DNA of 64,000 nucleotides, from NCBI GenBank assembly GCA_049513715.1, contig JBEKVV010000001.1:320001-384000 (forward strand), written 5' to 3'. Every line of letters starts with the position of its first letter. Position 1 is the first letter of the stretch. This document shows, piece by piece, positions 1 to 64,000 of this stretch. This stretch comes from Candidatus Bathyarchaeia archaeon. GTDB lineage: Archaea > Thermoproteota > Bathyarchaeia > 40CM-2-53-6. The translations under genes were made by a program, and so were the position numbers. Under the pieces are notes generated by a model. It saw only the letters and a program-made list of their open reading frames with translations. It did not search any database and was not told the DNA's origin.

Positions 1-1
1 A

Positions 2-316
2 GAACCCGAGGCTGAAACTTCCACCCATGGGCAACACCTGAGCGACGAGGGTAAGGGACCCGACCAAAGCGGCGACTGCGCCCTCAAACGCACTGCCCAT
101 GGTTGTTGAGAAAGCGTTGAAGTTTAGCGAGATGACGCCAATAGAGGCCAACCATGCCAGGCCGAGGGTGAACAACCCTGTGACGAGTGCGAGAATCTTC
201 AAAATGATTGCGGCGACTTTTTTCAGGCCGAAGCCTAGCAAGAAACCTAGGGTTCCGCCGAAACCGACCTGCGTGGCTATGAGTGTCGCCAATCCACCAT
301 TGTCCAACGCGCACAC
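2..316 (-). CDS. FUN14-family small membrane protein (runs off the window start)
   Basis: Not in the ORF track. Manual translation: MCALDNGGLATLIATQVGFGGTLGFLLGFGLKKVAAIILKILALVTGLFTLGLAWLASIGVISLNF...LPMGGSFSLGF. The pattern GxGGxxGFxxGxxLKK...GVIxxN fits archaeal FUN14 proteins. Confidence 0.8.
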   Translation of the reverse strand, partial: MCALDNGGLATLIATQVGFGGTLGFLLGFGLKKVAAIILKILALVTGLFTLGLAWLASIGVISLNFNAFSTTMGSAFEGAVAALVGSLTLVAQVLPMGGSFSLGF

Positions 317-527
317 GTAATAAACAACCGGGGTATTCTTTGGGATTAAAGATTCAGCACGGCTACTGGCATAATCTGTGGATTTGCCTGCCCGACTTGA
401 ACACGCTCGGCGACAAATAGGGAAATCCTTGTCTTGAGCCATACGAGGCCTATGAGGAAGAGAATGCGCGAATGGGGAGAGAGTTCGAGAGAGCCTCATC
501 CAGAATCGGAGCACCTGAGGACTGGTC

Positions 528-998
528 TCATGGCTTGATTTGAACCGAAGTGATTTTGACTTCTTTGAGTGGCCTATCCTTACCGTCGGTTTTAACTTTG
601 CCGATTGCCCTGACAACATCCATCCCCTCGGTGACTTTCCCGAAGACAGTGTGCTTTCCGTCCAGCCAAGGTGTCGGGGCAAGGGTTATGAAAAATTGCG
701 AGCCACCAGTGTTTGGGCCCGCGTTCGCCATGGAGAGAATTCCGGGCGCGCTGTGTTTCAGGTTTGGAGTGAACTCGTCTTTTATTGTGTAACCAGGGCC
801 ACTCGATCCGTCGCCGCGGGGGCATCCGCCTTGAAGCATGAAGCCGTCAATAACCCTGTGGAATGCGAGCCCGTTGTAGAAGCCTTTCTTGGATAATTTG
901 ATGAAATTGTCAACCGTTATTGGCGTCTCGTCCATGAACAATTCCGCCTTAATAGTTCCCATGTTCGTTTCTAAGGTCGCACCTGGATTCGGCAACAA
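528..998 (-). CDS. Cyclophilin-type peptidyl-prolyl cis-trans isomerase
   Basis: [29 protein letters not shown] and [10 protein letters not shown] motifs. Confidence 0.97.
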
Positions 999-1040
999 GG
1001 TCCCCGGATTGCATGGAAACGGTTTGGTGTATAAGAAGAA

Positions 1041-1895
1041 ATGTGCAGTAACATGACAAGCGCAGGGCCTCCGACCGATTCTCCTCGCAAGGTACTGCCC
1101 GATGAACTAACGGATGGTTTCCAGCAAATTGGGCTCCGTGAAGGAGATTCTGTAATGTTGCACGCTTCCCTAGACAGTTTTGGAAGCGTTGATGGGGGCG
1201 CTGCCATGGTTTTGCATCGACTCTTGGGTGTATTAGGCAAGAAGGGCACGTTGCTAATGCCGACCTTCACGTCCATAGCGAGACATAGTGGAACGCACAA
1301 CAACTACACGAGCCCTGGGTGCTGGTGTGAAGGTAAGGAGAACCGGCACGTTCCATTCATTCCCGAACTCCAACCTGACAAAGCCATCGGCCCGATAGCC
1401 CATAGATTGTGCAGCTGGCCGGCTTCAAGGCGCAGCCGGCACCCGGCTTACTCGTTTGTGGCAGTGGGCAGACATGGTGACGACCTTGTCCGTGAACATG
1501 AGCTTTTGAACCCACTCCTGCCGGTCAAGAAGTTCCTCAAGCAAGACCCGAAAGTTGTGACGGCTGGAGTTAACCTAAACTCTGTCACCTCGATTCATTT
1601 GGCAGAAGAAGCAAAAGCTCCGAACAAATTCGTCAAAGAACGCGCATTGACAGTCACGTCTAAGGGCCAAGTTTGGCTTGACGTCCTAGCCATCGGGTGC
1701 AGCGCCGGATTTGGAAAGTTGGGAACGTATCTGACCCAAGAAAAAGTAAGGGAAACGAAAATCGGCCTAGCCGCTGTGCAGACTTATCCGATGAGGTCAC
1801 TCATCGAGGATGCCAAGTCTCTTCTCGGCAAGAATCCTAGAGCCCTAACCTGCGACAACGAGGAATGCATGAGTTGCGCTTTGGCGGGATGCTAG
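1041..1895 (+). CDS. AAC(3)/YokD-family N-acetyltransferase
   Basis: [38 protein letters not shown] and TSIHLAE motifs. Confidence 0.85.
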
Positions 1896-1932
1896 CCGTA
1901 GTCGGAGCGGGCCACGCCGTGACTCGTGTGAT

Positions 1933-3123
1933 CTACTGCTTCCACCAACCATAATCTCGCGGAAGCAACCTTGTCAGAACGTCACAGCGATTGCTTGTTG
2001 TCAGGACATCGTCCTCAATTCTGACTCCCATCTTGCCCGGTATGTAAGCACCTGGCTCAATGGTGAAAACCATTGATGGTTGAAGCGTTTCTTTGCCTTC
2101 GGCGATAATGTACGGCGCCTCATGGACCTCTAATCCCAAACCGTGCCCGGTTCTGTGTGTGAAGTACTTGCCTAGGCCATTTTGTTCGAGGAGATTTCTC
2201 GCCGAGTAATCAACAGCGCCAACAGTCCTACCGCTTCTCGACTCGTCGATCGCTGCTTCATTTGCCTCGCGCACCTTCTCGTATAGTTGACGGAATCCCT
2301 CGTCTTTTCCGGAAATGAAGGTTCGTGTGATGTCTGCATAGTAGCCTGAACAGGTGCATGAGATGTCGATTACTACGCTCTCGTTTCGCTTAATTTTCCT
2401 ATCCGATGGCAAGTGGTGGGAATCTGCGGCGAAGGGGCCTGATTGAACGAGCACGTCGTCAACGGATTCGGCGCCCTGCGAGTAGATTGCCTCCCTTACA
2501 GCTTTTGCCAGTTGAAGCTCGGAAATGCCGGGTTTGAGCAGGTGGGGAATTTTCAGAAATGATTTCGAAAGAATTCGGGCAGCCCTCTTCAGGAACTTGA
2601 TTTCGGATTGCTGCTTCACCTCCCTTATGCCTTGGAGCAGTGGCTCTGCGTCCTGTAGGTCTGGTTTGGCATGTCGCAGAAGGTTGTTGATGAACAGAAA
2701 CGGTGTCCTCCCTTCTACGCCCCACTTTCCAATGAATGACAGTGCCTCTGACACCTGTCGAAATGATTCTGCAGGACCCTCGTTATCTGTCCAAGAATGA
2801 ACCTTCATGTTCCCGGACATCCTTAGGAAGGGGCCGGACTCAAGTTTGGGTGCAACCAAGTGAGGTTCACTGGTCTTCGGGATGAAGAAGAGGTACGGCC
2901 GCTCCAACAATAATGAGTGTACGCCTGTGTAGTATCTTAGGTTGGGTCCAGGAACGAGGATGACTCCGTTGAGGTCACTTTCGCTAATTCGGGTCCGAAG
3001 GTTCTCAAGACGGGCGTGGTATTCCACTTCTTTCGGCAACTTGGGGTCTCCTAGAGTCGTTGTTTCACCGGCTGTCACTTTTGAGTTTCCATTCGTCGAG
3101 TTTGGGTGCCTGAAAACCTCCAT
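1933..3123 (-). CDS. Xaa-Pro aminopeptidase/prolidase (M24B)
   Basis: Creatinase-like N-terminal domain; YYADITRT, HRTGHGLGLEVHE, FTIEPG and GVRIEDD metal-binding motifs. True start may be downstream. Confidence 0.93.
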   Translation of the reverse strand: MEVFRHPNSTNGNSKVTAGETTTLGDPKLPKEVEYHARLENLRTRISESDLNGVILVPGPNLRYYTGVHSLLLERPYLFFIPKTSEPHLVAPKLESGPFLRMSGNMKVHSWTDNEGPAESFRQVSEALSFIGKWGVEGRTPFLFINNLLRHAKPDLQDAEPLLQGIREVKQQSEIKFLKRAARILSKSFLKIPHLLKPGISELQLAKAVREAIYSQGAESVDDVLVQSGPFAADSHHLPSDRKIKRNESVVIDISCTCSGYYADITRTFISGKDEGFRQLYEKVREANEAAIDESRSGRTVGAVDYSARNLLEQNGLGKYFTHRTGHGLGLEVHEAPYIIAEGKETLQPSMVFTIEPGAYIPGKMGVRIEDDVLTTSNRCDVLTRLLPRDYGWWKQ

Positions 3124-3184
3124 TGTTTAGAGATTACAAGCAAGCGAGCTGATAGTCGCTTTATCCGCTTATATCGACCGGGCG

Positions 3185-3625
3185 ATGCCGTTTGGGTTGC
3201 GAAACCCTTTGAGTATATCGAAAGAGCAGGCTCTCGGCATCGTTCTTCAGGAACCCTCTACGAGGGCCTCTGGGCTTCAAGCTATCCACGTGCACAAGGG
3301 TGGCTTAGAGGGTCTGCTCTTCGATTCCGTCGAGGAAACACTCACAGACCTCTTGGGGAGCCGCGCCAAAGAAGCTGTCTTCGACTACCTCGAAAGAAAC
3401 TGCCTCATGGGAAGAAGTGAGATCACTAAATCTCTTGGCGATCTGTTCTCGATCCTTGACGAAATCTTCGGCAGAGGGAGTAAGATAATAGGGAAAGCGA
3501 TCGCAAAGAAACTTTACTCAAAACTCAACTGGGAATTTGTTGATTGCCGGGATTACGAGCTGACCGATTATTTGGCGACAGTGAAGTTGCGACTAGCTAG
3601 GGATATGACCAAAGCTTTTCAGTAG
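3185..3625 (+). CDS. DUF3227/NitrOD5-like small helical protein
   Basis: Pattern SVEETLTDLLG..AKEAVFDYLE...LDEIFGRGSKIIGKAIAKKLYSKL. Resembles the ORF at 18722. Confidence 0.6.
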   Translation: MPFGLRNPLSISKEQALGIVLQEPSTRASGLQAIHVHKGGLEGLLFDSVEETLTDLLGSRAKEAVFDYLERNCLMGRSEITKSLGDLFSILDEIFGRGSKIIGKAIAKKLYSKLNWEFVDCRDYELTDYLATVKLRLARDMTKAFQ

Positions 3626-3691
3626 CAAAAGCGGTTAGGAAGGGCATTTTACTTGCTCCTTTTGCTCCGCGACTTGAAACGAACGATTACT

Positions 3692-6600
3692 TTATGCTCG
3701 TTTCGTTCGTTGCCTTGATTCGTTCCTCAAGGGTCGTTGTTCAAGCAAACACGTTGATTGCCTTGGGGTGAGCAATGACGTTTGGCGTAGAGGGGCAGTT
3801 GGCAGGATTAACCCAAACCTAGAGATCTGATCTTGCTGCAGGGTGGCCAGCCCAAACTCCGCCAACAGTTGAGCTGTGGAAAAAGTCGGTGATCCTTGGA
3901 AATACTCAAGCCAAAAGTCCATCCTCAAATCAGAGCCCTGGGGAACCGCGACTTGAGCAGTTCTGGTTGAGTACCCAGCCAACTTAACGCCAATCATGTA
4001 AGTACCACTAGGCACCCATACTTGGTAATAGCCATCAGTTGTGAACGTTGTATAGTTGCCATTGCCTGGTTCAAGGTCAACAACCGCCCATGAAAGCAGA
4101 CGCGCCTGGTTGTAGATTGTAGAGCCTATGACTGTTCCGCTGATTCTTGAGGCTCGGTCCATCGACGCGACGACTGAGGCTCTCTCCCTCGGTACAAGAT
4201 TCACTTGGATTTCACTGGATTGGTAGTATCCGTCAACCCAAACCATAACGCGGAAACTCCCAGGCGACAGCCCGCCTTCGTCCGGCCGCGCGGCGTCTGT
4301 TGTATCGTAGAAGCCAGACCAATTTGTCATCGGGTCTCCGAAATATCGCTCGAATCCGATCAGGATGAATCGGGCTGAGGTTGTTGGAGAGCCATTTGTA
4401 AGATTCGGGATGTAGGTATTGTTCGCGGCAACAAAGTTTCCTAAATCATCATAGACTTCGAGCCTTACTGGGGTAGCGTCCAAGTGGTTCAACGGTTGGG
4501 CATATGGTTGGGTCGAGTTTATCAGAGAAAGGAGGTTCTCGTTCTTGAACACGAGCGTTAAATCAATTGTTGGTTGCAGGATCATCCTGATGCTTACATC
4601 ACTATTCGTTCCCATAGCTACGTGTATGCGGGGAATCTCGAATTGCTGGTATCCAACCGTTTGAGCCAGGATTTCGTAGTCGTTCGTGAGCAGGCCGGCA
4701 TAGAAGAACTGTCTTGTGTTGTTGTTGAAGGGTTGTGACGAGTTCGTTGTGTAGACGTTTCCGACAGAGTCGATGATTTTGAGTGTAATGGGGGCACCAT
4801 GGTACGCAAATGGTACGGGAACGCTAGGGTGTTCAGTATCGGTCGAGTATACGTTGAGCAAAATGCCTCCACCACGGTACATGAAGAAACTGAGCGCCGA
4901 CGGCAGGAAGTAGGAGGAGATTGAGGCGAGCGTTATAATTCCTTGTACGTCTTCCAGCTGAAAGTAAGTGTCCCTGACGCCAACATTGGTGTCGCCAGTG
5001 TACAAGGGTGAAGAGGTGAACCGGGCAACTATATGATATGTACCAGGTGGGAGGCCATAATTCGGAGGTAGCAACCCAATGTTACCAAGCCCACGGGCCT
5101 CGCTGAAACCGAGCACCTCAATTGTGGCGTTGTTAGACCCTGGCAAAACGAAGGTCGTGTTGGTTCCGCGTAGCGTCCAAGCCTCATCGTAAACAGAAAC
5201 ACTGAGTGTCCCACCGAGAGTCAGATTGGTCGCTTTCAAGCTTGAGCTGTAATCCAAGAAATGGACTGTGATTGAAAAGAAACCTGTTCTTACGAGGGGG
5301 ATTTCGGCATAGGTTCGGAGTGTTTGATTGATAATGTGAATTGGGACATCGTCTATTTGGATATAGGATGTTACGTAAGCTCGTAGGTAGTAGTCCCCTG
5401 ATGTAAGCCCCGACGTGTAATTGGCGTAATTTTGCGGTATTCTTCCATCATATCCGAGTTCTCGGTATATTGAGAAAGCAAACGTGGTTGCAGAGGGATC
5501 TGTGAAGAGTGTGGGTCTGTACGGTGCTGGCGTTGAGGCGACGACGATATTGTCGGGTGAGAGCATTCTCACAATGATCGACCGAGGAGTTGTGCCGCCG
5601 AATCCGAACAGCGAGCCCCATCGTAGAGGTACGCCATCGCCTGTGCGTGAAAAGACTACCCCCGTGACGTTGGCGCTTCGTGGAAGATAGATGTCTATGT
5701 TCTCGAGTGATTGAGCCGGAAGAACGCTGACGCGCAACGGCCGGATGGTTGGAACGTAGCCCGCGACATACGCTGTTAAGTTGTAAGTCCCGGCGGCGAG
5801 GCCAAAGAGCGTGTACTGCCCCTCTGCGGTGGAGTTTATGAAAGTCTGAGCTGTCGCGGTTCTTCCGAGGTAGTCTATCCCGGTTGCCACTACGCGGGCC
5901 CCGTAGCCGGGAGGAATGTTGACTGGTTTTCCGGCTTCGGAGGAATTAGAGTAGCCTATGTCTCTGAGTGTTCCTGAGATGTAGGCGGGATCATTGGTGC
6001 CCTCAACTACTAGTGTTGGAAAGTTGTCCGGGCCAATCGAGGTCCCATTTAGGAAGGCTTTGAAGAAGTACCTCCCCGCAATCGAAGGTGAAGTTACTTG
6101 GAACAATCGGACGTATTGAGTTTTGTTTGTCTCGAAGACGCCGTTGGCGGTAAGGTTGCTCCTTGAAGCAACAAAGCCAAGGTTAGCTGTGACAATTATG
6201 TTCCGAACGCTTACTCTCCACCAGTTCGGGCCAATTTGATCAGAGCCCCCCCCTCTGGATAATGACAGGCTGTTTGGATCATAGTCGTTGGTGAAACTTG
6301 TCCAGAGCTGGCTCGTCGTAAGACTTGTAAAATCGGGTGGGATGTAGATGTCGACAGACCTGTACAGGCTGGCGTTAGGTACAAGCATTCCATTGACCGT
6401 GATGTTACGGTCTGTTTTGGGGGGACTCAAATTCACCTTGAACAAAAGGTCGCCTGTGCTGTTCGTTAGGATCGAGCTGTTTGGATAACTCAATTTGACA
6501 GAAGCGAACGTCGGAAAATCTGTGCCAAGGGTTCGGGAGTATTTCCCCGGTGAGACTCTAACCGTGCTGCAATACGGTTGCGTACACGCGGCGAGATTTC

Positions 6601-6697
6601 CGTGAACGGCGATTGCTGGGAGCGCATTCAAGAGCATCGTGAAGGTGAGAATGCAAACTATTGTGTGAGTCCAATGCCGAGAACGGAGACCGGACAT
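3692..6697 (-). CDS. Large secreted surface glycoprotein with carboxypeptidase-regulatory-like (Cna-B-like) beta domains
   Basis: N-terminal signal peptide, many N-x-S/T sequons, repeated GxYxL..L.aGxY.l.a..gY segments; 1001 aa. Confidence 0.75.
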   Translation of the reverse strand: MSGLRSRHWTHTIVCILTFTMLLNALPAIAVHGNLAACTQPYCSTVRVSPGKYSRTLGTDFPTFASVKLSYPNSSILTNSTGDLLFKVNLSPPKTDRNITVNGMLVPNASLYRSVDIYIPPDFTSLTTSQLWTSFTNDYDPNSLSLSRGGGSDQIGPNWWRVSVRNIIVTANLGFVASRSNLTANGVFETNKTQYVRLFQVTSPSIAGRYFFKAFLNGTSIGPDNFPTLVVEGTNDPAYISGTLRDIGYSNSSEAGKPVNIPPGYGARVVATGIDYLGRTATAQTFINSTAEGQYTLFGLAAGTYNLTAYVAGYVPTIRPLRVSVLPAQSLENIDIYLPRSANVTGVVFSRTGDGVPLRWGSLFGFGGTTPRSIIVRMLSPDNIVVASTPAPYRPTLFTDPSATTFAFSIYRELGYDGRIPQNYANYTSGLTSGDYYLRAYVTSYIQIDDVPIHIINQTLRTYAEIPLVRTGFFSITVHFLDYSSSLKATNLTLGGTLSVSVYDEAWTLRGTNTTFVLPGSNNATIEVLGFSEARGLGNIGLLPPNYGLPPGTYHIVARFTSSPLYTGDTNVGVRDTYFQLEDVQGIITLASISSYFLPSALSFFMYRGGGILLNVYSTDTEHPSVPVPFAYHGAPITLKIIDSVGNVYTTNSSQPFNNNTRQFFYAGLLTNDYEILAQTVGYQQFEIPRIHVAMGTNSDVSIRMILQPTIDLTLVFKNENLLSLINSTQPYAQPLNHLDATPVRLEVYDDLGNFVAANNTYIPNLTNGSPTTSARFILIGFERYFGDPMTNWSGFYDTTDAARPDEGGLSPGSFRVMVWVDGYYQSSEIQVNLVPRERASVVASMDRASRISGTVIGSTIYNQARLLSWAVVDLEPGNGNYTTFTTDGYYQVWVPSGTYMIGVKLAGYSTRTAQVAVPQGSDLRMDFWLEYFQGSPTFSTAQLLAEFGLATLQQDQISRFGLILPTAPLRQTSLLTPRQSTCLLEQRPLRNESRQRTKRA

Positions 6698-6701
6698 CGG
6701 A

Positions 6702-7085
6702 TTAGCCTGGCTTGAGCTGTGATTCTTCTTCTGAGGTTAGCTCCAGCGACTCCGCCTCTTCCTCAGTCGTTTCAGTTTTTCGGAGTCGCGCGTAAAGCAA
6801 CCCTACCCCGATTACTCCGACCACTATTAGGAATCCCGCGAGAAATGATGCGATCACGAAGCCATACTCCGACCCAGCCGTCCTCGGAATTGTGAACCCG
6901 CGGAAGGTTGCCTGCTGAGGTGTCAATAGGTAATCGGCGTATGCGTATGCTGCGTTGAGAAGCCCGCTAACGACGGCTGCGAGCGCGAGCTTCTTCTTCG
7001 TAATGCGGGATTTCTGGTTCTTTATGATTGACCCCAAGACGATACCAGTGATGATTACTGGAAGCATGATTGGAACTTGCGGCAT
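6702..7085 (-). CDS. Small membrane protein (3 TM, acidic tail)
   Basis: Hydrophobic segments; 4 nt upstream of the 1001-aa gene, so probably co-transcribed. Confidence 0.75.
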   Translation of the reverse strand: MPQVPIMLPVIITGIVLGSIIKNQKSRITKKKLALAAVVSGLLNAAYAYADYLLTPQQATFRGFTIPRTAGSEYGFVIASFLAGFLIVVGVIGVGLLYARLRKTETTEEEAESLELTSEEESQLKPG

Positions 7086-7123
7086 CTCGAGACTGCTCCG
7101 TGTTCGAGGAAGTATTGAACGAG

Positions 7124-7155
7124 TTTATATAAGGCTAACTACAAGCCTTAGTTAG
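7124..7155 (+). promoter_or_regulatory. TATA box (TTTATATA) followed by a palindromic operator CTAACTA-N7-TAGTTAG
   Basis: Inverted repeat at 7135-7155 between the TATA box and the BlaI-family start. The same motif occurs at 11629 and 15755. Confidence 0.7.
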
Positions 7156-7165
7156 GAATTTCGCG

Positions 7166-7594
7166 TTGAAGCTGTACTCCCTACGCCCACATAACCGCGA
7201 CCTCAGGTTCGCTTTGGGGGACCTTGAGGCTGCGATTTTACGAGAGCTCTGGGCCTCGAACAAACCAGTCTCAGTCAAGGACTTCCAGGCCAGAACGTCC
7301 AGAACTCGCCCACTTGCGGTAACGACTGTGGCCACAATTTTGGACAGGCTTTACCAGAAGGGTTTAGTTTCAAGGCAGTTGGTTCGGGAAGGGGGGCCGC
7401 ACTACTTGTATAGGGCTCGAGTAACAGAGAAGGAATTCCAACACGAAGTGGTGGATAACGTCATGGGAACGTTACTGCACGGTTTCAATGAGGTCACCGT
7501 TGCTTACTTAGCTGAAAGAATGGGTGTAGCGAACCGCGGGGATGGGCGAGTCATAGTGAAGTATTTGAACAGGCTGCGTAAGAAGCCTGCGTAA
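7166..7594 (+). CDS. BlaI/MecI/CopY-family transcriptional repressor
   Basis: LGDLEAAILRELW...LAVTTVATILDRLYQKGLVSR...YLYRA signature. Confidence 0.92.
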   Translation: MKLYSLRPHNRDLRFALGDLEAAILRELWASNKPVSVKDFQARTSRTRPLAVTTVATILDRLYQKGLVSRQLVREGGPHYLYRARVTEKEFQHEVVDNVMGTLLHGFNEVTVAYLAERMGVANRGDGRVIVKYLNRLRKKPA

Positions 7595-7606
7595 GAAGGC
7601 CGACAA

Positions 7607-8548
7607 ATGATCCTCTTTCTCCCCAGGTATCTGGGGCTCTTGTCAATGTTGCTGGTGGGGCCTTCGATTCCAAAGTTGTTCCCAGACGCCCTCATGGTCG
7701 TAACTATGATTGGAGCGCTTGCTCTTGGCAGGTCTTTCCGTAACAAGTCTCTCGCTTTGCTCGGTATTTTGGTCATGATGGTTGCTCAGAGTCTTCTGTT
7801 GGTTTTTGGCGCAACTTACATCGAGCTGTTCAGGGAGAGCGCTCATCTCACTCGTGAGTCTACGATTTTCTTTTTCACGCTGCACGACATCAACTTGGGA
7901 GTTAACCTAATTGGCGCTTTTGCTGCGGGATGTGTCGCTCTCTTCATAGAGTTTGGTCGGTCAAGAATTAGCATGTCGAGAGCGTTTCCTCACCTGGATT
8001 TCGTAGAGGCAACTCCTCAACTGACGAACACCGTGGAAAGGCTTGCACGTGCCGCGAATATCCCGGCACCTGAGGTCGCGATAGTTGATTCAGGATATCC
8101 TTCCGCGTTCACAGTCAGGGCCAACCGCCGCTACACGATTGCGGCATCTATTGGCCTCCTCGAATCGCTAAGCGAAGAGGAAGTTGAAGCGTGTTTGGCT
8201 CACGAGGTCGCGCACCTTAAGAACAGAGACTTTATTGTAAGAGCGATTGCTACCGTTTCCAAGTTAGCGGTGTTCGCCAGGCCTGTGGGCTATTTTGTGG
8301 AGCCCGCAGTTTACAGGGCGCGCGAATTTCTGGCAGATAAGACCGCAACGGAACTCATCGGAGGGCCGACGATGCTGATCTCAGCGCTTTCCAAGCTGAA
8401 GGCAGCAAACTCGTTCTCAGAACCAGGCCTCGTTGCAGGTATGTCTGTGTGCAACTTGAACGTGCGCAAACGGGTCTTTTGGTTATTCGAAAAACACCCC
8501 GACCTTGAGGCGAGAATCAGAGTTCTTAAGGAGACTGCATTAGATTGA
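7607..8548 (+). CDS. Membrane Zn-metallopeptidase (M56/M48, BlaR-like without sensor domain)
   Basis: N-terminal TM helices, AHEVAHLK, REFLAD and HPDLEARI; directly downstream of the BlaI-family gene. Confidence 0.85.
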   Translation: MILFLPRYLGLLSMLLVGPSIPKLFPDALMVVTMIGALALGRSFRNKSLALLGILVMMVAQSLLLVFGATYIELFRESAHLTRESTIFFFTLHDINLGVNLIGAFAAGCVALFIEFGRSRISMSRAFPHLDFVEATPQLTNTVERLARAANIPAPEVAIVDSGYPSAFTVRANRRYTIAASIGLLESLSEEEVEACLAHEVAHLKNRDFIVRAIATVSKLAVFARPVGYFVEPAVYRAREFLADKTATELIGGPTMLISALSKLKAANSFSEPGLVAGMSVCNLNVRKRVFWLFEKHPDLEARIRVLKETALD

Positions 8549-9492
8549 AGAAGATGCAACGGATCTGTATTCTCGCCATACTCGCCTTCTCACTGTTCGT
8601 TGTGCCGATGGGTGTGGTCAAGGGTCAAACATCGCACCTAACCGTCACAATGGCTGGCCAATCGCTAACTGCTGGATTCGACAACAATGTGACCGTAACT
8701 GTCCAGAACAATTTCTACGACGCAATCTACGATCTTGGGGTGGCAATTTCGGTACCCGCCCCGTTGAGCCTTCTAGGGGATAACCTTCGGCAATACAATC
8801 GCCTGACAATGGGCCAAGGTGTTGACCTCAACTTCCAGGTCTACGCCCCGACCTCCGCCATTGGGACTTCGTACGTGGGAACTCTGACCTTGACATACAA
8901 ACAGCTTGGGGATGTTTCGTACACAACCGAGACTCACGCCATGGGCATGTCAGTGCACGCCTGGATTAGTTTGATACTTTACGGGTTACAGCTGACTCCC
9001 TCTTTGACTGTGCCAGGGGGCAACGTGACGATTTCAGGCAACATTCTCAACAATGGGAATTTAGCCGCATACAGTGCAAACGTGAGTGTGACCTCTGATG
9101 CTGCGGCTCCCGGATCTTCGGCGAGTGTGTACATTGGTGAAGTGGATCCCAACATACCCCGACCATTCAGTGTGCTGGTTGTCTTCAAATCTGGGATTGC
9201 TCCAGGCAACTATACGATAGTGGTGACGGCCTCTGCGATTGATAATGGGCAGGCAAGTTCGCCATACGTTGTCCGCGGGGAGACTCTCGTACAGATCAGG
9301 CGTCCGACTCCCCAATTTACAGGTCGAGGTCAGGGGGCCGGTGGCCTAATTGCGATTCTCTTTCAGATTCTAAGTTACCTATACGGGGTCTTCTTCGGCT
9401 CCCCGAACATCGTTGCTCCAAGTGTCTTCTCGTACTTGCACTCGCAAACCTTAACCTCGGTCAATCTTGGAATACGGACCCTGAGGCCCTGA
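8545..9492 (+). CDS. Secreted S-layer-like protein (COG1361-like) with a C-terminal membrane anchor
   Basis: Signal peptide, Ig-like repeats (NILNNGNLAAY, YIGEVDP) and a hydrophobic C-terminal segment; overlaps the previous stop codon. Confidence 0.7.
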   Translation: MKKMQRICILAILAFSLFVVPMGVVKGQTSHLTVTMAGQSLTAGFDNNVTVTVQNNFYDAIYDLGVAISVPAPLSLLGDNLRQYNRLTMGQGVDLNFQVYAPTSAIGTSYVGTLTLTYKQLGDVSYTTETHAMGMSVHAWISLILYGLQLTPSLTVPGGNVTISGNILNNGNLAAYSANVSVTSDAAAPGSSASVYIGEVDPNIPRPFSVLVVFKSGIAPGNYTIVVTASAIDNGQASSPYVVRGETLVQIRRPTPQFTGRGQGAGGLIAILFQILSYLYGVFFGSPNIVAPSVFSYLHSQTLTSVNLGIRTLRP

Positions 9493-9632
9493 CTTAGCCG
9501 GGACTCCGAGACTCCAGCTTATAATAGATCACCTGTTATGCAAACTCAACGCTTGGCCTCGACACCTGTCAGCTCTGCGCATGCGTTCGAGGATCAGGAA
9601 TGTAGGTTACTACTCTGTGCATGCCCGTTTGC

Positions 9633-10889
9633 TTACTCGTATTTCAAGGCGACGACTGCGTTCATCCTAGAGGCGCGCCAAGCAGGGTAAAGGCCTGCTA
9701 TTGTTGCTAGGAGGATGGGGAAGGTCAACGAGAACACGATGAGTTCCGTTGAGAAAACTGGTTGAATTGTGTTTCCTCCGCCGCCTCCTCCGCCAAAACC
9801 GCGACCGCCTCCAAATAGAGTGGCTCCACCGAGCATTCCGCCCATCAAGAACGAAAGTATGTAGCCTAGAATCACTCCGCAGATGGCTCCGACAACTCCT
9901 GTTAACGCGGCCTCAGAGAGGAACATGCCCATTATTTGCTTCGGCCGGTAGCCTATGGCCTTTAGAATTCCAATTTCCCTTGTCCGCTCCATCACGGAAA
10001 CGTACATCGTGTTGACTATGCCCACAGTGGCTACAAACAACGATACGGCCCCGATGGCCCCCAAGAACACGGTGAGTTGTCCTGTGATTGATTGGATGCT
10101 TGATAGGATTTGCCCGGGGCTTATGACTCGAACATTACTTGAGTAGTAGGTCGTAATTGCATTCTGAACGTTGGTAACATCGTCCGTGTTGTCGACTATA
10201 ACGTAGATTCCTGAGAAGTATGGGCTCTTGGAGAGAAATTGTGCCGCTTGTAGTGATATGTACACGGTATCATCAATGTTCGAGAATAATGCTGTACCGT
10301 ACTGTCCGAGAATTCCGGTTGCCAGAGTCGCGTAGGATATGGCTCCTTTAGCTCCTTTAATGCCGGTAACGGACATTGAAATCATCTGATTGATGCTAAT
10401 GACTGTGCCAGATGTCGGGTTCGCGATTCCCCAGCCTACTACGGCGGATGTCGTATCGCCCAACAGAGGAATGCGCCCTTCAGCGATCGTCAACCCCTTG
10501 TACAGCGCCTGTAAAGCAGACAAATCTATCCCAACCATACTTGCTTGGAGTGAAGTTCCCCCTTGGTTGATTGATGCACCATAGCTGTAATACGGATATG
10601 CTGCGACCACTCCAGGTATTGTTTTGAGGTACGTGACATCAATTTGACCTAGCTGGTAAGTGTTTGACGCACCGGCCTCAAAGAATCCTCCTGCAGTTCG
10701 TACTGTGAGAACGTTAGCGCCTGTCTTCTCGATATTGCTGGAAATTCCAGCGTTTAGTCCGCTTGAGCTAGCGATCAAAGCGAGGATGATCGCCGACCCT
10801 ACCGCGATTCCAAGTATTGTCAGAACACTTCGCATCTTCCTGTCAATCAGTGCTCTGGAAGCGAGTTTGAACATGTCAACGATTTGCAT
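9633..10889 (-). CDS. MacB/FtsX-family ABC transporter permease
   Basis: RSVLTILGIAVG, GIVNTMYVSVMERTREIGILKAIG and GLYPAWRAS motifs. Confidence 0.95.
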   Translation of the reverse strand: MQIVDMFKLASRALIDRKMRSVLTILGIAVGSAIILALIASSSGLNAGISSNIEKTGANVLTVRTAGGFFEAGASNTYQLGQIDVTYLKTIPGVVAAYPYYSYGASINQGGTSLQASMVGIDLSALQALYKGLTIAEGRIPLLGDTTSAVVGWGIANPTSGTVISINQMISMSVTGIKGAKGAISYATLATGILGQYGTALFSNIDDTVYISLQAAQFLSKSPYFSGIYVIVDNTDDVTNVQNAITTYYSSNVRVISPGQILSSIQSITGQLTVFLGAIGAVSLFVATVGIVNTMYVSVMERTREIGILKAIGYRPKQIMGMFLSEAALTGVVGAICGVILGYILSFLMGGMLGGATLFGGGRGFGGGGGGGNTIQPVFSTELIVFSLTFPILLATIAGLYPAWRASRMNAVVALKYE

Positions 10890-10894
10890 GAGTT

Positions 10895-11620
10895 CTACCT
10901 TTCCTGATAAGAGTCCAATCGTTGGAGGTATTCTTCCTTTTCGACTAGCCCATCTTTGAGCGAGATGACGTGCTGTGTCCTGTTGGCAATCTCCGCGTTA
11001 TGGGTGACCACTAGTATGGTTGTTCCAAATTCCTTGTTTACCTTGATGAACTGGTCCACCACTTCACTAGTCGTCTTCGAGTCCAAGTTGCCAGTGGGTT
11101 CGTCTGCGATTATTAAGGCCGGTTCTGTAACTAGGGCTCTGGCAATCGCTACTCGCTGTTGCTCTCCGCCACTGAGCTCGGCCGGTCGTTTGTTCGGTTT
11201 GTTTCCCAGGCCGACGGCACTAAGCATCTTCAGTGATTTGCTCTTTCGCACCTTCTCAGGCATGCCTCTGGAGATTAGTGGCATCTCGACGTTCTCGATC
11301 GATGAGAGTCTCTGAATCAAGTTAAAGGATTGGTACACGAAGCCCAGTTTCAGGTTTCGCAGGAGGGCCAGCTTATCCTCGCTCAGTTTTTTCAGATCGA
11401 TTCCGTCGATGATCACTTTGCCTGAGGATGCGGGGTCGAGGGCTCCCACCACGTTGAGGAGTGTGGATTTGCCGCTTCCTGACGGTCCCATTATGGCGAC
11501 AAATTCGCCTTTGTCTATTTTCAAGCTGACGCCTCTTAGCGCGGGGTAGTTCATGTGGCCCACGCGGTAGACCTTGGTCACATCTATGGTCTGAACAGCA
11601 GGCGTAGACTTACTGGGCAA
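10895..11620 (-). CDS. ABC transporter ATP-binding protein (LolD/MacB-like)
   Basis: GPSGSGKST, LSGGEQQRVAIARAL and ADEPTGNLD. Confidence 0.97.
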   Translation of the reverse strand: MPSKSTPAVQTIDVTKVYRVGHMNYPALRGVSLKIDKGEFVAIMGPSGSGKSTLLNVVGALDPASSGKVIIDGIDLKKLSEDKLALLRNLKLGFVYQSFNLIQRLSSIENVEMPLISRGMPEKVRKSKSLKMLSAVGLGNKPNKRPAELSGGEQQRVAIARALVTEPALIIADEPTGNLDSKTTSEVVDQFIKVNKEFGTTILVVTHNAEIANRTQHVISLKDGLVEKEEYLQRLDSYQER

Positions 11621-11628
11621 TTGCTTCC

Positions 11629-11645
11629 AACTACAGTCTATAGTT
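11629..11645. promoter_or_regulatory. Putative BlaI-family operator AACTAC-AGTCT-ATAGTT
   Basis: Palindrome 8 nt upstream of the ABC ATPase start; matches the sites at 7137 and 15755. Confidence 0.65.
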
Positions 11646-11740
11646 TGGAGGGGTGAATTTAGGGGTTACGCCTAGGTTTTTCGTGTTGTTTGGAGCTGCG
11701 CCGGGTAGGGCAATGTTCTCTCTGTGTTTCCGTTTGAATT

Positions 11741-12182
11741 TCAAGTGCTAGTTCTCACCTGTCTGTTACGTTGCTGCTCCTGACTTCCCATTTGGCCACC
11801 GATGAATCCTGCTGCGATCGTGAGGACAGCCAACCACAGGACCGTTAGGTCGACGGTGCCAGGGCTATTCCTATCACTAGCGCCGGGACGGCTGCGATGA
11901 AGCCGACGAGAATCCCATGGAGGGTTCGTTCTATTGCGCCTTGCGCGATACGTGCATAGCAGACCAGACGGTCGCGAACATCACAATGATTGGTGTAGCC
12001 GAAGGGCCGACTTGGACCACGAACTTGGAGATGAGGGTTGAATCAAATTGCCCAGTCCTGATTGCAACCCCGACGGCGTATAGAGTCACCGCCAGGCAGA
12101 GGAAGATGAAAGCGAGGACGGGTGCAGCTATACCTGCGAGGACAACCCGGCGCCAATGAATCTTGGAGATGTCTAGCTTCAC
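11741..12182 (-). pseudogene. Four-TM membrane protein interrupted by two frameshifts
   Basis: The ORF ends ...SRKAQ* at 11931. A -1 frame continues IERTLHGILVGFIAAVPALVIGIA, and a further -1 frame gives GTVDLTVLWLAVLTIAAGFIGG...* at 11741. Confidence 0.6.
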
Positions 12183-12335
12183 GTTTACACCGGCAAACCT
12201 GGGTCATATCTTGTTGTCTTGGTGTTAATCGGTCTCGTAGCCCTCAGACAGTATCTCTCGATACCTAACCTGACTGTTTAGGGGACGAGGTCGGAGACCT
12301 AAGTAAGTGTCCACGCTGGCAGGTAGCGATCTGGA

Positions 12336-12914
12336 CTATCTTACTCGTTCTCCTCGAGGTCGGCTGGGGGGCTTCACGCCGAGGTTACGGGCAAGCTTCC
12401 GCACTTCATCATCCTCCATCCAATCAACTTTCAAGTACTCAAACAACTCCGTGTCCCCCATGCCGAGTCTGCGAGCCTCCTGCACGGCGTGCCTGTATGC
12501 CTCAAGTTCCGTCGGGCGGTCATGGTATTCGAACGTCTCATCGAAAAGCGGCTTGCCCGCTCTAAACTGTTTGACGTGCACGAGCTCATGGACTACGTCT
12601 AGGTACTTGCTTGTTCGATCCCCTTCTCTCAGGTAGTATGCGCTCACAATCAAGTGTCCGTCCTCGTCGCTCACGCCCATGTAACCGAACTTGGAGCTGA
12701 AAAATTCCACCTTCAGCTCTCTCAGCACTCTTTCGGTTTCCTGCCCGAATATTTCCCGGACAGCGGGCACGCTCTCGAATCCTTTGAAAAACTCTGTGAA
12801 ACCATGCATTGCAATTGGCACATTTTCGGGAATCTGAACATCTGGCAAAGCGAATTTCTTTGTCGGCTCCTTCATCACGAATTTCCCCACACTGATAGTG
12901 CAGTTCTGGAACAC
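12336..12914 (-). CDS. Hypothetical protein with an HExxH metallopeptidase-like motif
   Basis: DVVHELVHVKQ followed by PTELEAY. Confidence 0.7.
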   Translation of the reverse strand: MFQNCTISVGKFVMKEPTKKFALPDVQIPENVPIAMHGFTEFFKGFESVPAVREIFGQETERVLRELKVEFFSSKFGYMGVSDEDGHLIVSAYYLREGDRTSKYLDVVHELVHVKQFRAGKPLFDETFEYHDRPTELEAYRHAVQEARRLGMGDTELFEYLKVDWMEDDEVRKLARNLGVKPPSRPRGERVR

Positions 12915-12976
12915 AAGTACTTGTTTCGCAATTTAAGGTCTAAACCTGCGCCCTACAACCCGTCGAGTGAAGTGGT

Positions 12977-14680
12977 CTAACCTTCGAAACCCTGTTTGAA
13001 AGTGGAAGGAAGTGCTGCCTTGAACCATTCGGGTATGAATGGCCACGTATCCTTGACCAGTGAAACGAAACTCCCGTCCACCACGTAAAACCTCGCGGTG
13101 TCGTCTTCGGCCCTAATGGCGCGGCCGTACGCTTGAATGACTTCAAGCATAGCTTGATTCACATACCATTGACGATGCCCTAGCTCAAGCCGCCTCTTCA
13201 CTCTCTTGTCCCCAATGTCCGCGAAGGGAACCTTGAGCAGAATTTGACAATCGCAGATGTCGTACTTCCAGTCTTGGCCCTCGTTGAAGGCGACTGAAAC
13301 GAAAACTTTTCCTCGTGACCGCATCCATTCTTGAAGTTTCTCCTCACGGTCCTTGCCCGTGTGAACAATTAGTCTACTCCTCAGGTTTCGTGACAGGTTT
13401 GCGACTAGTGCTCGTTGGTGCCTGTAGGAATGGCAGTGGATGGCCACGTTCCCGGTTTCTTTCCTGAGAATCTCCTCGATGGCAGCGACTGCCAATGGCA
13501 TGTTGTGATCCCATTGCTGCTTTGAGAGTAGCCCAACGGTCGAGTCAATTATGGGCCTATTCTCTACCGGGAACGTGCTTGGGGCGTCGAGGATTTCGAT
13601 TTCATCCTCCTTCAAGAAGTCGGTCAGCCCGTTGAGTTTTATGTACGCTTGTGGGTCCAGTATTGTTGCAGATGATATGAGATAGTATTCACCGCGCTTC
13701 CACACTAGGTCTTTCATGAATTCTCTTGCGAAAACAGGTTGGAGGAGGAGTTGATCGTTGCGAATCTCCCACACCCATTCTGAATTGGAGAACATGTAGA
13801 GGTGGTAGTTCTCAAGGAATCTCTCTATTACTTTCTTGTTCTCTGCTTCCACGATCGATAGGCCGTTCTGTTCGGTTTTGGTTTCGAGTCGTCCCAGTAT
13901 CAGCTTCAAGTAACCAGCGACATCAGCCAAGAGGACCTCCATCTCCCCCCTTCCATCCACGTTTTTCAAACTCGGGAGAAATTTGTGATAGATTTCATAC
14001 GGAACCGAGAAAGGTGTGAACTTCAAGGAAACGTGGTTGAGACATTGTTCTTCGAGGTTGTGAGATTCGTCTAGCACTAACAGGTCCCGTTTTCCAAGGT
14101 AGGTTTCACTTCCCTCCGTCGTGCCCTCGAAGATCATGTAAGCTAGGCTCATCAGGACACTGGGAGCTTGAAGGGCCAGCTGTTTCTGCATCCAATATGG
14201 GCAGACGTCAAAGCGTTCGCGACAAGGATAATCCTCTGTCTCACATTTACCGAGATGTACACCTCGCTGAGGGCTGTAGTAGCATCGGTAGTTCTGACGT
14301 CCCTTAATCTCAACAAAACGACCTCGTAGGTTGGGGTCTGCGAGTAGCTGGTCGATCAGCGCTAACTGGGGTGTTACGTAGAACGATCTCGTGACTGAAG
14401 TAAACGCAGCGTTGAGATAGCTCTTGCCGAAGCCGGTCGGTGCAGTCACAATCACGCATTTCTTGCCAGACTGAAATGCCTGAACTGTCCCACGAATGAG
14501 GGCCTTCTGATACTGTCTCATGGTTGTGCTTGGAAAATGATCCAACACAACTTCGTCTGTGAGGTCCGAGGGTGACAAAGTCAACTGTTCAAACCTACTT
14601 GCTGCAATCGGGGCGCATCCCGAGCAAACATGCCGATGGGAAGAAATGTAAGCGCCGCATTTCGAACAAAAATCAACCAT
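12977..14680 (-). CDS. DinG/XPD (Rad3)-family Fe-S DNA helicase with an N-terminal Zn ribbon
   Basis: Q motif MRQYQ, APTGFGKS, four-Cys cluster region, LDESHN, SSAT and QAYGRAIR. Confidence 0.92.
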   Translation of the reverse strand: MVDFCSKCGAYISSHRHVCSGCAPIAASRFEQLTLSPSDLTDEVVLDHFPSTTMRQYQKALIRGTVQAFQSGKKCVIVTAPTGFGKSYLNAAFTSVTRSFYVTPQLALIDQLLADPNLRGRFVEIKGRQNYRCYYSPQRGVHLGKCETEDYPCRERFDVCPYWMQKQLALQAPSVLMSLAYMIFEGTTEGSETYLGKRDLLVLDESHNLEEQCLNHVSLKFTPFSVPYEIYHKFLPSLKNVDGRGEMEVLLADVAGYLKLILGRLETKTEQNGLSIVEAENKKVIERFLENYHLYMFSNSEWVWEIRNDQLLLQPVFAREFMKDLVWKRGEYYLISSATILDPQAYIKLNGLTDFLKEDEIEILDAPSTFPVENRPIIDSTVGLLSKQQWDHNMPLAVAAIEEILRKETGNVAIHCHSYRHQRALVANLSRNLRSRLIVHTGKDREEKLQEWMRSRGKVFVSVAFNEGQDWKYDICDCQILLKVPFADIGDKRVKRRLELGHRQWYVNQAMLEVIQAYGRAIRAEDDTARFYVVDGSFVSLVKDTWPFIPEWFKAALPSTFKQGFEG

Positions 14681-14882
14681 TCAAAACACCAAATGCAGCG
14701 CAGGACGTACGCATGAAAATGCCGGCGCACAGTTCGAAGCATAAAGTTAGATAATAGTTTTGAAGGTCGCCGTAGGAAATCGATGCAAGAACAACTGTTT
14801 CGTGCGGACGGCTTTGTTACGCCAAACGATGCCTGATTTAGGCCATGGAGGAAGCAGAGGGGCACTCAGTGTTCCGTTTCGG

Positions 14883-15656
14883 TCACGGTGTTGAGGCCTT
14901 CGGACTATGAACCATAACGCCAGTTGAAGGTTTCCCAAAGTACTTGTAAAGCCAGTACGGAACGATCGTCAAGTCCATCACAAGCATCATGACCACCATA
15001 ACCAATCCCGCCTCCGTTTGCTCGGGTGAAGGGTAGACAGGGTACACGTACATCGTGGTGAAGAGCAGGAAAGCGCCGAATATGCCCATGGCCTTGCCGG
15101 GGACAAGAAGAAGCACATGCCGCATTCTCACAGTCAAGAGACTAGCCCCAATGAACATCAGGGAACCAACCACTGTGAATGTGAAGTGCATCACGATATG
15201 TACCTGATCGTTCAATACGGCGGCGTCGAAGTTAACGGGAATATGCCAGTATGCGGTCAACAGTCCCGCGATAACAAACGTGACGAATCCGCGTTTGTTT
15301 ATGGAAGCGTTGGCCTTCAGCAGCTTCGAGTACGCTGCCGTTAGCGTGCTGGAGAATTTGGAGGAGCCGAGAAGGACCAAGTCTACCCCAGAGGCAATCA
15401 AGAAGCCGCCAGCCAGATAGAAGAAATGCTGGACCACCATGTGCAAGGTCAAAGTCGAATCTAACGATTCCCCGAACGGAGTTAACATGCTCAGGATGCA
15501 GAGCATTCCTAACGAGGCTCTGAGCGCTCCCCGTTTGATGGTATTCAGAGCGTATTGAGAACTCATAGATGGTCCCACGGGTTTGCACAGGTGCGCGCTG
15601 CAGTTTTCCGCCGGCCTATTAAGCGCACTTCTGTCGCCAGCCAAGTGCAAAGCCAA
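14883..15656 (-). CDS. DUF1404/CtaG-like membrane protein
   Basis: HMVVQH, YWHIP..FDAA and HIVMH motifs, multiple TM helices. Start is probably at MSSQY (about 15566). Confidence 0.75.
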   Translation of the reverse strand: MALHLAGDRSALNRPAENCSAHLCKPVGPSMSSQYALNTIKRGALRASLGMLCILSMLTPFGESLDSTLTLHMVVQHFFYLAGGFLIASGVDLVLLGSSKFSSTLTAAYSKLLKANASINKRGFVTFVIAGLLTAYWHIPVNFDAAVLNDQVHIVMHFTFTVVGSLMFIGASLLTVRMRHVLLLVPGKAMGIFGAFLLFTTMYVYPVYPSPEQTEAGLVMVVMMLVMDLTIVPYWLYKYFGKPSTGVMVHSPKASTP

Positions 15657-15754
15657 AATTGGTGACGCCTGCCGTTGATTTCATTCGCTCAACTTGTTTG
15701 GCCTCGCCCGTTTGGGAGCGGGTGAGGATGATTCGTCCATTCCAATTAAATACT

Positions 15755-15771
15755 AACTACGAGGCGTAGTT
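15755..15771. promoter_or_regulatory. Perfect palindromic operator AACTAC-GAGGC-GTAGTT
   Basis: Just downstream of a TATA-like AATTAAATA, between the divergent DUF1404-like and C2H2 genes. Confidence 0.7.
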
Positions 15772-15788
15772 TTCCTTAAGCTCGGGTT

Positions 15789-16100
15789 ATGGGTATGTTT
15801 CGGGCATTCCAGAATTCTGAAACGGGGGATTCCGACGTTCAGCTGCCTCTCGTCGGGTTATACTCGTGTCTTTACTGCGAGAGACGCTTTAGCATTAAAC
15901 ATGGACTCAAGCAGCATTATCGCAAGAGACACAGAAGTTGCATGCCTGATTATGAGGGAGCGAAGACTGTGCTTGTTAGGAGTGCGACTCGGGCCAGGGA
16001 CGCTGTTGAGCGAATAGCCACACGCTGTTCCGATGTGCCCAGTTCGACCAGCCAATTGATCGTCCTATTCATCCTAGTGCTGATTTGTTACGGAACATAG
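15789..16100 (+). CDS. Small C2H2 zinc-finger protein
   Basis: YSCLYCERRFSIKHGLKQHYRKRH. Confidence 0.65.
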   Translation: MGMFRAFQNSETGDSDVQLPLVGLYSCLYCERRFSIKHGLKQHYRKRHRSCMPDYEGAKTVLVRSATRARDAVERIATRCSDVPSSTSQLIVLFILVLICYGT

Positions 16101-16164
16101 CATCTTTGCAACGTATGTTTGGCAGCGTTGTGCGACGTATGATTAGAAATATGCATTCACTTTC

Positions 16165-17502
16165 CTAATTGGGCTTATTTAGCGCAGACTTCTTTGTGCG
16201 AGCTCTCATTATCGTGACAGTCGCTAAGGCAACTGCGAGTGTAACGACTAACAGCAAGCCTATCCAAAGTTCAAGTGTGCTTTCAGTCAACGGTGTTGGT
16301 TGATTCGTTGTCTGGATGTTTGTGAGGCCGCTTGTCGTTGTCTCCGTGCCTACAGAATAAGCGTTTTCTGGAACAGTTATTGAGATAGATTTGGTTGTCG
16401 TCAATCCATCGCTTTGTAAGGCTTTGATGAGGATAAGATAGGTGCCCGGTTTGGCGTAGGCGTGCGTTGCGGGGAATCCGTGGTCTGAAGACGTGTCGTC
16501 CCCCCAATTCCAATTTACATTGCTTATGGTTGCACTTTGGTTCCCCGGGATTGCGACGCCTTCGATTCTTACTGTGAGATTGTCGGCGAATATTTTCCTT
16601 GCGAAGAATATGATTTCTGGAGATTCAAATAGAGTGCTTTGTTTCTTGATGTAGTAGTTCTCGGAACCGTTCAATGTGACGGTCATATCTTGGCCTTGTG
16701 TCTGAGAGATTAGGCCGTATACTTCGACGTGGTCCCCCAAAGTGATGTTGTAATCCACGAATCCAGGGGGATAATTCGGTGTGTAGGAAATAGCGAATAG
16801 CTGGACCTTCACGGTGACGTTTCTAATGTCCGGTCCGAAATAGATCTGGTCAACCTGTACGTCCCAGGCATAAACTCCTCCTACAGGGTAAAGGTATGTT
16901 CTGACTACTTTGCCATTGAACCTGACTTCTTCGATCGTACTCGTGTTGAAGGAGTACGTTCTTGTGAGGGTGAAAGGTGTCTTCTCGACCACCTCGAACG
17001 GAGCGGTTTCTGTGACGGCCCTTGACCCTTGTTGGGCTATGGTCTCTATTTTCCAAGCTCCAATTGGGTATTCAGCGTCAACATAATCCACGAAAGTTCC
17101 AGCGCTCATTGGGGCAACCATTCGATTCCAAACCGAGCCGTTGGGTGTTATCAGATTAAGTGTGAATGAGCAATTTTGACTCACATAGACATAGAATTTG
17201 ATCTGTTCCCCAACGGGGTAAGTTCCAATCGAGACGTTTTGTCCCCGACCAGCAGTGTCGGTGTAAATGTCAACCGCAAGCCCCCTGGACGAAGTTGAAT
17301 TCATTGAATCAGCGCGGACCTGAAGGTGGTTCATTTCGACCAAGACAGGAGAAGACAGTGTATTGACGAGGGTATTGTTGCTAGCAAAGCTCAGCAGGCT
17401 AACGACAAGAATCAGAATGTAGATGAACGATTTCGGAAGCATTCTCCCGGCAACATTGGGATTCAAAGGACAACCACTAACGTTCTGAGAGTGCAATTGC
17501 AA
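16165..17502 (-). CDS. Membrane-anchored surface protein with a PKD domain
   Basis: Signal peptide (start probably MLPKS), WNWGDD...THAYAKPGTY PKD motif, Thr-rich linker, C-terminal TM helix and basic tail. Confidence 0.85.
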   Translation of the reverse strand: MQLHSQNVSGCPLNPNVAGRMLPKSFIYILILVVSLLSFASNNTLVNTLSSPVLVEMNHLQVRADSMNSTSSRGLAVDIYTDTAGRGQNVSIGTYPVGEQIKFYVYVSQNCSFTLNLITPNGSVWNRMVAPMSAGTFVDYVDAEYPIGAWKIETIAQQGSRAVTETAPFEVVEKTPFTLTRTYSFNTSTIEEVRFNGKVVRTYLYPVGGVYAWDVQVDQIYFGPDIRNVTVKVQLFAISYTPNYPPGFVDYNITLGDHVEVYGLISQTQGQDMTVTLNGSENYYIKKQSTLFESPEIIFFARKIFADNLTVRIEGVAIPGNQSATISNVNWNWGDDTSSDHGFPATHAYAKPGTYLILIKALQSDGLTTTKSISITVPENAYSVGTETTTSGLTNIQTTNQPTPLTESTLELWIGLLLVVTLAVALATVTIMRARTKKSALNKPN

Positions 17503-17743
17503 ATTCCGTGTTCTTAGAGGTTGTTGCCATTTCCGGCTTTACATTGTCTAGTTATGGCGTCAACGGCAACTACGTGTAGCCTTCGGAATTATATTGTGCT
17601 AGCGGACTATGGACATGGGGGTGGGCCGCTATGATTTCTAGGCTACAAGAACTCCCGAGTGCACCCGAAGGCGGACCCCAAGCGGCGCCGGTTGTTTTCT
17701 TACATCAAGCAAATGCCGCGCACGGTCTCAGCAATACCTCACA

Positions 17744-18250
17744 CTAGTAGAACGAGTCGTTGTTTTCTCGCAGCTGGTCAGGTATCACTTCGTGTGGAAT
17801 TTTGTCGCCGTGGTTGTTGAAGGCTGCGATGTCATTGTATGATTGGAATGGGTGCGCTGTGATCACCATTACTCGACCATAGAAGTGGTTCAAGTCGTGG
17901 ATAGATGGTTGGAGGGCGCCGGAGGGATGCGAATGCGAAACGCCCATCACACTGAGATCCATTGGGAGCATAAAGTTCGAGAAACCCGAGAATCCACGCC
18001 CATGCGTAGCCAGGGGAGGAATCAAAACCTCGTGGATCGATATCTGGTCTTTCTCCGCTTTTCCGCGTAAGAGAAGAATCGTCTCTCTCGGGTACATATC
18101 AAGTGCAGAGGTGAGAATACTGTCAGCTACTGACTTTTCGAGTCGAACAAGACTAATCATAGTAATCGCTTTTCGATACGATTGTTTCGGGTCTATGTTT
18201 TGCTTCTGCTCGTGCGGAGCAGTCTGCGCACAAATTCCTTTGGACTGCAA
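17744..18250 (-). CDS. JAMM/MPN (Mov34) metalloprotease
   Basis: YPRE plus the HSHPSG...PS..D JAMM motif. Start is probably at MISLV (about 18160). Confidence 0.9.
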   Translation of the reverse strand: MQSKGICAQTAPHEQKQNIDPKQSYRKAITMISLVRLEKSVADSILTSALDMYPRETILLLRGKAEKDQISIHEVLIPPLATHGRGFSGFSNFMLPMDLSVMGVSHSHPSGALQPSIHDLNHFYGRVMVITAHPFQSYNDIAAFNNHGDKIPHEVIPDQLRENNDSFY

Positions 18251-18721
18251 AATGTCGCGGGCGAAAGCACATCGACTAACAATTTTGACCGGGGTGTATG
18301 TTTCAAGTCTGCAACAACAGTTAAGGGGATTTCACGTTTGCTTTAACGTTGGGCATTATCCCCGACCCCAATTCAGTTCTTGGTGTGTTGTATCACGAAA
18401 GCAGCATCTTGTAGATGTGGAAGATAAAGAACTCGGATGGCTCAAAGTCAGATGCCGGCACTTTGGCTGAGCTAAGGACGTAAACCAAGAAAATTCGGAT
18501 ACTCGAATAGGTAGTTCGTATGCACATTTCAAGCGGTATGTGGCTCATGCCAACCAAGCATCCATTACATGGGCGAGTTGCCAACCTGATAGCAAATTCC
18601 TCCGGATAATCTCCAACCGGAACTGCGATTAGGGCCGACGCATATTGTGTATTTGCCGGTTTGATGGATAACCATCGAAACAACGGAAAACACAGGCCGC
18701 ACTGATTTCGACGGAATTCTA

Positions 18722-19039
18722 GTGGCAACGGTAGAGGAGACTATTGCGGCCGTCCTCGGTAGGTCTGTCTCGGAAGCATTCACAAACCACTTGCAGGCTT
18801 TCATAGGGATCTCTATAGATGAAATGCCCTCACATCTTGGTGCCCTCTTTGAGTCATTAAATGGGTCGTTTGGAATAGGTGGAAATACCCTTGGAAGGTC
18901 AATTGTAAGAAACCTTTACCGCAAATACAGTGTGCAATTCACGGAGACTACGGGGCGGACACTAGCAGAATACGTTGAAGATCTGAAGAGTAGACTATGG
19001 GATGGCCGGATGCCCAGTTCGAGTGGGAATCCAGCTTGA
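18722..19039 (+). CDS. DUF3227/NitrOD5-like small protein
   Basis: VEETIAAVLG...FESLNGSFG.GG..LGRSIVRNLY; similar pattern to 3185..3625. Confidence 0.55.
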   Translation: MATVEETIAAVLGRSVSEAFTNHLQAFIGISIDEMPSHLGALFESLNGSFGIGGNTLGRSIVRNLYRKYSVQFTETTGRTLAEYVEDLKSRLWDGRMPSSSGNPA

Positions 19040-19830
19040 GTAAGGCTGATCGGTTGTCACTGTGGTCAGCATATAACACAACACTCCTGATCGCGATTGT
19101 GATTTCAATTGTGTACTTTTTCAATCAGTCAAACAGGATCCTGCTGACCTTTTCAATCGCCTTGTCTCCGACGGTTGTCTTCGGTGCACTGGTCATGGCG
19201 ATCTTGACCGTGATTCAGGTTGGTCTTAGGAGAGATGATAGGCTCACGGTTGTCTGGTTCAGTTTCATGCTGGCTCTGTTTCTCTGGTTTCTCTCAGAAG
19301 TGATCTTCTATTGGTACCCACTTGCGGTCGGCATAACGCCTCCATACCCATCGCTTGCAGATGCGTTTGACCTTGCTGCCTATCTACCGCTCATGGTTGG
19401 GCTGTTAATGCAAATATGGCCTTTCAGAGCGGAGGCTGTCGCGGAATGGAAAACGAGAGCAGTTATCGTAGTTGTAGTAATCGTCTCCGTGGTTGGACTT
19501 TGGCTTTTACTACCCCCCATATTCCGGGAAGGGCATGATCTTTCAGGAGCGTTTGTGAGTTTGGCTTATCCCATCCTTGATGTTATAGCACTGTCAATAG
19601 CCCTTTCGAGTTTGATGATTTTCGCGAGGGGCACTTTTTGGAGGCCGTACATATTTCTCATCATAGGCCTTGTGCTCGCATGCGCAGCCGACATCTATTC
19701 AGGATTTGTCAATCTTTCGGGAACATATTACTCGGGCCATCCCTTGGAACTGATTTTCGATTTCGCGTTTCTCTCCGTAGCACTGGGCTTCTATCTGAGA
19801 AGAAAACAGTACTTAACTAAACTACTGTAA
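18997..19830 (+). CDS. Multi-TM membrane protein resembling stand-alone membrane sensor domains
   Basis: PYPSLADAFDLAAY and LAYPILD motifs like those in TM input regions of GGDEF proteins and kinases; no output domain. Confidence 0.7.
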   Translation: MGWPDAQFEWESSLSKADRLSLWSAYNTTLLIAIVISIVYFFNQSNRILLTFSIALSPTVVFGALVMAILTVIQVGLRRDDRLTVVWFSFMLALFLWFLSEVIFYWYPLAVGITPPYPSLADAFDLAAYLPLMVGLLMQIWPFRAEAVAEWKTRAVIVVVVIVSVVGLWLLLPPIFREGHDLSGAFVSLAYPILDVIALSIALSSLMIFARGTFWRPYIFLIIGLVLACAADIYSGFVNLSGTYYSGHPLELIFDFAFLSVALGFYLRRKQYLTKLL

Positions 19831-20141
19831 CCAATTCTCTAGACGACATCCAAAGAGAGCTGAAATATGCGAAGCATGATAAATCCACGGAGCCGGAGTC
19901 AACAATCCATAGTTTACCTAGCTGGTCAAAACTCAAGGCGACATGTCCATCCGTAGTGCTGGTCGTAATCTAGGATTCTTGGTGATGTCGGTGGGATTTG
20001 TACCCACCACTATCGTGGGTGCAGTGCAGACACCCTCTGGTTTGGCTAGAAACGTTTCAACCTCGAAGGAATGTTTTCCGGAAAGGCGTAATCCGCTGTT
20101 CTCCCGTCACCTTGTCCGCGTGCTCCGCCCGGATGGTGGGT

Positions 20142-20373
20142 TGGTGCGGGGAGTGGGACATTCGCCACACCACTGGGTTCGTCCGAAACGCCAGTGGGTT
20201 GGATTCGAACCCACGAAGGCCTACGCCACGGGATAGCTCACCCGCGCGCGAAGCCTCACGGCCTTTTACGCGAATCTTGAGTGTAGCGCGCGTGGCCAAG
20301 CGTAGGCATAACGCATGCCGCACGCAAACGCAGCACGCGACCCGCCCATTTGACCTGGCTCTGGTATCCCCGC
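20142..20373 (-). tRNA. tRNA-Leu(CAA) with three BHB introns (30/31, 37/38, 59/60) and encoded CCA
   Basis: Removing 20283-20340, 20235-20275 and 20159-20203 gives an 88-nt cloverleaf: GCGGGGA TA CCAGAGCCAGGTCAAATGG G CGGGA CTCAAGA TCCCG TGGCGTAGGCCTTC GTGGG TTCGAAT CCCAC TCCCCGC A CCA. Confidence 0.93.
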
Positions 20374-20495
20374 ACCTCAGGCCCTAGAGCGAAGAATCAA
20401 CAAATAAGCCCTGTCCCTTTTCTTACCGCTAAGACTCGGCATTTCATAGGTGAGCAAATATAGCCGACAAACGCTCGTAATTCGTTAGATTAGAG

Positions 20496-20855
20496 TTGCC
20501 AGTCTCGCGCAGATTCGAAACCTACTTAGTCGGCTCGGTCATGCTGTTGCTAGGCCTTATCCTGGTTTCGTACTTGGCCGGCTTTGTTGCGGGCAACCAG
20601 ACCCCTGCTCTTTTCCTGATTGGGGTTGGAGTGATCTTCTCAATCATGGCTGTTATGAAAACGAAAGTTCGCGGGTCGTATGAGATGTCGCCGAGAACAA
20701 CTCTGGCTTACGGTGCATTAGCGCTCGTAATCGGTGTTCTTTGGGTTTCAGTGTCCGCTCAGGCGGTGTTGGCTGGTTACGCCTTAGCGGCAATGCTGGT
20801 TTTCTTTGGGCTGGTCTTCTTGGCCTATACTCGGTTTAAGCGACCTTCAACTTAG
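20496..20855 (+). CDS. Four-TM membrane protein
   Basis: Four hydrophobic helices. Confidence 0.75.
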   Translation: MPVSRRFETYLVGSVMLLLGLILVSYLAGFVAGNQTPALFLIGVGVIFSIMAVMKTKVRGSYEMSPRTTLAYGALALVIGVLWVSVSAQAVLAGYALAAMLVFFGLVFLAYTRFKRPST

Positions 20856-21836
20856 TTTTGTGCCGCAGCTTTGGCAGAAGCTGGCGTTGGTTGGGACGAC
20901 GGCGTTGCACTTGGTGCATTTTCTGACTGGGACATTGCTCGGTTGAGTTTCGCCTCCGCCTATGGTTTGGCCGCAGTTAGGGCAGAACTTCGACGTTGAA
21001 GGAATATGAGCCTGGCAGCTGGGGCAGATGATCAGGGCCACTGACATTCCTGCACCAGTCGGCGTTGTTTGGAACAGTGGTGGAATCATGACCATGCCGG
21101 CGCCGAAGGCGGCGCCCCCACCCTGAGATTTTCCGAGCTCAGTCGCTGCCTGCCTCACCGTCTCCATGCGAATCACTTCATCTCCTGAGACGCGTCCTGA
21201 CTTGAGCCAGAAGAGGCGGTCACGGAATTCGGGTGTGGTGTCGATGCCCTCGAACTTGAGGTCGACCATTTGAACTCCAATGCGCTTGAAGTAGTCGATG
21301 AGGCTTGCCTTAACTTCGTTCGATGTATCATCCAGTTTCGTGAACACGGTTTGCAAGTCATATTTCGAGAGGACGTCGATCATTTTCTCGTTGATGAAGC
21401 CTCTGAGGAAATTGTTGACGTCAGCGGTCGAGTACGCGTTCTGGCCGCCAACGACCTCATTCACGAATAGAGTCGTGTCTTCAACTTTGAACCAGAAGGA
21501 CCCGAAGGTTAGAAGTGGCGCCAGTTCGGTTGTTTGAGCACGGTTACCAAACTTGCCATTGAATTGTTTGGTGGAAATGAAAATAACGTTGGCCTTGAAT
21601 GGTGTCTTATCGAAACCGGCTATCCGGGAGATTACTGTTGTTATCCGGGGAAGGTTTAGGGTGGTGATGGTGTGGCGGCCGGGTCCGAAGGTGTCGTACG
21701 CTTTCCCGTCTCTGAAGAATACTGCCGCCTCGTATTCATGAACGAACAGTTGGGAGCCCCAGATGACGTCTTCTACTGGGTAGCGCCAGACAATGTCATC
21801 GGCGCCTGCTGAAACCCATTCTATGATCTGTGGCAT
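20847..21836 (-). CDS. SPFH/band-7 (YdjI-like) protein with C-terminal double zinc ribbons
   Basis: GSQLFVHEYEAAVFFRDGK..FGPGRHT N-terminus; CPSC..FCPNCG and CTKC..FCQSCG. Confidence 0.88.
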   Translation of the reverse strand: MPQIIEWVSAGADDIVWRYPVEDVIWGSQLFVHEYEAAVFFRDGKAYDTFGPGRHTITTLNLPRITTVISRIAGFDKTPFKANVIFISTKQFNGKFGNRAQTTELAPLLTFGSFWFKVEDTTLFVNEVVGGQNAYSTADVNNFLRGFINEKMIDVLSKYDLQTVFTKLDDTSNEVKASLIDYFKRIGVQMVDLKFEGIDTTPEFRDRLFWLKSGRVSGDEVIRMETVRQAATELGKSQGGGAAFGAGMVMIPPLFQTTPTGAGMSVALIICPSCQAHIPSTSKFCPNCGQTIGGGETQPSNVPVRKCTKCNAVVPTNASFCQSCGTKLS

Positions 21837-21841
21837 GCTTT

Positions 21842-22378
21842 CTAGACCTTTACTCCTTCAATTACCGTTTTACGTTGATCGAAAGCGAGCTCAAGGCTAT
21901 GGAGGGAGCTCTCCAGGGCTTTCTCGGAGTTGCGGGCGTTATCCAATTTGCTCTGGTCCAGGTCACTTTTGAATGAGGCGGTTGCTTCGGAGAACTTGCG
22001 CGCGGAATCCATCAGCTGCGTATCATAATCGAGCATGCGGTCCAATTCGGGCTCTTCAATCTTGATGGCGTCAAAGAACCCACTGTAACCATACGCCCCG
22101 TGGTTGATTTTCTCTGCGACTCGGTCCAATTGTGCCGTAAGCCGATTCATGGGTTCCAGCAGCTCGGTCGCCTTCGCGTCGGAGAGGGCTTGGAAGCAAC
22201 TGGTGAGGTCGTCTTTTGCGTGTTCAAGCACGTTGTAAATGTAGTCTCTGACTATTTTGTCGGCTTCACGCCTCTGTTCTCGCTGTTTGTAGCCGCGAAA
22301 GCCAGGCAGAATCAACATTAACCTTTCGAGAAGCTTCTCGTTTTCCTTGATGCGTTCTAACGGGGGCCTAGCAGACAT
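21842..22378 (-). CDS. Conserved helical hypothetical protein
   Basis: LPGFRGYKQREQRREADK and YGYSGFFD motifs; 5 nt from the SPFH gene. Confidence 0.8.
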   Translation of the reverse strand: MSARPPLERIKENEKLLERLMLILPGFRGYKQREQRREADKIVRDYIYNVLEHAKDDLTSCFQALSDAKATELLEPMNRLTAQLDRVAEKINHGAYGYSGFFDAIKIEEPELDRMLDYDTQLMDSARKFSEATASFKSDLDQSKLDNARNSEKALESSLHSLELAFDQRKTVIEGVKV

Positions 22379-22784
22379 GGTCGTTGACTCGTTGGAGAGT
22401 TTGGTGCTTGCGCTTTTAGGGGTTGTGAATTTGGTCCTGGGTTAGTGGGGGAGAACGTTAGGGGCTGCGGCTGGTTTGAAGTCCATTTCATAACACTCCC
22501 GGGTGTTGTCTTGCCTCGGTCATCTGGCACACAGCGTAACACAACTGAAAATGCCAACTGCAGAACAGGGGTATTCGTATGGAGGCCCAATAGTGTCCCT
22601 CAGTATTATCAGCTCGCTAACTCGCAGACCGGCTGCGGCGTGGCGCTGTTTCCTGTAATTTCAACCGTGAAGTGTGCCTCAAACTCAGCGAGTCGTCTGC
22701 GTCGGAAACAGCCACGACTCAGCGAATGAACTCGTTCACACTTTTCTTGCAAGCAACCTAAACCAACCCCAAACCCACAACCCG

Positions 22785-23549
22785 CTATAGTAACTTGAAA
22801 TCCACACTTGGCAGGTCGCCTTTGATTACTTCACCAGACGACCCATCCAACAGAACCTGGTACCTAGACTTCTTGTACTCGTAGCTCACGAACCAGACCG
22901 GGGCATGCAAGTACACCGCCTCGGACACTTTCAACTCCGCCTTCAAGTCTATGATCCGGTCAACCTTATCCTTAGCAAGTTGCTCGTGCAACCTCTCAAT
23001 CTCACTCTTCGCCTGGCTAACCGCCTCGTCAGCGGTCATCTCACTGTTCAAAGTCTTCGCACCGCCCTCGATCTTTGTGGCCTCGAATGGAATTTTTCCA
23101 TTCAGGGAGAGGTGATAGGCTCGGGTTGGAAAATCCGTCTGCTTCCGCGCCAAGACCAACCAATCATACGTGTCGGCAATGTCCCCCTCCTGCTCAGTTG
23201 CGGGAGAAATGCGCTCAAAGATACCCTTGTAATGCGAAGTGGCCTCCCCGCTCACCACCCAGAAAGGAAGGTACACCAAGTTCTGCTCAGCAATGGTGGA
23301 TTTCTTCATGAGGTCCTTTGGCGCGATGAAGCTGTTCCCCATCCAACTGTGAACCGCGCCCACAACCTGCGGCGCCTGCACCATGTTCAGGATCAGCGAA
23401 TGCTCAAACTCGAAGGGTTTCCCGGTCTCGATGACACTAGTGAACCCACAGTAATGGCAGGTGGCTAGGATTTCACCGGGCTGAACCTGGAGGGGAGCTC
23501 CACAGTGCGAGCAGTTGATCTCACGGGCGATTTGAACCAAAGGGCTCAC
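22785..23549 (-). CDS. Zn-ribbon protein, YdjG-like
   Basis: CSHCGAPL..CHYCG, YLPFW and PVWFVSY..Y.V..DGSSGEVIKG. Confidence 0.8.
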   Translation of the reverse strand: MSPLVQIAREINCSHCGAPLQVQPGEILATCHYCGFTSVIETGKPFEFEHSLILNMVQAPQVVGAVHSWMGNSFIAPKDLMKKSTIAEQNLVYLPFWVVSGEATSHYKGIFERISPATEQEGDIADTYDWLVLARKQTDFPTRAYHLSLNGKIPFEATKIEGGAKTLNSEMTADEAVSQAKSEIERLHEQLAKDKVDRIIDLKAELKVSEAVYLHAPVWFVSYEYKKSRYQVLLDGSSGEVIKGDLPSVDFKLL

Positions 23550-23619
23550 ACAGCTGCTTAGCTAGGCTTAATGCGCTCAACGCTTTAAGCCATAAGACTC
23601 CTCGGCAGTTGAATTCAGA

Positions 23620-24675
23620 ATGGCGAACATAAGTAAACTCAAGGGCACAATGCTCACCACGATTCTGCTCACGCTCTTCATCTTCTTCGCATTCATCGCG
23701 GTAGTTTCCTTCTTCTTCAGTTATGCAACGAGCCTGGAACTGTCACCGGCAGCTATCCTGACAGGCGCGCTCGTTCTAGCCTTGTTCTTTATGCTGATTC
23801 AGTTTGCGATTAGCCCGTACATTGTGAGAGCCTCGACGCACCTTCGGTACTTGCAGGCTGGGGAAAATCCTTGGCTAGAGGGCGTTGTCGCCAAGCTTGC
23901 TCAGGCCGCTGGTGTGAAGCCGCCGAGGCTGGCCTTGGTGCCCGATTCGACCCCCAACGCTTTCGTATTCGGGAACTCGTCAAACAACATGACGTTGGCT
24001 GTGAACCAAGGACTGTTGTCCCAACTGAACGAGGATGAGATTCAAGGGGTCATTGGCCACGAGCTGGGGCACGTACGCCACAAGGACTCCATCGTCATGA
24101 CCTTCCTATCCGCCATCCCACTAATCGCTTATGTGATCGTTCGAATGGCGTTTGGTTTCAGTGTTTACGGCAATCGCAATAAGCGTGACAATGGAGCCGG
24201 GTACCTTATTCTTGCGGGAGTGCTCGCGCTGGCTGTCTATTTCATTTCACAGCTCCTGGTAATGCGTCTGAGCAGGCTTCGCGAGCATTTCGCTGACGTT
24301 TTCTCAGCCTACCTCACGGGTGCGCCAAAGAATTTGGAGAGCGCATTGACCCGAATAACGTATGGGCTTTCTTTGAGCAACCAAGAGTCCCACGGTGCCC
24401 GTGCGTTGTACATTTCAGACCCAGCCTTGGCTAAGGATGAGGTTCGGCAAATTATGCAGAACAAGAACCAGTACGACTTGGACCATAACGGTGTTCTCGA
24501 CGAGCATGAGCTTGAGCTGGCTATGCAGCAGGAGGCCAAATCGAGGTGGGGCTCAGTGAACGAGGCCTTCTCAACCCATCCGCCCACGTACAAACGCATC
24601 CTACTCCTCCGGCAGATTGAACAGGACATTTCAAGCCGGGGGATACAGAGCCAGAACATCTACGCCAAGATCTAA
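23620..24675 (+). CDS. htpX: HtpX-like M48 membrane zinc protease with an EF-hand-like insert
   Basis: PNAFVFG, GHELGH, SRLREHFAD and STHPP; insert DLDHNGVLDEHE. Confidence 0.9.
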   Translation: MANISKLKGTMLTTILLTLFIFFAFIAVVSFFFSYATSLELSPAAILTGALVLALFFMLIQFAISPYIVRASTHLRYLQAGENPWLEGVVAKLAQAAGVKPPRLALVPDSTPNAFVFGNSSNNMTLAVNQGLLSQLNEDEIQGVIGHELGHVRHKDSIVMTFLSAIPLIAYVIVRMAFGFSVYGNRNKRDNGAGYLILAGVLALAVYFISQLLVMRLSRLREHFADVFSAYLTGAPKNLESALTRITYGLSLSNQESHGARALYISDPALAKDEVRQIMQNKNQYDLDHNGVLDEHELELAMQQEAKSRWGSVNEAFSTHPPTYKRILLLRQIEQDISSRGIQSQNIYAKI

Positions 24676-24795
24676 TCAGCCGCAGGCCCCTGAGACGCTA
24701 GTGAGCACGTGACTCGCATGTCGGGCACAGTTCCAGGTCTTCACTGCGATCACGTTTGGCGTCGGCTGTAATACGATCGTTAGGGGATTGGAACC

Positions 24796-24942
24796 GTGAA
24801 CAAAGAATGGCATGAGAAGAACCAGATGCCCAAGAATCCAACATTGGAGCAGAGGATGAAGTGGCACGTGGAGCATCAGAAGCGCTGCGGTTGCAGACCC
24901 ATCCCAACGGCCCTACTGAAGCAAATGAAGAAAAACCAATAA
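24796..24942 (+). CDS. 48-aa His/Cys microprotein
   Basis: Manual translation from GTG: MNKEWHEKNQMPKNPTLEQRMKWHVEHQKRCGCRPIPTALLKQMKKNQ; GGGGA Shine-Dalgarno-like sequence upstream. Confidence 0.7.
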   Translation: MNKEWHEKNQMPKNPTLEQRMKWHVEHQKRCGCRPIPTALLKQMKKNQ

Positions 24943-24990
24943 CTGCAGGGAAACAAGGGACCATCCATCAACCCATGGTGACGGCTCTCC

Positions 24991-25272
24991 TTGAAACTAG
25001 CAGGAAACCAAATCCGATCCGAACTTTCAAGAACCAGCGGCTGGCTGTTACGGGGCAAGCGAATATTGAGGCTGTTCGTCTTCGACGACTTCATGGGTGT
25101 AATCAGGTTTTTGAACCGCGTGTCTCGAGTTGCGGAAGCGATGAATCACCATCCGGACATCGCCATCAACTACAACAAAATCAAGCTGAGTCTAACGACT
25201 CATGACGAGGGCGGCTTGACCATTAAGGACTTCAGGCTTGCCCGCAAGATCAACTCAATGAAACATGCTTGA
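24991..25272 (+). CDS. Pterin-4a-carbinolamine dehydratase
   Basis: AEAMNHHPDI and LTTHDEGGLT.KD motifs. Confidence 0.92.
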   Translation: MKLAGNQIRSELSRTSGWLLRGKRILRLFVFDDFMGVIRFLNRVSRVAEAMNHHPDIAINYNKIKLSLTTHDEGGLTIKDFRLARKINSMKHA

Positions 25273-25440
25273 GAAACGACTAATACGATAATGGGATACA
25301 AAACTACCCTACAGCCCCCCACCCCACACCTAACAATAATAGATCCATGGAAGGATCTGACTGAGCTACGGGCAGCTAACTGACATTAATCCAAAACTAA
25401 ATCGTCACGTGCTACGGAACTTCGGTTTCGCCGAGTTCTA

Positions 25441-25749
25441 TTACAGAAGTTCGATTTCGATGAACACCTTTTCAGGTGTTTGAATGCGCATCAAGCGTTT
25501 CAGAAAACGTTCGTTCGGGTCCACGTCAATCAAGCGTTTATGGATTCGCATTTCCCAGCTGTCCCAGGTATGTGTTCCTTCGCCGCATGGGCTTTTGCGG
25601 GTTGGAACCCAAAGCCTCTTGGTTGGAAGTGGGATTGGGCCGCGGAGTTTCACGCCGGTCCTCTCAGCGATCTTCATGATCTCGCTGCAAATGCTGTTCA
25701 AGCCTTGTTGGTCTGTGCTTGACAGCCGAATTCTTGCTTTATTCACCAA
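25441..25749 (-). CDS. rps10: 30S ribosomal protein S10 (uS10)
   Basis: [24 protein letters not shown] and [11 protein letters not shown]. Start placed at TTG 25749. Confidence 0.97.
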
Positions 25750-25866
25750 GAGCTTTTTCCTTCCGTCGGGGTGTGAGACCAACCCCCTAGGCCAGTGGGG
25801 CGTTTAAAAAGCGTTCGCTGGGTGAAAGTGGTTTGGAAAAGGAAGTTTGATGGTTGAGAAAAGCGC

Positions 25867-27192
25867 TTACGCTTTCTTCTCGGCCATCTCAGCTTTCTGA
25901 GTAATCTGCTTGACTACGCCGACCGCGATCGTGCTGCCCATGTCGCGAATTGCAAAGCGTCCTAGTTGAGGAATCTCAGAGTACGCCTCGATAGCCAACG
26001 GGCGGAGCGGTTTGATCTTGACTAGTGCTGCGTCTCCTGTCTTGAGGAAGTCCGGTTTCTCTTCTGTGACTTGGCCTGAGCGGGCGTCAATCTTCTGCAG
26101 TATCTCTGTGAATGTTGCTGAGGTTGTCGCTGTGTGAGCGTGCATCACCGGAGTGTATCCGGCTGCGATGGCGGTTGGGTGGAAGACTACGATGATTTGG
26201 CCGATGAACTCGGTCGCCACGGTTGGCGGCTTGTCGGGGTGGCCAGCAACGTCCCCGCGGTGCACGTCGGTCTTGCCGACGCCTCTCACGTTGAATCCAA
26301 TGTTATCGCCTGGGAGAGCCTGTGGAATCTTCGTGTGATGAGTTTCGATGTCCTTGCATTCGCCCCTCGCGTTGGCAGGCATGAAGACGAGGTTATCTCC
26401 AACCTTCAGGGTGCCAGTCTCGACTCTGCCGACTGGTACGGTTCCGATGCCCGTGATTGAGTAAACGTCCTGCACGGGTATTCGGAGGGGTTTGTCCGTT
26501 GGCTTAGGTGGTTCTGTGAATGTGTTCAGTGTCTCGATTAGGGTTGGACCTTTGTACCAAGGCATCTTGGGAGATGGCTTGACTAGGTTATCCCCAATCC
26601 ATCCAGAAACAGGGACGAACTGGATCTTTGAAGTGTCATACCCGACGACTTTCAAGAGCGCCTCCATTTCCTTCCTGCATTCCTTGTACCGTTCCTCGCC
26701 ATAGTTTACGGTCTGGTCGTCCATCTTGTTGATTGCAACGGCAAGCTGCGCAACTCCGAGTGTTCTGGCTAGGTAGGCGTGTTCTCGACTTTGGCCGCCT
26801 GGCCCAACGCCGACCTCGAACTCCCCCTTCTTACCCGAAACAACTAGGATTGCTGCGTCGGCTTGGCTTGTGCCCGTAATCATGTTCTTGATGAAGTCAC
26901 GGTGGCCTGGGGCGTCGATAATGGTGAAGAACAGCTTGTCCGTCTCGAACTTCTCAAACCTAAGGTCAATCGTGACACCACGTTCCCTTTCCTCCTTGAG
27001 TGTGTCGAGAACCCAAGCGAACTTGAAAGTCTCACCAGCGCCAAGCTTGGCGGACTCATCAGCATACTTCGCAATAGTTTTCTCGTCCACGTTCCCCGTG
27101 TCGAAGAGCAAATGCCCAGTCATGGTGCTCTTTCCGTGGTCGACGTGGCCAATGATGATAAGGTTCAAGTGCGGTTTCTTAGAGGATGACAT
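25867..27192 (-). CDS. tuf: Translation elongation factor EF-1 alpha
   Basis: [30 protein letters not shown] and [10 protein letters not shown]. Confidence 0.99.
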
Positions 27193-27305
27193 GCATCATC
27201 TTTCCAGAGTTTAATTTACAATTCGTAGTGAAGATTGGCACCCAATATTTAAGGGTTAGAACGAGAACTGCAAGAAAGTTGAGCCAGACAACATGCACGT
27301 TTAAT

Positions 27306-27884
27306 TTAGCGTGATGCTAGAGCGACGCGCTCCATTTCATCGCGTTTTCGAACAGCGAAACTTCTGTTGTCCCTTTGGGCCGCGTAAATGATCTCCTCCG
27401 CAAGGCATTCATCAATGGACCTCGGGTTACTGTAAGCCGATTGCCGGGCTCCGTCGGTCATGAAGCGTAGGGCAATGTCGATTCGCCGCATGGGCGCTAT
27501 GTCTATGGAGATCGGGTAGACGATGCCACCGTACGCTATCCTCGTCACATCTTCAGCCGGCGCAGTGTTCACTACGGCTTTGACCAATGACTCTACAGGG
27601 TTCTTTCCGGTCTTCAGGTTTACGATTTCTAAGGCGTTCTTGACGATCCCGATGGCCTTTGCCTTCTTTCCGCCCACTCTTCCAGGTCGCATCATATTGT
27701 TGACGAGCCGTTCGACGATGTTCAATGAAGCCTTGCGAAAGCGCTTGTGCTCGTGCCTACCCCCGCTATGGGGGTAAAGGATCGGCGTGACGCTCAAGTA
27801 ATTTCCTAGACCCGGGTCCGTAATCTCAATTCCATCAGTGCTCCATTTATCGAAGACCTTGATTTCGGGAGGTTTTCGGCTCAT
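27306..27884 (-). CDS. rps7: 30S ribosomal protein S7 (uS7)
   Basis: HSGGRHEHKRF, IVERLVN and ECLAEEII...ERVALASR. Confidence 0.97.
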   Translation of the reverse strand: MSRKPPEIKVFDKWSTDGIEITDPGLGNYLSVTPILYPHSGGRHEHKRFRKASLNIVERLVNNMMRPGRVGGKKAKAIGIVKNALEIVNLKTGKNPVESLVKAVVNTAPAEDVTRIAYGGIVYPISIDIAPMRRIDIALRFMTDGARQSAYSNPRSIDECLAEEIIYAAQRDNRSFAVRKRDEMERVALASR

Positions 27885-28044
27885 TGTAGCAAACCTATTC
27901 TGGATTTTTGTTAGGCTAAGGGATTCACTGTATTAAGCGTTAACTTCACCGGAGAATATCTACCCAACTATGCAATTCGATTCAGTTCGAATTTCACTGG
28001 GAACTCAGCGCTCGTTCTTGATTCGCTTACTACGCAACTATGGA

Positions 28045-28372
28045 TGGCGGTGGTAGCATCCCCAATGAATTGGCAGTCCTCGCCACCGCGGTTTCCTCAG
28101 AATCGTCTACACCCTGTGGTCCCATCAGCGCCTGGGCGCTCGCCTTACGACTGCTCTCTTCCGAGCCTCATCGGGTTCGACGATGAAGAGGTAAACCCTT
28201 CCCTTCAGAAGGGCTTCCTCCGACGCTGGCCCGGTGGGGCAGAGTATCATCGTTGACTCTGAAGGCCTACTGAGGTCCGGAGCTACCTCTTCCTCAGGTT
28301 AACGGGTCCCCGCGTATAGCCGATTTCGGGTCACAGGGAACGGCTGGCTCCCCGATCCTCCTACCACCGCCA
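28045..28372 (-). ncRNA. ffs: Archaeal SRP (7S) RNA
   Basis: 12-bp terminal helix TGGCGGTGGTAG/CTACCACCGCCA, Alu-like CCCTGTGACCCGAAATCGG, helix-8 motif AGGCTCGGAAGAGAGCAG, and a TTTATAT box about 25 nt upstream. Confidence 0.93.
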
Positions 28373-28435
28373 AATCAATCTCAACATAATTCATCATATA
28401 AAGTCGGTACCGTGGGGCAATAGACCCCTTCGAAG

Positions 28436-29350
28436 CTAGGCTGCGATTGCCTCAAGCATCAGACAAGCCTCACAAAGCCTGTGAGGAGTCGGGTCCCCAC
28501 ACTTCTCGCACTCGTTCAACTCAGATGGCGGCGCAGTATCAGCTAGTGAGTTACGCAGCCTTTCGGCTGTTCTCTGTAGCGTGAACTTGGTGCCCGGATG
28601 TTTCTGTTCCATCTGGTTCATGAAATTCCTGACGTCATTTCTTAGCGCCTCGCTGCTATGGGGGCATGCGATACTCTGAAACTCAAACCCGGACAGGTAG
28701 GCGTAGAGGACCACCTCTCTCTCGAGGATATCACAAAGGGGCTTAATGCGGGTGAGGAATCGCCTCCGCGGGTCGCGCAGCACTGGGCCTGACCGCCCGA
28801 TTCGCGTCGGGTCCCCATGCAACATGTTCAGAAGAACTGTCTGAACCTCGTCGTCGAGGTTGTGCGCAATTGCGATCTTCGTGGCACCGACCATCAGCGC
28901 AGCCTTGTTAATCGCTTTTCTCCGGAACACGCCACAGTGTGAGCAAGGTGTCTGCCCCAGCTGCATCCTAACAATCTCGTCGGTAGTGATTCCGAAGAGG
29001 TTTCTGTACGAGACAACAAAGTGCGGAACCCCGAGATTCTCGCAGGCTTTTCGGGCCAACTCCAAAGCCTCGTCACGATACCCTTCGATGCCTTCGTCAA
29101 CGCTAACTGCAGTGATTTTGCTACGCGGAAAGCGCTTCTCCAGTTCAACCAGAAGGTGAAGAAGCACTAGGCTATCCTTTCCGCCTGAAACCGCGACTGC
29201 GATGTGATCGTCGTGGGCAAGCATTTCATGCTTGACTACCGTTCTTCTGACGTGCTCTTCAATTGCTTCGCGGAAGCACTTCGCACAAAAGGATGTCCCT
29301 TCGAATTCGCGCGTGTAAACGGCGTCTGCTGAGCAAAACTTGCAGAGCAC
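28436..29350 (-). CDS. tRNA 2-thiolation protein (NcsA/Ctu1/TtuA; TIGR00269 family)
   Basis: AVSGGKDS PP-loop, PCSHCGVFRR, AHNLDD and terminal Zn fingers. Confidence 0.93.
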   Translation of the reverse strand: MLCKFCSADAVYTREFEGTSFCAKCFREAIEEHVRRTVVKHEMLAHDDHIAVAVSGGKDSLVLLHLLVELEKRFPRSKITAVSVDEGIEGYRDEALELARKACENLGVPHFVVSYRNLFGITTDEIVRMQLGQTPCSHCGVFRRKAINKAALMVGATKIAIAHNLDDEVQTVLLNMLHGDPTRIGRSGPVLRDPRRRFLTRIKPLCDILEREVVLYAYLSGFEFQSIACPHSSEALRNDVRNFMNQMEQKHPGTKFTLQRTAERLRNSLADTAPPSELNECEKCGDPTPHRLCEACLMLEAIAA

Positions 29351-29364
29351 CTTCCGGTACCCAC

Positions 29365-30537
29365 CTAGTATCTGAGAAAACCGAATCGGAAGAGGGAGAG
29401 CCCGACGTTCAGGAGGAGGACGCCGTAAGCAGCTCCGTTGGCAACCATCCGGATTCCTTTCGTCTTCTCAATGCCGAGAACGTTCAATGTCGCCTCCAAG
29501 AATTTGTCTCCGTCGAAGGGGTACATAGGAAGCATGTTGATTAACGCAACACTCACCAAGACTATTGACAACCAGTACTCCGCGTGCAAGAGTATGTTTG
29601 GGAAATCACTCGACACGAACGGAACCTTAGGCTGATAAACGATATCGTCAACCAGCCCGCTGATTCCCATTACAGCATGACTTGCATTATTCGGATCCAC
29701 TACAGTCTTGACTGTGAAGCTTCCCCTCGCTGTTCCCACCACAACTCCCTGCCCGGGGCCGACGTCGGCCATGTAGCGGCGTAAGTCATTGATCCCGGTG
29801 ATTCGTGTTCCATTGATGCTTGTGACGATGTCGCCTGCCTGCAGGCCGGATGAATGTGCTGGAAGGTTGTCTGGGACACTTCCGATTGTTACGCCCGAGG
29901 CAACCACGTTGTAGAAGGGTGCGATTGTTCCGGCGAAGTTGAAGAGTAGGAAAACGCACAATATGCCTAGCACGGCGTTCGTGAAGGAACCCGCTGCGAA
30001 GACGCGGAGCTTGGTTGCATTGTTGGCTGCGTTGAGTTTTTCCTCGTCGGGCTCAACGAATCCACCCATCAAGAGGTGCGCGAAGAAAGCGCCCGTAGAC
30101 TTCAGGGGGACGCGGTCAACTAGGCTCGCAATACCGTGGGACAATTCATGTGACGCCACTGTGATGGACAATGCTAAGACAAGGTACGGGAAGGTTTCGA
30201 ATGTAACGCCAATGCCGGGCAACGGGACTATGGGCTGTACTGATACAGCGGCCTCCGGTCTGACGAAGAGGTTCAATAGATTCTTTGTGAGCTGATAGAA
30301 TATGTACGTCATTGAACCGATTCCGGTCACTATGCCAAGGTTCCATATGGTCCGCCAAGCCGCGGGGGCAGACTGTGAGATGCGGTCAATCCAATTGTTC
30401 AGTCGAGTTGTTCGGTAGATCAAGTATAATGGAAGGCCCGAAACTCCAAATCTCTCCCCCTTGAACGCCCACCACGCTAGAGTGATGATGACCCAGATCG
30501 CAACGTATACGGCAAGGAAGGAGAAGAGAGGGTTCAT
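29365..30537 (-). CDS. Site-2 protease (M50) with PDZ domain
   Basis: HELSHG, FAAGSFTN and NMLPMYPFDG; PDZ segment PAHSSGLQAGDIVTSING. Confidence 0.93.
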   Translation of the reverse strand: MNPLFSFLAVYVAIWVIITLAWWAFKGERFGVSGLPLYLIYRTTRLNNWIDRISQSAPAAWRTIWNLGIVTGIGSMTYIFYQLTKNLLNLFVRPEAAVSVQPIVPLPGIGVTFETFPYLVLALSITVASHELSHGIASLVDRVPLKSTGAFFAHLLMGGFVEPDEEKLNAANNATKLRVFAAGSFTNAVLGILCVFLLFNFAGTIAPFYNVVASGVTIGSVPDNLPAHSSGLQAGDIVTSINGTRITGINDLRRYMADVGPGQGVVVGTARGSFTVKTVVDPNNASHAVMGISGLVDDIVYQPKVPFVSSDFPNILLHAEYWLSIVLVSVALINMLPMYPFDGDKFLEATLNVLGIEKTKGIRMVANGAAYGVLLLNVGLSLFRFGFLRY

Positions 30538-30819
30538 TCGAATTCTTCCGCAGTGAAACCAGAGTGTTCAACTAAAACCTTTCTGGATTTGGGCTGCCAT
30601 GAACTAACGCTATTCTACAAGCCGCAATGTGGGCCGCACGAAAACTCTTTCGTTGTTTTGACCAATGTGAACATCAAGTAGTTCGCAGATTTGTGAATAA
30701 TCAAGTCCATCTCAGAAATGAAGAGAGGAGTTTCCATTTAATTCCCGCCCAGAAAAATATCAGAGAATTGCTTAATAGGACGGCATAAATATTGGCGCAG
30801 CCCGAGTTGGGGAAAATCG

Positions 30820-30966
30820 TTGAAACCAGAGGAAGAAGACAAGATCGTCGAGGCTCTTGAGGAGCTCCGCATAAACTACAACCTAAGACAATGGCGGGTA
30901 TGCGCGTTGGTGTGCGAATCCTTAGCTGACAAGTTCCGGAACGTTGCCAACAGTAGCGACAGGTAG
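30820..30966 (+). CDS. Possible 48-aa helical microprotein
   Basis: TTG-started ORF MKPEEEDKIVEALEELRINYNLRQWRVCALVCESLADKFRNVANSSDR with GGGGA upstream; fills a gap between genes. Confidence 0.45.
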   Translation: MKPEEEDKIVEALEELRINYNLRQWRVCALVCESLADKFRNVANSSDR

Positions 30967-30987
30967 CCGGAGCGGACGTCTTCTTTG

Positions 30988-31269
30988 CTAGAGCGCTTTG
31001 AATTTTCTGTAGAAGTCAACGAGTGTCTTAGTTTTCTCCTCAGCTTCATTTAGCGTAAAGATCTTCATTCCCTGGTCGAACCTTTCGTATAGCAAGATTT
31101 TCTGTTTAACAAGCGGCTCCACGATCCTCGCTACAGTTGAGGGCGACACTCCCAGGAAGTTGGCAAGCGTCGCCTGATTGAACACGCGCTGTGACCCGGC
31201 ACTTTCCAGCAGGTACTCCATAAGCCGGACCTGGGCTCTGGACTGAAAGACCTCACTTAGCTTAGTCAA
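30988..31269 (-). CDS. Small winged-helix DNA-binding protein
   Basis: FNQATLANFLGVSPSTVARIVEPL HTH followed by a wing. Confidence 0.85.
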   Translation of the reverse strand: MTKLSEVFQSRAQVRLMEYLLESAGSQRVFNQATLANFLGVSPSTVARIVEPLVKQKILLYERFDQGMKIFTLNEAEEKTKTLVDFYRKFKAL

Positions 31270-31280
31270 ATGCTATCCCC

Positions 31281-31958
31281 CTAGGAGTGAAGCACTCTCG
31301 TTCCTGTTTTCTCGTTCCGGAGGGCCTTTAAGACGTTCTCTGGATTTCGACCGTCCAGAATTACAGTCGGAATTTTGGAGCGCTGTATGATTCGTAGCGC
31401 AAGCGGGTCCATTAGGTCGTATGCTCCTGCAGTGATCTCGCCTTTCGCTAGGATTTCCATCAGCCGCGGCAATTGCACTTCATCCAGCTTCTTGGCCTTC
31501 GGATCCTTGATTGGGTCTGCGGTATAGACGCCGTCAACATCTGTGGCGTTCACGAAGAGGTCGGCGTTGATCGTTTCCGCGGCGATCGCTGCAACTGCGT
31601 TTGTTGAGTGTCCAGGCGTCAGCCCGCCCATTGCAACTATTTTTCCTGACGAAAAATAGTGGCGCAACTCATCTATATTCACGGGGATTTCAGGAAAGGC
31701 GTCTTCCCCTAAACCATCGATAAGTAACCTTGCGTTTATCCTACTGACCATGATTCCGAGTTGGTCGCACTGGGACTCGGGCACGCCCATTTCACGCGCG
31801 GCTTTGATGTAGACGCGGGCGATTGGGCCTCCGCCAGTGACAACGACAAGTTGAGACTCTCCCACATGTTCCTTGAAGAGTTTCACATAGTCTTCGACGA
31901 TTGGTTTCGCAGTTTTGTCGGAGAAGGCGAAGCCACCCAGCTTGACGACGGCCTTCAA
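31281..31958 (-). CDS. pyrH: UMP kinase
   Basis: VVKLGG, VTGGG..AR.YI, PGHSTNAVA and TDVDGVYTADP. Confidence 0.96.
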   Translation of the reverse strand: MKAVVKLGGFAFSDKTAKPIVEDYVKLFKEHVGESQLVVVTGGGPIARVYIKAAREMGVPESQCDQLGIMVSRINARLLIDGLGEDAFPEIPVNIDELRHYFSSGKIVAMGGLTPGHSTNAVAAIAAETINADLFVNATDVDGVYTADPIKDPKAKKLDEVQLPRLMEILAKGEITAGAYDLMDPLALRIIQRSKIPTVILDGRNPENVLKALRNEKTGTRVLHS

Positions 31959-32083
31959 GACCTATGCCTCAAGCCGTACTGGGTACTGGGTGTTATTTGA
32001 CTTCTGAAAGGTGAAGCTTCGCGTCGCCGCCACCAACCAACTATATAAAATCCGAATGGTTACCATGCGGAAAGGACTTTCCA

Positions 32084-33346
32084 ATGCCGCCTAAGTCCAG
32101 TTCAGACTCTATTGCGAGGTTTAGGCTGAAACGGACATTGGAAATGTTAGCCTCGAAAGAAGGGCGCGGCACAGAGCTGATCACCCTTTACGTTCCTCCT
32201 GAGCGGCGGATTCACGACGTCATGGCCAACCTCAGAGAAGAATCTGGAACAGCTACGAACATCAAATCCAGGACTACAAGGAAAAACGTTCTGGAGGCGA
32301 TTGACCGCACGATGCAACGCCTGAGGCTGTTCAAAGAGCCGCCCCCGAATGGCCTTGTGATTTTCTGCGGGGCAATTCCCCACGGTGGCCCTGGAACGGA
32401 AAAAATGGAAACATACGTCCTAGAACCCCCGGAACCGATCAATGTGTACTTCTACCGATGCGATGCGAAATTTCACATTGAACCGCTTCTGGCGATGGCG
32501 ACGGAGCGGGACGCGTATGGGGTTATTGTGATAGACTCGGCCGATGCGGTCGTGGCAATGGTACGAGGCCAGAGGATGGAAGTCCTGCAGCAGATGAGCT
32601 CAGGGATACCTGGGAAGCATCGGGCGGGGGGCCAGTCGGCTCGACGCTTCGAAAGAATCAGAGAGCAAGCGATGAACGATTACTTCCACAGGATTGGGAG
32701 ACATTCCTACGAGCTGCTCAGCAAGATCTCAGGGCTGAAAGGAATCATAGTCGGCGGGCCCGGACCAACGAAGTACGACTTTACTGAAGGTGACTACCTC
32801 AATTACATGTTGAAAGAGAAGATCCTCGCCACCATTGACACCTCATACGTCGGGGAACAAGGCGTTAATGAGATTATTGCTAAGAGCCAGGATGTCCTCA
32901 AGGGCGTTAGGTATCTGGAGGAGAAGAAACTCGTTCAGAGATTCCTCTACGAGATAGGTCACGATACAGGTTTGGGTGTTTACGGGGAGACGCAGGTTCG
33001 CAAGTACCTCAACTTAGGCGTAGTTGACCTACTCCTTGTCTCTGAGAAGATGAACATACTCCACGTTTACACGAAATGTAAGAACTGTGGCGCTGTTGAT
33101 GACGCATTGATACCTCAGGCTGGGTTCGTGAAATTCGAGCAGGATCTCATGGCTAGTGCGTGCAAGAAATGTAATTCTGCCGCCCTCTCTGTGGACGAAA
33201 CGAAAGACTTGGTTGATGAGTTGATTGATATTGCCGAGAAGGCAAACGCGAACGTGGCGGTAATTTCGACCGAGACTGATGAAGGGGTTATGTTGAAGGA
33301 TTCTTTCGGTGGAATCGCAGCGATTTTGCGGTACAAGGCGTCTTAG
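32084..33346 (+). CDS. prf1: Peptide chain release factor aRF1
   Basis: NIKS, YRCD and GGQSARRF motifs. Confidence 0.98.
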   Translation: MPPKSSSDSIARFRLKRTLEMLASKEGRGTELITLYVPPERRIHDVMANLREESGTATNIKSRTTRKNVLEAIDRTMQRLRLFKEPPPNGLVIFCGAIPHGGPGTEKMETYVLEPPEPINVYFYRCDAKFHIEPLLAMATERDAYGVIVIDSADAVVAMVRGQRMEVLQQMSSGIPGKHRAGGQSARRFERIREQAMNDYFHRIGRHSYELLSKISGLKGIIVGGPGPTKYDFTEGDYLNYMLKEKILATIDTSYVGEQGVNEIIAKSQDVLKGVRYLEEKKLVQRFLYEIGHDTGLGVYGETQVRKYLNLGVVDLLLVSEKMNILHVYTKCKNCGAVDDALIPQAGFVKFEQDLMASACKKCNSAALSVDETKDLVDELIDIAEKANANVAVISTETDEGVMLKDSFGGIAAILRYKAS

Positions 33347-34542
33347 GCAAATCGAATCGACATGAACTCTCGCCTGATCCGCGACACATCCTTCCTGATT
33401 TTCTTCGGGTCCTCGTTGCCACCCCAGAGCCGTGCAATTAGCTCTGCTATTTCGCCCATCTGGGACTCTCGCATTCCCCGCCTGGTCTCTTCACTAGTCC
33501 CGATTCTGATTCCAGCGTCGGCGATTATGTTGGCTTCCTCGAGCCTCCGAGCCAACCGCGCACCTTCCTCGGGCGCCGCAATGTCTACGATCACTTGGTG
33601 GGATTCGGTGAACCCATGTTCCTTTCCGACAAGCTTGACTCCATGCTCGTCGAGCGCAATGGCCAGAGCTTTGCTGTTACGGACCACCTGCTGAGCATAC
33701 TGCCTACCAAATCGTTTCATTTCAGACAGTGCGACGTACATTGCCGCAATTCGGTTCCAGTGAGCATTGTCGACAAGTGCTGGGAGAACAACCTCACGCA
33801 GTGCGTCGGCGTGGTCGTTGGATACGATTAACCCACCTTGCGGCCCGAAGAAACTCTTGTGCGTGGAGCCGATCAATACCTCAGCACCTTCTCTGAGAGG
33901 GTCTTGGAATTGGCCTCCTGCAATCAAACCGAGAACGTGCGCGCCATCAAAGACAATGTTTGCGCCCACTTTGCGGCAGGTGTCAGCTAACTTTTCCACT
34001 GGGTGGGGGAACAGGATCAGACTCGCCCCGAAAATCACAACGCGGGGGCGTTCTTGTTCGATCGCTACTGCTGCCTTTCCGGCATCTATGTTCCAGGCTT
34101 CTTTGTTGAAGGGGAACTCGGTAACCTGGAGCCCATAGAGTCTCGGGTAGCCGTCTTGTGAGATGCCTGGGTAGCCGCCAAAGGACGGGCCCACAACCAT
34201 TACCTTGTCTCCATGGTTTGCTAGGGCTGTGAGTGCGATCATGTCGCATGAGTGGCCCGAGATTGGCCTAACGTCAGCGTACTTTGCGTGGAAAACCTCC
34301 TTCGCCAACTCCTCTGTCTCGTGTTGTAGCTCGTCTGTGTATCGGGTTCCCATGTAGAACCCTTCATGTGAAGTGTAGCGATTAGCAAAGTCGAGGCTCA
34401 GCATTGATCGAACCGTGGGGCTGGAGTAGTTTTCGGATGCAAGGAGGTTGAGACAGTTCTCCAGTCGCCATTTCTCGTGACTGCGTATGATGCGTCGCAG
34501 TGTCGGAGGAATTTTCATTCTCGGTCGCGCGCGCCGCTTCAT
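33343..34542 (-). CDS. glyA: Serine hydroxymethyltransferase (archaeal type)
   Basis: NLLASEN, DGAHVLGLIAGG and GSTHKSFFGPQGG (PLP lysine). Confidence 0.95.
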   Translation of the reverse strand: MKRRARPRMKIPPTLRRIIRSHEKWRLENCLNLLASENYSSPTVRSMLSLDFANRYTSHEGFYMGTRYTDELQHETEELAKEVFHAKYADVRPISGHSCDMIALTALANHGDKVMVVGPSFGGYPGISQDGYPRLYGLQVTEFPFNKEAWNIDAGKAAVAIEQERPRVVIFGASLILFPHPVEKLADTCRKVGANIVFDGAHVLGLIAGGQFQDPLREGAEVLIGSTHKSFFGPQGGLIVSNDHADALREVVLPALVDNAHWNRIAAMYVALSEMKRFGRQYAQQVVRNSKALAIALDEHGVKLVGKEHGFTESHQVIVDIAAPEEGARLARRLEEANIIADAGIRIGTSEETRRGMRESQMGEIAELIARLWGGNEDPKKIRKDVSRIRREFMSIRFA

Positions 34543-35013
34543 TATGCTTCGCCTATCGTGAAGTAAACTCGAGCTTTCTAATGGGTTGGTTATGTTGGGA
34601 TGAGAACGGAATTCGGTGTCGGCTCAATAACTGTGCGAGAACTCCATCGTGGTTGACGGGGCGTACTAGGAGATGCTTAATTGTGGTTCTAGGGGGCTCG
34701 AGCTCTGACTCTACACTCCCTCCACAAAAGTCCTGATGTGCCATTCCAGATCATTCCGGAGGAGGCGAACATAACCGAAAATCTGCCCTTTCTTCCACAT
34801 CTGCCAAATACCAGCGCTTCTGAAGCCCTCGGCTAGTAGGGTTCGCCGGAAGCGTTCAATGGACCAAGGGGAAATGGAGAGCACGTAAAATCACAAGCGA
34901 ATGCTTCCATTAATCCGCGCCGGGACGCCGACATGAGGCACCCTTCGAATTGGTCCAATCTTATGGAGTACGGGTGGGTGTCGGTAATTTTGGGGGGACG
35001 TGTTACTTTGCGC

Positions 35014-35415
35014 CTATACGCGACGCCCGCGCCGGCCACCTGGCCTACGGGTTCCATCGTGGGGAATCGGGGTGACATCTTCGATTCTTCCAATTCTAAA
35101 ACCCGCCCTAGCAAGCATGCGAATCGCCGCTTGCGCACCTGGGCCGGGTGTTCGGGCCTTGTGCCCACCGGGGGCTCTGACACGGATATGAAGTGAAGTT
35201 ATTCCCCTGTCCTTCGCAACCCTGGCCGCCGCCCCGGCCGCCTGCATTGCAGCATAAGGCGACCCCTGCAACCTGTCAGCCTTGACATGTTGTCCGCCCG
35301 CGCTGCGGGAAATCGTCTCTGCCCCGCTAAGGTCGGTAATGTGAACTAGGGTGTTGTTGAATGATGAGTAAATGTTGGCGATGCCCCATCTTTGGGCTAC
35401 TTTCTTCTCAGACAT
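35014..35415 (-). CDS. rps11: 30S ribosomal protein S11 (uS11)
   Basis: [25 protein letters not shown] and [10 protein letters not shown]. Confidence 0.98.
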
Positions 35416-35701
35416 CCCACATGTCCTCGCGTTTCAACTGAAGAACGCAAAACAGCAAGCTCGCCATATTTAACCTTGGGGCGAAAGATGTGGCGTCATG
35501 ATTCTTCAGTTTTGGTCTGCTAATTGTCGTATGTGCTCGTTTTCGCGTTTCTCTCTGCATGGTGGCTTGAATGAAAACTCACGGATGGAAGAACTTGTTG
35601 CGCAGTTCAGTTGCTTCTTGGCCAACATTGATGAGGAGATAGGTCATCTCATGTTCCGGACAGAACTGCACAGGTAATTAATCCTCCTCGAACAGTACGC
35701 T

Positions 35702-36190
35702 ATGTCAAAATGGAATGTTGCTTTCCCCTTGAACTACCAAATTCGCTTGGCTTCGAAGTTAGACCTACGCGAAATTTGCTCAATTGAAGACGATTCTTTT
35801 TCCACACCCTATCCGCGCTACCTGATGGCGAAACTGCTTGAGTACAACCCAAGCACGTTCCTCGTTGTCGTTGACGAGTCGGGCAGGCTGTTGGCATACT
35901 GTGTCGCTTCGATAAACGGAAAGTCAGCGCACCTGATTTCTGTCGCAGTTGTGGGGAACGCTCGTAGGAAGGGAGCCGCGACGCTTCTCTTGAGAGGGCT
36001 ATTTGGGCGGCTCGTTGGGTTCGGTGTTGGGGAGGTATGGTTAGAGGTCAACGCCCATGACATGGGCGCGGTTACGCTGTATCTGAAGTTAGGCTTTGAG
36101 AAGTTAATGACTGTTGATAACTACTATTCGGACGGTTCAGCGGCGATTAAGATGCGCCTAAGCCTCAGTTCGGGGGTCGTTCACGAGTAA
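35702..36190 (+). CDS. rimI: RimI/Ard1-family N-acetyltransferase
   Basis: HLISVAV..RRKG, WLEV and LYLKLGF..YYSDG. Confidence 0.88.
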   Translation: MSKWNVAFPLNYQIRLASKLDLREICSIEDDSFSTPYPRYLMAKLLEYNPSTFLVVVDESGRLLAYCVASINGKSAHLISVAVVGNARRKGAATLLLRGLFGRLVGFGVGEVWLEVNAHDMGAVTLYLKLGFEKLMTVDNYYSDGSAAIKMRLSLSSGVVHE

Positions 36191-38529
36191 TGAAATGCCG
36201 TTTCTTTCTCCTTGACGTGAACGAGGCTCACGATGCTGAAAAGCCAACCGTGCGGCTGTGGGGTGTGGACGACGAAGGACATCGAATTGCAATTCTCGCG
36301 ACCCAGATCAAACCTTACTTTTACATCGTTCCTGCAAAGAACGTTGAACTGAAATCGATTCGGGAGAGACTGCTAAAGAGTCATGGTGAATCGATAGAGA
36401 CTGCCCAAGTTACCGAAGAAGGCAAGAAGTTACTCGGACAAGAAAGAACCGTTCTCAAGGTAACCTGCAGTGATTACGAGGCGGTAAATCGTTACTCCAG
36501 GGAAATTCCGAGGCTTCTGGTAGGAGCGCAATGCTATGAGCAGGACATCAGACTCTCGGTTCGGTACATAATTGATTACACGCTGACTCCTTGCGGGTGG
36601 AACCAATGCGACGTAGACGAGGCCGACCTCGGTGGTCTCAGGGTCAACCGCGCATATGTTGCTAGCAGTGTCGTTGCGAGCGTCAGGAAAGAAGAAGATG
36701 AGGCCCCGAAGCTGCGGGTAATGGGGTTCAGCTTACTTACGGCCTCAGAGAGGGGCTCTGCGAAAGCTGAAAGGGACCCAGTTCGCGCAATAGCTGCAGT
36801 TACAAACTCAGGAGAATCAAGAACCTTCGTCAACGAAGGCGACAACGACTCAGCTGCTCTGAACGAGTTTGCATTCTTCGTCAACCAGTTCGACCCCGAC
36901 ATAATTGTGGGTTTCGAAAACAACAGGCTAGACTGGCCGTATTTGATTGAGAGAGCCAAGCTTCGCAATGTAAGGCTCAATGTTGGTAGGGATGGAAGTG
37001 ACCCGCATTCGAGCCTCTTCGGTCATGTTTCCGTCGCGGGCAGGGCGAATCTGGACGTGGCTGACATTGCGGGTGGATTCCCTGAGATTAAAGTCAAAAC
37101 GATCGAAAACTTCGCCAAGTACCTTCAAGTCTCTTCCGCGCGAAAAATCACAACGATCGAAGAATTCGACCGATTCAAGCTCTGGACAGAGAAGCTAGGT
37201 CGAGAAAGACTGCTTCAGGACGTCCATCTCAGGGCTCAGGTCTCTTTGGAACTAGCGGAGGCAACCATCAACTTTCCAATGCAACTATCGACGTTGACTG
37301 GTCTGACGCTGGATCAAGTGGTGGCTGCGGCCGTAGGATTCCGTGTCGACTCATACATAATGAGAGAAGCGTGGCTTCAGGGTGAGTTAATTCCGCCCAG
37401 AAACGAGCAGCCATTCTTCACATACCGGGGCGCAATAGTCCTCGAACCGAAAACAGGAGTACATGAGAATGTCGCGGTGCTGGACTTCACTTCAATGTAC
37501 CCAAGCCTGATGGAAAAATACAACCTCTCGCCGGACACTTTCGTCAAGCCCAGCGAAAAGGCTCTTGAGGACTCAGTGTTCGTTATCCCCGATGTGGGGT
37601 ACAAATTTCGGAAAAAGCCGGATGGATTCTACCGGACCGTCATTAGGGCTCTACTCACACAGCGAAAGAAAGTCAAGGTGGAGCTAGAAACCCTTGAGGA
37701 GAAATCAACCCGTCACAAGGTTTTGAGGGAACGTGAGAGGGCGCTAAAGATCATCACGAATGCGTGTTATGGCTATGCAGGTTGGGTCGGGGCGCGGTGG
37801 TATGTTAGGGAGGTCGCCGAGTCGGCCGCTGCGTTGGGACGGGACACAATCACCAAAACAATCAGCAAGGCAGATTCCCTCGAATTACCCATCATTTATG
37901 GGGATACTGATTCAATCTTCGTCCAGAACGACCCCGAGAAAATCAAGGAACTAACGGCTTGGGCAAAGCGAGAACTCGACTTGGAAATCAGAGTTGCGCA
38001 CAAGTATGTTCGCGTTTTGTTCACCGAGGCTATGAAACGTTACGCAGGACTACAGCCCGACGGCACGCTCGACATTGTGGGCCTGGAAGTTGTTCGCGGC
38101 GACTGGTCAGACATATCCCGACAAGTTCAGGAACGAGTCCTGGAGAGCATTCTTCTCGACCGGTCCACCGAGAACGCTGTCCAACACGTCCGTACGACCA
38201 TTCGAAGATTGCAGAACGGGGAAGTCCCGATCGCCGACTTGACGATTCGCAAAACTCTAACGAAGCCCATCGAGGACTATCAGGTTCGCTCCCCTCACGT
38301 TGAGGTTGCGAAAAAACTCCTGAAGCAGGGGTGGTACTTGGCGGTAGGGGACAAAATCAGTTACGTGATCACGAAAGGGAAAGGCAAACTGTTTGAGAAG
38401 GCGGAGCCTTACGCGCAAGTTAAGCAAGACCAGGTTGATGTTGAGTACTACTTGGAAAACCAGGTGAAACCGGCCGCGATGAGAATCTTGGAGCTGTTCG
38501 GGGTAAGCGAGAAGCAGTTGGCCGACTAG
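36190..38529 (+). CDS. polB: Family B DNA polymerase (PolB3-like) with a degenerate proofreading site
   Basis: DFTSMYP, KIITNACYGY and YGDTDS are intact; the Exo I and Exo III acidic residues are absent. Confidence 0.95.
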   Translation: MKCRFFLLDVNEAHDAEKPTVRLWGVDDEGHRIAILATQIKPYFYIVPAKNVELKSIRERLLKSHGESIETAQVTEEGKKLLGQERTVLKVTCSDYEAVNRYSREIPRLLVGAQCYEQDIRLSVRYIIDYTLTPCGWNQCDVDEADLGGLRVNRAYVASSVVASVRKEEDEAPKLRVMGFSLLTASERGSAKAERDPVRAIAAVTNSGESRTFVNEGDNDSAALNEFAFFVNQFDPDIIVGFENNRLDWPYLIERAKLRNVRLNVGRDGSDPHSSLFGHVSVAGRANLDVADIAGGFPEIKVKTIENFAKYLQVSSARKITTIEEFDRFKLWTEKLGRERLLQDVHLRAQVSLELAEATINFPMQLSTLTGLTLDQVVAAAVGFRVDSYIMREAWLQGELIPPRNEQPFFTYRGAIVLEPKTGVHENVAVLDFTSMYPSLMEKYNLSPDTFVKPSEKALEDSVFVIPDVGYKFRKKPDGFYRTVIRALLTQRKKVKVELETLEEKSTRHKVLRERERALKIITNACYGYAGWVGARWYVREVAESAAALGRDTITKTISKADSLELPIIYGDTDSIFVQNDPEKIKELTAWAKRELDLEIRVAHKYVRVLFTEAMKRYAGLQPDGTLDIVGLEVVRGDWSDISRQVQERVLESILLDRSTENAVQHVRTTIRRLQNGEVPIADLTIRKTLTKPIEDYQVRSPHVEVAKKLLKQGWYLAVGDKISYVITKGKGKLFEKAEPYAQVKQDQVDVEYYLENQVKPAAMRILELFGVSEKQLAD

Positions 38530-39704
38530 GGCGCGCCGGCCACTTCCGGCAACGTCATAATCTTAACTGCGCCCGGCCTTCTCGCAAGCTCGGCAATACG
38601 GTCACCCACCACAGTTTTCACTCCTCGCTCTTCTGCCAGGTCAAGCAGCCTCTGTGTTACAACTCCGTCGAAGATGATTGTGTCGACCCCTTGGTAGTCT
38701 ACTAGTTTGCCTGCAAGCTCGCTCACGGGTAGTTTCGCGATTTCACCCATGCTCTGGTCAAGCAACACGCCCTCAAGTGTTCCTCGCAACTCCTTCGCCT
38801 TTGCCACCATGTTTTGGGGAAGCGGCACGGGGGGCGGTCGCGTCGGCACATGAACGGGTTCCGGTCTAGCGCCCGCTGGTCTTCCGGTCTCGACTGGTAC
38901 TTTCTCGCGGAGGCATCTCATCAGTTCCTTGGGTGTAAGGTCTTCAACTTCCTTGCCCAAGGGGGCGCGGGCCACGAAATCCACTGGAGCGACCTGCATC
39001 AGCTCTTTCAGTATGAGGTCGCCGCCTCTATCACCGTCTAGGTATGCGGTCGTTTCTTTGTTCTTGCATACCTCAATGATTGTCTGCGGAATCTTAGTTC
39101 CCTCAATGGCCAATGCGTTCCTAACGCCACAGCGGAGCAGGTTCACAACATCAGCGCGGCCTTCAACCAGGATAATTGAGCTGCTCGTTGCCACATCCGG
39201 TCCGGCTGGCAAGTGTTCCGGTCCATATTCGACCACGTCGGCTGAGCGGATAACCCCTCCAACCTCTCTCACGACCTCGTCGGTGCTAGGTGAGACTTCG
39301 ATTACCCAGTTGTGCAGAATCGACTTCGCTTTATCCAGTATTTGTTTCCGTTTTTCCTCTCGAATGTCAGCTAACTTGTCGAGGGTAACCTTTGCGTTGC
39401 AAGGCCCAATCCTGTCGACGCTCTCCACTGCCGCAGCAATAATGGCCGTGGAGGTTTTGTCTAAGCTCGAAGGGATTGTTATTACGCCAAAGGTCTTATC
39501 CTGCTTCGACTCCAGAGAAATTTCTATGCGTCCGATTCGGCCGGACTTCTGAAGCTCCCGTAGGTCCAAGTCTGGACCGAACAGGCCTTCCGTTTGTCCG
39601 AAGATGGCGCCAATCACGTCAGGCTTTTCGACGACGCCCTCCACTTCGAAGCGGGCGACTATCATGTATTTCGTTGTAGCCGTAAATTGTGAATTTGTTC
39701 CCAA
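38526..39704 (-). CDS. dnaG: Archaeal DnaG (primase-like, exosome-associated)
   Basis: GAIFGQTEGL, VEGRADV and DGDRGG toprim motifs. Confidence 0.96.
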   Translation of the reverse strand: MGTNSQFTATTKYMIVARFEVEGVVEKPDVIGAIFGQTEGLFGPDLDLRELQKSGRIGRIEISLESKQDKTFGVITIPSSLDKTSTAIIAAAVESVDRIGPCNAKVTLDKLADIREEKRKQILDKAKSILHNWVIEVSPSTDEVVREVGGVIRSADVVEYGPEHLPAGPDVATSSSIILVEGRADVVNLLRCGVRNALAIEGTKIPQTIIEVCKNKETTAYLDGDRGGDLILKELMQVAPVDFVARAPLGKEVEDLTPKELMRCLREKVPVETGRPAGARPEPVHVPTRPPPVPLPQNMVAKAKELRGTLEGVLLDQSMGEIAKLPVSELAGKLVDYQGVDTIIFDGVVTQRLLDLAEERGVKTVVGDRIAELARRPGAVKIMTLPEVAGAP

Positions 39705-39896
39705 TTACGAATAATCCTCCTAATGTGCTCACGTGTTCTAAAGTGAGAATCATGAGCAGTCGAACACACCTTCAAGAGTTCGCCATATAAACGCTATGCA
39801 CAGTAACACCCTGCATGCTTCAGTGGAAGAATTGTATTACAAAGAAAACGTATTATGCTCCGCGCCGGTTTCTGCGCTTAACGGTGCAAACACGTC

Positions 39897-40895
39897 TTGG
39901 TCAAAATTGGAATAAACGGTTTCGGCAGAATCGGCCGGTGCTTCTTCAGAGCCTCTAAAGCCAAAGGCCTTGACATCGTCGCTGTCAACGACATAATGGA
40001 CCCGAGAACCGCGGCTCATCTCCTCAAATACGACTCAGTGTTCGGCAAACTCCAGTACGCCGTCAACGTGGGCGCCGACGGTTTCAATGTTGACGGGAAG
40101 GAAGTCAAAGTACTATCCGTCAAGGATCCAGGAGAGATACCCTGGTCCGAGTACGGAGTGAGTATAGTTGTCGAGTCAACAGGCCTCTTCACCGACCGCA
40201 ACCTGGCTGCAAAGCACATGAACGGGGGGGCTAAGAAAGTGCTGATTTCGGCTCCCGCAAAGAATCCAGACATCACGATAGTCCCAGGTGTAAACTTGGA
40301 CAAATACGACCCCAAGGTGCACAATGTAGTCTCGCTAGCTTCATGCACCACCAACTGCGTAACCACGGTCGTTAAGGTGCTCCACGACGAGTGCAAGATT
40401 AGACATGGATTCATGTCGACAACGCACGCTTACACAGGGGACCAACGAATTCATGACCTACCGCACAAGGACCTGAGGCGAGCAAGAGCGGCGGCTCTCT
40501 CGATCATTCCGACATCAACAGGCGCAACCGTCGCAACCACAGAAGTGCTACCCGAATTGAAAGGTAAACTGAGTGGGATGTCACTGAGGGTTCCTGTGCC
40601 TGATGGCTCAATTGTTGACTTCGTCGCGGAAGTAGAACGTGAGGCTACTGTTGAATCCGTGAACAAGGCGTTCCATGCGGCCGCAAATGGGCCAATGAAA
40701 GGGATCCTGGAGTATTCCAACGAGCCACTCGTCTCTGTCGACATAATTGGCAACCCTCACTCATCCGTATTCGACTCACTCTTGACTATGGTTCTGGACA
40801 AAACCCTTGTCAAGGTTCTCGCATGGTACGATAATGAGTGGGGTTACTCCAACCGCCTCGTCGACATGGTGCAAACCATGTCGAAACACCTCTAA
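39897..40895 (+). CDS. gap: Type I (bacterial-type) glyceraldehyde-3-phosphate dehydrogenase
   Basis: INGFGRIGR, ASCTTNC, RRARAAA and WYDNEWGYS. Confidence 0.97.
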   Translation: MVKIGINGFGRIGRCFFRASKAKGLDIVAVNDIMDPRTAAHLLKYDSVFGKLQYAVNVGADGFNVDGKEVKVLSVKDPGEIPWSEYGVSIVVESTGLFTDRNLAAKHMNGGAKKVLISAPAKNPDITIVPGVNLDKYDPKVHNVVSLASCTTNCVTTVVKVLHDECKIRHGFMSTTHAYTGDQRIHDLPHKDLRRARAAALSIIPTSTGATVATTEVLPELKGKLSGMSLRVPVPDGSIVDFVAEVEREATVESVNKAFHAAANGPMKGILEYSNEPLVSVDIIGNPHSSVFDSLLTMVLDKTLVKVLAWYDNEWGYSNRLVDMVQTMSKHL

Positions 40896-41380
40896 CCCCT
40901 TCTTCGATAACCGGGTTCACGCTTCCTCCCCTTGGTCAGGAGAGGAAGTTCGTAACCAGTCTCGAGGTACGGGTACCCGTGCTCCTCATTTTGAAGCCGG
41001 TGGTAGTACTTCGGCAGTTCCTCGATGCTTCGAATATCTGATTTAGCGAGTCGACGTAACTCGCGCCAAAGAACCAGGTTTGCTCTTACCTTCTGGGAAA
41101 TGAGAATTCGAGCCAAACGTTTCGCTAGGTATACCCCTTGCCTATCAAAGTCTGTTAGAATGATGACTTCCTTCATGTTATCGAGTTCTTCGGCGAAACT
41201 GACGGCATTCATGCGGCTGCTCTGCACACACAATATGCTGCCTGAGATGCCCATTCTCCTGAGCGCGTCTCGATCCCTTTGCCCCTCTACGACTATGGCC
41301 CGGCCCTTTTCGGATTCCTGCTTAATTCTCTCGACGAGTTTTAGAAGTCTCTGAAGCCTCACTTCGACTGTGGCACGCAA
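40892..41380 (-). CDS. Small toprim-domain protein
   Basis: IVVEGQRD and ILTDFDRQG. Confidence 0.9.
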   Translation of the reverse strand: MRATVEVRLQRLLKLVERIKQESEKGRAIVVEGQRDRDALRRMGISGSILCVQSSRMNAVSFAEELDNMKEVIILTDFDRQGVYLAKRLARILISQKVRANLVLWRELRRLAKSDIRSIEELPKYYHRLQNEEHGYPYLETGYELPLLTKGRKREPGYRRRG

Positions 41381-41389
41381 GTTTCAGGG

Positions 41390-42478
41390 TTACCTTGTGA
41401 GCTGCATTTTTTCCATCTTGCGCAGTAATTCAGGTCTCTTTCGGAATTCTTCGCGAACGGGTTCAAGGGTTTTGATGAGGCCGTCGCCCACTGCGTGCTT
41501 CAAATCCAAAGGATGGATTTTGCCCTCTCTATAATCACGCTCAAGGTCGTCGTATTGCGTAAATGATGCGTTGCCTCCGTACTTTTCGGGCCGATTGATG
41601 TGAACTGCACCTTGCCAGGGGAGCAAGATGTAGCGGACAATTTCCAACACCGGATTATTCTCTGTCTCTTTGGGTGGGCAGTACGCCCCGCGTAGCTTGT
41701 TATGTATGACTCCTGGGTCGTCGTGGATGACGATACTGCTTTCGGATGCGCTCTTGGACATTTTGGAGGCAAATTGTGCGTCAAGTTCTGGGTTCTCATC
41801 CATCTGTGCGGTGTCCATTCTCTTTACGCCCGTTAACCCTGGAATCAAGTGGGTGTGCAGGCTCGTTGGTTTATGCCAGCCCAGCTTATCCGCGACATCG
41901 CGGGCAAGCACATGGGCTTTCCTCTGGTCCATGCCAGCACAGGCTACGTCCAGCTGCATTTCGAAGATGTCTGAAGACTGCATGCATGGGTAGAATGTCG
42001 CCGCAGCCTCCAAGTCCTTGCTATCCATGCCTCTACCCATAATCGGCAAAGCGCGCCAGACCCGGTTCACGTTTACAGATTTGGCAACTCGCACTACCCG
42101 CTCCCAGTATTCTCGTCTTGCAGCCAGGTCGGAAGCCCAAGCATAGGTGACCTTGTCAGGGCTAAGGCCAAGTGCAGTGTAACATTGTTTGAAGTATTCC
42201 CCACACGTATGTATGCTATCCATATGCCCGCCGAGCTTATTGTTAATCCACGCGTGCCAGTCTGCCAGGAACACGGTGAAATCAAAACCAGCTTCAACGA
42301 GATCCAGAATTTTCTTGCCACAAACGAGCCCCATCCCAATGTGCATGGGTCCGCTCGGTTCAAAGCCCCAGTAAGCTCGGGGGCGAGCCTTTGTCTCCAG
42401 CACATTTCGTAACTCTTCCCTGGTAATGACCTCCTCGACGTTCCGTGTCGTCAAGTCAAGTCTCGTTTCAAGGTCCAT
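41390..42478 (-). CDS. tyrS: Tyrosine--tRNA ligase
   Basis: YWGFEPSG.MHIG, YPCMQ..D, GMDQRKAH and KMSKS. Confidence 0.97.
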   Translation of the reverse strand: MDLETRLDLTTRNVEEVITREELRNVLETKARPRAYWGFEPSGPMHIGMGLVCGKKILDLVEAGFDFTVFLADWHAWINNKLGGHMDSIHTCGEYFKQCYTALGLSPDKVTYAWASDLAARREYWERVVRVAKSVNVNRVWRALPIMGRGMDSKDLEAAATFYPCMQSSDIFEMQLDVACAGMDQRKAHVLARDVADKLGWHKPTSLHTHLIPGLTGVKRMDTAQMDENPELDAQFASKMSKSASESSIVIHDDPGVIHNKLRGAYCPPKETENNPVLEIVRYILLPWQGAVHINRPEKYGGNASFTQYDDLERDYREGKIHPLDLKHAVGDGLIKTLEPVREEFRKRPELLRKMEKMQLTR

Positions 42479-42631
42479 TGTTATCTTCCTCCCAGGTATC
42501 CAATCTCACGATGGTGAAGGATGCTTGCTCGTTTCTGAGCGCGTTGCTTTCTGGTGTGATGCCCTATTTCATCATATGTATCGATGTTTGGCTGAATAAG
42601 GTCAATTGTTGAGGAGAACGATTGGTATTCT

Positions 42632-42788
42632 TTCGCTGGAGGGGTTTCGCCGCGGGGTTAAGTCGCCGGCATTGCCAACGGCTTGGCCCCTGTCGCCCAC
42701 GACACTAACACGCAAACTTCACGGAAGGGCTTCGCCCCACTCAGTTGGTTCTCTCGGGGGTGGGCGGCTTTGGTGCCTCCCCAGCGAA
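42632..42788. ncRNA. Candidate structured RNA (about 157 nt) of unknown family
   Basis: 13-bp terminal helix enclosing two 9-bp helices with G-U pairs on the + strand; GC-rich and intergenic. Confidence 0.45.
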
Positions 42789-42789
42789 T

Positions 42790-44502
42790 TCACTGTCCCC
42801 GCAGCCCATACACCATGTCAAGGTCCAACTCCATGGCTGCAACTGGGTCTTCGAGGTTCCAGTTCTCGAGAACCTGAGGGTGCACCTCTCCTATAACCCC
42901 CACTTCCCGGTCGCCCACAAGGATCGTCCCAGCTCGACCGCTTAGGAAACTCGGGTGCTCCGTGGGTTTGACGGTGAATTCGAGCCCGAGGTTCATCATC
43001 AGCGGTTCCAAGATGGATTTGATCTCTGTAAAGTTGGCCTTGGCGTGCGCGGACGTACAGCCAAGTCTGAGATTGTCCCGAGTTCGGTTGGGAAGTGATG
43101 TGCTCCAGAGGGTGCAATAGCCGACTTCGTATACTCTCTGTGGGTATTCCACATGCGTGTTGCTCGATAGAAAATCCATCAGGCTCGGAAGCAACCACGA
43201 CCGCAGACAGTTCATTGTCGCTATTTTTGGGTTGGCAATCTCAACCATCTGCGCTGGCTCGTGATTCATCTTCTTGAAGAGCTTCTCCGGATTCGTCATG
43301 ATGAATGTCAGAACCTCTTGGAACCCTAGGCCAACCATCAGTTCTCTTACCGTGTCTGAGAATTCCTCCATGACCGATAGGGATCCGATTGTTGCGTCCG
43401 CGGGCCAGCGCGGTTTCATGTTGTTGAGGCCGTAGGCTATGGCGATATCCTCGACGATGTCCACTGGATGGAGGATGTCAAAGCGGTAGCAGGGAACTAG
43501 GACGTTGATATCCCTGCTTGTTGCGCTGGTCACATCGTAACGTGCCCGCTTGAGCAATAATGTGATCTCGGCTTTGGTCAGCTCTAATCCTATCAGCTTT
43601 CTGATGTATTCAATGGGTAGGCCGATTCGCCGCTCTTTCATTTCGGGGGTCGTGACAATGTGGGGTCTTGGATAGGGGTAGTGAATTCGTGCGGGGTGAA
43701 TTTCTGCTCCCCTGTCTGAAAGCCCAACTGTCAAAATGGTAAGAGCGTTCATAACGGTTTCTTCTGATGTTCCGGTAATTTCGACCAAGAGATTCTTAGT
43801 GTCAGGAGTGACTTTTCCCAAGTCGTTTGAGTTTATGATTGGAGGGAATGATAGAACCTGACTCTCCGAGTCAAGCAGGATGGGGTATTTGTCGAATCCA
43901 CCAACAATGGGGCCGTACTCTATGCCCTTCGGGTGCTGAGCGAGGATTTCACGTAACGATAGTGGGGTGTTTGTGTCTAACGGAACGAATCTGATTTCAT
44001 CGGGGGCGGCCACTCCGTATCTTAGGGGTGGTTTGATCAAGTCGAAGTCGTAGAATCCAATTGACGATCTCTTTCTTCTTCTCCCGTAGCTTTGGTCCAG
44101 TTTCTCTTGCAAATGAACTAGGCTGCGGATGATTGTGTCATTGATTTTGGGGCTAAGGGCAACGGCGCATGCTATGAACGGTCTGATTTCTTTGAGTTCC
44201 TTGTCAACCGAGATCTCGACTGCCGGTTTCTTGGATATTGAGTACTTCTTGAGGCCGGTTTCAATTCCCTGTATCCCACGCAAGGCGCGGGCTATTCCTT
44301 CGGGGCTCCAAATGTCGGGGCGGTTCGAGTCCTTATTTTCAAGTTGAAGCTCAGTTTCGTCACGAATTGGCTCGGTTTGACTCAACCCAGACAGTTCACA
44401 TTTGACGGAATAGAGAAGTTCGTCAAGCTGCTCATGGTCTCTGGGCATTTTTCTGCCGTACAATTGCTCGAGGTCATCCATTCGCGCTGTGATTGTGACC
44501 AA
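42790..44502 (-). CDS. pheT: Phenylalanine--tRNA ligase beta subunit
   Basis: NRPDIWS.EGIAR, SFPPIINS and R.DILHPVDIVEDIAIAYG. Confidence 0.97.
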   Translation of the reverse strand: MVTITARMDDLEQLYGRKMPRDHEQLDELLYSVKCELSGLSQTEPIRDETELQLENKDSNRPDIWSPEGIARALRGIQGIETGLKKYSISKKPAVEISVDKELKEIRPFIACAVALSPKINDTIIRSLVHLQEKLDQSYGRRRKRSSIGFYDFDLIKPPLRYGVAAPDEIRFVPLDTNTPLSLREILAQHPKGIEYGPIVGGFDKYPILLDSESQVLSFPPIINSNDLGKVTPDTKNLLVEITGTSEETVMNALTILTVGLSDRGAEIHPARIHYPYPRPHIVTTPEMKERRIGLPIEYIRKLIGLELTKAEITLLLKRARYDVTSATSRDINVLVPCYRFDILHPVDIVEDIAIAYGLNNMKPRWPADATIGSLSVMEEFSDTVRELMVGLGFQEVLTFIMTNPEKLFKKMNHEPAQMVEIANPKIATMNCLRSWLLPSLMDFLSSNTHVEYPQRVYEVGYCTLWSTSLPNRTRDNLRLGCTSAHAKANFTEIKSILEPLMMNLGLEFTVKPTEHPSFLSGRAGTILVGDREVGVIGEVHPQVLENWNLEDPVAAMELDLDMVYGLRGQ

Positions 44503-44503
44503 T

Positions 44504-46021
44504 CTAGAGGACCTTCTGTTTGCGCATCCAATCTAGGTCTTGCGCGAAGAGCAAGCGTATGTCGTCTACGCCGGCGCGCATCATGTATAATCTATCCACT
44601 CCGATTCCCCAGGCGATGACTGGCACCTTGATACCTAACGGGAGGGTGAGCTCGGGCCTGAAGATACCTGAACCGCCGAATTCAAGCCAGCCGTAACCCT
44701 CCTTGTAGGCCTGGAGTTCAACACTTGGTTCGGTGAACGGGAAGTAATCCGGCCTAAACCGAACCTTGTCTGCTCCTGCGATTTCGACTGCGAAACGTTC
44801 CAAGACCCCGAGTAGATCTCTTAGGGAGAGGTCGGGTCCGATCACTATCCCTTCAACCTGGTTGAACTCGGTCAGGTGGGTCCGGTCAACTTGGTCAGGC
44901 CTGAAGCATCTCGCGATGGAGAAGTATTTGCCAGGGATCTCAAGATGCCTGCTCACCAGAGTGCGTGCGCTCATTGCTGTGCCTTGGCTTCTCAATATGA
45001 GCTTCAGTGCTTCTTCGCGGGAGTATTTGTAGCCCCACCCTGTTGACCCTGTCTTCCATCCGTTCTCATGTGTTTCCGAAACCGGTCCCATGAACCTTTC
45101 ATGTTCCGCTAGCTCGCCGTGCTTGTCAGTCTTCACGAAATAAATGTCATGAATTTCCCTGGCGGGGTGGTCTTGGGGCATGAATAGCGCGTCACAGTTG
45201 AAGAACATCAGTTCCACAATTGGGCCAGACATTTCCCTGAAACCCAGGGCGACCAATCGCCTCTTCAAAATGTCTAGGAATTGTCGGTAGGGCTGTTTCT
45301 TCCCCGGCCATTCCGGTGCGACGGGAGCTTCTATGTTGTACCTCCGGAAGTTCAAGACCTTCCAGCGCTGGGACACTATCAACTCAGGGGTCAGGTCGCT
45401 CACTTCGGTCGGCACCGTGATGCCCTGTTCAAGTGCCTTCCAACCCTGTTGAGTCAATTCTATGTCTCGCTTCTTCTGTTTCCTGCTTTCGAGCAGCTGG
45501 CGCCGTCTCAGAATTCCAACGTAATCCCTGAGGTTCGGGGGAAGCTGTTCTAACGCTAGTTCTCTCTGGGATGCGATTGTTTCAAGCGTTCTCTCCAAGT
45601 CCGTTTTGTCCGGGATTCCAGCTGCTTTCAGGACAACCTTCCGGAGCTGACTGGTGACTTCACCCCATTTTGCGCCCTTGATTTGGCCTAGTGCAACGTT
45701 CGCGAGTTGTGGAGCAATACCGGCGCGTTTGGCTGCCTGTTCTAGTGTGGCCTCTCCGCCAAACTCAAGAACAGATTGTATGAGGCGCCTCTCAGGCAGG
45801 CCTTGTTTGGCATAGTCGAGGCCCTCATCTGTGAGGCGGAGGATGACCTGCTCAAGTTCATTCACTCGCACGAGTTGCTTCTCCTGGAGGTCTGCTAGTG
45901 CGCGCGTGACAGCTGAGCTGTCCTGCTTAGAGCCGGTGACAAGCTCGTCGAAAGAGCAGTTGCCACCGTACGCCTGCAATGCTTTGATGACTGCGGCTTC
46001 GTTCTCCCGCATTTCTACCAC
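44504..46021 (-). CDS. pheS: Phenylalanine--tRNA ligase alpha subunit
   Basis: FMPQDHPARE, FRPDQVDRTH and YFPFTEPS. Confidence 0.98.
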   Translation of the reverse strand: MVEMRENEAAVIKALQAYGGNCSFDELVTGSKQDSSAVTRALADLQEKQLVRVNELEQVILRLTDEGLDYAKQGLPERRLIQSVLEFGGEATLEQAAKRAGIAPQLANVALGQIKGAKWGEVTSQLRKVVLKAAGIPDKTDLERTLETIASQRELALEQLPPNLRDYVGILRRRQLLESRKQKKRDIELTQQGWKALEQGITVPTEVSDLTPELIVSQRWKVLNFRRYNIEAPVAPEWPGKKQPYRQFLDILKRRLVALGFREMSGPIVELMFFNCDALFMPQDHPAREIHDIYFVKTDKHGELAEHERFMGPVSETHENGWKTGSTGWGYKYSREEALKLILRSQGTAMSARTLVSRHLEIPGKYFSIARCFRPDQVDRTHLTEFNQVEGIVIGPDLSLRDLLGVLERFAVEIAGADKVRFRPDYFPFTEPSVELQAYKEGYGWLEFGGSGIFRPELTLPLGIKVPVIAWGIGVDRLYMMRAGVDDIRLLFAQDLDWMRKQKVL

Positions 46022-46201
46022 GGTTGGATAGCCTCCATTGAGCAGTCGGGCGTTTGCCGGCTGGTTAGAGTCATCGTACTAGAAGTTGATTGAACACGTA
46101 AATCGGACTGTGAAAACGCAGCCACCTACAATCATGAGGTACCACTCAAATGCCCGGTGCTAACGAGGTATCGGATTATATTAGATTGTTGAACGATTCC
46201 G

Positions 46202-47335
46202 TTATGCGTCCTTTGGATTGAAGAGGTACTCCTCAAAATGGTCCTTAGCTTTCTCTCGTTTCTCTTGGTGCTCGATGAGGAACTTCTTGACGCGTTCAGC
46301 CAGAACTTGCTTGCACTCTCCACACATGATGTTCCCGGCTAAGCAGTTGTAACGTAGATCTTCGACTTCCTTCTGGTTCATGAATAGGAAGTAGTCATAT
46401 GAGAAAACGGAGCAAATATCAGGGTTTGCGCCTAGCTTTCTTTGCTCATCAATTGTGGCTCTTCCTCCAGTGAAGGCAGCCATGACTTTCTTCGCTGCGA
46501 CCTGTGGTGAGTCGATTGTGAAAATCGAGGTCTCCGGCATCGAGGCAGACATCTTTCCACCCCGTCCGAGTCCTGGGACGAATCTGCAGTGAATTTGCGC
46601 AGGCTTATAGTAACCCAACTTGGGGGCAACGTCCCTCGTAATCCGCCAATATGGGTCTTGATCGATGGCGGCGGGGATGAGGCATGGGACGTTGTGGCCG
46701 ACCAGGTCCGATTCGATAAAGGCTGGCGCCGCCTGAACCGCGGGGTAGAACAGCATGCCAATGTTCGTGCTCTCCTGAAAACCAAAGACTGCCTTGACCG
46801 TGGAGAAATTCATGCGTTTCGCAATACGAATCGCCAAATTGTACATCGCGCCCATGTTCTTCGTGTCAAGAATGATTCTAGTTTTCTTGGGGTCGAAGCC
46901 TAGGGCTATTATATCTAACGCGTTTTCGTATGCCCACCGCTGAGGTTCCTCCAAACTGAATTCATCGTTGTAAAGGAACTTCTCATCATCCGTCATCTGG
47001 AAGTACAGTTTCGCATCAAACTTGTCCTGAAGGTACTTTGTGAATATCCACGGGGCCAAGTGCCCTATGTGAACTGGCCCGGAAGGGCCTCTACCGGTGT
47101 AGAGGACGAATTTTTCGCCCGCTTCGTACCGTTGAAGGATCCAATCGAAGTCTCGGTGTGAGAAGAAGATGCGTCGTTCCAGCTGTGGGTGTAATTCGCC
47201 TGTGAGTTTTCGTATTCGCTCAAGAGTTTCTGGTGTAATCGGTTGGGTGCCGAATTCCCTGGCCAGTTTATCGTAATCGATCTTGCCCGAGACTTCCCAC
47301 GGCGTTACGACCATTTCCTCGTCATTTGCTGACAC
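46202..47335 (-). CDS. trpS: Tryptophan--tRNA ligase
   Basis: YTGRGPSG..HIGH, DQDPYWR and KMSAS. Confidence 0.97.
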   Translation of the reverse strand: MSANDEEMVVTPWEVSGKIDYDKLAREFGTQPITPETLERIRKLTGELHPQLERRIFFSHRDFDWILQRYEAGEKFVLYTGRGPSGPVHIGHLAPWIFTKYLQDKFDAKLYFQMTDDEKFLYNDEFSLEEPQRWAYENALDIIALGFDPKKTRIILDTKNMGAMYNLAIRIAKRMNFSTVKAVFGFQESTNIGMLFYPAVQAAPAFIESDLVGHNVPCLIPAAIDQDPYWRITRDVAPKLGYYKPAQIHCRFVPGLGRGGKMSASMPETSIFTIDSPQVAAKKVMAAFTGGRATIDEQRKLGANPDICSVFSYDYFLFMNQKEVEDLRYNCLAGNIMCGECKQVLAERVKKFLIEHQEKREKAKDHFEEYLFNPKDA

Positions 47336-47501
47336 GTTCTAGACTCACCTACACTACTGGAATTCCAATGCTCTCTTGCCTTTCCTACTGCTAAGGGCTT
47401 CTGTTGGGCGAAACGTTTCCCTTGGCTAGGTTAAGGGTGGGAGAGAGCAGGATTTATTATGGTAGGTCCAAGGCAGAGAGCCTATCGTCGGGGCGGCCAC
47501 A

Positions 47502-47657
47502 GTGACCAAAAAGAATGGAACAATAGCGAGCATTCTTGTCGCAATATTCCTCGTGGTTGCCGCCCTCATTGATCTCAGGATAGCAGCAGCCATCGCGGCA
47601 GTCTACTTGATCGGTTTCGCAATCAACCGTGTGTTATCGAAGAGACGTAAGCAATAA
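47502..47657 (+). CDS. 51-aa two-TM microprotein
   Basis: GTG-started MTKKNGTIASILVAIFLVVAALIDLRIAAAIAAVYLIGFAINRVLSKRRKQ; basic ends flank a hydrophobic hairpin. Confidence 0.65.
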   Translation: MTKKNGTIASILVAIFLVVAALIDLRIAAAIAAVYLIGFAINRVLSKRRKQ

Positions 47658-47711
47658 TCGGCAAGAGCAAGCGGGTAAACGCTTCGAAGACTTCCAAAGG
47701 GGATTAGTTAA

Positions 47712-48608
47712 GTGAATGAAGGGCATGAGAAATTCATAGAATCCGGCAAGATCCTAGCAGCCGTTCGCGAGTACGTTCGAGGGCTTTCTATCCAGGGCAG
47801 GCCGATCCTTGAGGTTTGCGAGCTGGTGGAAGGGAAGATACGTGAACTGGGTGCTGGCCCGGCATTCCCATGTAATGTGGGGATTAACGATGTGGCCGCT
47901 CACTATACAAGCCCCTGGAGAGACACCAGTGTTATCCCGTCGAGCTCGATTGTGAAGATTGATTTTGGGGTCGAACTGGATGGTTTCGTGACGGATACAG
48001 CGATTGCAATTTCGCTTAATCCCGCTTATGACTCGATGGTTGTCGCCGCCGAGAACGCGCTGAAGGAGGCCCTTGCTGCCATTGCGCCAAACCGAAAGCT
48101 CTCTGATATCGGGAGCGTGGTTGAGCGTTGTATTCAGCGCTACGGATTTAGGCCGATAAGGAATCTAACAGGACATAAGATTGACCGTTACACACTTCAC
48201 GCGGGCAAGTCTGTCCCAAACGTGGCTGGCATCGAAAGTGGGAAGTTTGAGTTAGGAGAGGTCTACGCCATTGAGCCCTTCGTTACTTTGAGGGATGCTG
48301 AAGGGGCAGTGAAAGACTCATCGATGTCCTACATCTACCGGTTTGTGAAAACTAAGGGAGCTAAGTCTAAAGAAGCCAACCTTTTGGCCGAGTACATTCG
48401 GGACACCTACAAGACTCTGCCCTTCGCAGCCAGATGGGTTTACGGAGGATGGAAAGATGGAGATGTAGGCATCGCGTTCGAGGAACTTGCGAGAAACCGG
48501 TGCGTTGTCGGTTATCCAGTTCTAGTTGAGGCAAGCGGAAACGTCGTGGCCCAAGCGGAGCACACCATTCTCGTCACCGAGAATGGTTGCAGAGTGTTGA
48601 CTGCCTAA
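47712..48608 (+). CDS. map: Methionine aminopeptidase type II
   Basis: AFPCN..AAHY, KIDFGV..DG..DTA, NLTGH, AIEPF and QAEHT. Confidence 0.96.
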   Translation: MNEGHEKFIESGKILAAVREYVRGLSIQGRPILEVCELVEGKIRELGAGPAFPCNVGINDVAAHYTSPWRDTSVIPSSSIVKIDFGVELDGFVTDTAIAISLNPAYDSMVVAAENALKEALAAIAPNRKLSDIGSVVERCIQRYGFRPIRNLTGHKIDRYTLHAGKSVPNVAGIESGKFELGEVYAIEPFVTLRDAEGAVKDSSMSYIYRFVKTKGAKSKEANLLAEYIRDTYKTLPFAARWVYGGWKDGDVGIAFEELARNRCVVGYPVLVEASGNVVAQAEHTILVTENGCRVLTA

Positions 48609-48997
48609 GTTTTCTTTGTCTTTGGTTCCTCGGCGTAAATGACGTCCACGCGCATCGTGCCTTTGCATTGTTGACATTGGCCAACATCTTTAGGCACGTA
48701 ATCACCCGTGCTGAAGGTTCTGACGACCTTGAAGCCGCAATTCGCGCAGATGACTACGCTTAGGACTTTAGCAGCTATCGTTTGAAGTACCACCATCCTG
48801 TGTCGCATTTGCCTAATTGACGATACTGACAACACGATTCCGACGGACGCCATGATTCCGTACACGAAGAACTGTGGAAACTCGGCGGTCTGGTAGTAGT
48901 TGAGTGCTTGAAACATGGCCCAAAGCGAAATCGCAAATATCACTAAGCTGAACGCGATCAACATGTACGCGTAGAACATTGACGGACGATTAGCCAA
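48605..48997 (-). CDS. Two-TM protein with a C-terminal Zn ribbon
   Basis: Two TM helices, then CANC...GDYV...CQQC. Confidence 0.8.
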   Translation of the reverse strand: MANRPSMFYAYMLIAFSLVIFAISLWAMFQALNYYQTAEFPQFFVYGIMASVGIVLSVSSIRQMRHRMVVLQTIAAKVLSVVICANCGFKVVRTFSTGDYVPKDVGQCQQCKGTMRVDVIYAEEPKTKKT

Positions 48998-49007
48998 CCC
49001 ATGCCAC

Positions 49008-50138
49008 CTAGACTATTCCCGCAGTGTTACCGATTCCGGCAACTATGACTAGTTCTCCTTCCTTCGTCCGTTCAAGAACGAGGTGCTTGATCCGTTCGAT
49101 CACTGGCTCCGCGGCCTCAGCGATCTCCTTCTTCATCGTTGTAACTGCTTCCTGGATGCTTTGTTTGACTACGATTGCGAAGACGGGTATCCCGAACTTC
49201 GTCGCTTCTTCTTCGATCTTGAAGCGTTCCGTGCCAATTCCTCCGATTGCAGCACCAATTCCCTCGCTGATTTCCCCCGTTTTCTCACCTTCGAGCTTTA
49301 GCGCAGCGTCAACCATTATGATCATTGCTGCTTTACCATTGTTTTCTTGGAGAACTTGGCGGATTGCGTCGCCGGGCTTCCCAACATTTCCGCCAGGGCC
49401 TTCGGCCTTCATCGCGATTAACCTTCGGCCTTCGAGAACAGTTTCTGCGGCGACCATGTCCTTCTCAACCTTCCTGGTCTCGTGGTTGCGCATGAGCTTT
49501 GACGCCACCAACGCCCCAGCTCCGTCACCAATAGGGTGGCCTTCCGCGAATGCTTTCGTTGCCCCTTGGTAGGCTTCGGCCTCCATCATAATCAGTGGAA
49601 GGAATGCCTGCAGTTGAATTATGACCATGATGCTGAACGTCTTCTTTCCTAGAAGGTAGAGGTGTCGGACTACTTTGAACATGAAGTTCAGAGCCCACGC
49701 GGCCTCAACCAAGTTTTCTAAGTTATTCACCTGCACTGAGTTAGCCTCGGGCGCAATTCTCGCTACATCCGACTTGAACCTCGACTCCCTCACATCAAGC
49801 AAATGGTCGAATTTCTGAACAACACCTGCTGGGTCCATACTCACAGGCTCTATCAGAAACTGCTCCAGTAATGAATTCAGTCCAGGGGTTGGGTCATCTT
49901 TCGACTTACCGATTTCGCGGAGCATCTTCAAAGTCAGGCCTTTGGCGTCATTTCTCATGTTCTCAAGTTTTCTGACCGCTCCGTCAATCTGCATTAGTGC
50001 GATTCGGCTCTGAATTTGCTGTCCAAAGAACATGAACGCGAAGAATGAGGCGAAAAATAGTATGTTCACTAGATTGTTGATGTTACTCGAACCCAAGAGT
50101 CCTGTTTCTAAGGCGATGCTGGCAAAGAGGTCAAGCAA
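49008..50138 (-). CDS. DUF1512-family protein
   Basis: PIGDGAG, KAEGPG..VG.PG, VDAALKLEGE.TG and GIGNT. Confidence 0.85.
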   Translation of the reverse strand: MLDLFASIALETGLLGSSNINNLVNILFFASFFAFMFFGQQIQSRIALMQIDGAVRKLENMRNDAKGLTLKMLREIGKSKDDPTPGLNSLLEQFLIEPVSMDPAGVVQKFDHLLDVRESRFKSDVARIAPEANSVQVNNLENLVEAAWALNFMFKVVRHLYLLGKKTFSIMVIIQLQAFLPLIMMEAEAYQGATKAFAEGHPIGDGAGALVASKLMRNHETRKVEKDMVAAETVLEGRRLIAMKAEGPGGNVGKPGDAIRQVLQENNGKAAMIIMVDAALKLEGEKTGEISEGIGAAIGGIGTERFKIEEEATKFGIPVFAIVVKQSIQEAVTTMKKEIAEAAEPVIERIKHLVLERTKEGELVIVAGIGNTAGIV

Positions 50139-50238
50139 GAGATTTTCCTCTAATATTATCGAGGATAAGCAAACTCATGCACGTAATAAACCTTCATTCA
50201 ATCGCTGATGACCGGGTAAACGAAAAACTAGTCAAAAT

Positions 50239-50365
50239 GGAGTCAGCAGCGGTCCGGGGCTCGCATGGCCTTTCGGAACACACTACTACCCGAATCGCCT
50301 GAGAGATTCACTTCCGTGTTCGGAATGGGAACGGGTCCTAGCTCTCAGCTATGGCCGCCAACTCC
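50239..50365 (-). rRNA. rrf: 5S rRNA (stand-alone)
   Basis: GGCGGCCATAG...ACCCGTTCCCATTCCGAACACGGAAGTGAA...; terminal helix GGAGTTGGCGG/CTGCTGACTCC. Confidence 0.96.
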
Positions 50366-50433
50366 AACCCACCACCACTTCACCGAATAATTAAACGTTA
50401 GCGGTGTAACTACTGCGCAGCTGGGAATCAGGG

Positions 50434-51585
50434 TTGCATGACGTTGCGATAATTGGCGTTGGGATGGCGCCGGTCACGTCAGGGTCCGGGAAGAGCTTGA
50501 TCGAGCTTTTCGTTGATGCAGCCGAACAGGCAATTGAGGACGCAGGCGTGGATAGAATTGATTCGATGTATGTCGGAAATATGATGTCTGGGTTCCTGCA
50601 AAATCAGGAGCACTTGGGCGCGTTGATGGCCACCGCGATGGGAAGAGAGGGCATGCCGGCGTACAAGGTTGAAGGAGCTTGCGCCTCAGGGGGAGTTGCC
50701 GCGAATGCTGGCGTGAAAGCCGTTCTATCAGGCCTTGAGGATGTAGTATTAGTTGGCGCGGTTGAGAAGATGTCAGGCTACAGCACACCTCATGTAACCT
50801 CTGGGCTCATGATGGCTGAAGACAAAGCGAGAGTGGGATCCACGGGTGTGACGTTCGTGGGCCTCAATGCGATGATCGCCAGGGAATACATGCACAGATA
50901 CAAGGTTCCGCACGAAGCTCTCGCCGAGTTCCCTGTCTTGTGCCACGAGAACGGTCTCGATAATCCGAAAGCCCAATTTCACAAGAAAATCACAGTTGAG
51001 GATGTTCTCAAGTCTCCTTTAGTCGCCGATCCGCTTACGTTGTTTGATTGTTCAGGAATAGGGGACGGCGCTGCTGCCCTAATCCTCACATCAGCGGAAA
51101 ATGCCCGCAAGTTCACAGATTCACCGGTCGCGATAGCCGCTTCTGCTGTTGCTACAGATCGGATCAGCCTTTACCGGCGCCCGGACATCACAACCTTCGA
51201 GGCGTCGCGAAAAGCTGTGGCCACCGCATACCAGAGAGCTCGAATAAATGCGGATGATGTTGACGTTTTGGAAGTCCATGACGCATTTTCCGTGTTGGGT
51301 ATCATGGCGCTGGAGGACTTGGGCTTCGCAGCAAAGGGAACTGGTTCTCGAATGGTCAAAGATGGCGAGTGCGCGAGAGACGGACGGGTCCCAACTAACA
51401 CGTTCGGCGGTTTGAAGGCGAGAGGGCACCCCGTCGGAGCAAGTGGAATGTACCAGATAGCAGAACTCGCCTTACAGCTATCGAATAAGGCCGAAAAGTG
51501 CCAGGTTGCCGACGCCAACGTGGGGCTCGCCCAGAGCGTTGGCGGAATAGGAACCACAATCACAGTTCACGTATTGAAAGGGTGA
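50434..51585 (+). CDS. Archaeal thiolase (acetyl-CoA acetyltransferase)
   Basis: VEGACASG, EVHDAF and GGLKARGHPVGASG. Confidence 0.95.
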   Translation: MHDVAIIGVGMAPVTSGSGKSLIELFVDAAEQAIEDAGVDRIDSMYVGNMMSGFLQNQEHLGALMATAMGREGMPAYKVEGACASGGVAANAGVKAVLSGLEDVVLVGAVEKMSGYSTPHVTSGLMMAEDKARVGSTGVTFVGLNAMIAREYMHRYKVPHEALAEFPVLCHENGLDNPKAQFHKKITVEDVLKSPLVADPLTLFDCSGIGDGAAALILTSAENARKFTDSPVAIAASAVATDRISLYRRPDITTFEASRKAVATAYQRARINADDVDVLEVHDAFSVLGIMALEDLGFAAKGTGSRMVKDGECARDGRVPTNTFGGLKARGHPVGASGMYQIAELALQLSNKAEKCQVADANVGLAQSVGGIGTTITVHVLKG

Positions 51586-51594
51586 GAATAGCAG

Positions 51595-51921
51595 TTGAGT
51601 GAAGTAAAAGGCGTCCCAGGTTTCGTATGTCCAAAGTGCAAGTGGTCCGGCGTTTTCCAAACTGGACCTTGTCCAAGCTGCCACAATTCCACCGTGGAGG
51701 AAACCTTGTTTTCCAATCGGGGAAAGATAGCCACGTTTACCGTGATTAGATATCCACCGACTGGTTTCGAGGGCGAAAGCCCCTACGTGGTCGGATTGAT
51801 AGATATTGAAAACGGCCCGAGAGTGATGGCAAGAATCATCGCGAAAACCGATGACGTTCAGATAGGCAAGTCAGTGTCTTTCTTAGGAGATTCTAAGGGC
51901 AGATTGGAGTTCACACTCTGA
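51595..51921 (+). CDS. DUF35 Zn-ribbon/OB-fold protein (thiolase partner)
   Basis: CPKC..CPSC, GKIATFTVI..PP.GF and PYVVGLI. Confidence 0.92.
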   Translation: MSEVKGVPGFVCPKCKWSGVFQTGPCPSCHNSTVEETLFSNRGKIATFTVIRYPPTGFEGESPYVVGLIDIENGPRVMARIIAKTDDVQIGKSVSFLGDSKGRLEFTL

Positions 51922-52217
51922 CTTGTCTCTTCACCGCCATGTGAATGAATTGTACACTCCTCGCAGTTAGATCTCTGTGAACTGACGAACCACGGAAGGA
52001 GCCTTTCTCAAGCCCTCTGGAGCGTGTGACCGCGGAGCATTGACATTAGCCATTCCGAATTCAAAAGATGCTTTGTCTTTCCAAATTGAGAGCGCGGCCG
52101 AAGCCAAAGCCAAGGCGGCCCAGAAAAAAGATGCCTAGCATATGTTATACACGAAGAGGAGGGTGAATACACTGGCAGGCTCCAGGCATAAACATCGACT
52201 CGGTTCCGGGTGGAGAT

Positions 52218-52443
52218 TGGTGGGGCCGAAGGGACTCTCCTGGTTCAGGGTGGAACCATTTTGAACCCTCGACTTCCGCCATGCCGTCATGTCTACGGGT
52301 TTCTTCGCTCCTGAAGTTCGTCATTCCGAACTGGTCCGCAAACCCGGAGGTTTGGTCTTCTGGAGCCCTTGGCGGGATCTTTCCCTGTCGTCATCCCTGG
52401 CTAGAGACCGCCGCTCAATCCGAATCATTGCGCCTACGGCCCC
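52218..52443 (-). tRNA. tRNA-Trp(CCA) with five introns (10/11, 28/29, 37/38, 45/46, 59/60) and encoded CCA
   Basis: Six exons (52434-52443, 52387-52405, 52360-52368, 52293-52300, 52260-52273, 52218-52234) join into a canonical 77-nt cloverleaf. Each junction pair forms a BHB-like motif. Confidence 0.87.
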
Positions 52444-52679
52444 ACACGGGTCGCGACAGGGCGGCCCCAACCACAGAGGCGTGGGAAGTTGCTATATGGA
52501 TTTTGGCCCATAGCCGCAGTTGATTTGTCACCTAGACGCCGCCGTGAGGCCAATGTTTTCGGTATGGCCAGCAGAGAGTTGTGCAGCGAAAACGGCGGTT
52601 GGCTTGCACCCACAAAGGCGCGCCGAGCGTCGCCGCCAACTAGTAATATCCGACCAACATCAAATCTATCCGAACAACG

Positions 52680-53894
52680 TTGATCAGGATAGGCCTGATT
52701 GGGAAAACCAACGCGGGCAAAACAACGTTTTTCAATGCAGCCACCCTGCTGAGTGCCCCGGTTTCAACGTACCCGTTCACCACGAAGAAGCCCAATATCG
52801 GGCAAGCCTACGTGCGCACGGTCTGCGTCTGCAAGGAACTTGGCGTCAGGGATAACCCGAAGAATTCAACGTGCATTGGCGGTGCACGCTTCATCCCCGT
52901 TCAACTGATCGACTTACCGGGACTGATCAAAGGCTCCTGGATGGGAAAGGGGTTGGGGTCCCAATTCCTCAGCGTAGCCTCCCAAGCGGATGCCCTCATT
53001 CACATCACCGACGCCTCTGGAAGCCTCGATGCGGACGGAAAACTGACGAAGCCGGGTATGGGAAACCCCGTATCCGATGTGTACGATATTGAGGAGGAGC
53101 TTGTCAGGTGGGTCTCCAAGAACATCGAAAAGACTCTCAAGAAGATGAGGAGGCACTCCAAGAAAGGTGCCTCGACCGTGAGTCTCCTTGAACGAGACCT
53201 AGCTGGCCTGAAGGTCACACCCGACCACATTGTCAAGGCTCTTGAACTAAACGGTCTCATGGATAAGGACCCGGGGAAGTGGAATCGTGATGACCTGTGG
53301 AACTTTGCGAAGAGTGTTAGGCAGATTTCAAAGCCAACCCTCATAATTGCCAATAAGATGGACTTGTCGCCGGCCGAAAGGAACTACGCGAATCTCGCGA
53401 AGGAGTTTGGCCAAGCTTTCGTTCTTCCGGCCTCCAGCGATGCAGAACTGGCGCTAAGGCGTGCGGAGCAGAAGGGTTACATACAATACCTGCCGGGCGA
53501 GGAAGTGTTCCGTGTGAAGGACAAAGAAAAGCTAACCGCTGATCAAAGGGAAGCGCTAACCTATGTTCAACAACGCGTCTTCTCGAAATGGATTCAAACT
53601 GGCGTACAATTCGCCATCAACACGACTGTGTTCAAGCTTATGGGCATGAACACGGTCTACCCCGTTGAGGACATTGAGAAACTCGCAGACAGGAAGGGCA
53701 ACGTGCTGCCCGATGTGTTCCTGGTCCCATACGATGCCACTGTCAAAGAGTTGGCCGCACAGGTTCACTCGGATTTGGCCAAGACAATGCTCTATGCGAT
53801 TGACGCGCGCGCCAAGATCAGGCTACCTGGTGATTATAAGTTGAAAGATCGTGATGTCGTGAAGATAGTCGCGGCCACCAAGGGAAAGGGCTAG
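52680..53894 (+). CDS. ychF: Obg-family ATPase/GTPase YchF (archaeal type)
   Basis: GKTNAGKTT, YPFTT, DLPGL, NKMD and a C-terminal TGS domain. Confidence 0.93.
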   Translation: MIRIGLIGKTNAGKTTFFNAATLLSAPVSTYPFTTKKPNIGQAYVRTVCVCKELGVRDNPKNSTCIGGARFIPVQLIDLPGLIKGSWMGKGLGSQFLSVASQADALIHITDASGSLDADGKLTKPGMGNPVSDVYDIEEELVRWVSKNIEKTLKKMRRHSKKGASTVSLLERDLAGLKVTPDHIVKALELNGLMDKDPGKWNRDDLWNFAKSVRQISKPTLIIANKMDLSPAERNYANLAKEFGQAFVLPASSDAELALRRAEQKGYIQYLPGEEVFRVKDKEKLTADQREALTYVQQRVFSKWIQTGVQFAINTTVFKLMGMNTVYPVEDIEKLADRKGNVLPDVFLVPYDATVKELAAQVHSDLAKTMLYAIDARAKIRLPGDYKLKDRDVVKIVAATKGKG

Positions 53895-54451
53895 GACCTG
53901 ATAACCTTCAGCAAATCAGCCCTTGTAATAATCCCCAATATGCGCCCTCGCTTGGCAACGAGCACTGCGGGCTCATACTGAAGAAGCGCTGAAACCGTTG
54001 ATAGGGGTGTTTCTTCGCTAACTGTAGGGAAAGCCTCATCCATGATCTTCTCCACTGACTGCTTAGAGACATCGTCCGGGTTTGGGGCGGAAACAAGTTT
54101 CTCAAGGATGATCTTCTCGGTTAGGCTACCGACGACTCGGCCGTCGCTGAAAACCGGCAACTGCGAAAAGCCTGTCTCACGCATGACGCGCACTCCCTTC
54201 GCCACTGTTTCATGTGACTGCACTCCGACGATTTTTCCGTGGCTGACCACTTTTGCCTTCACCTCATTTCGTCGTTCTAGACTCTCCAGGGTGTCGAAGA
54301 CTGCCTTGGTCTTCGTGTAAGAAGGACTAGTCCTTCCGCCCTCAATTTTCGCGATCATGGATTGGCTGACCCCTGCGAGTTTGGCGAGTTGCTTCTGGTT
54401 CAGCGTGAGGAGTCGCCTGCGCCGTCCAATCTCTTCCAGTTTGGGTAGCAT
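53891..54451 (-). CDS. XRE-HTH plus CBS-pair transcriptional regulator
   Basis: QKQLAKLAGVSQSMIAKIE.G..PSY, then SQLPV and GIITRADL. Confidence 0.92.
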   Translation of the reverse strand: MLPKLEEIGRRRRLLTLNQKQLAKLAGVSQSMIAKIEGGRTSPSYTKTKAVFDTLESLERRNEVKAKVVSHGKIVGVQSHETVAKGVRVMRETGFSQLPVFSDGRVVGSLTEKIILEKLVSAPNPDDVSKQSVEKIMDEAFPTVSEETPLSTVSALLQYEPAVLVAKRGRILGIITRADLLKVIRS

Positions 54452-54541
54452 GCCCTACGACCTGTTTCCGAAGGTTATTCCTAGGAGAAATGGATAGGAA
54501 CATAGCTTTTGGAATACTGAATCGTCAAGAAATGAAACAAT

Positions 54542-55027
54542 TTAGGCGCGCCAGGGGTCTACCCGGTCGTAAGTGATCTGTCTAGCTTGGTTCGTGGCTA
54601 TCTCAAACTTGAAATGGTCAACGGGTGGAACGGTGTTCTTCACTAGCATCTCGTCAACTATTTGGCACCAATCACGGAACGACTTTATTATGGCCTGCCT
54701 TGTGACGGGTTTAGCTGTCAGCATCCAATTGAAGAACTTGGCCGTTCGCCCGTTAGGGAACTTCTGCATCGCGGCTTTCATGAGTTGCTTAGAGGTGGGA
54801 ACCGTCGAACGTTTCACGAGTTCAAAGAAGCCTCCATCAGTTGATTCATACCCATGCTTTTCTCTAGTTATCATGCGCTCACGTTCCAATCGGTGAACCT
54901 GCTTCCAAACCGTTCGACTACTCCACTTCCTCCTGAGTGCATATTGGCTGCACGGGCCATGCATTGCGATGTGTTCAAGGATTTCCAGTTCTTTGCCTAT
55001 TGGTTCAAATGATCGCGTCATTCTCAA
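54542..55027 (-). CDS. Winged-helix regulator (putative repressor of the element)
   Basis: ILEHIAMHGPCSQYAL...TVWKQVHRLERERMI...GYESTDGG; divergent from the RHH gene. Confidence 0.65.
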   Translation of the reverse strand: MRMTRSFEPIGKELEILEHIAMHGPCSQYALRRKWSSRTVWKQVHRLERERMITREKHGYESTDGGFFELVKRSTVPTSKQLMKAAMQKFPNGRTAKFFNWMLTAKPVTRQAIIKSFRDWCQIVDEMLVKNTVPPVDHFKFEIATNQARQITYDRVDPWRA

Positions 55028-55028
55028 G

Positions 55029-55052
55029 ACCTGTTTACAGGGGTAAACAGGT
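55029..55052. promoter_or_regulatory. Perfect inverted repeat ACCTGTTTAC-N4-GTAAACAGGT (putative operator)
   Basis: 10-bp arms in the 72-bp gap between the divergent regulators. Confidence 0.7.
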
Positions 55053-55099
55053 AAGCTCCACCTTAAAACTATTAGCTCCTACTACTGAATAATAGGGAA

Positions 55100-55249
55100 A
55101 TGAGTTTGCTCACCATCAGGTCGCTATCCCTAGATGAAAAGCAACTGTCAGAACTCGAACGCGTAGCCAAAGGCGAAGACCGCAGCGTTTCCTATCTTGT
55201 TCGACAAGCCATCAATCAATATCTCAAGAGTAAGGCGGCTGCGTCTTGA
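55100..55249 (+). CDS. Ribbon-helix-helix (CopG-like) protein, 49 aa
   Basis: MSLLTIRSLSLDEKQLSELERVAKGEDRSVSYLVRQAINQYL. Confidence 0.88.
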   Translation: MSLLTIRSLSLDEKQLSELERVAKGEDRSVSYLVRQAINQYLKSKAAAS

Positions 55250-55413
55250 CTTCTTCATCAGCATGCACTTGGTGCTCAAAACAATTCAGGGCAGCCAGCC
55301 AGGAGGAACTTGGGAAACTCATGAACCAACATGAGCCCGCATGCCCGAGGAATCCTAACACTTTCAATGCCGCTTTGCGCCAACTCGTTGATCAGAAACA
55401 GAGGTCGTCCTAG
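55246..55413 (+). CDS. 55-aa C2HC zinc-finger microprotein
   Basis: CTWC...H...CPRNP; TTG start overlaps the RHH stop (TTGA). Confidence 0.65.
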   Translation: MTSSSACTWCSKQFRAASQEELGKLMNQHEPACPRNPNTFNAALRQLVDQKQRSS

Positions 55414-55416
55414 TCC

Positions 55417-55533
55417 TTGGCAATTTCCCTTCCCTGCGTGAAATGCAATCAACCAATCGGTGAACTTCACGATCCAACTTTGGTCGACAAAATCAGTCGG
55501 CATATGCAACTATGCCCAGGAGCCAAACAATGA
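55417..55533 (+). CDS. 38-aa C2HC zinc-finger microprotein
   Basis: PCVKCNQPIGELHDPTLVDKISRHMQLCPG. Confidence 0.6.
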   Translation: MAISLPCVKCNQPIGELHDPTLVDKISRHMQLCPGAKQ

Positions 55534-55634
55534 CTCGTAAGCCTCCGCATGACTTGACGTTAAAGCGAGAACGGGTTTCTAGTGCTGGAACCTCTGCTTA
55601 TGGTTTATTCGGCTGGGGAGATCGAGCCCAATGA
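55530..55634 (+). CDS. 34-aa hypothetical microprotein
   Basis: ATGA overlaps with both neighbours, suggesting translational coupling. Confidence 0.45.
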   Translation: MTRKPPHDLTLKRERVSSAGTSAYGLFGWGDRAQ

Positions 55635-56203
55635 AACGCATAAGGCTACATCACTCAAAGCGGCCTATTACACTGGAGGAGTTAGGGCGCCGAGTTAACG
55701 CAGAACAGAATCTAGCAGACAAAATCGAGGCGACAGTAAAACCTCAGATAGAAGCATACCTCACGGCTTTGAAGTATCCGAAAGGCATGATGTCCACGAC
55801 CGACAGCGCCGAAGTCCGCGACATTCTGAGGCGTATGGAGCGACAGGTTTCCCCCGGTCATAAATTAACCTTTCAAGATGAATCACGAATCGCGAGGACA
55901 GTTGAGGCTATGAGTCAAACCATCGTACCTTTCTCCGACGCGGAAATTGACGAGCAAAGAAAGCAGATTTCCAGTCTAGTATTTACGATGATTCGCTTTG
56001 CCAAGGAAAACCAACGTCTTCAGGATTTGAGAAAAGAGCAACTAGAACTCCTAGAAACTGCGAATAGGCAACTGGAACTTATCACACGCGGAAATGCTTT
56101 GCTGATTTCCCTAGGTGAACTCGAATCAAGATTACCCGCTATAGTCGATAGCTTACACACTTCTCTACCAAAATTCGGCAAACGGTTAGGGGTAGCCTCA
56201 TAG
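55631..56203 (+). CDS. Hypothetical coiled-coil protein
   Basis: Heptad-rich C-terminal half. Confidence 0.7.
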   Translation: MKRIRLHHSKRPITLEELGRRVNAEQNLADKIEATVKPQIEAYLTALKYPKGMMSTTDSAEVRDILRRMERQVSPGHKLTFQDESRIARTVEAMSQTIVPFSDAEIDEQRKQISSLVFTMIRFAKENQRLQDLRKEQLELLETANRQLELITRGNALLISLGELESRLPAIVDSLHTSLPKFGKRLGVAS

Positions 56204-56451
56204 TGGCGTGGGAATTGGGGAAACATATGAACGTCCAAGTCACGGGCTGGGGCGCTAGGTTTCTTCTTTCACCTAGCACAAAAAGGGCGCAAGTTTTCAC
56301 GTCGCGGTCTAGGTTTCCCGCCTCGTGTTGTTTCCTTGCGGCCTTTTCCTGGCGCCTCAACCCGAGACATTCACAATCACAAAGAAACCGGCAGGGAGCC
56401 ACCGGTACAGCGCTTTGGCCCCCGTCTTTGCCCATGTGGAGGCAATGAATT

Positions 56452-57600
56452 TTGATTTTTGCGGATAAACAGGTCTTCAAGGAAACATATGTGCCTGACA
56501 AGATCCTTCACCGAGATGACGCTATCTCAAAGATCCAGCATATTCTAGCCGACTTTCAGAGAAATGCCAAACCTCGCAACATCCTCTGCCTAGGAGGGTT
56601 AGGCACTGGCAAGACCGCTGCCCTTCGCTCTATTTGCAGGGAGCCACCTAAAGGCGTCAAAGCCGTCTTTGTGAACTGCGCCGAAACAAACACCCAGACA
56701 AGAATATTCAGGGCCGTTCTCGAACAACTCGGCGTCACGGTGAAGACCGGATTCCCTGGCGATTATTATTTGGGCTTGTTCAAGGCAGCCCTTCCACCAC
56801 GTCTAATTTTGGTATTTGACGAGGTGGATCGGCTGATTCAGCACAGGGAAAGCGAATACGAGGAATTGTTCTACACGCTGATGCGAACCGTCGACCCAAA
56901 GGAAGTTGTTCTAATAATGCTAACGAACAAGTTCAACCTGGAAACGTTTCTACTCCATGAACTCGACCCTAAAGTTAGGGACACTCTTCCCTTTGAACGG
57001 ATTGAGTTCCCTGATTATATGGCCTCGGAATTGAACGACATCATCTCCGCACGTGCAGAAATAGGATTCAATTCTTCAGCATATGACTCCGGAACAATGG
57101 CTCAAATCGCCCGCATTGTCTACGAACGTGGATTACGGGCTAGAGGGCTAATAGACCTAGGTCGAAAGGCAGGGGAAATGGCGGAATCAAAACAACATGA
57201 GAAAATCACTGAGGAAGACATCAACACAGCAAGCATCGAACTGCTACATGGCCGGAGCCTAGAGGTCATAAATCGGCTTCCACCCAACCTCCGCGCAATC
57301 CTAGCGATCATCCTACTCAAATCACCTATCATTGAAGAGGCTTACAGCCAATTCAAGAAGACTGCGCTTGGAAAAGATGTAACCAAGAACGTGTTCTACG
57401 GCTACCTAAAGGAACTTGAGACATTTGGCTTAGTCGAGAAGAAAACAATCAGTCGAGGATACGGAAGAGGCGTAATGGTTCGCCTCAGCGTAGCCGACGA
57501 ACTCAGAAGCATGGTAGCCGACAGCCTCGCAGACACCACCACCCCACCGGACCAAATGAATTACCACCAACCACTACCACCACTACAACCTACAATATAA
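56452..57600 (+). CDS. cdc6: Cdc6/Orc1-family replication initiator (element-encoded)
   Basis: F.ETYVPDKILHRD, GGLGTGKT, LVFDEVD, sensor segments and a C-terminal wHTH (YLKELETFGLV). Confidence 0.92.
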   Translation: MIFADKQVFKETYVPDKILHRDDAISKIQHILADFQRNAKPRNILCLGGLGTGKTAALRSICREPPKGVKAVFVNCAETNTQTRIFRAVLEQLGVTVKTGFPGDYYLGLFKAALPPRLILVFDEVDRLIQHRESEYEELFYTLMRTVDPKEVVLIMLTNKFNLETFLLHELDPKVRDTLPFERIEFPDYMASELNDIISARAEIGFNSSAYDSGTMAQIARIVYERGLRARGLIDLGRKAGEMAESKQHEKITEEDINTASIELLHGRSLEVINRLPPNLRAILAIILLKSPIIEEAYSQFKKTALGKDVTKNVFYGYLKELETFGLVEKKTISRGYGRGVMVRLSVADELRSMVADSLADTTTPPDQMNYHQPLPPLQPTI

Positions 57601-57670
57601 GAAATGAATGAAAATGTATCACCAGACGACGACAACAAATTCATTTAACGCGCTAGGGGTGGCGGGGGGT
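57534..57670. repeat. Bipartite inverted repeats around an A/C-rich core (candidate origin of the element)
   Basis: CACCACCCC-N8-AAATGAATT (57537-57562) versus AATTCATTT-N9-GGGGTGGCG (57638-57664). Confidence 0.45.
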
Positions 57671-57772
57671 CTTCTTTTGAGTAGAAAGGGAATTACCCGT
57701 AGAACCGGGTCTCTCGGGTCTCATTGTGTGTGCTGTGGTACACAAAACGCCATTATTGGAGGATTCTCCTGA

Positions 57773-58042
57773 ATGAGAAAGAAGATGGGTCAAGCGCGGC
57801 CGGGGAATCAGAACGCCAAGAAGACGCTTGCTTGGGTTGACAGTTTCGATCTAAGTTCCCAGGAGGGTGTCAGGCAGTTTCTTGCGGAGGTTGTCAAAGC
57901 CACTTGGACCGGAGACTTGGGTTCTAGGGCGGCGGGTGCTTTGAACGGGAGCCTTCGCCTTTTGCTGGAACATGAAGTTCTACCGCAACTTGAGGCACGA
58001 ATCAAAGTCTTAGAGGATAACAGGGGAATGAAAGGGAATTGA
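57773..58042 (+). CDS. Hypothetical protein with a terminase-small-subunit-like N-terminal motif
   Basis: GQARPGNQNAKK resembles the GxPxGNxNA motif; C-terminal LEARIKVLE. Confidence 0.55.
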   Translation: MRKKMGQARPGNQNAKKTLAWVDSFDLSSQEGVRQFLAEVVKATWTGDLGSRAAGALNGSLRLLLEHEVLPQLEARIKVLEDNRGMKGN

Positions 58043-58227
58043 CGAGAATCAAGAAGCTGAATGAACGCCTAGACGCTCTTGAGCCGAACCTAGTTTCAAA
58101 GGTAATTCGACCAATCATCTTTCGCGGTCGACGGATTGAGACAGCTCGAGACGTTGATGAAGTCGTGGAGCAGGGAGGCCGAACCTATGCAGCAACCGCG
58201 GAAACCGAGGAGGATGTTCAGAATTGA
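58039..58227 (+). CDS. Small hypothetical protein
   Basis: Overlapping start and stop; N-terminus IKKLNERLDALEP. Confidence 0.65.
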   Translation: MTRIKKLNERLDALEPNLVSKVIRPIIFRGRRIETARDVDEVVEQGGRTYAATAETEEDVQN

Positions 58228-58610
58228 CGAAAATCAGCAACCTTGAGGAACGCGTACATCGACTGAACCAAACAGAGGCAGTTATGCCACCGTTGCCGCC
58301 AAATTCTCAATGCCTAATCGGTAAGCTCGTTATTCGTGCTCTCCTAATCTGTGACCATGAAGACAAGTCGTCTAGTGTTGAGGCTACGAACGAAGAACTA
58401 GAGAAACTCATAGCTGAGGGCGGCGGCGAGAAATGGTGCAACAATCCGGCTGCCGTTGAGTCTCTCCGCTTAAGACGCTGGTTCATCGACCACGACAAAT
58501 TAGAGAACCTGATTCCTCGGCTATGCTACACCACCGAGATTAGCCAGGTTGACCGAGACATAGCGAACCAAGAGCAGAAACTAGAAACGAATCGGAAGGT
58601 AATTGCCTAA
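58224..58610 (+). CDS. Hypothetical protein
   Basis: GAGGA Shine-Dalgarno-like sequence, overlapping start and stop; N-terminus ISNLEERVHRL. Confidence 0.65.
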   Translation: MTKISNLEERVHRLNQTEAVMPPLPPNSQCLIGKLVIRALLICDHEDKSSSVEATNEELEKLIAEGGGEKWCNNPAAVESLRLRRWFIDHDKLENLIPRLCYTTEISQVDRDIANQEQKLETNRKVIA

Positions 58611-58972
58611 TGACGAAATCAGAACTCAAGAAACTAGGGACACGGATTGATTCACTAGAACCTAAACCAGTGAATGCGGCGAATACGCGTAGTGAGCTGC
58701 TTCGTGGCCTCGTAACTCTTGGCGAGGACGATCAAGTATGTCTCGCCTATCTGATTCGAGACCTAGAAAAGGAGAACGTCGAACCAGAGAACTTTGAGGC
58801 TTGGCTTTCTAAGCGGCCCGAGAACCAACAAGCGTTAGCGCGGAAGGTCCTTGCACCTCTCAAAGAAAGACTCGACGCCGGCGCCGCGGAGTTAATGCGT
58901 GATAGTGACCTTGCGAAAGCTCAAGGTCTCACCGAAGAGGCGAAAGGAGACGTGGCAAGTCACGGTGAGTGA
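58610..58972 (+). CDS. Hypothetical helical protein
   Basis: TAATG coupling; N-terminus LKKLGTRIDSLEP. Confidence 0.65.
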   Translation: MTKSELKKLGTRIDSLEPKPVNAANTRSELLRGLVTLGEDDQVCLAYLIRDLEKENVEPENFEAWLSKRPENQQALARKVLAPLKERLDAGAAELMRDSDLAKAQGLTEEAKGDVASHGE

Positions 58973-58975
58973 ATC

Positions 58976-60826
58976 ATGACTATTTCTCGGCAAACCATCG
59001 GCCTAATTCTCCTAGAAGAATGCGACAGCCTCGGGGCTTGGACGAAACAACACACCGCCTCCGCATATCAATCCGTTGACACAACCGATAAACAGTCTGG
59101 CACTGCCTCTTTCCTCACAACATCATCCAATTCGACGAGTCCCTACTATTCATATGGCGCTTTCACTAAACAGTTGAACATGGGGACGGGTGTCGGCAGA
59201 CTCATTCGGATTTTTTACAAGGTCCACAATGCTGGCGTCGGAATAACTGTCGGCGCTTTCGCCGTTTACACAACTGATTGGAAGTCACCTGTGGTCCGTG
59301 TTGGAACCGTCGGGGGCGCGACCACTTGGTCAACTGCAACATATGAAACTCCCGCAGGTAACCCTGAAGGCATACAGAACTGTGAACTCGCCTTCGCCTA
59401 TGCTTTTTCAGGTTCCACCATTCATGCGGATCGTCTCGTAATCTGCCAAAGCAAAAACCTGATCCTAGCGGATCTTGCTGTTGGGCAGACGGTGCTACTC
59501 TACAGGGCCAGCGGCACATTTTTGGACACGCAAACCGTAGCCGCCGGTGCGTCTTCGGTTACGTTCGACGTTTCCGCCGAGAACGTCCCCGAAAACATGT
59601 ACTTCAAAATCTACGCAAGCGACGGCACCACCCTCATCGAAACCACGACCACTTGTGAGATGTGTGGGGGCGACGAATGGACCTGGACCGCTTCGCCGGG
59701 AACTTTGACTTTAGCTGCTGATGCTTTCATTATTCTCGCCTCATCCACAGGTTCTCCCACTGCTGCTCCCTACGTAGTGCGGGCAACGGCTACGCTTAGG
59801 AGACTGAACGGCGACCCCTATACTGGAGAAGCAATTAGCATCATAGTTGGACGCCCCGACGCAGTTACTTATTGTGATTCTAGCCTAACAACTGACTCAA
59901 ACGGGGAAGCATGGTACGAGTTTAATTCCACTGTGGGTGGTCTTCAAGTAGTTGCGGCAATTTGGGGAGGTGACGCCACGGTTCCCGCAGCAACCGTCCA
60001 CGTTGTGGTGCACGTGTTTGCGGCTTTGGAAAAACTGGACAAGAACAAGAACTTTCAGCTATACGTTGAGGGAACCGAGTACGAGTTCAACGGCGGCAAC
60101 TACTACCTTTGCAGCGAGAACGTTCTCGGACAGTTCGAAGTGACGGTTCCAACTTGGCCCGATGTGAAGCCCGTAGTCATGGGGCTTGTTAGCATTTACA
60201 GGAAAGGTGTGAAGGAGTTCGCTGGGGTCCTCAAAATCGTTGAACGCGGTTTACTGCCGAAAACCATTACTCTGACGGGGCCCGACATTTCATGCCTGCT
60301 CGACAGCGTAACCGTAGACTACGAATCCTATTCAGCGAAAACCCCGCAGTATATTCTGAATGATTTGATTACGAAGTTTCCTTGCGGTCTCACGGTTGGC
60401 AACTTGGAAACCTACTCGGGGGATCCGATTAGCCTCGACATATTGAATTTGAAGCTCAGGGAGGCAATCAAGAAGGTTTGTGATGTAGTTGGATGGATCT
60501 ACCGCGTGAACATGGATTACAGCTTCGACGCCGGTTCATCGTTCGGAACCTACAGCAGCGCGGCTTTCGTTGAAGGCGACACCGACAACCCTCTGTTACC
60601 TGGGTGCAGAGTGACCCCGGACTACACAGTTGCCTCCAATGACATTCACAGCCGAGGCGCAGGCGAAGCCAATTCTTCCCTTTCCAGCACAGCCCAAGAC
60701 GCAGCAAGCATCATGGAAATCGGCCCGCAGCAAGCCCCGGTCTTCCAGAAAACTCTGAGCCACCAAGGCACACTTGACACGTCAGCGCGGGCAGAACTGA
60801 AACGCAGAACTCGCCGGACCGCATAA
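58976..60826 (+). CDS. Virion tail/baseplate-hub-like protein with an Ig-like (invasin/Big_1-like) domain
   Basis: Beta-rich, Thr/Ser-rich N-half; TTDSNGEA Ig-like motif; C-half FAGVL..V.....ITLTG.D...LLD..., LREAIKKVCDVVGW.Y.V and NDIHSRG resembles tail hub proteins. No signal peptide. Confidence 0.6.
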   Translation: MTISRQTIGLILLEECDSLGAWTKQHTASAYQSVDTTDKQSGTASFLTTSSNSTSPYYSYGAFTKQLNMGTGVGRLIRIFYKVHNAGVGITVGAFAVYTTDWKSPVVRVGTVGGATTWSTATYETPAGNPEGIQNCELAFAYAFSGSTIHADRLVICQSKNLILADLAVGQTVLLYRASGTFLDTQTVAAGASSVTFDVSAENVPENMYFKIYASDGTTLIETTTTCEMCGGDEWTWTASPGTLTLAADAFIILASSTGSPTAAPYVVRATATLRRLNGDPYTGEAISIIVGRPDAVTYCDSSLTTDSNGEAWYEFNSTVGGLQVVAAIWGGDATVPAATVHVVVHVFAALEKLDKNKNFQLYVEGTEYEFNGGNYYLCSENVLGQFEVTVPTWPDVKPVVMGLVSIYRKGVKEFAGVLKIVERGLLPKTITLTGPDISCLLDSVTVDYESYSAKTPQYILNDLITKFPCGLTVGNLETYSGDPISLDILNLKLREAIKKVCDVVGWIYRVNMDYSFDAGSSFGTYSSAAFVEGDTDNPLLPGCRVTPDYTVASNDIHSRGAGEANSSLSSTAQDAASIMEIGPQQAPVFQKTLSHQGTLDTSARAELKRRTRRTA

Positions 60827-60840
60827 GGAGGCGAATCTGA

Positions 60841-60975
60841 ATGGATGAGTACATTTGCGGCGATTGCGGCGTGAAAGGCGAAGTACCGTTCCGAATTGAC
60901 AGCACTAGACCGTTTTACTGCAAATCATGCCTTGCGAAGCGTCGCCAGAAACGAGACGTAGCCTCGAAGCAGTGA
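60841..60975 (+). CDS. CxxC-x17-CxxC domain microprotein, 44 aa
   Basis: CGDC-GVKGEVPFRIDSTRPFY-CKSC, spacer exactly 17 residues; AGGAGG upstream. Confidence 0.85.
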   Translation: MDEYICGDCGVKGEVPFRIDSTRPFYCKSCLAKRRQKRDVASKQ

Positions 60976-61082
60976 GAATCCTGGACTTGTTCAAGTGCCC
61001 GCATTGCGAGGAACGGTGGCCGTCAAAGGCCTTCTTGAAAGTTCACCTTAGAACCAAGCATCCAAACCCTCCACCCGCCTGA
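60972..61082 (+). CDS. 36-aa C2H2 zinc-finger microprotein
   Basis: FKCPHCEERWPSKAFLKVHLRTKHP; GTGA overlap with the previous stop. Confidence 0.75.
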   Translation: MRILDLFKCPHCEERWPSKAFLKVHLRTKHPNPPPA

Positions 61083-61260
61083 CAGAAAGTCCCGATGTCG
61101 GTACTTTCTCAGTGGGAGTTGTGGGTCTCACAACCTTTCCAGTTCCACCGCAATCGGCGCATTCCTCAAGATACCCGGTAGTTCCCACGATATGCCAATG
61201 CCCAAGAGCTCCTAGGCAAGATATGCAGGTTTCCAATTCTTTCTCAGTCAACCATACCAC
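61048..61260 (-). CDS. Small Zn-finger protein with DnaJ-like CxxCxGxG repeats
   Basis: CISCLGALG...CADCGGTGKV. Confidence 0.6.
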   Translation of the reverse strand: MVWLTEKELETCISCLGALGHWHIVGTTGYLEECADCGGTGKVVRPTTPTEKVPTSGLSVRRVEGLDAWF

Positions 61261-61680
61261 CGAGTCGACCTTCGATCTCGTGGTGACTTAACCGAGGAAC
61301 CTGAGTGAAAATCAACGGTCAGAGATAGATGAAAGAAAAGAAGAACAACTGCGGACTATGCACGCTTATTAGTAGAGAGGAAAATGTTTGATTCCTACAC
61401 TAACCATGCATCCGCCCACAGCGCTCAGAGAAATCACGACCATCAAAGCTAGGCCCATTACGGTCGTTCCTCCGATCGAGCCGACATTAATCATGACGTT
61501 GTAGAGGTAATAGACCAGATCATGCATAAGAACGATCCGGAACGCTTCATCAACGACCGCTCCGTCGAATACCCTGTGTGTCTTGTGATGGTTGTTTCCT
61601 ACACGAATCACACATTTTCAATGAGGCTCTATTCTACACCTAGCACGGAAAAGAGACAAGAAAAAAGAGACGTAGAGACA

Positions 61681-61747
61681 TTAGTACTAATGAGTACTAC
61701 TGAGTACTAATGAAAAGGATGGGAAAAACTAATGGAAAAGATGGAAC
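61681..61747. repeat. Three 10-bp tandem repeats (TNAGTACTAN) followed by two imperfect 22-bp-period repeats
   Basis: ttagtactaa/tgagtactac/tgagtactaa; ACTAATGAAAAGGATGGGAA at 61706 versus ACTAATGGAAAAGATGGAAC at 61728. Confidence 0.65.
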
Positions 61748-61869
61748 ATGTTGTCGGCTAACAATTCGACCGCCTCATGTATCACATGAGCGGTTTCCTT
61801 GGCTTCTTGTAATACCTTCTTACCCGACATGATATGCGCCACGACTATTCAATGTGCGAGTCGCTTATT

Positions 61870-62310
61870 TTATGCTTTCTTCTGAGTCTTAATGGAGGCA
61901 GCATAAAAGGCAGCTCCGATTATAAAGAGTAAAACCCCTGCGACCAAGGTTTGAACCCGCAATTCAATGATTTGTTGACCGGGATAGGTCTGTCCAGTCG
62001 CGGCAAAATAGAAGGCTCGAATACTCCAAGTAATCAGAAAGCTTGCAATCAGACTGCCTATGACTGCTCCTAGCCCTCTAGTTTTCGTCAGCCCTTTTCG
62101 ACGGTCAAGTGTGATGAGCGAAGCCGCTACAAATACGCAGCTCAGAATCCAAGGGGTCTGTAATATGAGCACGGCCGTTATGATGGGCTCTCCATTTTGG
62201 AGGGCATAGGACACAACCCCCCCAGTCCGATATGAATCGGCAATCGTAACAATTATCGCAATGAGACCTAGGAATCCTATAATCACATCAAATAATGATT
62301 TCCCTTTCAA
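61870..62310 (-). CDS. Four-TM membrane protein (element cargo)
   Basis: Four hydrophobic segments. Confidence 0.7.
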   Translation of the reverse strand: MKGKSLFDVIIGFLGLIAIIVTIADSYRTGGVVSYALQNGEPIITAVLILQTPWILSCVFVAASLITLDRRKGLTKTRGLGAVIGSLIASFLITWSIRAFYFAATGQTYPGQQIIELRVQTLVAGVLLFIIGAAFYAASIKTQKKA

Positions 62311-62491
62311 CGGGCAATGCCCCGAAGCATGGATATGGGAGTTGAAGAATTACCTAAAACTGCTTCGAAAGGGCTATCCGACGGTTTTTTACAGCCCTAA
62401 CCATCCGACACCAACTTGAGACAGCCTACCTGAAAGCCCAAGAAAAGAGACGGTCAAAAAAAGAGGAAAGAAAAGACGGGAGGCTAAGTTT

Positions 62492-62851
62492 TCAGCGTTT
62501 GCTCTCAGCCTTCTCCCGGGCCTTGTACATTTCGTTGAGGAAGCGTAGGTTCTCGGCTCCCGCGGTGTCCGGTTTCTCGCCCTTCGCGTCCTTGAAAATT
62601 TCATCCATATTATTTAGGAGACGTAGCCATTTCTGGTCTTTCCGAACCAGCAGCGCGGCGTTTTCCTCTAAGACGGTTTTGATTCCCTCAAGGATCGCCA
62701 TGTCCAAACTAGGGAAGCGCCCATGATTCACCAAGTCACACATGGCCGAGTATGCTAATTCCGGTAGAAGAAAACCGTTCAAGAGCCAGTGATTGACGCC
62801 ATACCAGGCTACCGTGCTATAGTGGCTTCTCGGTTTAGATTTCTTGCTCAT
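62492..62851 (-). CDS. Hypothetical protein
   Basis: Start placed at MSKKSKPR, an ATGA overlap with the SWIM gene; GGAGGTGA Shine-Dalgarno upstream. Confidence 0.65.
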   Translation of the reverse strand: MSKKSKPRSHYSTVAWYGVNHWLLNGFLLPELAYSAMCDLVNHGRFPSLDMAILEGIKTVLEENAALLVRKDQKWLRLLNNMDEIFKDAKGEKPDTAGAENLRFLNEMYKAREKAESKR

Positions 62852-63147
62852 TCTGATTTCACCTCCGCGGGTTTCCGGTGGACCGCGAGATACGCGGCCA
62901 TCCAATGTTTACACGGCAAGCCGGTTACGCTGCCTCTGTGGGTCCAGTCGGGGCAATCGCATGACCGGCCTACTAGGTCCACTTGGTAGGTTTTCGCTGG
63001 GTTGCTTTGACTTCGCACTAGGAACATGCCTGGACCGTTTTCCTCTACGAGATCCACGAGGTTTACGGCTCGGTCTAGGCGGGTGCTTACGCGGAAGAAG
63101 TCGAGTAGTTCTTTCTCGGTTGTTTCGTTCAGAATGAAGCTAGCCAT
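62848..63147 (-). CDS. SWIM zinc-finger protein
   Basis: FLVRSQS..YQVDL...CDCPDW...PCKH. Confidence 0.88.
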   Translation of the reverse strand: MASFILNETTEKELLDFFRVSTRLDRAVNLVDLVEENGPGMFLVRSQSNPAKTYQVDLVGRSCDCPDWTHRGSVTGLPCKHWMAAYLAVHRKPAEVKSE

Positions 63148-63197
63148 AGTGTTTATCCCTGCACACTATAGGTATAAGCATAAACTATTTAACCGTT

Positions 63198-63443
63198 GTG
63201 TATGAATACACAGTACAGATGCCTATGCGATACAAGAACGGAGAAAGACCCAAACACATCACAGAGTGCCTACGCAAGTCTGCCCCTAGAGACCTATCCA
63301 TCGAGGAAATCTCCAAAGAAACCGGCATTCATAGAAACACCGTCTCGAAGTATGTCTACAGTCTGGAGAAAGAGGGCAAGATCGTTTTGACCCGCCAAGT
63401 TGGAGGCGCGAAGTTCTACACGGTCAAAGAGGGTAAGGGTTAG
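63198..63443 (+). CDS. Winged-helix DNA-binding protein
   Basis: LSIEEISKETGIHRNTVSKYVYSLEKEGKI...QVGGAKFY; divergent from the SWIM gene. Confidence 0.85.
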   Translation: MYEYTVQMPMRYKNGERPKHITECLRKSAPRDLSIEEISKETGIHRNTVSKYVYSLEKEGKIVLTRQVGGAKFYTVKEGKG

Positions 63444-63446
63444 GGT

Positions 63447-63617
63447 TTGGAGTCCATCTTGGCCTTCAAGTTAAGCGGCGAATGGATCGACGGCGCCAAG
63501 AAACGAATCGAGATCGCCCACCAAACCCGCCTCAGCAACCCACGCCTAAGCGTCGACATTCTCCTGGAAGTGGTGGGTGAGTTGCTTAAGCGGTTGCCCA
63601 CTGAGACCGAGACCTGA
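63447..63617 (+). CDS. Possible 56-aa hypothetical protein
   Basis: TTG-started ORF fills the gap between the wHTH gene and the integrase stop. Confidence 0.4.
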   Translation: MESILAFKLSGEWIDGAKKRIEIAHQTRLSNPRLSVDILLEVVGELLKRLPTETET

Positions 63618-63623
63618 ATTTCT

Positions 63624-63998
63624 CTAGGCCTTCTTGTCTTTCGGTGTCTCTTTCCGTTCGCTTGGCACAAACGGGTGTCCCTTTTCGTCGCTCACTATGA
63701 AGCCTGAGGTGGCTTGGAGCATTCGAACCGCTAAGCGCAACTGCGCAACTTCCTCTTTGAGGGTTTTGACTTCTTCGCCGCTTGCCATTGCGGGACCGTA
63801 GACTTGCCGGAGTTCGCCCCACATCCAGGGTTCATCGTTGTAGCATTGAATGTACCCTTTCTGATCCAAGATATGGCCCAGCGCGAACTCTGAGGCCTCA
63901 AACGAAATCTTCTGCAAAGTGCATCTGGTCCTGAAACAGTCTCGTAGGTCATGCAACGTGACTCGTGCTTTAGGTGGAGGAATCGGCGCCCTTTTCAG
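63624..63998 (-). CDS. Tyrosine recombinase/integrase, C-terminal part (runs off the window end)
   Basis: Frame is open to the window end: ...RVTLHDLRDCFRT...EFALGH...KGYIQCY, matching the HxxR...GH...Y catalytic motifs. Confidence 0.88.
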   Translation of the reverse strand: MKRAPIPPPKARVTLHDLRDCFRTRCTLQKISFEASEFALGHILDQKGYIQCYNDEPWMWGELRQVYGPAMASGEEVKTLKEEVAQLRLAVRMLQATSGFIVSDEKGHPFVPSERKETPKDKKA

Positions 63999-64000
63999 AG

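Follow-up and report, generated by a model that had tools for sequence, protein, structure and literature searches.

A tRNA-Trp gene with five introns that is conserved in an order of Bathyarchaeia, and a leader copy of its acceptor strand

The tRNA-Trp gene and its parts

A stretch of 64,000 nucleotides from contig JBEKVV010000001.1 of a Candidatus Bathyarchaeia archaeon (in the following the window) was analyzed. It very probably harbors a functional and apparently sole gene for tRNA-Trp(CCA), which is interrupted by five BHB introns and would be matured along the pathway described below. The gene is located at 52218-52443 on the minus strand and consists of six small exons (10, 19, 9, 8, 14 and 17 nt) and five introns (28, 18, 59, 19 and 25 nt). 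The intron sites are 10/11, 28/29, 37/38, 45/46 and 59/60 of tRNA-Trp. The parts of the locus are, in the direction of transcription:

52491..52499, minus strand: TATA-like box, read from the sequence, centre about 27 nt upstream of the leader copy
52462..52468, minus strand: leader copy of the acceptor 5' strand, 7/7 identical to tRNA positions 1-7
52444..52461, minus strand: leader spacer between the leader copy and exon 1
52434..52443, minus strand: exon 1, tRNA positions 1-10
52406..52433, minus strand: intron 1, 28 nt, between positions 10 and 11, hBHBh' motif
52387..52405, minus strand: exon 2, tRNA positions 11-28
52369..52386, minus strand: intron 2, 18 nt, between positions 28 and 29
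52360..52368, minus strand: exon 3, tRNA positions 29-37, contains the anticodon CCA
52301..52359, minus strand: intron 3, 59 nt, canonical 37/38 position, box C/D-like core
52293..52300, minus strand: exon 4, tRNA positions 38-45
52274..52292, minus strand: intron 4, 19 nt, between positions 45 and 46, relaxed HBh' motif
52260..52273, minus strand: exon 5, tRNA positions 46-59
52235..52259, minus strand: intron 5, 25 nt, between positions 59 and 60 in the T loop, hBHBh' motif
52218..52234, minus strand: exon 6, tRNA positions 60-73 and the encoded CCA

Re-reading of the sequence gave all exon and intron coordinates and lengths exactly as in the first-pass annotation. The canonical 77-nt tRNA proposed there was also recovered, i.e., when the exons were joined by a script, ARAGORN recognized the product as tRNA-Trp(cca), with an acceptor stem of 7 bp, an anticodon stem and a T stem of 5 bp each, the discriminator A and an encoded CCA. 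The same cloverleaf arms and the anticodon CCA were found with our own intron-tolerant parser. The identity elements of archaeal tRNA-Trp are G1-C72 and A73. The spliced product has G1-C72 and the discriminator A.

Splice motifs

At each of the five introns the cut lies after the second base of a 3-nt bulge behind a 4-nt helix, as had been noted earlier, and taking out the sequence between the bulge positions restores an uninterrupted tRNA. The central helix has 4/4 pairs in introns 1 and 4 and 3/4 pairs in introns 2, 3 and 5, which fits the three helices with one mismatch of the first-pass annotation. The flanking helices have 2 bp (outer) and 3 bp (inner) for intron 1, 1 bp and 3 bp for intron 2, and 5 bp and 6 bp for intron 5, where the outer helix is the T stem. 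These three introns have the full hBHBh' motif. Introns 3 and 4 have relaxed motifs, because the former has no inner helix next to the 5' bulge (0 bp; its outer helix of 5 bp is the anticodon stem in the spliced context) and the latter has no outer helix (0 bp; the inner helix has 4 bp). Random genomic intervals of equal length that met the same minima were found 29, 649, 1693, 88 and 1 times per 200000 trials for introns 1 to 5, respectively.

Several of the motifs share bases with one another or with the tRNA arms. The helices of introns 3 and 4 both require bases 40-43, the motif of intron 1 uses the acceptor bases 5-8, and the motif of intron 2 uses the D-stem bases 23-25. Since bases are shared in this way, the ordered splicing that had been suggested at first inspection is plausible.

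Detection by tRNA finders and the tRNA complement of the genome

It had been predicted that standard tRNA finders would miss the gene, and this was borne out for ARAGORN and the Rfam tRNA model. ARAGORN did not call the raw locus with or without the intron option, and the Rfam tRNA model did not detect it at gathering or at permissive thresholds. A permissive Rfam search of the region 52150-52520 revealed no tRNA or sRNA family, and the sole match was a chance lncRNA (E=9.4). Our own motif-driven parser independently returned the same five introns with a score of 57.0, compared to a maximum of 50.5 over 97 loci from the reversed genome. The parser and ARAGORN also passed spurious "tRNAs" with 5-8 introns from unrelated DNA and from the reversed genome, e.g., a "Trp" with seven introns at C4:61219-61583, and, thus, in-silico splicing alone is weak evidence.

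Because many parses with long introns and 5-8 introns per gene fall below the maximum of the reversed genome, only loci with scores above 50.5 were used for a tRNA census of the genome. It yielded 32-37 loci, while about 46 were expected, and five of the loci above 50.5 had ambiguous parses with 5-7 introns. In this incomplete census the anticodon CCA did not turn up in any further locus with a score above the null, and a second copy of the Trp locus was not found within its own genome; a second tRNA-Trp gene may have escaped all methods. Two ARAGORN "Trp" calls, C4:137983-138097 and C9:7127-7260, were rejected because they re-parse as Arg(TCG) and Leu(GAG), respectively. The 32 parsed tRNA genes carry about 2.4 introns per gene. 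The genome is rated 99.4% complete and has 18 Rfam tRNA matches above the cut-off. Since standard finders recover so few genes, counts of tRNA genes and quality scores are misleading for genomes of this kind.

Conservation in the order

The Trp locus was matched at E<=1e-12 in 60 of the 105 genomes of the order, and 56 complete loci were compared. Five introns are present in 42 of them, four in 13, three in one, and six in none. Six loci that are ended by contig edges (L014, L017, L018, L019, L086 and L094) were left out of the counts, and so was L076, a second match in G100 with a poor alignment (score 48), which does not represent tRNA-Trp. Alignment artefacts were not scored as motif failures; these were slipped borders of intron 5 in L029, L077 and L084, a forced CCA "intron" in L029, which is a gene without encoded CCA, and a D-loop intron in L100 that is probably mis-split.

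The mature sequence is under purifying selection across the 56 loci. There are only 11 distinct 74-mers, they vary at nine positions only, and the changes in the T stem are compensatory. The intron sequences diverge and are nearly all unique, e.g., 42 distinct sequences of intron 1 were found among 43 loci. Nevertheless, the central helix of intron 1 has 4/4 pairs in all 43 loci; the intron is missing in the other 13 of the 56. Intron 2 is present in all 56 loci with lengths from 16 to 91 nt (in one case 3 nt further upstream), and its central helix has 4/4 pairs in 21 loci. Intron 3 was found in all 56 loci and also in all 20 class-level loci that were parsed, which marks it at the sequence level as an old, class-wide intron. 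Intron 4 has a central helix with 4/4 pairs in 53 of 53 loci and is missing in L030, L091 and L092, where the exons are contiguous. Intron 5 is missing in five loci (L031 and L087-L090), which have an uninterrupted T arm. In the remaining loci the pairs of its inner helix covary, and the fourth pair is TA in 13, CG in 30, TG in four and GC in one. The natural alleles without intron 1, 4 or 5 read exactly as the predicted joined sequence. The near-invariant exons, the diverging introns, the covarying BHB helices and the exact intron-less alleles confirm, by sequence comparison, that the five-intron gene proposed from one sequence in the first-pass annotation is real, and they show that it is conserved in Bathyarchaeia.

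RNA evidence

Contigs from RNA libraries of three studies cover the locus. They stem from relatives that are 90-99% alike, and carry-over of DNA is possible. Ends or junctions at the sites of introns 1 and 5 were seen in contigs in which introns 2-4 are still in place. In one metatranscriptome contig (X16), position 59 is followed directly by the first base of an intron-1-like sequence, and, thus, two predicted 5' splice sites are connected. This contig would represent an RNA circle of roughly 172 nt composed of exons 2-5 and introns 1-4, which looks like a by-product and not like an intermediate of maturation. The adapter-flanked insert of contig X17 ends at most 1 nt from the border of intron 1 and exon 2, and it may be a random fragment. 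Contig X15 extends about 90 nt upstream of the proposed transcription start. Exon-exon junctions, mature tRNA and circular introns were not seen among the assembled RNA-library contigs. RNA run X19 gave no contig, and the flanks 51900-52240 and 52580-52900 were not covered in the RNA runs; these negative results were not used as evidence.

Alternative readings of the locus

Three other readings of the locus were weighed. One is that the pieces resemble a tRNA by chance, through freely chosen deletions, or that the locus is a decaying relic. A free choice of introns does allow the parser to build "tRNAs" from unrelated DNA and the reversed genome that ARAGORN accepts, as described above. The score of the Trp locus, however, exceeds the null maximum, the locus is shared by more than half of the genomes of the order, its exons, introns and helices evolve as those of a spliced gene, and the incomplete census shows no other credible tRNA-Trp in a nearly complete genome, so that this reading is extremely unlikely. 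It is the comparison of the orthologous loci, and not folding, that is decisive in excluding chance on sequence grounds. It is also improbable, albeit less so, that fewer than five introns are spliced and that one insertion stays as an enlarged arm. The best candidates for this are the 19-nt intron 4 with its relaxed HBh' motif and the 18-nt intron 2 with a central helix of 3/4, and no exon-exon joints are listed among the RNA-library contigs. Against retention of intron 4, its helix with the anticodon-stem bases 40-43 is kept throughout and would compete with the anticodon stem if the intron remained, and the three relatives that have no intron 4 lack it exactly at the predicted borders. In the case of intron 2, the motif is maintained despite the large variation in length.

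The opposite possibility is that the gene has six introns; the upstream 7-nt copy would then be the genuine exon 1, and the spacer and the second copy together would form the sixth intron. This was the second-best solution of the parser (score 52.5), and the extra piece of 25 nt has a central helix of 4/4 that arises from the palindromic GGCC of the two copies. Such a product would have C instead of the near-universal U at position 8. In addition, the bases behind the copy vary among relatives (CA, TG, CC, TT), and, thus, positions 7-8 would differ though the other 72 are near-invariant. In the one examined frame that would preserve the product, no more than 2/4 pairs form, since a direct repeat is not complementary to itself. 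The six-intron reading via the leader copy was rejected on the grounds of the C at position 8 and the variable bases after the copy; it is very unlikely.

Splicing enzymes

Two EndA paralogues are encoded in the genome by ORFs of 186 and 192 aa, and each matches both EndA domains, N-terminal and C-terminal (PF02778 and PF01974). The 186-aa protein is closest to PDB 3P1Z_B/3AJV_B, the alpha subunit of Aeropyrum pernix. In the alignment to 3P1Z_B, K39 and K41 lie opposite K44 and R46, and, thus, the lysine of the Crenarchaea-specific loop is kept; the role of K44 and R46 in this loop has been described for the A. pernix EndA (PMC3241643). The gene content supports the prediction of an (alpha-beta)2 heterotetramer with a broad substrate range. 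This agrees with the earlier proposal that a relaxed-specificity endonuclease is needed, as the catalytic one of the two paralogues has the lysine of the broad-specificity loop. Genes for RtcB and RNase P RNA are also present in the genome.

Intron 3 as a putative box C/D guide

The canonical intron at 37/38 contains the following elements:

52339..52347, minus strand: putative D' guide, complementary to positions 38-42 and the two bases at the 3' end of the intron
52335..52338, minus strand: D'-like box, CNGA, which is CTGA in many relatives
52318..52325, minus strand: C'-like box, RATGANGA, with a perfect GATGATGA in L022, L025 and L026
52306..52317, minus strand: putative D guide of 12 nt, complementary to positions 31-37 and the first three intron bases, with one A-A mismatch
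52302..52305, minus strand: degenerate D-like box, xxGA here, CTGA with the same spacing in L016, and GTGA in other orders

Counted upstream from the box, the fifth base pairs with C39 in the case of the D' box and with C34 in the case of the D-like box. The spacing of the D guide is unchanged in L016 and in other orders, in which the box reads CTGA or GTGA, and it is one base longer in many members of the order. The C'-like RATGANGA and the D'-like CNGA are kept in 46 distinct sequences of intron 3, while the terminal C and D boxes are degenerate. An Rfam search over intron 3 gave no match. Fibrillarin is encoded in the genome.

A box C/D guide in the intron of pre-tRNA-Trp is typical of Euryarchaeota. 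In Haloferax volcanii the pre-tRNA-Trp intron is required to direct the methylation of C34 and U39 (PMC7714728). By its sequence intron 3 looks like such a guide: the canonical 37/38 position in tRNA-Trp, the two antisense stretches and the fifth-base rule at positions 34 and 39 are shared with H. volcanii. The putative guide in intron 3 differs from the 103-nt intron of Haloferax in its length of only 57-71 nt, in its degenerate terminal C and D boxes, which overlap with the splice sites, and in the C at position 39.

The leader copy of the acceptor strand

A copy of the acceptor 5' strand precedes not only the tRNA-Trp gene. All five genes of the genome that have their first intron after position 8 or 10 are preceded by a copy of their own acceptor strand, with an identity of 7/7 in four cases and 6/7 in one case. 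A 7/7 copy was found for none of the other 27 genes. The same distribution was observed in the order. In all 43 Trp loci that have the 10/11 intron, the leader copy is able to pair with the 3' acceptor strand at 6/7 positions or more, and none of seven Trp loci without an early intron has a 7/7 copy. The copy is also present in six Trp loci in which the early intron interrupts the D loop and the motif does not involve the acceptor strand. At positions 5-6 of the copy, C to T is the sole change across the order, and the pairing with the 3' strand is retained. In MFE folds, the 3' acceptor strand was paired 7/7 with the leader copy in all eight Trp precursors that were tested, and it also paired with the leader copy in all four other genes. 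Within the genus, 8 nt of the leader spacer are complementary to the junction of exon 2 and intron 2, and in L014 and L016 a leader with one C fewer goes along with an intron 2 start with one G fewer. AT-rich relatives have a TATA-like box at an equal distance from the leader copy. The TATA-like box would act as promoter, and the leader copy is likely to form the 5' end of the primary transcript.

For the copy itself, nearly an even chance is given to the idea that it is a surrogate strand, which would keep the 3' end of the precursor paired, so that the genuine 5' strand is available for the splice motif of an intron directly behind the acceptor stem. Set somewhat lower, but still to be taken seriously, is the view that the copy is unrelated to splicing and represents a promoter-proximal or initiator element, a leftover of intron insertion, or a signal for RNase P. 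The copy is located where transcription should start, and its presence in the six loci with a D-loop intron also speaks for this view. On the other hand, it tracks the own acceptor stem of each gene in five genes, which would be unexpected for a shared promoter element, and its positions 5-6 vary only by C to T changes, which preserve the pairing with the 3' strand.

If the surrogate strand works as proposed, it would be a cis-acting folding device of a kind not described before, and it would account for the settlement of endonuclease-type introns at positions that clash with the acceptor stem. It would also impose an order on a five-step splicing, with exon-containing RNA circles among the off-pathway products, and it would make testable how a precursor folds and matures in order when its motifs are incompatible with one another and with the cloverleaf.

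Proposed maturation pathway

The gene anatomy, the conservation and covariation, and the enzyme genes were observed directly, and the steps of the pathway are inferred from them. Transcription would start about 27 nt downstream of the TATA-like box, at the 7-nt acceptor copy. The co-occurrence with early introns and the folds suggest that the leader copy then pairs with the 3' acceptor strand and frees the true 5' strand. Bases 5-8 of the freed strand could pair with the 3' end of intron 1 and form the BHB of this intron. The (alpha-beta)2 EndA with its broad-specificity loop is expected to cut each BHB after the second bulge base; the motifs and the gene content point to this, with partial support from the RNA contigs. 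RtcB would ligate the exons. Not all of the cut sites can form at the same time, because bases 40-43 are needed by both intron 3 and intron 4 and the motif of intron 2 is in competition with the D stem. Cleavage at introns 1 and 5 probably happens early. Before the removal of intron 3 its box C/D-like core probably guides the 2'-O-methylation of C34 and C39, by analogy to Haloferax. RNase P, of which the RNA gene is present, would take off the leader after the true acceptor stem has formed.

Comparison with known systems

Five introns equal the highest number reported for any tRNA gene; an October 2026 preprint gives it for Asgard archaea, in which a single tRNA gene has as many as five intervening sequences (10.64898/2026.10.13.758758). 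The maximum of three introns per gene that was given in the first-pass annotation is correct as the figure printed up to 2021 (PMC4033280, PMC8450103), and it has been superseded by this later preprint. Thermoproteales were named there as bearers of non-canonical introns; the organism itself is a member of Candidatus Bathyarchaeia and not of Thermoproteales. Published work on Thermoproteales with multi-intron tRNA genes (Pyrobaculum, Thermofilum, Caldivirga) lists no more than three introns in a gene, and the genome richest in introns has 1.54 per gene. In contrast, five introns in one gene and about 2.4 introns per gene (32 parsed genes) were found here, in mesophilic soil/peat Bathyarchaeia with a host from peat or wetland.

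In Asgard archaea most tRNA genes are reported to be interrupted, with 2.0-2.4 intervening sequences per gene, and insertions in the D arm have been overlooked by annotators (10.64898/2026.10.13.758758; 10.1101/2023.11.21.568159). Asgard archaea belong to another phylum, and according to the preprint their five-intron case is derived from a length census. Sections 1 and 2.1 of the preprint text describe neither a leader copy nor a class-wide C/D-type intron. For the gene described here, the maximum is supported by the comparison of 56 loci rather than by a single prediction. The order of soil/peat Bathyarchaeia would join Thermoproteales and some Asgard families as a lineage in which tRNA genes are extremely fragmented, and the presence or absence of introns among close relatives is a natural series for studying gain and loss.

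Two further systems have similarities to parts of the proposed pathway. The nuclear tRNA genes of Cyanidioschyzon merolae have up to three BHB-type introns with a preferred order of removal that was shown experimentally, and its permuted tRNA genes have circular RNA intermediates (PMC3728597, PMC4090602). C. merolae is a eukaryote, and the circle proposed for Bathyarchaeia looks like a by-product instead of an intermediate. In the split tRNA genes of Nanoarchaeum equitans, sequence outside of the mature tRNA is described to pair and to build the structure for EndA (PMC4090602, PMC4033280). These extra sequences pair mutually in trans and form the BHB, whereas the leader of the Bathyarchaeia gene would replace an acceptor strand in cis.

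Structure of the tRNA-Trp gene

The tRNA-Trp(CCA) gene consists of six exons of 10, 19, 9, 8, 14 and 17 nt and five introns of 28, 18, 59, 19 and 25 nt (numbered 1 to 5 in tRNA sense), and thus the lengths and borders proposed in the first-pass annotation were exactly reproduced. The gene and two RNA genes in the window are:

52218-52443, minus strand: tRNA-Trp(CCA) gene
50241-50362, minus strand: 5S rRNA (83 bits), 1.9 kb from the tRNA gene, same strand
28050-28367, minus strand: archaeal SRP RNA (160 bits), farther from the tRNA gene than the 5S rRNA

When the exons were joined by script, ARAGORN identified the 77-nt product as tRNA-Trp(cca), in agreement with the canonical tRNA that had been claimed. 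The product has full acceptor, anticodon and T stems, the discriminator A and an encoded CCA. As its D loop has nine bases, the introns lie at the standard positions 10/11, 28/29, 37/38, 45/46 and 59/60. The raw locus escaped standard finders, as had been predicted: ARAGORN found no tRNA in the whole window, also with its intron option, and the Rfam tRNA model did not report the locus at gathering or permissive thresholds.

The cut geometry described before holds for all five introns, i.e., a 4-nt helix strand is followed by a 3-nt bulge, which is cut between its second and third bases, and the single mismatch ascribed to three of the central helices was found in introns 2, 3 and 5.

Table. 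Bulge-helix-bulge (BHB) motifs of the five introns: central helix; outer helix; inner helix; random intervals reaching the same helix minima in 200000 trials per intron
Intron 1: 4/4; 2 bp; 3 bp; 29
Intron 2: 3/4; 1 bp; 3 bp; 649
Intron 3: 3/4; 5 bp (anticodon stem, spliced context); 0; 1693
Intron 4: 4/4; 0; 4 bp; 88
Intron 5: 3/4; 5 bp (T stem); 6 bp; 1

By these helix counts, introns 1, 2 and 5 have the full hBHBh' motif (outer, central and inner helices), and introns 3 and 4 have relaxed forms. Introns 1 (52406-52433) and 4 (52274-52292) are both preceded by the exon hexamer CCGTAG and share GGCGG at their 3' ends, ahead of the last two bases; in L021, the locus of a relative, they are identical except for the last two bases. 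This likeness suggests that one intron may have been copied between the 10/11 and 45/46 sites.

Chance control and genome-wide census

An own parser was anchored on the T loop, the T stem, an encoded CCA and a 7-bp acceptor stem, and searched the interior for a cloverleaf with jumps permitted only at BHB-like intervals. It returned the identical five introns for the Trp locus with a score of 57.0, and the reversed genome yielded 97 loci with a top score of 50.5. Over the genome it also produced many "tRNAs" with five to eight long introns, e.g., a seven-intron "Trp" at C4:61219-61583 (C1 to C9 denote contigs of this genome), and ARAGORN accepted a number of them. In-silico splicing followed by a tRNA finder is therefore weak evidence alone, and the case for the Trp gene rests on the comparison with relatives.

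Rfam matched only 18 tRNAs above cut-off in this genome, which is rated 99.4% complete. The parser placed 37 loci above the null score, of which 32 were compact (span below 260 nt), and ARAGORN accepted 32/32 of the compact loci with the same anticodon. They contain no intron (one gene), one (six), two (11), three (seven), four (six) or five (one), a mean of 2.44 per gene with 31 of the 32 interrupted; the sole five-intron gene is the Trp gene. Examples of interrupted genes are C4:148380-148574, C1:172729-172880, C2:373349-373529, C2:230817-230967, C1:168876-169046 and C5:220117-220321. For the five further loci above the null, the parses were ambiguous (five to seven introns, some longer than 100 nt), and one of these loci could exceed the five introns of the Trp gene:

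C4:128270-128714
C1:124393-124746
C3:93991-94436
C6:28215-28680
C3:286519-286836

The suggested search for another tRNA-Trp revealed neither a second copy of the locus in the genome nor a CCA anticodon at any other locus above the null score, in a census that is incomplete. Two other "Trp" calls of ARAGORN turned out to be Arg(TCG) and Leu(GAG) after proper intron placement.

Comparison with relatives

The metagenome DNA runs containing the stretch were from peat and wetland. The Trp locus had matches in 18 of the 22 other genomes of the genus (83-91% identity, whole length) and in 60/105 genomes of the order (E<=1e-12). Of 63 order loci fetched, seven were dropped (six cut by contig ends, one poor second hit), leaving 56 complete loci from 55 genomes. 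Spliced alignment revealed five introns in 42 loci, four in 13 and three in one; none of the 56 had six. The mature tRNA occurred in 11 variants, which differed at 9/74 positions and showed compensatory T-stem changes. The introns were nearly all different between loci (intron 1: 42 distinct sequences in 43 copies). The central helix was nevertheless 4/4 in all 43 copies of intron 1 and all 53 copies of intron 4. The inner helices varied on both strands; the fourth inner pair of intron 5 was TA in 13, CG in 30, TG in four and GC in one, with three non-pairs.

Natural alleles were found without intron 1 (13 loci), intron 4 (three) or intron 5 (five), and in every one the exons abut exactly at the predicted junction. 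Judged from sequence, such alleles are a splicing test done by nature. In six loci a different D-loop intron of 34-35 nt replaces intron 1, and the total is still five.

Among 246 genomes sampled from the class outside the order, 32 had a match, which was confined to exon 3, intron 3 and exon 4. Twenty further loci (18 from other orders, two from the same family but sister genera) were parsed with two to four introns, one parse being ambiguous, and the 37/38 intron was present in all. One genome (G012) carries two five-intron copies, L010 (G012:C19) and L032 (G012:C21), which differ in introns 1 and 5; they may be two strains binned together, because the genome is 87% complete with 7% contamination. 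The terminal CCA is encoded in most loci and unencoded in a few relatives (loci L029 (G034:C80), L083, L084, L102 and L103).

Taken together, the Trp gene was confirmed as a five-intron tRNA gene, and the interpretation is supported. The three-intron ceiling assumed for Thermoproteales is indeed printed, for archaeal tRNA genes, in reviews and in the tRNAscan-SE 2.0 paper, as far as their available text goes (PMC4033280, PMC8450103), but an October 2026 preprint on Asgard archaea gives, in its available part, 2.2 intervening sequences per gene and a maximum of five (10.64898/2026.10.13.758758). The accessible text on C. merolae likewise has a maximum of three (PMC3728597), compared with five here, and that on complete Asgard genomes has introns in 92-95% of tRNA genes (bioRxiv 10.1101/2023.11.21.568159). 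Literature searches yielded only passing mentions for Bathyarchae* tRNA introns and nothing relevant for archaeal tRNA with the phrase "five introns". The gene is of a known kind, with endonuclease-type tRNA introns, at the known numerical extreme, in a lineage so far unlinked with extreme intron number. Its features worth following are a leader copy of the acceptor strand and an old C/D-like intron, intron 3.

The leader copy of the acceptor strand

Bases 1-7 of the tRNA occur a second time, unchanged, at 52462-52468, 25 nt upstream of position 1. This leader copy follows a TATA-like box at about 27 nt, the distance expected of an archaeal transcription start. Such a copy, placed 12-25 nt upstream and matching the gene's own acceptor sequence (four 7/7, one 6/7), is present in all five genes of this genome that have their first intron after position 8 or 10. 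In addition to Trp these are, with the copy 12-22 nt upstream:

C2:230817-230967: Glu(CTC)
C2:195038-195178: Asn(GTT)
C1:746942-747087: Cys(GCA)
C5:220117-220321: Leu(CAG)

A 7/7 copy was found in 0/27 of the other parsed genes. In the order, the copy pairs with the 3' strand at no fewer than 6/7 positions in all 43 Trp loci with intron 1 (7/7 in 32), and its positions 5 and 6 show only C-to-T changes, which retain pairing with G. The six loci with the D-loop intron also have a copy, and none of the seven Trp loci without an early intron has a 7/7 copy.

The central helix of intron 1 uses tRNA bases 5-8, and introns after position 8 use bases 3-6, so the splice motif competes with the acceptor stem. 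In MFE folds of 8/8 Trp precursors and the four other genes, the 3' acceptor strand pairs with the leader copy, which is partly expected as two identical strands compete, and the true 5' strand is left to the intron. We infer that the copy may act as a surrogate acceptor strand, which would free the true 5' strand for the early intron. No such leader-encoded device was found in the available parts of the literature.

In the genus, the leader spacer (52444-52461) contains 8 nt with complementarity to the junction of exon 2 and intron 2 (52383-52390), and the two pair in the MFE fold of the window precursor. In the loci L014 and L016, intron 2 starts with one G fewer and the leader has one C fewer. 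This predicted pairing might delay the removal of intron 2.

Intron 3 resembles a box C/D RNA

Unlike the other four, intron 3 is long (57-71 nt) and kept across the class. When 46 distinct intron sequences were aligned, four elements were seen, in this order:

Element 1: complementarity to the 3' splice junction and to positions 38-43
Element 2: CNGA box, often CTGA
Element 3: short variable hairpin, then a RATGANGA box; perfect GATGATGA in three loci
Element 4: 12 nt with complementarity to positions 31-37 and to the first bases of the intron

In the window, counting five bases upstream from the CNGA box leads to the base opposite C39, and the same count from the terminal xxGA box leads to the base opposite C34. 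According to the available text of PMC7714728, the Haloferax pre-tRNA-Trp intron contains a box C/D RNA that is needed to guide the methylation of C34 and U39; here C34 and C39 are faced. We read intron 3 as a putative homologue or analogue of that guide; its terminal boxes are degenerate, and Rfam gave no match.

Enzymes, order of splicing and RNA

The genome encodes RtcB, RNase P RNA, fibrillarin and two EndA paralogues (186 and 192 aa), each with both EndA domains. The 186-aa protein has its best match in the alpha subunit of the Aeropyrum pernix heterotetramer (3P1Z_B, E=2.5e-41); in the alignment, K39 and K41 stand opposite K44 and R46, which lie in the Crenarchaea-specific loop. This loop with its lysine was shown to give a broad substrate range, according to the accessible text of PMC3241643, and the lysine retained here is consistent with the relaxed-specificity endonuclease that had been postulated.

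Bases 40-43 are needed by both the central helix of intron 4 and the outer helix of intron 3, the central helix of intron 2 takes up D-stem bases 23-25 while the intron itself splits the anticodon stem, and intron 1 occupies the acceptor strand; intron 5 alone has no pairing conflict. The five motifs thus cannot all exist at once, and the conflicts among introns 1-4 make the ordered splicing suggested earlier plausible.

Three of four metatranscriptome runs gave one contig each on the Trp locus, from relatives at 90-99% identity; DNA carry-over is possible in these contigs. They contained no exon-exon joint, which contigs could not reveal for such short exons. The contig of run X15 (52307-52559) is unspliced. 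That of X17 is an insert between sequencing adapters on both sides, with its 5' end at most one base from the first base of exon 2 and its 3' end within exon 5 (tRNA sense). The X16 contig (174 nt, on 52259-52410) is a circular permutation of the locus. In tRNA sense it begins with intron 2, continues through exon 5 directly into a 25-nt sequence of the intron 1 family, and goes on to exon 2. The join connects position 59 with the first intron 1 base (ambiguous by one base), i.e., two predicted 5' splice sites are connected. An exon-containing circle (about 172 nt) would fit this, as would a trans-ligation product; either would arise by EndA cuts and RtcB joining while introns 2-4 are still in place.

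Follow-up and report, generated by a model that had tools for sequence, protein, structure and literature searches.

The last part of the window analysed here, a stretch of 64,000 nucleotides from the peat archaeon Candidatus Bathyarchaeia, harbours an integrated element of 10,274 bp bounded by 12-bp direct repeats, in agreement with the span of about 10 kb estimated in an earlier, sequence-only reading of this DNA. The left repeat, attL (54478..54489, no strand), consists of 3-bp inverted arms flanking a 6-bp core and lies 27 nt upstream of the start of a host HTH-CBS gene. Its partner attR is located 740 bp past the window end (C1:384740-384751), 25 nt upstream of the integrase start. The element inserts site-specifically at a palindromic site between the HTH-CBS gene and metK, and this intergenic site is uninterrupted in eight of 15 relatives, so the empty sites that the earlier reading had proposed to look for do exist. 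The DNA beyond the integrase holds host genes (metK-like, membrane-protein, ValRS-like and SSB-like, names taken from the sequence) and no capsid, portal or TerL gene. An ordinary provirus running on past the integrase, the outcome which that reading had named as speaking against itself, is thereby ruled out. The element itself has neither major capsid, portal nor large terminase, as reported before: PHROG scans of its ORFs gave no capsid or portal, and no Pfam or PHROG match points to a capsid-morphogenesis gene, a kind of gene lacking in type B PICIs, with several small ORFs belonging to no family. Nor were capsid and portal genes found in the whole host genome, where three TerL genes located elsewhere are the only other morphogenesis trace. 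The search for excised circles came out negative: the contigs of four out of 24 runs, which drop rare forms, show no excision joint, circle junction or depth step, and the predicted circle junction has 0 matches in IMG/VR. A CRISPR spacer search within the host genome gave a sole array-like match, which is a protein-coding repeat.

From left to right the genes follow the order described before. A wHTH regulator of 161 aa (54542..55027, minus strand), a putative repressor, is divergent from a ribbon-helix-helix (RHH) protein of 49 aa (55100..55249, plus strand). While the RHH assignment is firm (PF01402, E 2e-8), the wHTH protein has only weak Pfam HTH matches below the cut-off; it compares at 40% with the gene at the same position in a relative (L113). 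Between both genes lies the expected palindrome (55029..55052, no strand), a candidate operator with perfect 10-bp arms which is equalled in one of 2000 shuffles. Its 12-nt half-site is repeated, inverted, at 56466-56477, the first cdc6 codons. The Zn-finger microgenes claimed for this end are the weakest item of the earlier description, as they come down to one 55-aa ORF (55246..55413, plus strand) with a C2HC-like pattern by eye, no Pfam match and uncertain gene status. It is followed by a helical, coiled-coil-like ORF of 190 aa (55631..56203, plus strand) without a Pfam or PHROG family.

The Cdc6/Orc1 initiator (56452..57600, plus strand) belongs to a mobile-element clade. It was correctly recognized, with a Cdc6_lid match (E 2e-10) and the Walker motifs A and B at residues 48 and 119, and compares at 27% with the host enzyme. 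The A-rich tract and G-string after cdc6 (57600..57670, no strand) represent a candidate replication origin. The G-string is present 3' of cdc6 in all three Cdc6-TerS elements compared, and the region loosely resembles ORB-like boxes upstream of the host cdc6. The origin interval of the sequence-only reading contains both this G-string and the terS-linked motif described below. Two Cdc6 relatives in whole genomes possess neither TerS nor this motif.

The next ORF (57773..58042, plus strand; 89 aa) has no Pfam or PHROG match and falls in the ESM Atlas into unnamed, virus-leaning clusters at 0.92-0.94 without a family. Its earlier label as TerS-like is upheld by alignment A2 and the neighbours of its homologs, which are found directly before TerL-portal-capsid in a provirus (L062), fused to TerL in L063 and before TerL in L023; a terminase-type context was also counted in L091, L120, L122 and L123. 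By this gene context the ORF probably encodes a terminase small subunit (TerS). Neither the TerS nor the chaperone family of these elements has a confirmed match in IMG/VR. Upstream of terS we found a conserved 12-bp motif (SGTACACAAWWC; 57737..57748, plus strand), a candidate pac or TerS-binding site, the linkage of which to terS is new with this analysis. It is present at the 5' end of terS in 35 of 49 TerS loci versus 0.006 expected per region; 22 of these copies lie in one reading frame, seven in another and six outside the ORF. The window holds a single copy. Because 23 genomes of the genus contain no more matches (11) than for the reversed control (12), the motif is enriched at terS only, and a genome-wide element is ruled out. 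Among viruses 40 matches were found, 0/40 near a family TerS. In the same-genus viruses with the hub described below, there is no A2-family TerS match and the motif does not accompany the terminase genes. A Sigma-70 promoter scan, using a model ill-suited to archaea, remained at chance level.

Three translationally coupled helical ORFs of 62, 128 and 120 aa (58039..58972, plus strand) follow as previously noticed, and homologs of them occur in L087, L099 and L082. Each opens with an N-terminal helix motif of the family, which is found in 29 of 47 first ORFs downstream of terS versus 31 of 1262 genome ORFs. With dS near saturation, dN/dS is 0.17-0.22 for three TerS pairs (0.49 for a fourth) and 0.18-0.20 for two pairs of small ORFs (0.43 for another).

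The tail-hub-like gene (58976..60826, plus strand; 616 aa) encodes a tail baseplate-hub protein with an N-terminal beta-sandwich and Ig-like domains. The fold is genuinely that of a Mu gp44-type hub (Foldseek E 9e-8; top matches MuSo2 tail protein 3cdd and Mu gp44 1wru), but the protein is not complete: about 77 C-terminal residues are missing, all 33 homologs aligned to its end extend 76-83 residues further, and the complete C-terminal barrel (gp27/gp44 fold) is absent. A frameshifted or displaced C-terminus is ruled out, as none was found in any downstream frame or elsewhere in the genome. The hub retains 93 of 116 conserved positions, and intact homologs span this range; its dN/dS is saturated and uninformative. 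Because of the missing C-terminus we take the hub of this copy for a relic or a blocker and not for a working tail part. A relic is slightly favoured, a blocker of tail assembly is possible, and a working hub appears improbable; for the same reason it is doubtful that this copy brings a tail or adsorption component of its own, as had been proposed. The hub derives from tailed viruses, in which it follows the tape measure. An HMM search detected it in 17 of 401 genomes of the class, a single-protein pattern search in the genome contigs gave none, and head-tail viruses of three same-genus genomes carry it at full length. Homologs number 108 for the hub and 45 for the chaperone of related elements.

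To the right lie three Zn-finger microgenes (60841..61260; treble clef and C2H2 on the plus strand, CxxC on the minus strand), of which the treble clef is confirmed (PF23477, E 1e-9) and the C2H2 and CxxC genes stay below the Pfam cut-off. An 80-aa ORF and a hydrophobic, membrane-type ORF of 146 aa (61369..62310, minus strand) form cargo with weak family matches only. The divergent SWIM/wHTH pair holds up: a 137-aa ORF and a SWIM Zn-finger protein of 99 aa (62492..63147, minus strand; PF04434, E 9e-8; homologs in L112 and L077) face a wHTH protein of 81 aa (Pfam E 3e-8) and a 56-aa protein (63198..63617, plus strand), which are common to several family members. The tyrosine integrase, likewise confirmed, has its 3' part at 63624..64000 (minus strand) and runs 715 bp past the window to C1:384715. 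In total it comprises 363 aa, matches phrog_1 (E 8e-8) and has Gly at the position of the box-I Arg.

The element is one of a large family without capsids, defined by TerS, with 53 further metagenome loci, so the syntenic elements of the same size that the sequence-only reading had asked for are plentiful, and the opposite outcome, signs of decay and no syntenic relatives, did not occur. Its members share an integrase, divergent regulators, an exchangeable replicon of at least three types (primases in L087 and L109, Cdc6 in this copy), TerS, coupled small ORFs and a variable slot. Capsid and portal were found by tblastn in one of 68 loci tested; only 22 of 52 metagenome loci reach 3 kb beyond terS. 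End repeats are convincing in only two of 14 relatives tested, and 11-bp repeats occur in four. The slot is filled by a tape measure together with a chaperone, by TerL or by pieces of a hub. The hub pieces are incomplete in all four elements carrying any; in L093 and L089 they are separate C-terminal ORFs that have a start of their own. In L087 a chaperone and a tape-measure-like ORF lie between the homologs of the 128-aa ORF and the treble-clef gene. L102 and L113 have a diverged tape measure, chaperone and/or hub of their own, where this copy has the truncated hub only. Their tape measures group together in the tree (99/100); one origin for all four element tape-measure genes is neither shown nor excluded. 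With dS near saturation, dN/dS is 0.23 for the chaperone and 0.24 for the tape measure. Purifying selection seen in dN/dS may predate gene capture.

Among known systems, the PICI/SaPI phage satellites resemble the element in layout. According to the description of PICI core components by de Sousa et al. 2023 (PMC10085698), these satellites share with it the integrase, divergent regulators, a replicon and their own TerS, a size of ~7-13 kb, the lack of capsid and portal, and accessory genes after terS. The element is an att-flanked chromosomal island with an integrase, and its TerS is recognized through the gene context of homologs in place of a profile match. In contrast to PICIs, which use AlpA, MerR or Stl, it has wHTH/RHH regulators, analogous in layout, with no AlpA, MerR or Stl match by Pfam or PHROG, and Cdc6 instead of a primase-replicase module. 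It also differs by its archaeal host, by an integrase that lies at the far end and has Gly in place of the box-I Arg, and by the hub gene, since the PICI model as given there forbids tail genes (PMC10085698).

Tail genes are known from PLE11, a satellite of Vibrio phage ICP1, which is described as encoding a tape measure, chaperone and hub (PMC12987554). As reported for PLEs, the family has a partial tail pathway of these three, ~20-40% like virus genes, and a short conserved packaging signal, a candidate in our case (PMC12987554, PMC11417361). Unlike PLEs it has a tyrosine integrase, a TerS-family gene and a variable tail slot, with an incomplete hub in this copy; and whereas the PLE signal is reported to mimic that of the helper, the motif found here was not seen beside the terminase genes of the candidate helpers inspected (PMC12987554, PMC11417361). 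The thaumarchaeal cryptic integrated element NitKor-E1, with integrase, TerS, TerL and no other virus gene according to its description, resembles L023, L063, L091 and L120 in gene set, but is presented there as a single enigmatic relic, without a family, cis motif or tail slot (PMC6563490). A plasmid-type replicon combined with an incomplete virus morphogenesis set is also reported for pSSVx, pSSVi, SRCE and NMV2S (10.1101/2025.02.15.638363; 10.64898/2026.08.12.739948). Unlike this family, the first three exploit spindle-shaped viruses (10.1101/2025.02.15.638363); the putative NMV2S, a circle of 3.8 kb, is linked to a head-tail virus, and the available part of its source names no terminase or tail gene for it (10.64898/2026.08.12.739948).

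The element displays a module order without capsid and portal, a TerS gene to which a cis motif is linked, and a slot for tail or terminase genes. Probably, in our judgement, it belongs to a SaPI/PLE-like family of integrative satellites of Caudoviricetes-type viruses of Bathyarchaeia. The satellite reading proposed earlier thus gains from the att repeats, the empty sites, the same-sized family without capsids, the TerS assigned by context, the cis motif, purifying selection and the PLE-like slot; it is held back because neither excision nor a circle nor a matching helper was observed. The wHTH repressor would keep the divergent switch off until helper infection leads to excision and to replication via Cdc6 and the host helicase. 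The element TerS would then bind the 12-bp motif and recruit the helper TerL, bringing element DNA into helper heads in a SaPI-like manner. The coupled small ORFs, the opening helix of which is like the start of a helper TerL, might block or adapt the helper terminase, which is a weak inference, and the chaperone and tape measure of relatives may give rise to chimeric tails, as in PLE11. A bolder version, which we put forward only tentatively, is that Bathyarchaeia harbour a widespread family of true integrative satellites of head-tail viruses, pairing SaPI-style packaging capture (TerS and 12-bp pac) with PLE-style tail remodelling, and that the helper is blocked by small proteins mimicking TerL and by hubs that are split or truncated.

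These elements could instead be plasmid-like, that is cryptic integrated elements which replicate themselves and gather virus debris, with TerS and its motif as inherited passengers or serving gene regulation, not packaging. The mosaic replicons and integrases, the Cdc6 relatives without TerS, broken members such as L059, the fragmentary hubs and the missing excision in the contigs of four runs would fit, as would NitKor-E1, which has TerS and TerL only and was taken for a relic (PMC6563490). However, debris would not retain TerS, a frame-crossing cis motif and a -4 coupling across dozens of diverged elements, dN/dS is near 0.2, and the captured genes are nearly all packaging or tail genes at one position; we therefore regard this explanation as unlikely. 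Still less probable are antiviral islands. In that case packaging and tail assembly of the helper would be disturbed by dominant-negative decoys, namely TerS, the small ORFs and the truncated hub, so that the host is protected and the element stays unpackaged. Truncated or partial hubs are indeed found repeatedly in the slot, among them the separate C-terminal ones of L093 and L089, the hub of this copy is as conserved as intact homologs (93/116), and Tai tail blockers are reported as common among bacterial satellites (PMC11364771), but a conserved cis motif, a replicon, a full-length TerL and a tape measure would be superfluous for a decoy, and in satellites interference usually accompanies self-packaging. 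A provirus in decay, with most of its morphogenesis genes lost, the alternative offered by the sequence-only reading, is suggested by the truncated hub from tailed viruses and by same-genus proviruses with broken genes, but is very unlikely for the entire element and, given the family data, largely refuted, as the only other morphogenesis trace are the three TerL genes elsewhere in the genome, the remaining ORFs are open, the gene order fits small relatives and not viruses, and the viral stretches compared have no gene of replication or regulation in common with it.

Archaeal satellites in the literature, as far as the cited sources describe them, concern spindle-shaped viruses, apart from one small circle, a putative satellite of a head-tail virus (10.1101/2025.02.15.638363; 10.64898/2026.08.12.739948). 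With the 12-bp motif and the 89-aa TerS, the satellite claim can be tested in vitro without culture of the host. If it is true, the PICI/PLE strategy would extend to Archaea, in an abundant sediment archaeon; the "terminase-only" archaeal elements, so far read as relics, would be explained; and Bathyarchaeia would have a possible route of gene transfer.

The gene order proposed in the sequence-only reading holds, as does its span of about 10 kb: 10,274 bp lie between two copies of a 12-bp direct repeat (window 54478-54489 and C1:384740-384751), the right copy being found 740 bp past the window, where a look for such repeats had been proposed. The integrase gene extends past the window end to C1:384715. 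The genes behind it belong to the host (metK-like, membrane-protein, ValRS-like and SSB-like by their own sequence), so that a provirus continuing beyond the integrase can be dismissed. A metK match was obtained in 15 of 30 relatives, all among the 18 same-genus genomes searched. Eight of these 15 have the empty site, the HTH-CBS gene being separated from metK by about 140 nt which contain the same palindrome (inverted arms, 6-bp core). Other DNA of about 0.15-5 kb occupies the site in five; one relative has different neighbours with the break at the palindrome, and in one the contig ends. Therefore the HTH-CBS/metK intergenic site is an insertion hotspot. The element itself is a real, bounded integrative element. 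It recurs with 100% identity in three further assemblies. The excised circles for which a check had been proposed did not appear: the contigs of four of the 24 listed runs show no joints and a flat depth across the element, although contigs drop rare forms and these four runs may themselves be the source of the genome.

A conserved TATA-like box lies about 25-30 nt from attB, in the spacer that separates the divergent HTH-CBS gene from metK (window 54440-54490; L001:12716-12830 in the stretch spanning the element). After insertion the integrase starts 25 nt from the att site, where the HTH-CBS gene formerly started at a distance of 27 nt; the host promoter may thus come to drive the integrase. 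The TATA-like box is also overlapped by another palindrome of similar form, possibly an operator for the HTH-CBS protein. At window 52100-52500(-) there is a probable intron-rich tRNA gene, missed by ARAGORN and adjoined by a repeat of ~40-60 nt with several more copies in the genome.

The palindrome noted between the divergent regulators is confirmed, with perfect 10-bp arms matched by one of 2000 shuffles. The element's Cdc6 keeps Walker A and Walker B and matches the host enzyme at 27% and 22 homologs at 33-79%. The integrase keeps H-x-x-R, the distal His and the Tyr; at the box-I Arg position Gly is found, both here and in the three relatives checked.

The 89-aa ORF (window 57773-58042(+)) matches no profile and has 16 homologs of 57-76% identity. 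In provirus L062 a homolog lies directly 5' of TerL, portal and capsid-position genes; in L063 it is fused to TerL, in four loci (L023, L120, L122, L123) TerL comes next, and in L091 one small ORF intervenes. On this gene context we name the ORF a putative TerS, as had been suspected. An alignment of it with two paralogs from the source genome (G000) has matches in 10 of 401 class genomes and at 56 metagenome loci, this element accounting for three of the loci. The relatives have a layout in common: integrase, wHTH divergent from a small regulator, replicon, TerS, coupled small ORFs and a variable slot, often also with SWIM, the 81-aa wHTH and a 56-aa gene. The replicon is Cdc6 in L077 and L082, a primase in L087 and L109 and helicase-like in others. 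Only 22 of 52 loci reach 3 kb past terS. Clear end repeats were found in two of 14 relatives tested (L117, 8.5 kb; L091, 13.3 kb) and 11-bp end repeats in four of 14. Cdc6 itself is matched in three of 105 order genomes, G000 included; the two whole-genome relatives have integrase and wHTH and lack TerS and the 12-bp motif described below, so TerS is not universal among this replicon's neighbours.

Capsid and portal queries against 68 loci matched L062 alone, and PHROG scans, run on 70 of the 96 ORFs listed at 230 aa or longer (by eye, the remaining 26 were host genes or pieces of a replicon), found neither inside an element. The absence of major capsid and portal noted for our copy extends to G000 (99.4% complete by markers), which has no match to the families phrog_10 and phrog_12 and none to capsid or portal sequences from the viruses compared. 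G000 has three TerL genes, all outside the element. It carries two siblings: L023 (C2:20325-27868; 7.5 kb), with TerS, full TerL, an integrase 57% identical to ours and no capsid or portal, and L024 (C2:114871-about 127100), with TerS, the 12-bp motif and much cargo. At C4:146125-148245 a minimal cassette, made up of an RHH-like gene, a 126-aa ORF and TerL, lies among tRNA fragments, and a TerL 58% like a same-genus virus TerL at C11:1332-2802; no capsid or portal was found at either. Three further integrase-bearing islands (C5:85608-98097, C1:94647-124522, C3:166055-181371) have 17-, 19- and 28-bp direct repeats, two of them with restriction-modification-like cargo.

Comparing k-mers of terS upstream regions yielded a 12-bp motif, present, as counted on those same sequences, in 35 of 49 unique loci, where chance would give 0.006 per region. 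Our copy (window 57737-57748), the only one within the window, lies outside the ORF. The motif falls in one reading frame in 22 loci, in a second frame in seven and outside the ORF in six, ours among them, and is thus conserved as DNA. Strict copies in G000 number three, at two terS genes and at a terS 5' remnant (C1:66059), with no genome-wide enrichment. The motif is missing where TerS-TerL loci are more distant relatives, no copy was found beside the terminase genes of candidate helpers, and none of 40 viral matches is near TerS. Alternatively, the motif could be an operator or promoter element. Pac sites are frequently located in or close to terS, and we regard the motif as a candidate pac site. 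SaPIs encode their own TerS, which recognises SaPI genomes (PMC11417361, in the part available). A G-string follows cdc6 in all three Cdc6-TerS elements compared, and the origin suggested in the sequence-only reading may lie there, just upstream of the motif.

In 29 of 47 unique cases the first ORF after terS, mostly placed at a -4 overlap, opens with a Leu-x-x-Arg-hydrophobic helix; the background, 31 of 1262 long genome ORFs, is of a different length class. One candidate helper TerL opens with a similar helix, and the small ORFs may mimic helper TerL. The slot behind them holds a putative chaperone, so labelled from gene position, with a tape measure (L102, L113), with a tape-measure-like 813-aa ORF without profile match (L087, where the slot is flanked by a homolog of our 128-aa ORF and one of our treble-clef gene) or alone (L059). 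A tape measure lies 5' of terS in L117 and partially in L115 and L116, and hub pieces occur internally in L079, as stand-alone C-terminal ORFs in L093 and L089, and in our element. Radical-SAM genes were seen in the slot at L084:1695-2591 and L085:3194-4087. The putative chaperone has 45 matches; a search of 401 class genomes gave it in one, and IMG/VR gave no confirmed match. It shows 46-47% among elements and 18-20% against viral genes in equivalent position. Among the TerS, chaperone, tape-measure and small-ORF pairs compared, most have a dN/dS near 0.2 (exceptions 0.49 for a TerS pair and 0.43 for a small-ORF pair), with dS near saturation.

The suspected tail-hub nature of the 616-aa protein (58976-60826(+); 108 matches, itself included) stands as to fold, the predicted structure (pLDDT 77.5) fitting best prophage MuSo2 tail protein (E 9e-8) and Mu gp44 (E 7e-7), but not as to completeness: all 33 homologs aligned to its C-terminus run on for 76-83 residues, which are absent downstream in all frames. 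From the gp27/gp44 architecture the loss presumably takes most of the second barrel required for the hub ring, and the hub of this copy is incomplete. What remains of it shows no visible decay, keeping 93 of 116 conserved positions (17 homologs, 0.70-0.94). The hub also occurs in eight IMG/VR contigs of 20-30 kb, after a long gene in all five mapped (confirmed as a tape measure in L030), and head-tail virus regions of three same-genus genomes hold a full-length copy. A stand-alone 130-aa hub C-terminal ORF lies beside a Dit-like gene with no obvious virus around (L218:6666-7397; G304:C19). A head-tail morphogenesis block in another genome (G013:C4:about 79800-106000; L148, L149), with no integrase seen nearby, has TerL in two ORFs, split as in G033:C29; the split may characterise a family instead of marking decay.

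In layout our element resembles SaPI-type PICIs, but it departs from PICI membership in its family of regulators, in its replicon type and in the rule against tail genes, following the available part of PMC10085698. The tail slot of the family is paralleled by the tail genes of PLE11 (PMC12987554, in part). An archaeal element with TerS-TerL only, NitKor-E1, was interpreted as a relic (PMC6563490, in part). No such family in Bathyarchaeia is described in the available, mainly open-access main texts (PMC10848311, where the word 'satellite' is absent from the accessible part, PMC13573593, PMC9618062 and two preprints). New here are the TerS family and its linked cis motif, together with the coupled small ORFs and the slot that the relatives share. 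The element and its relatives make a good candidate for a family of satellites of archaeal tailed viruses, a reading that we think rather probable.
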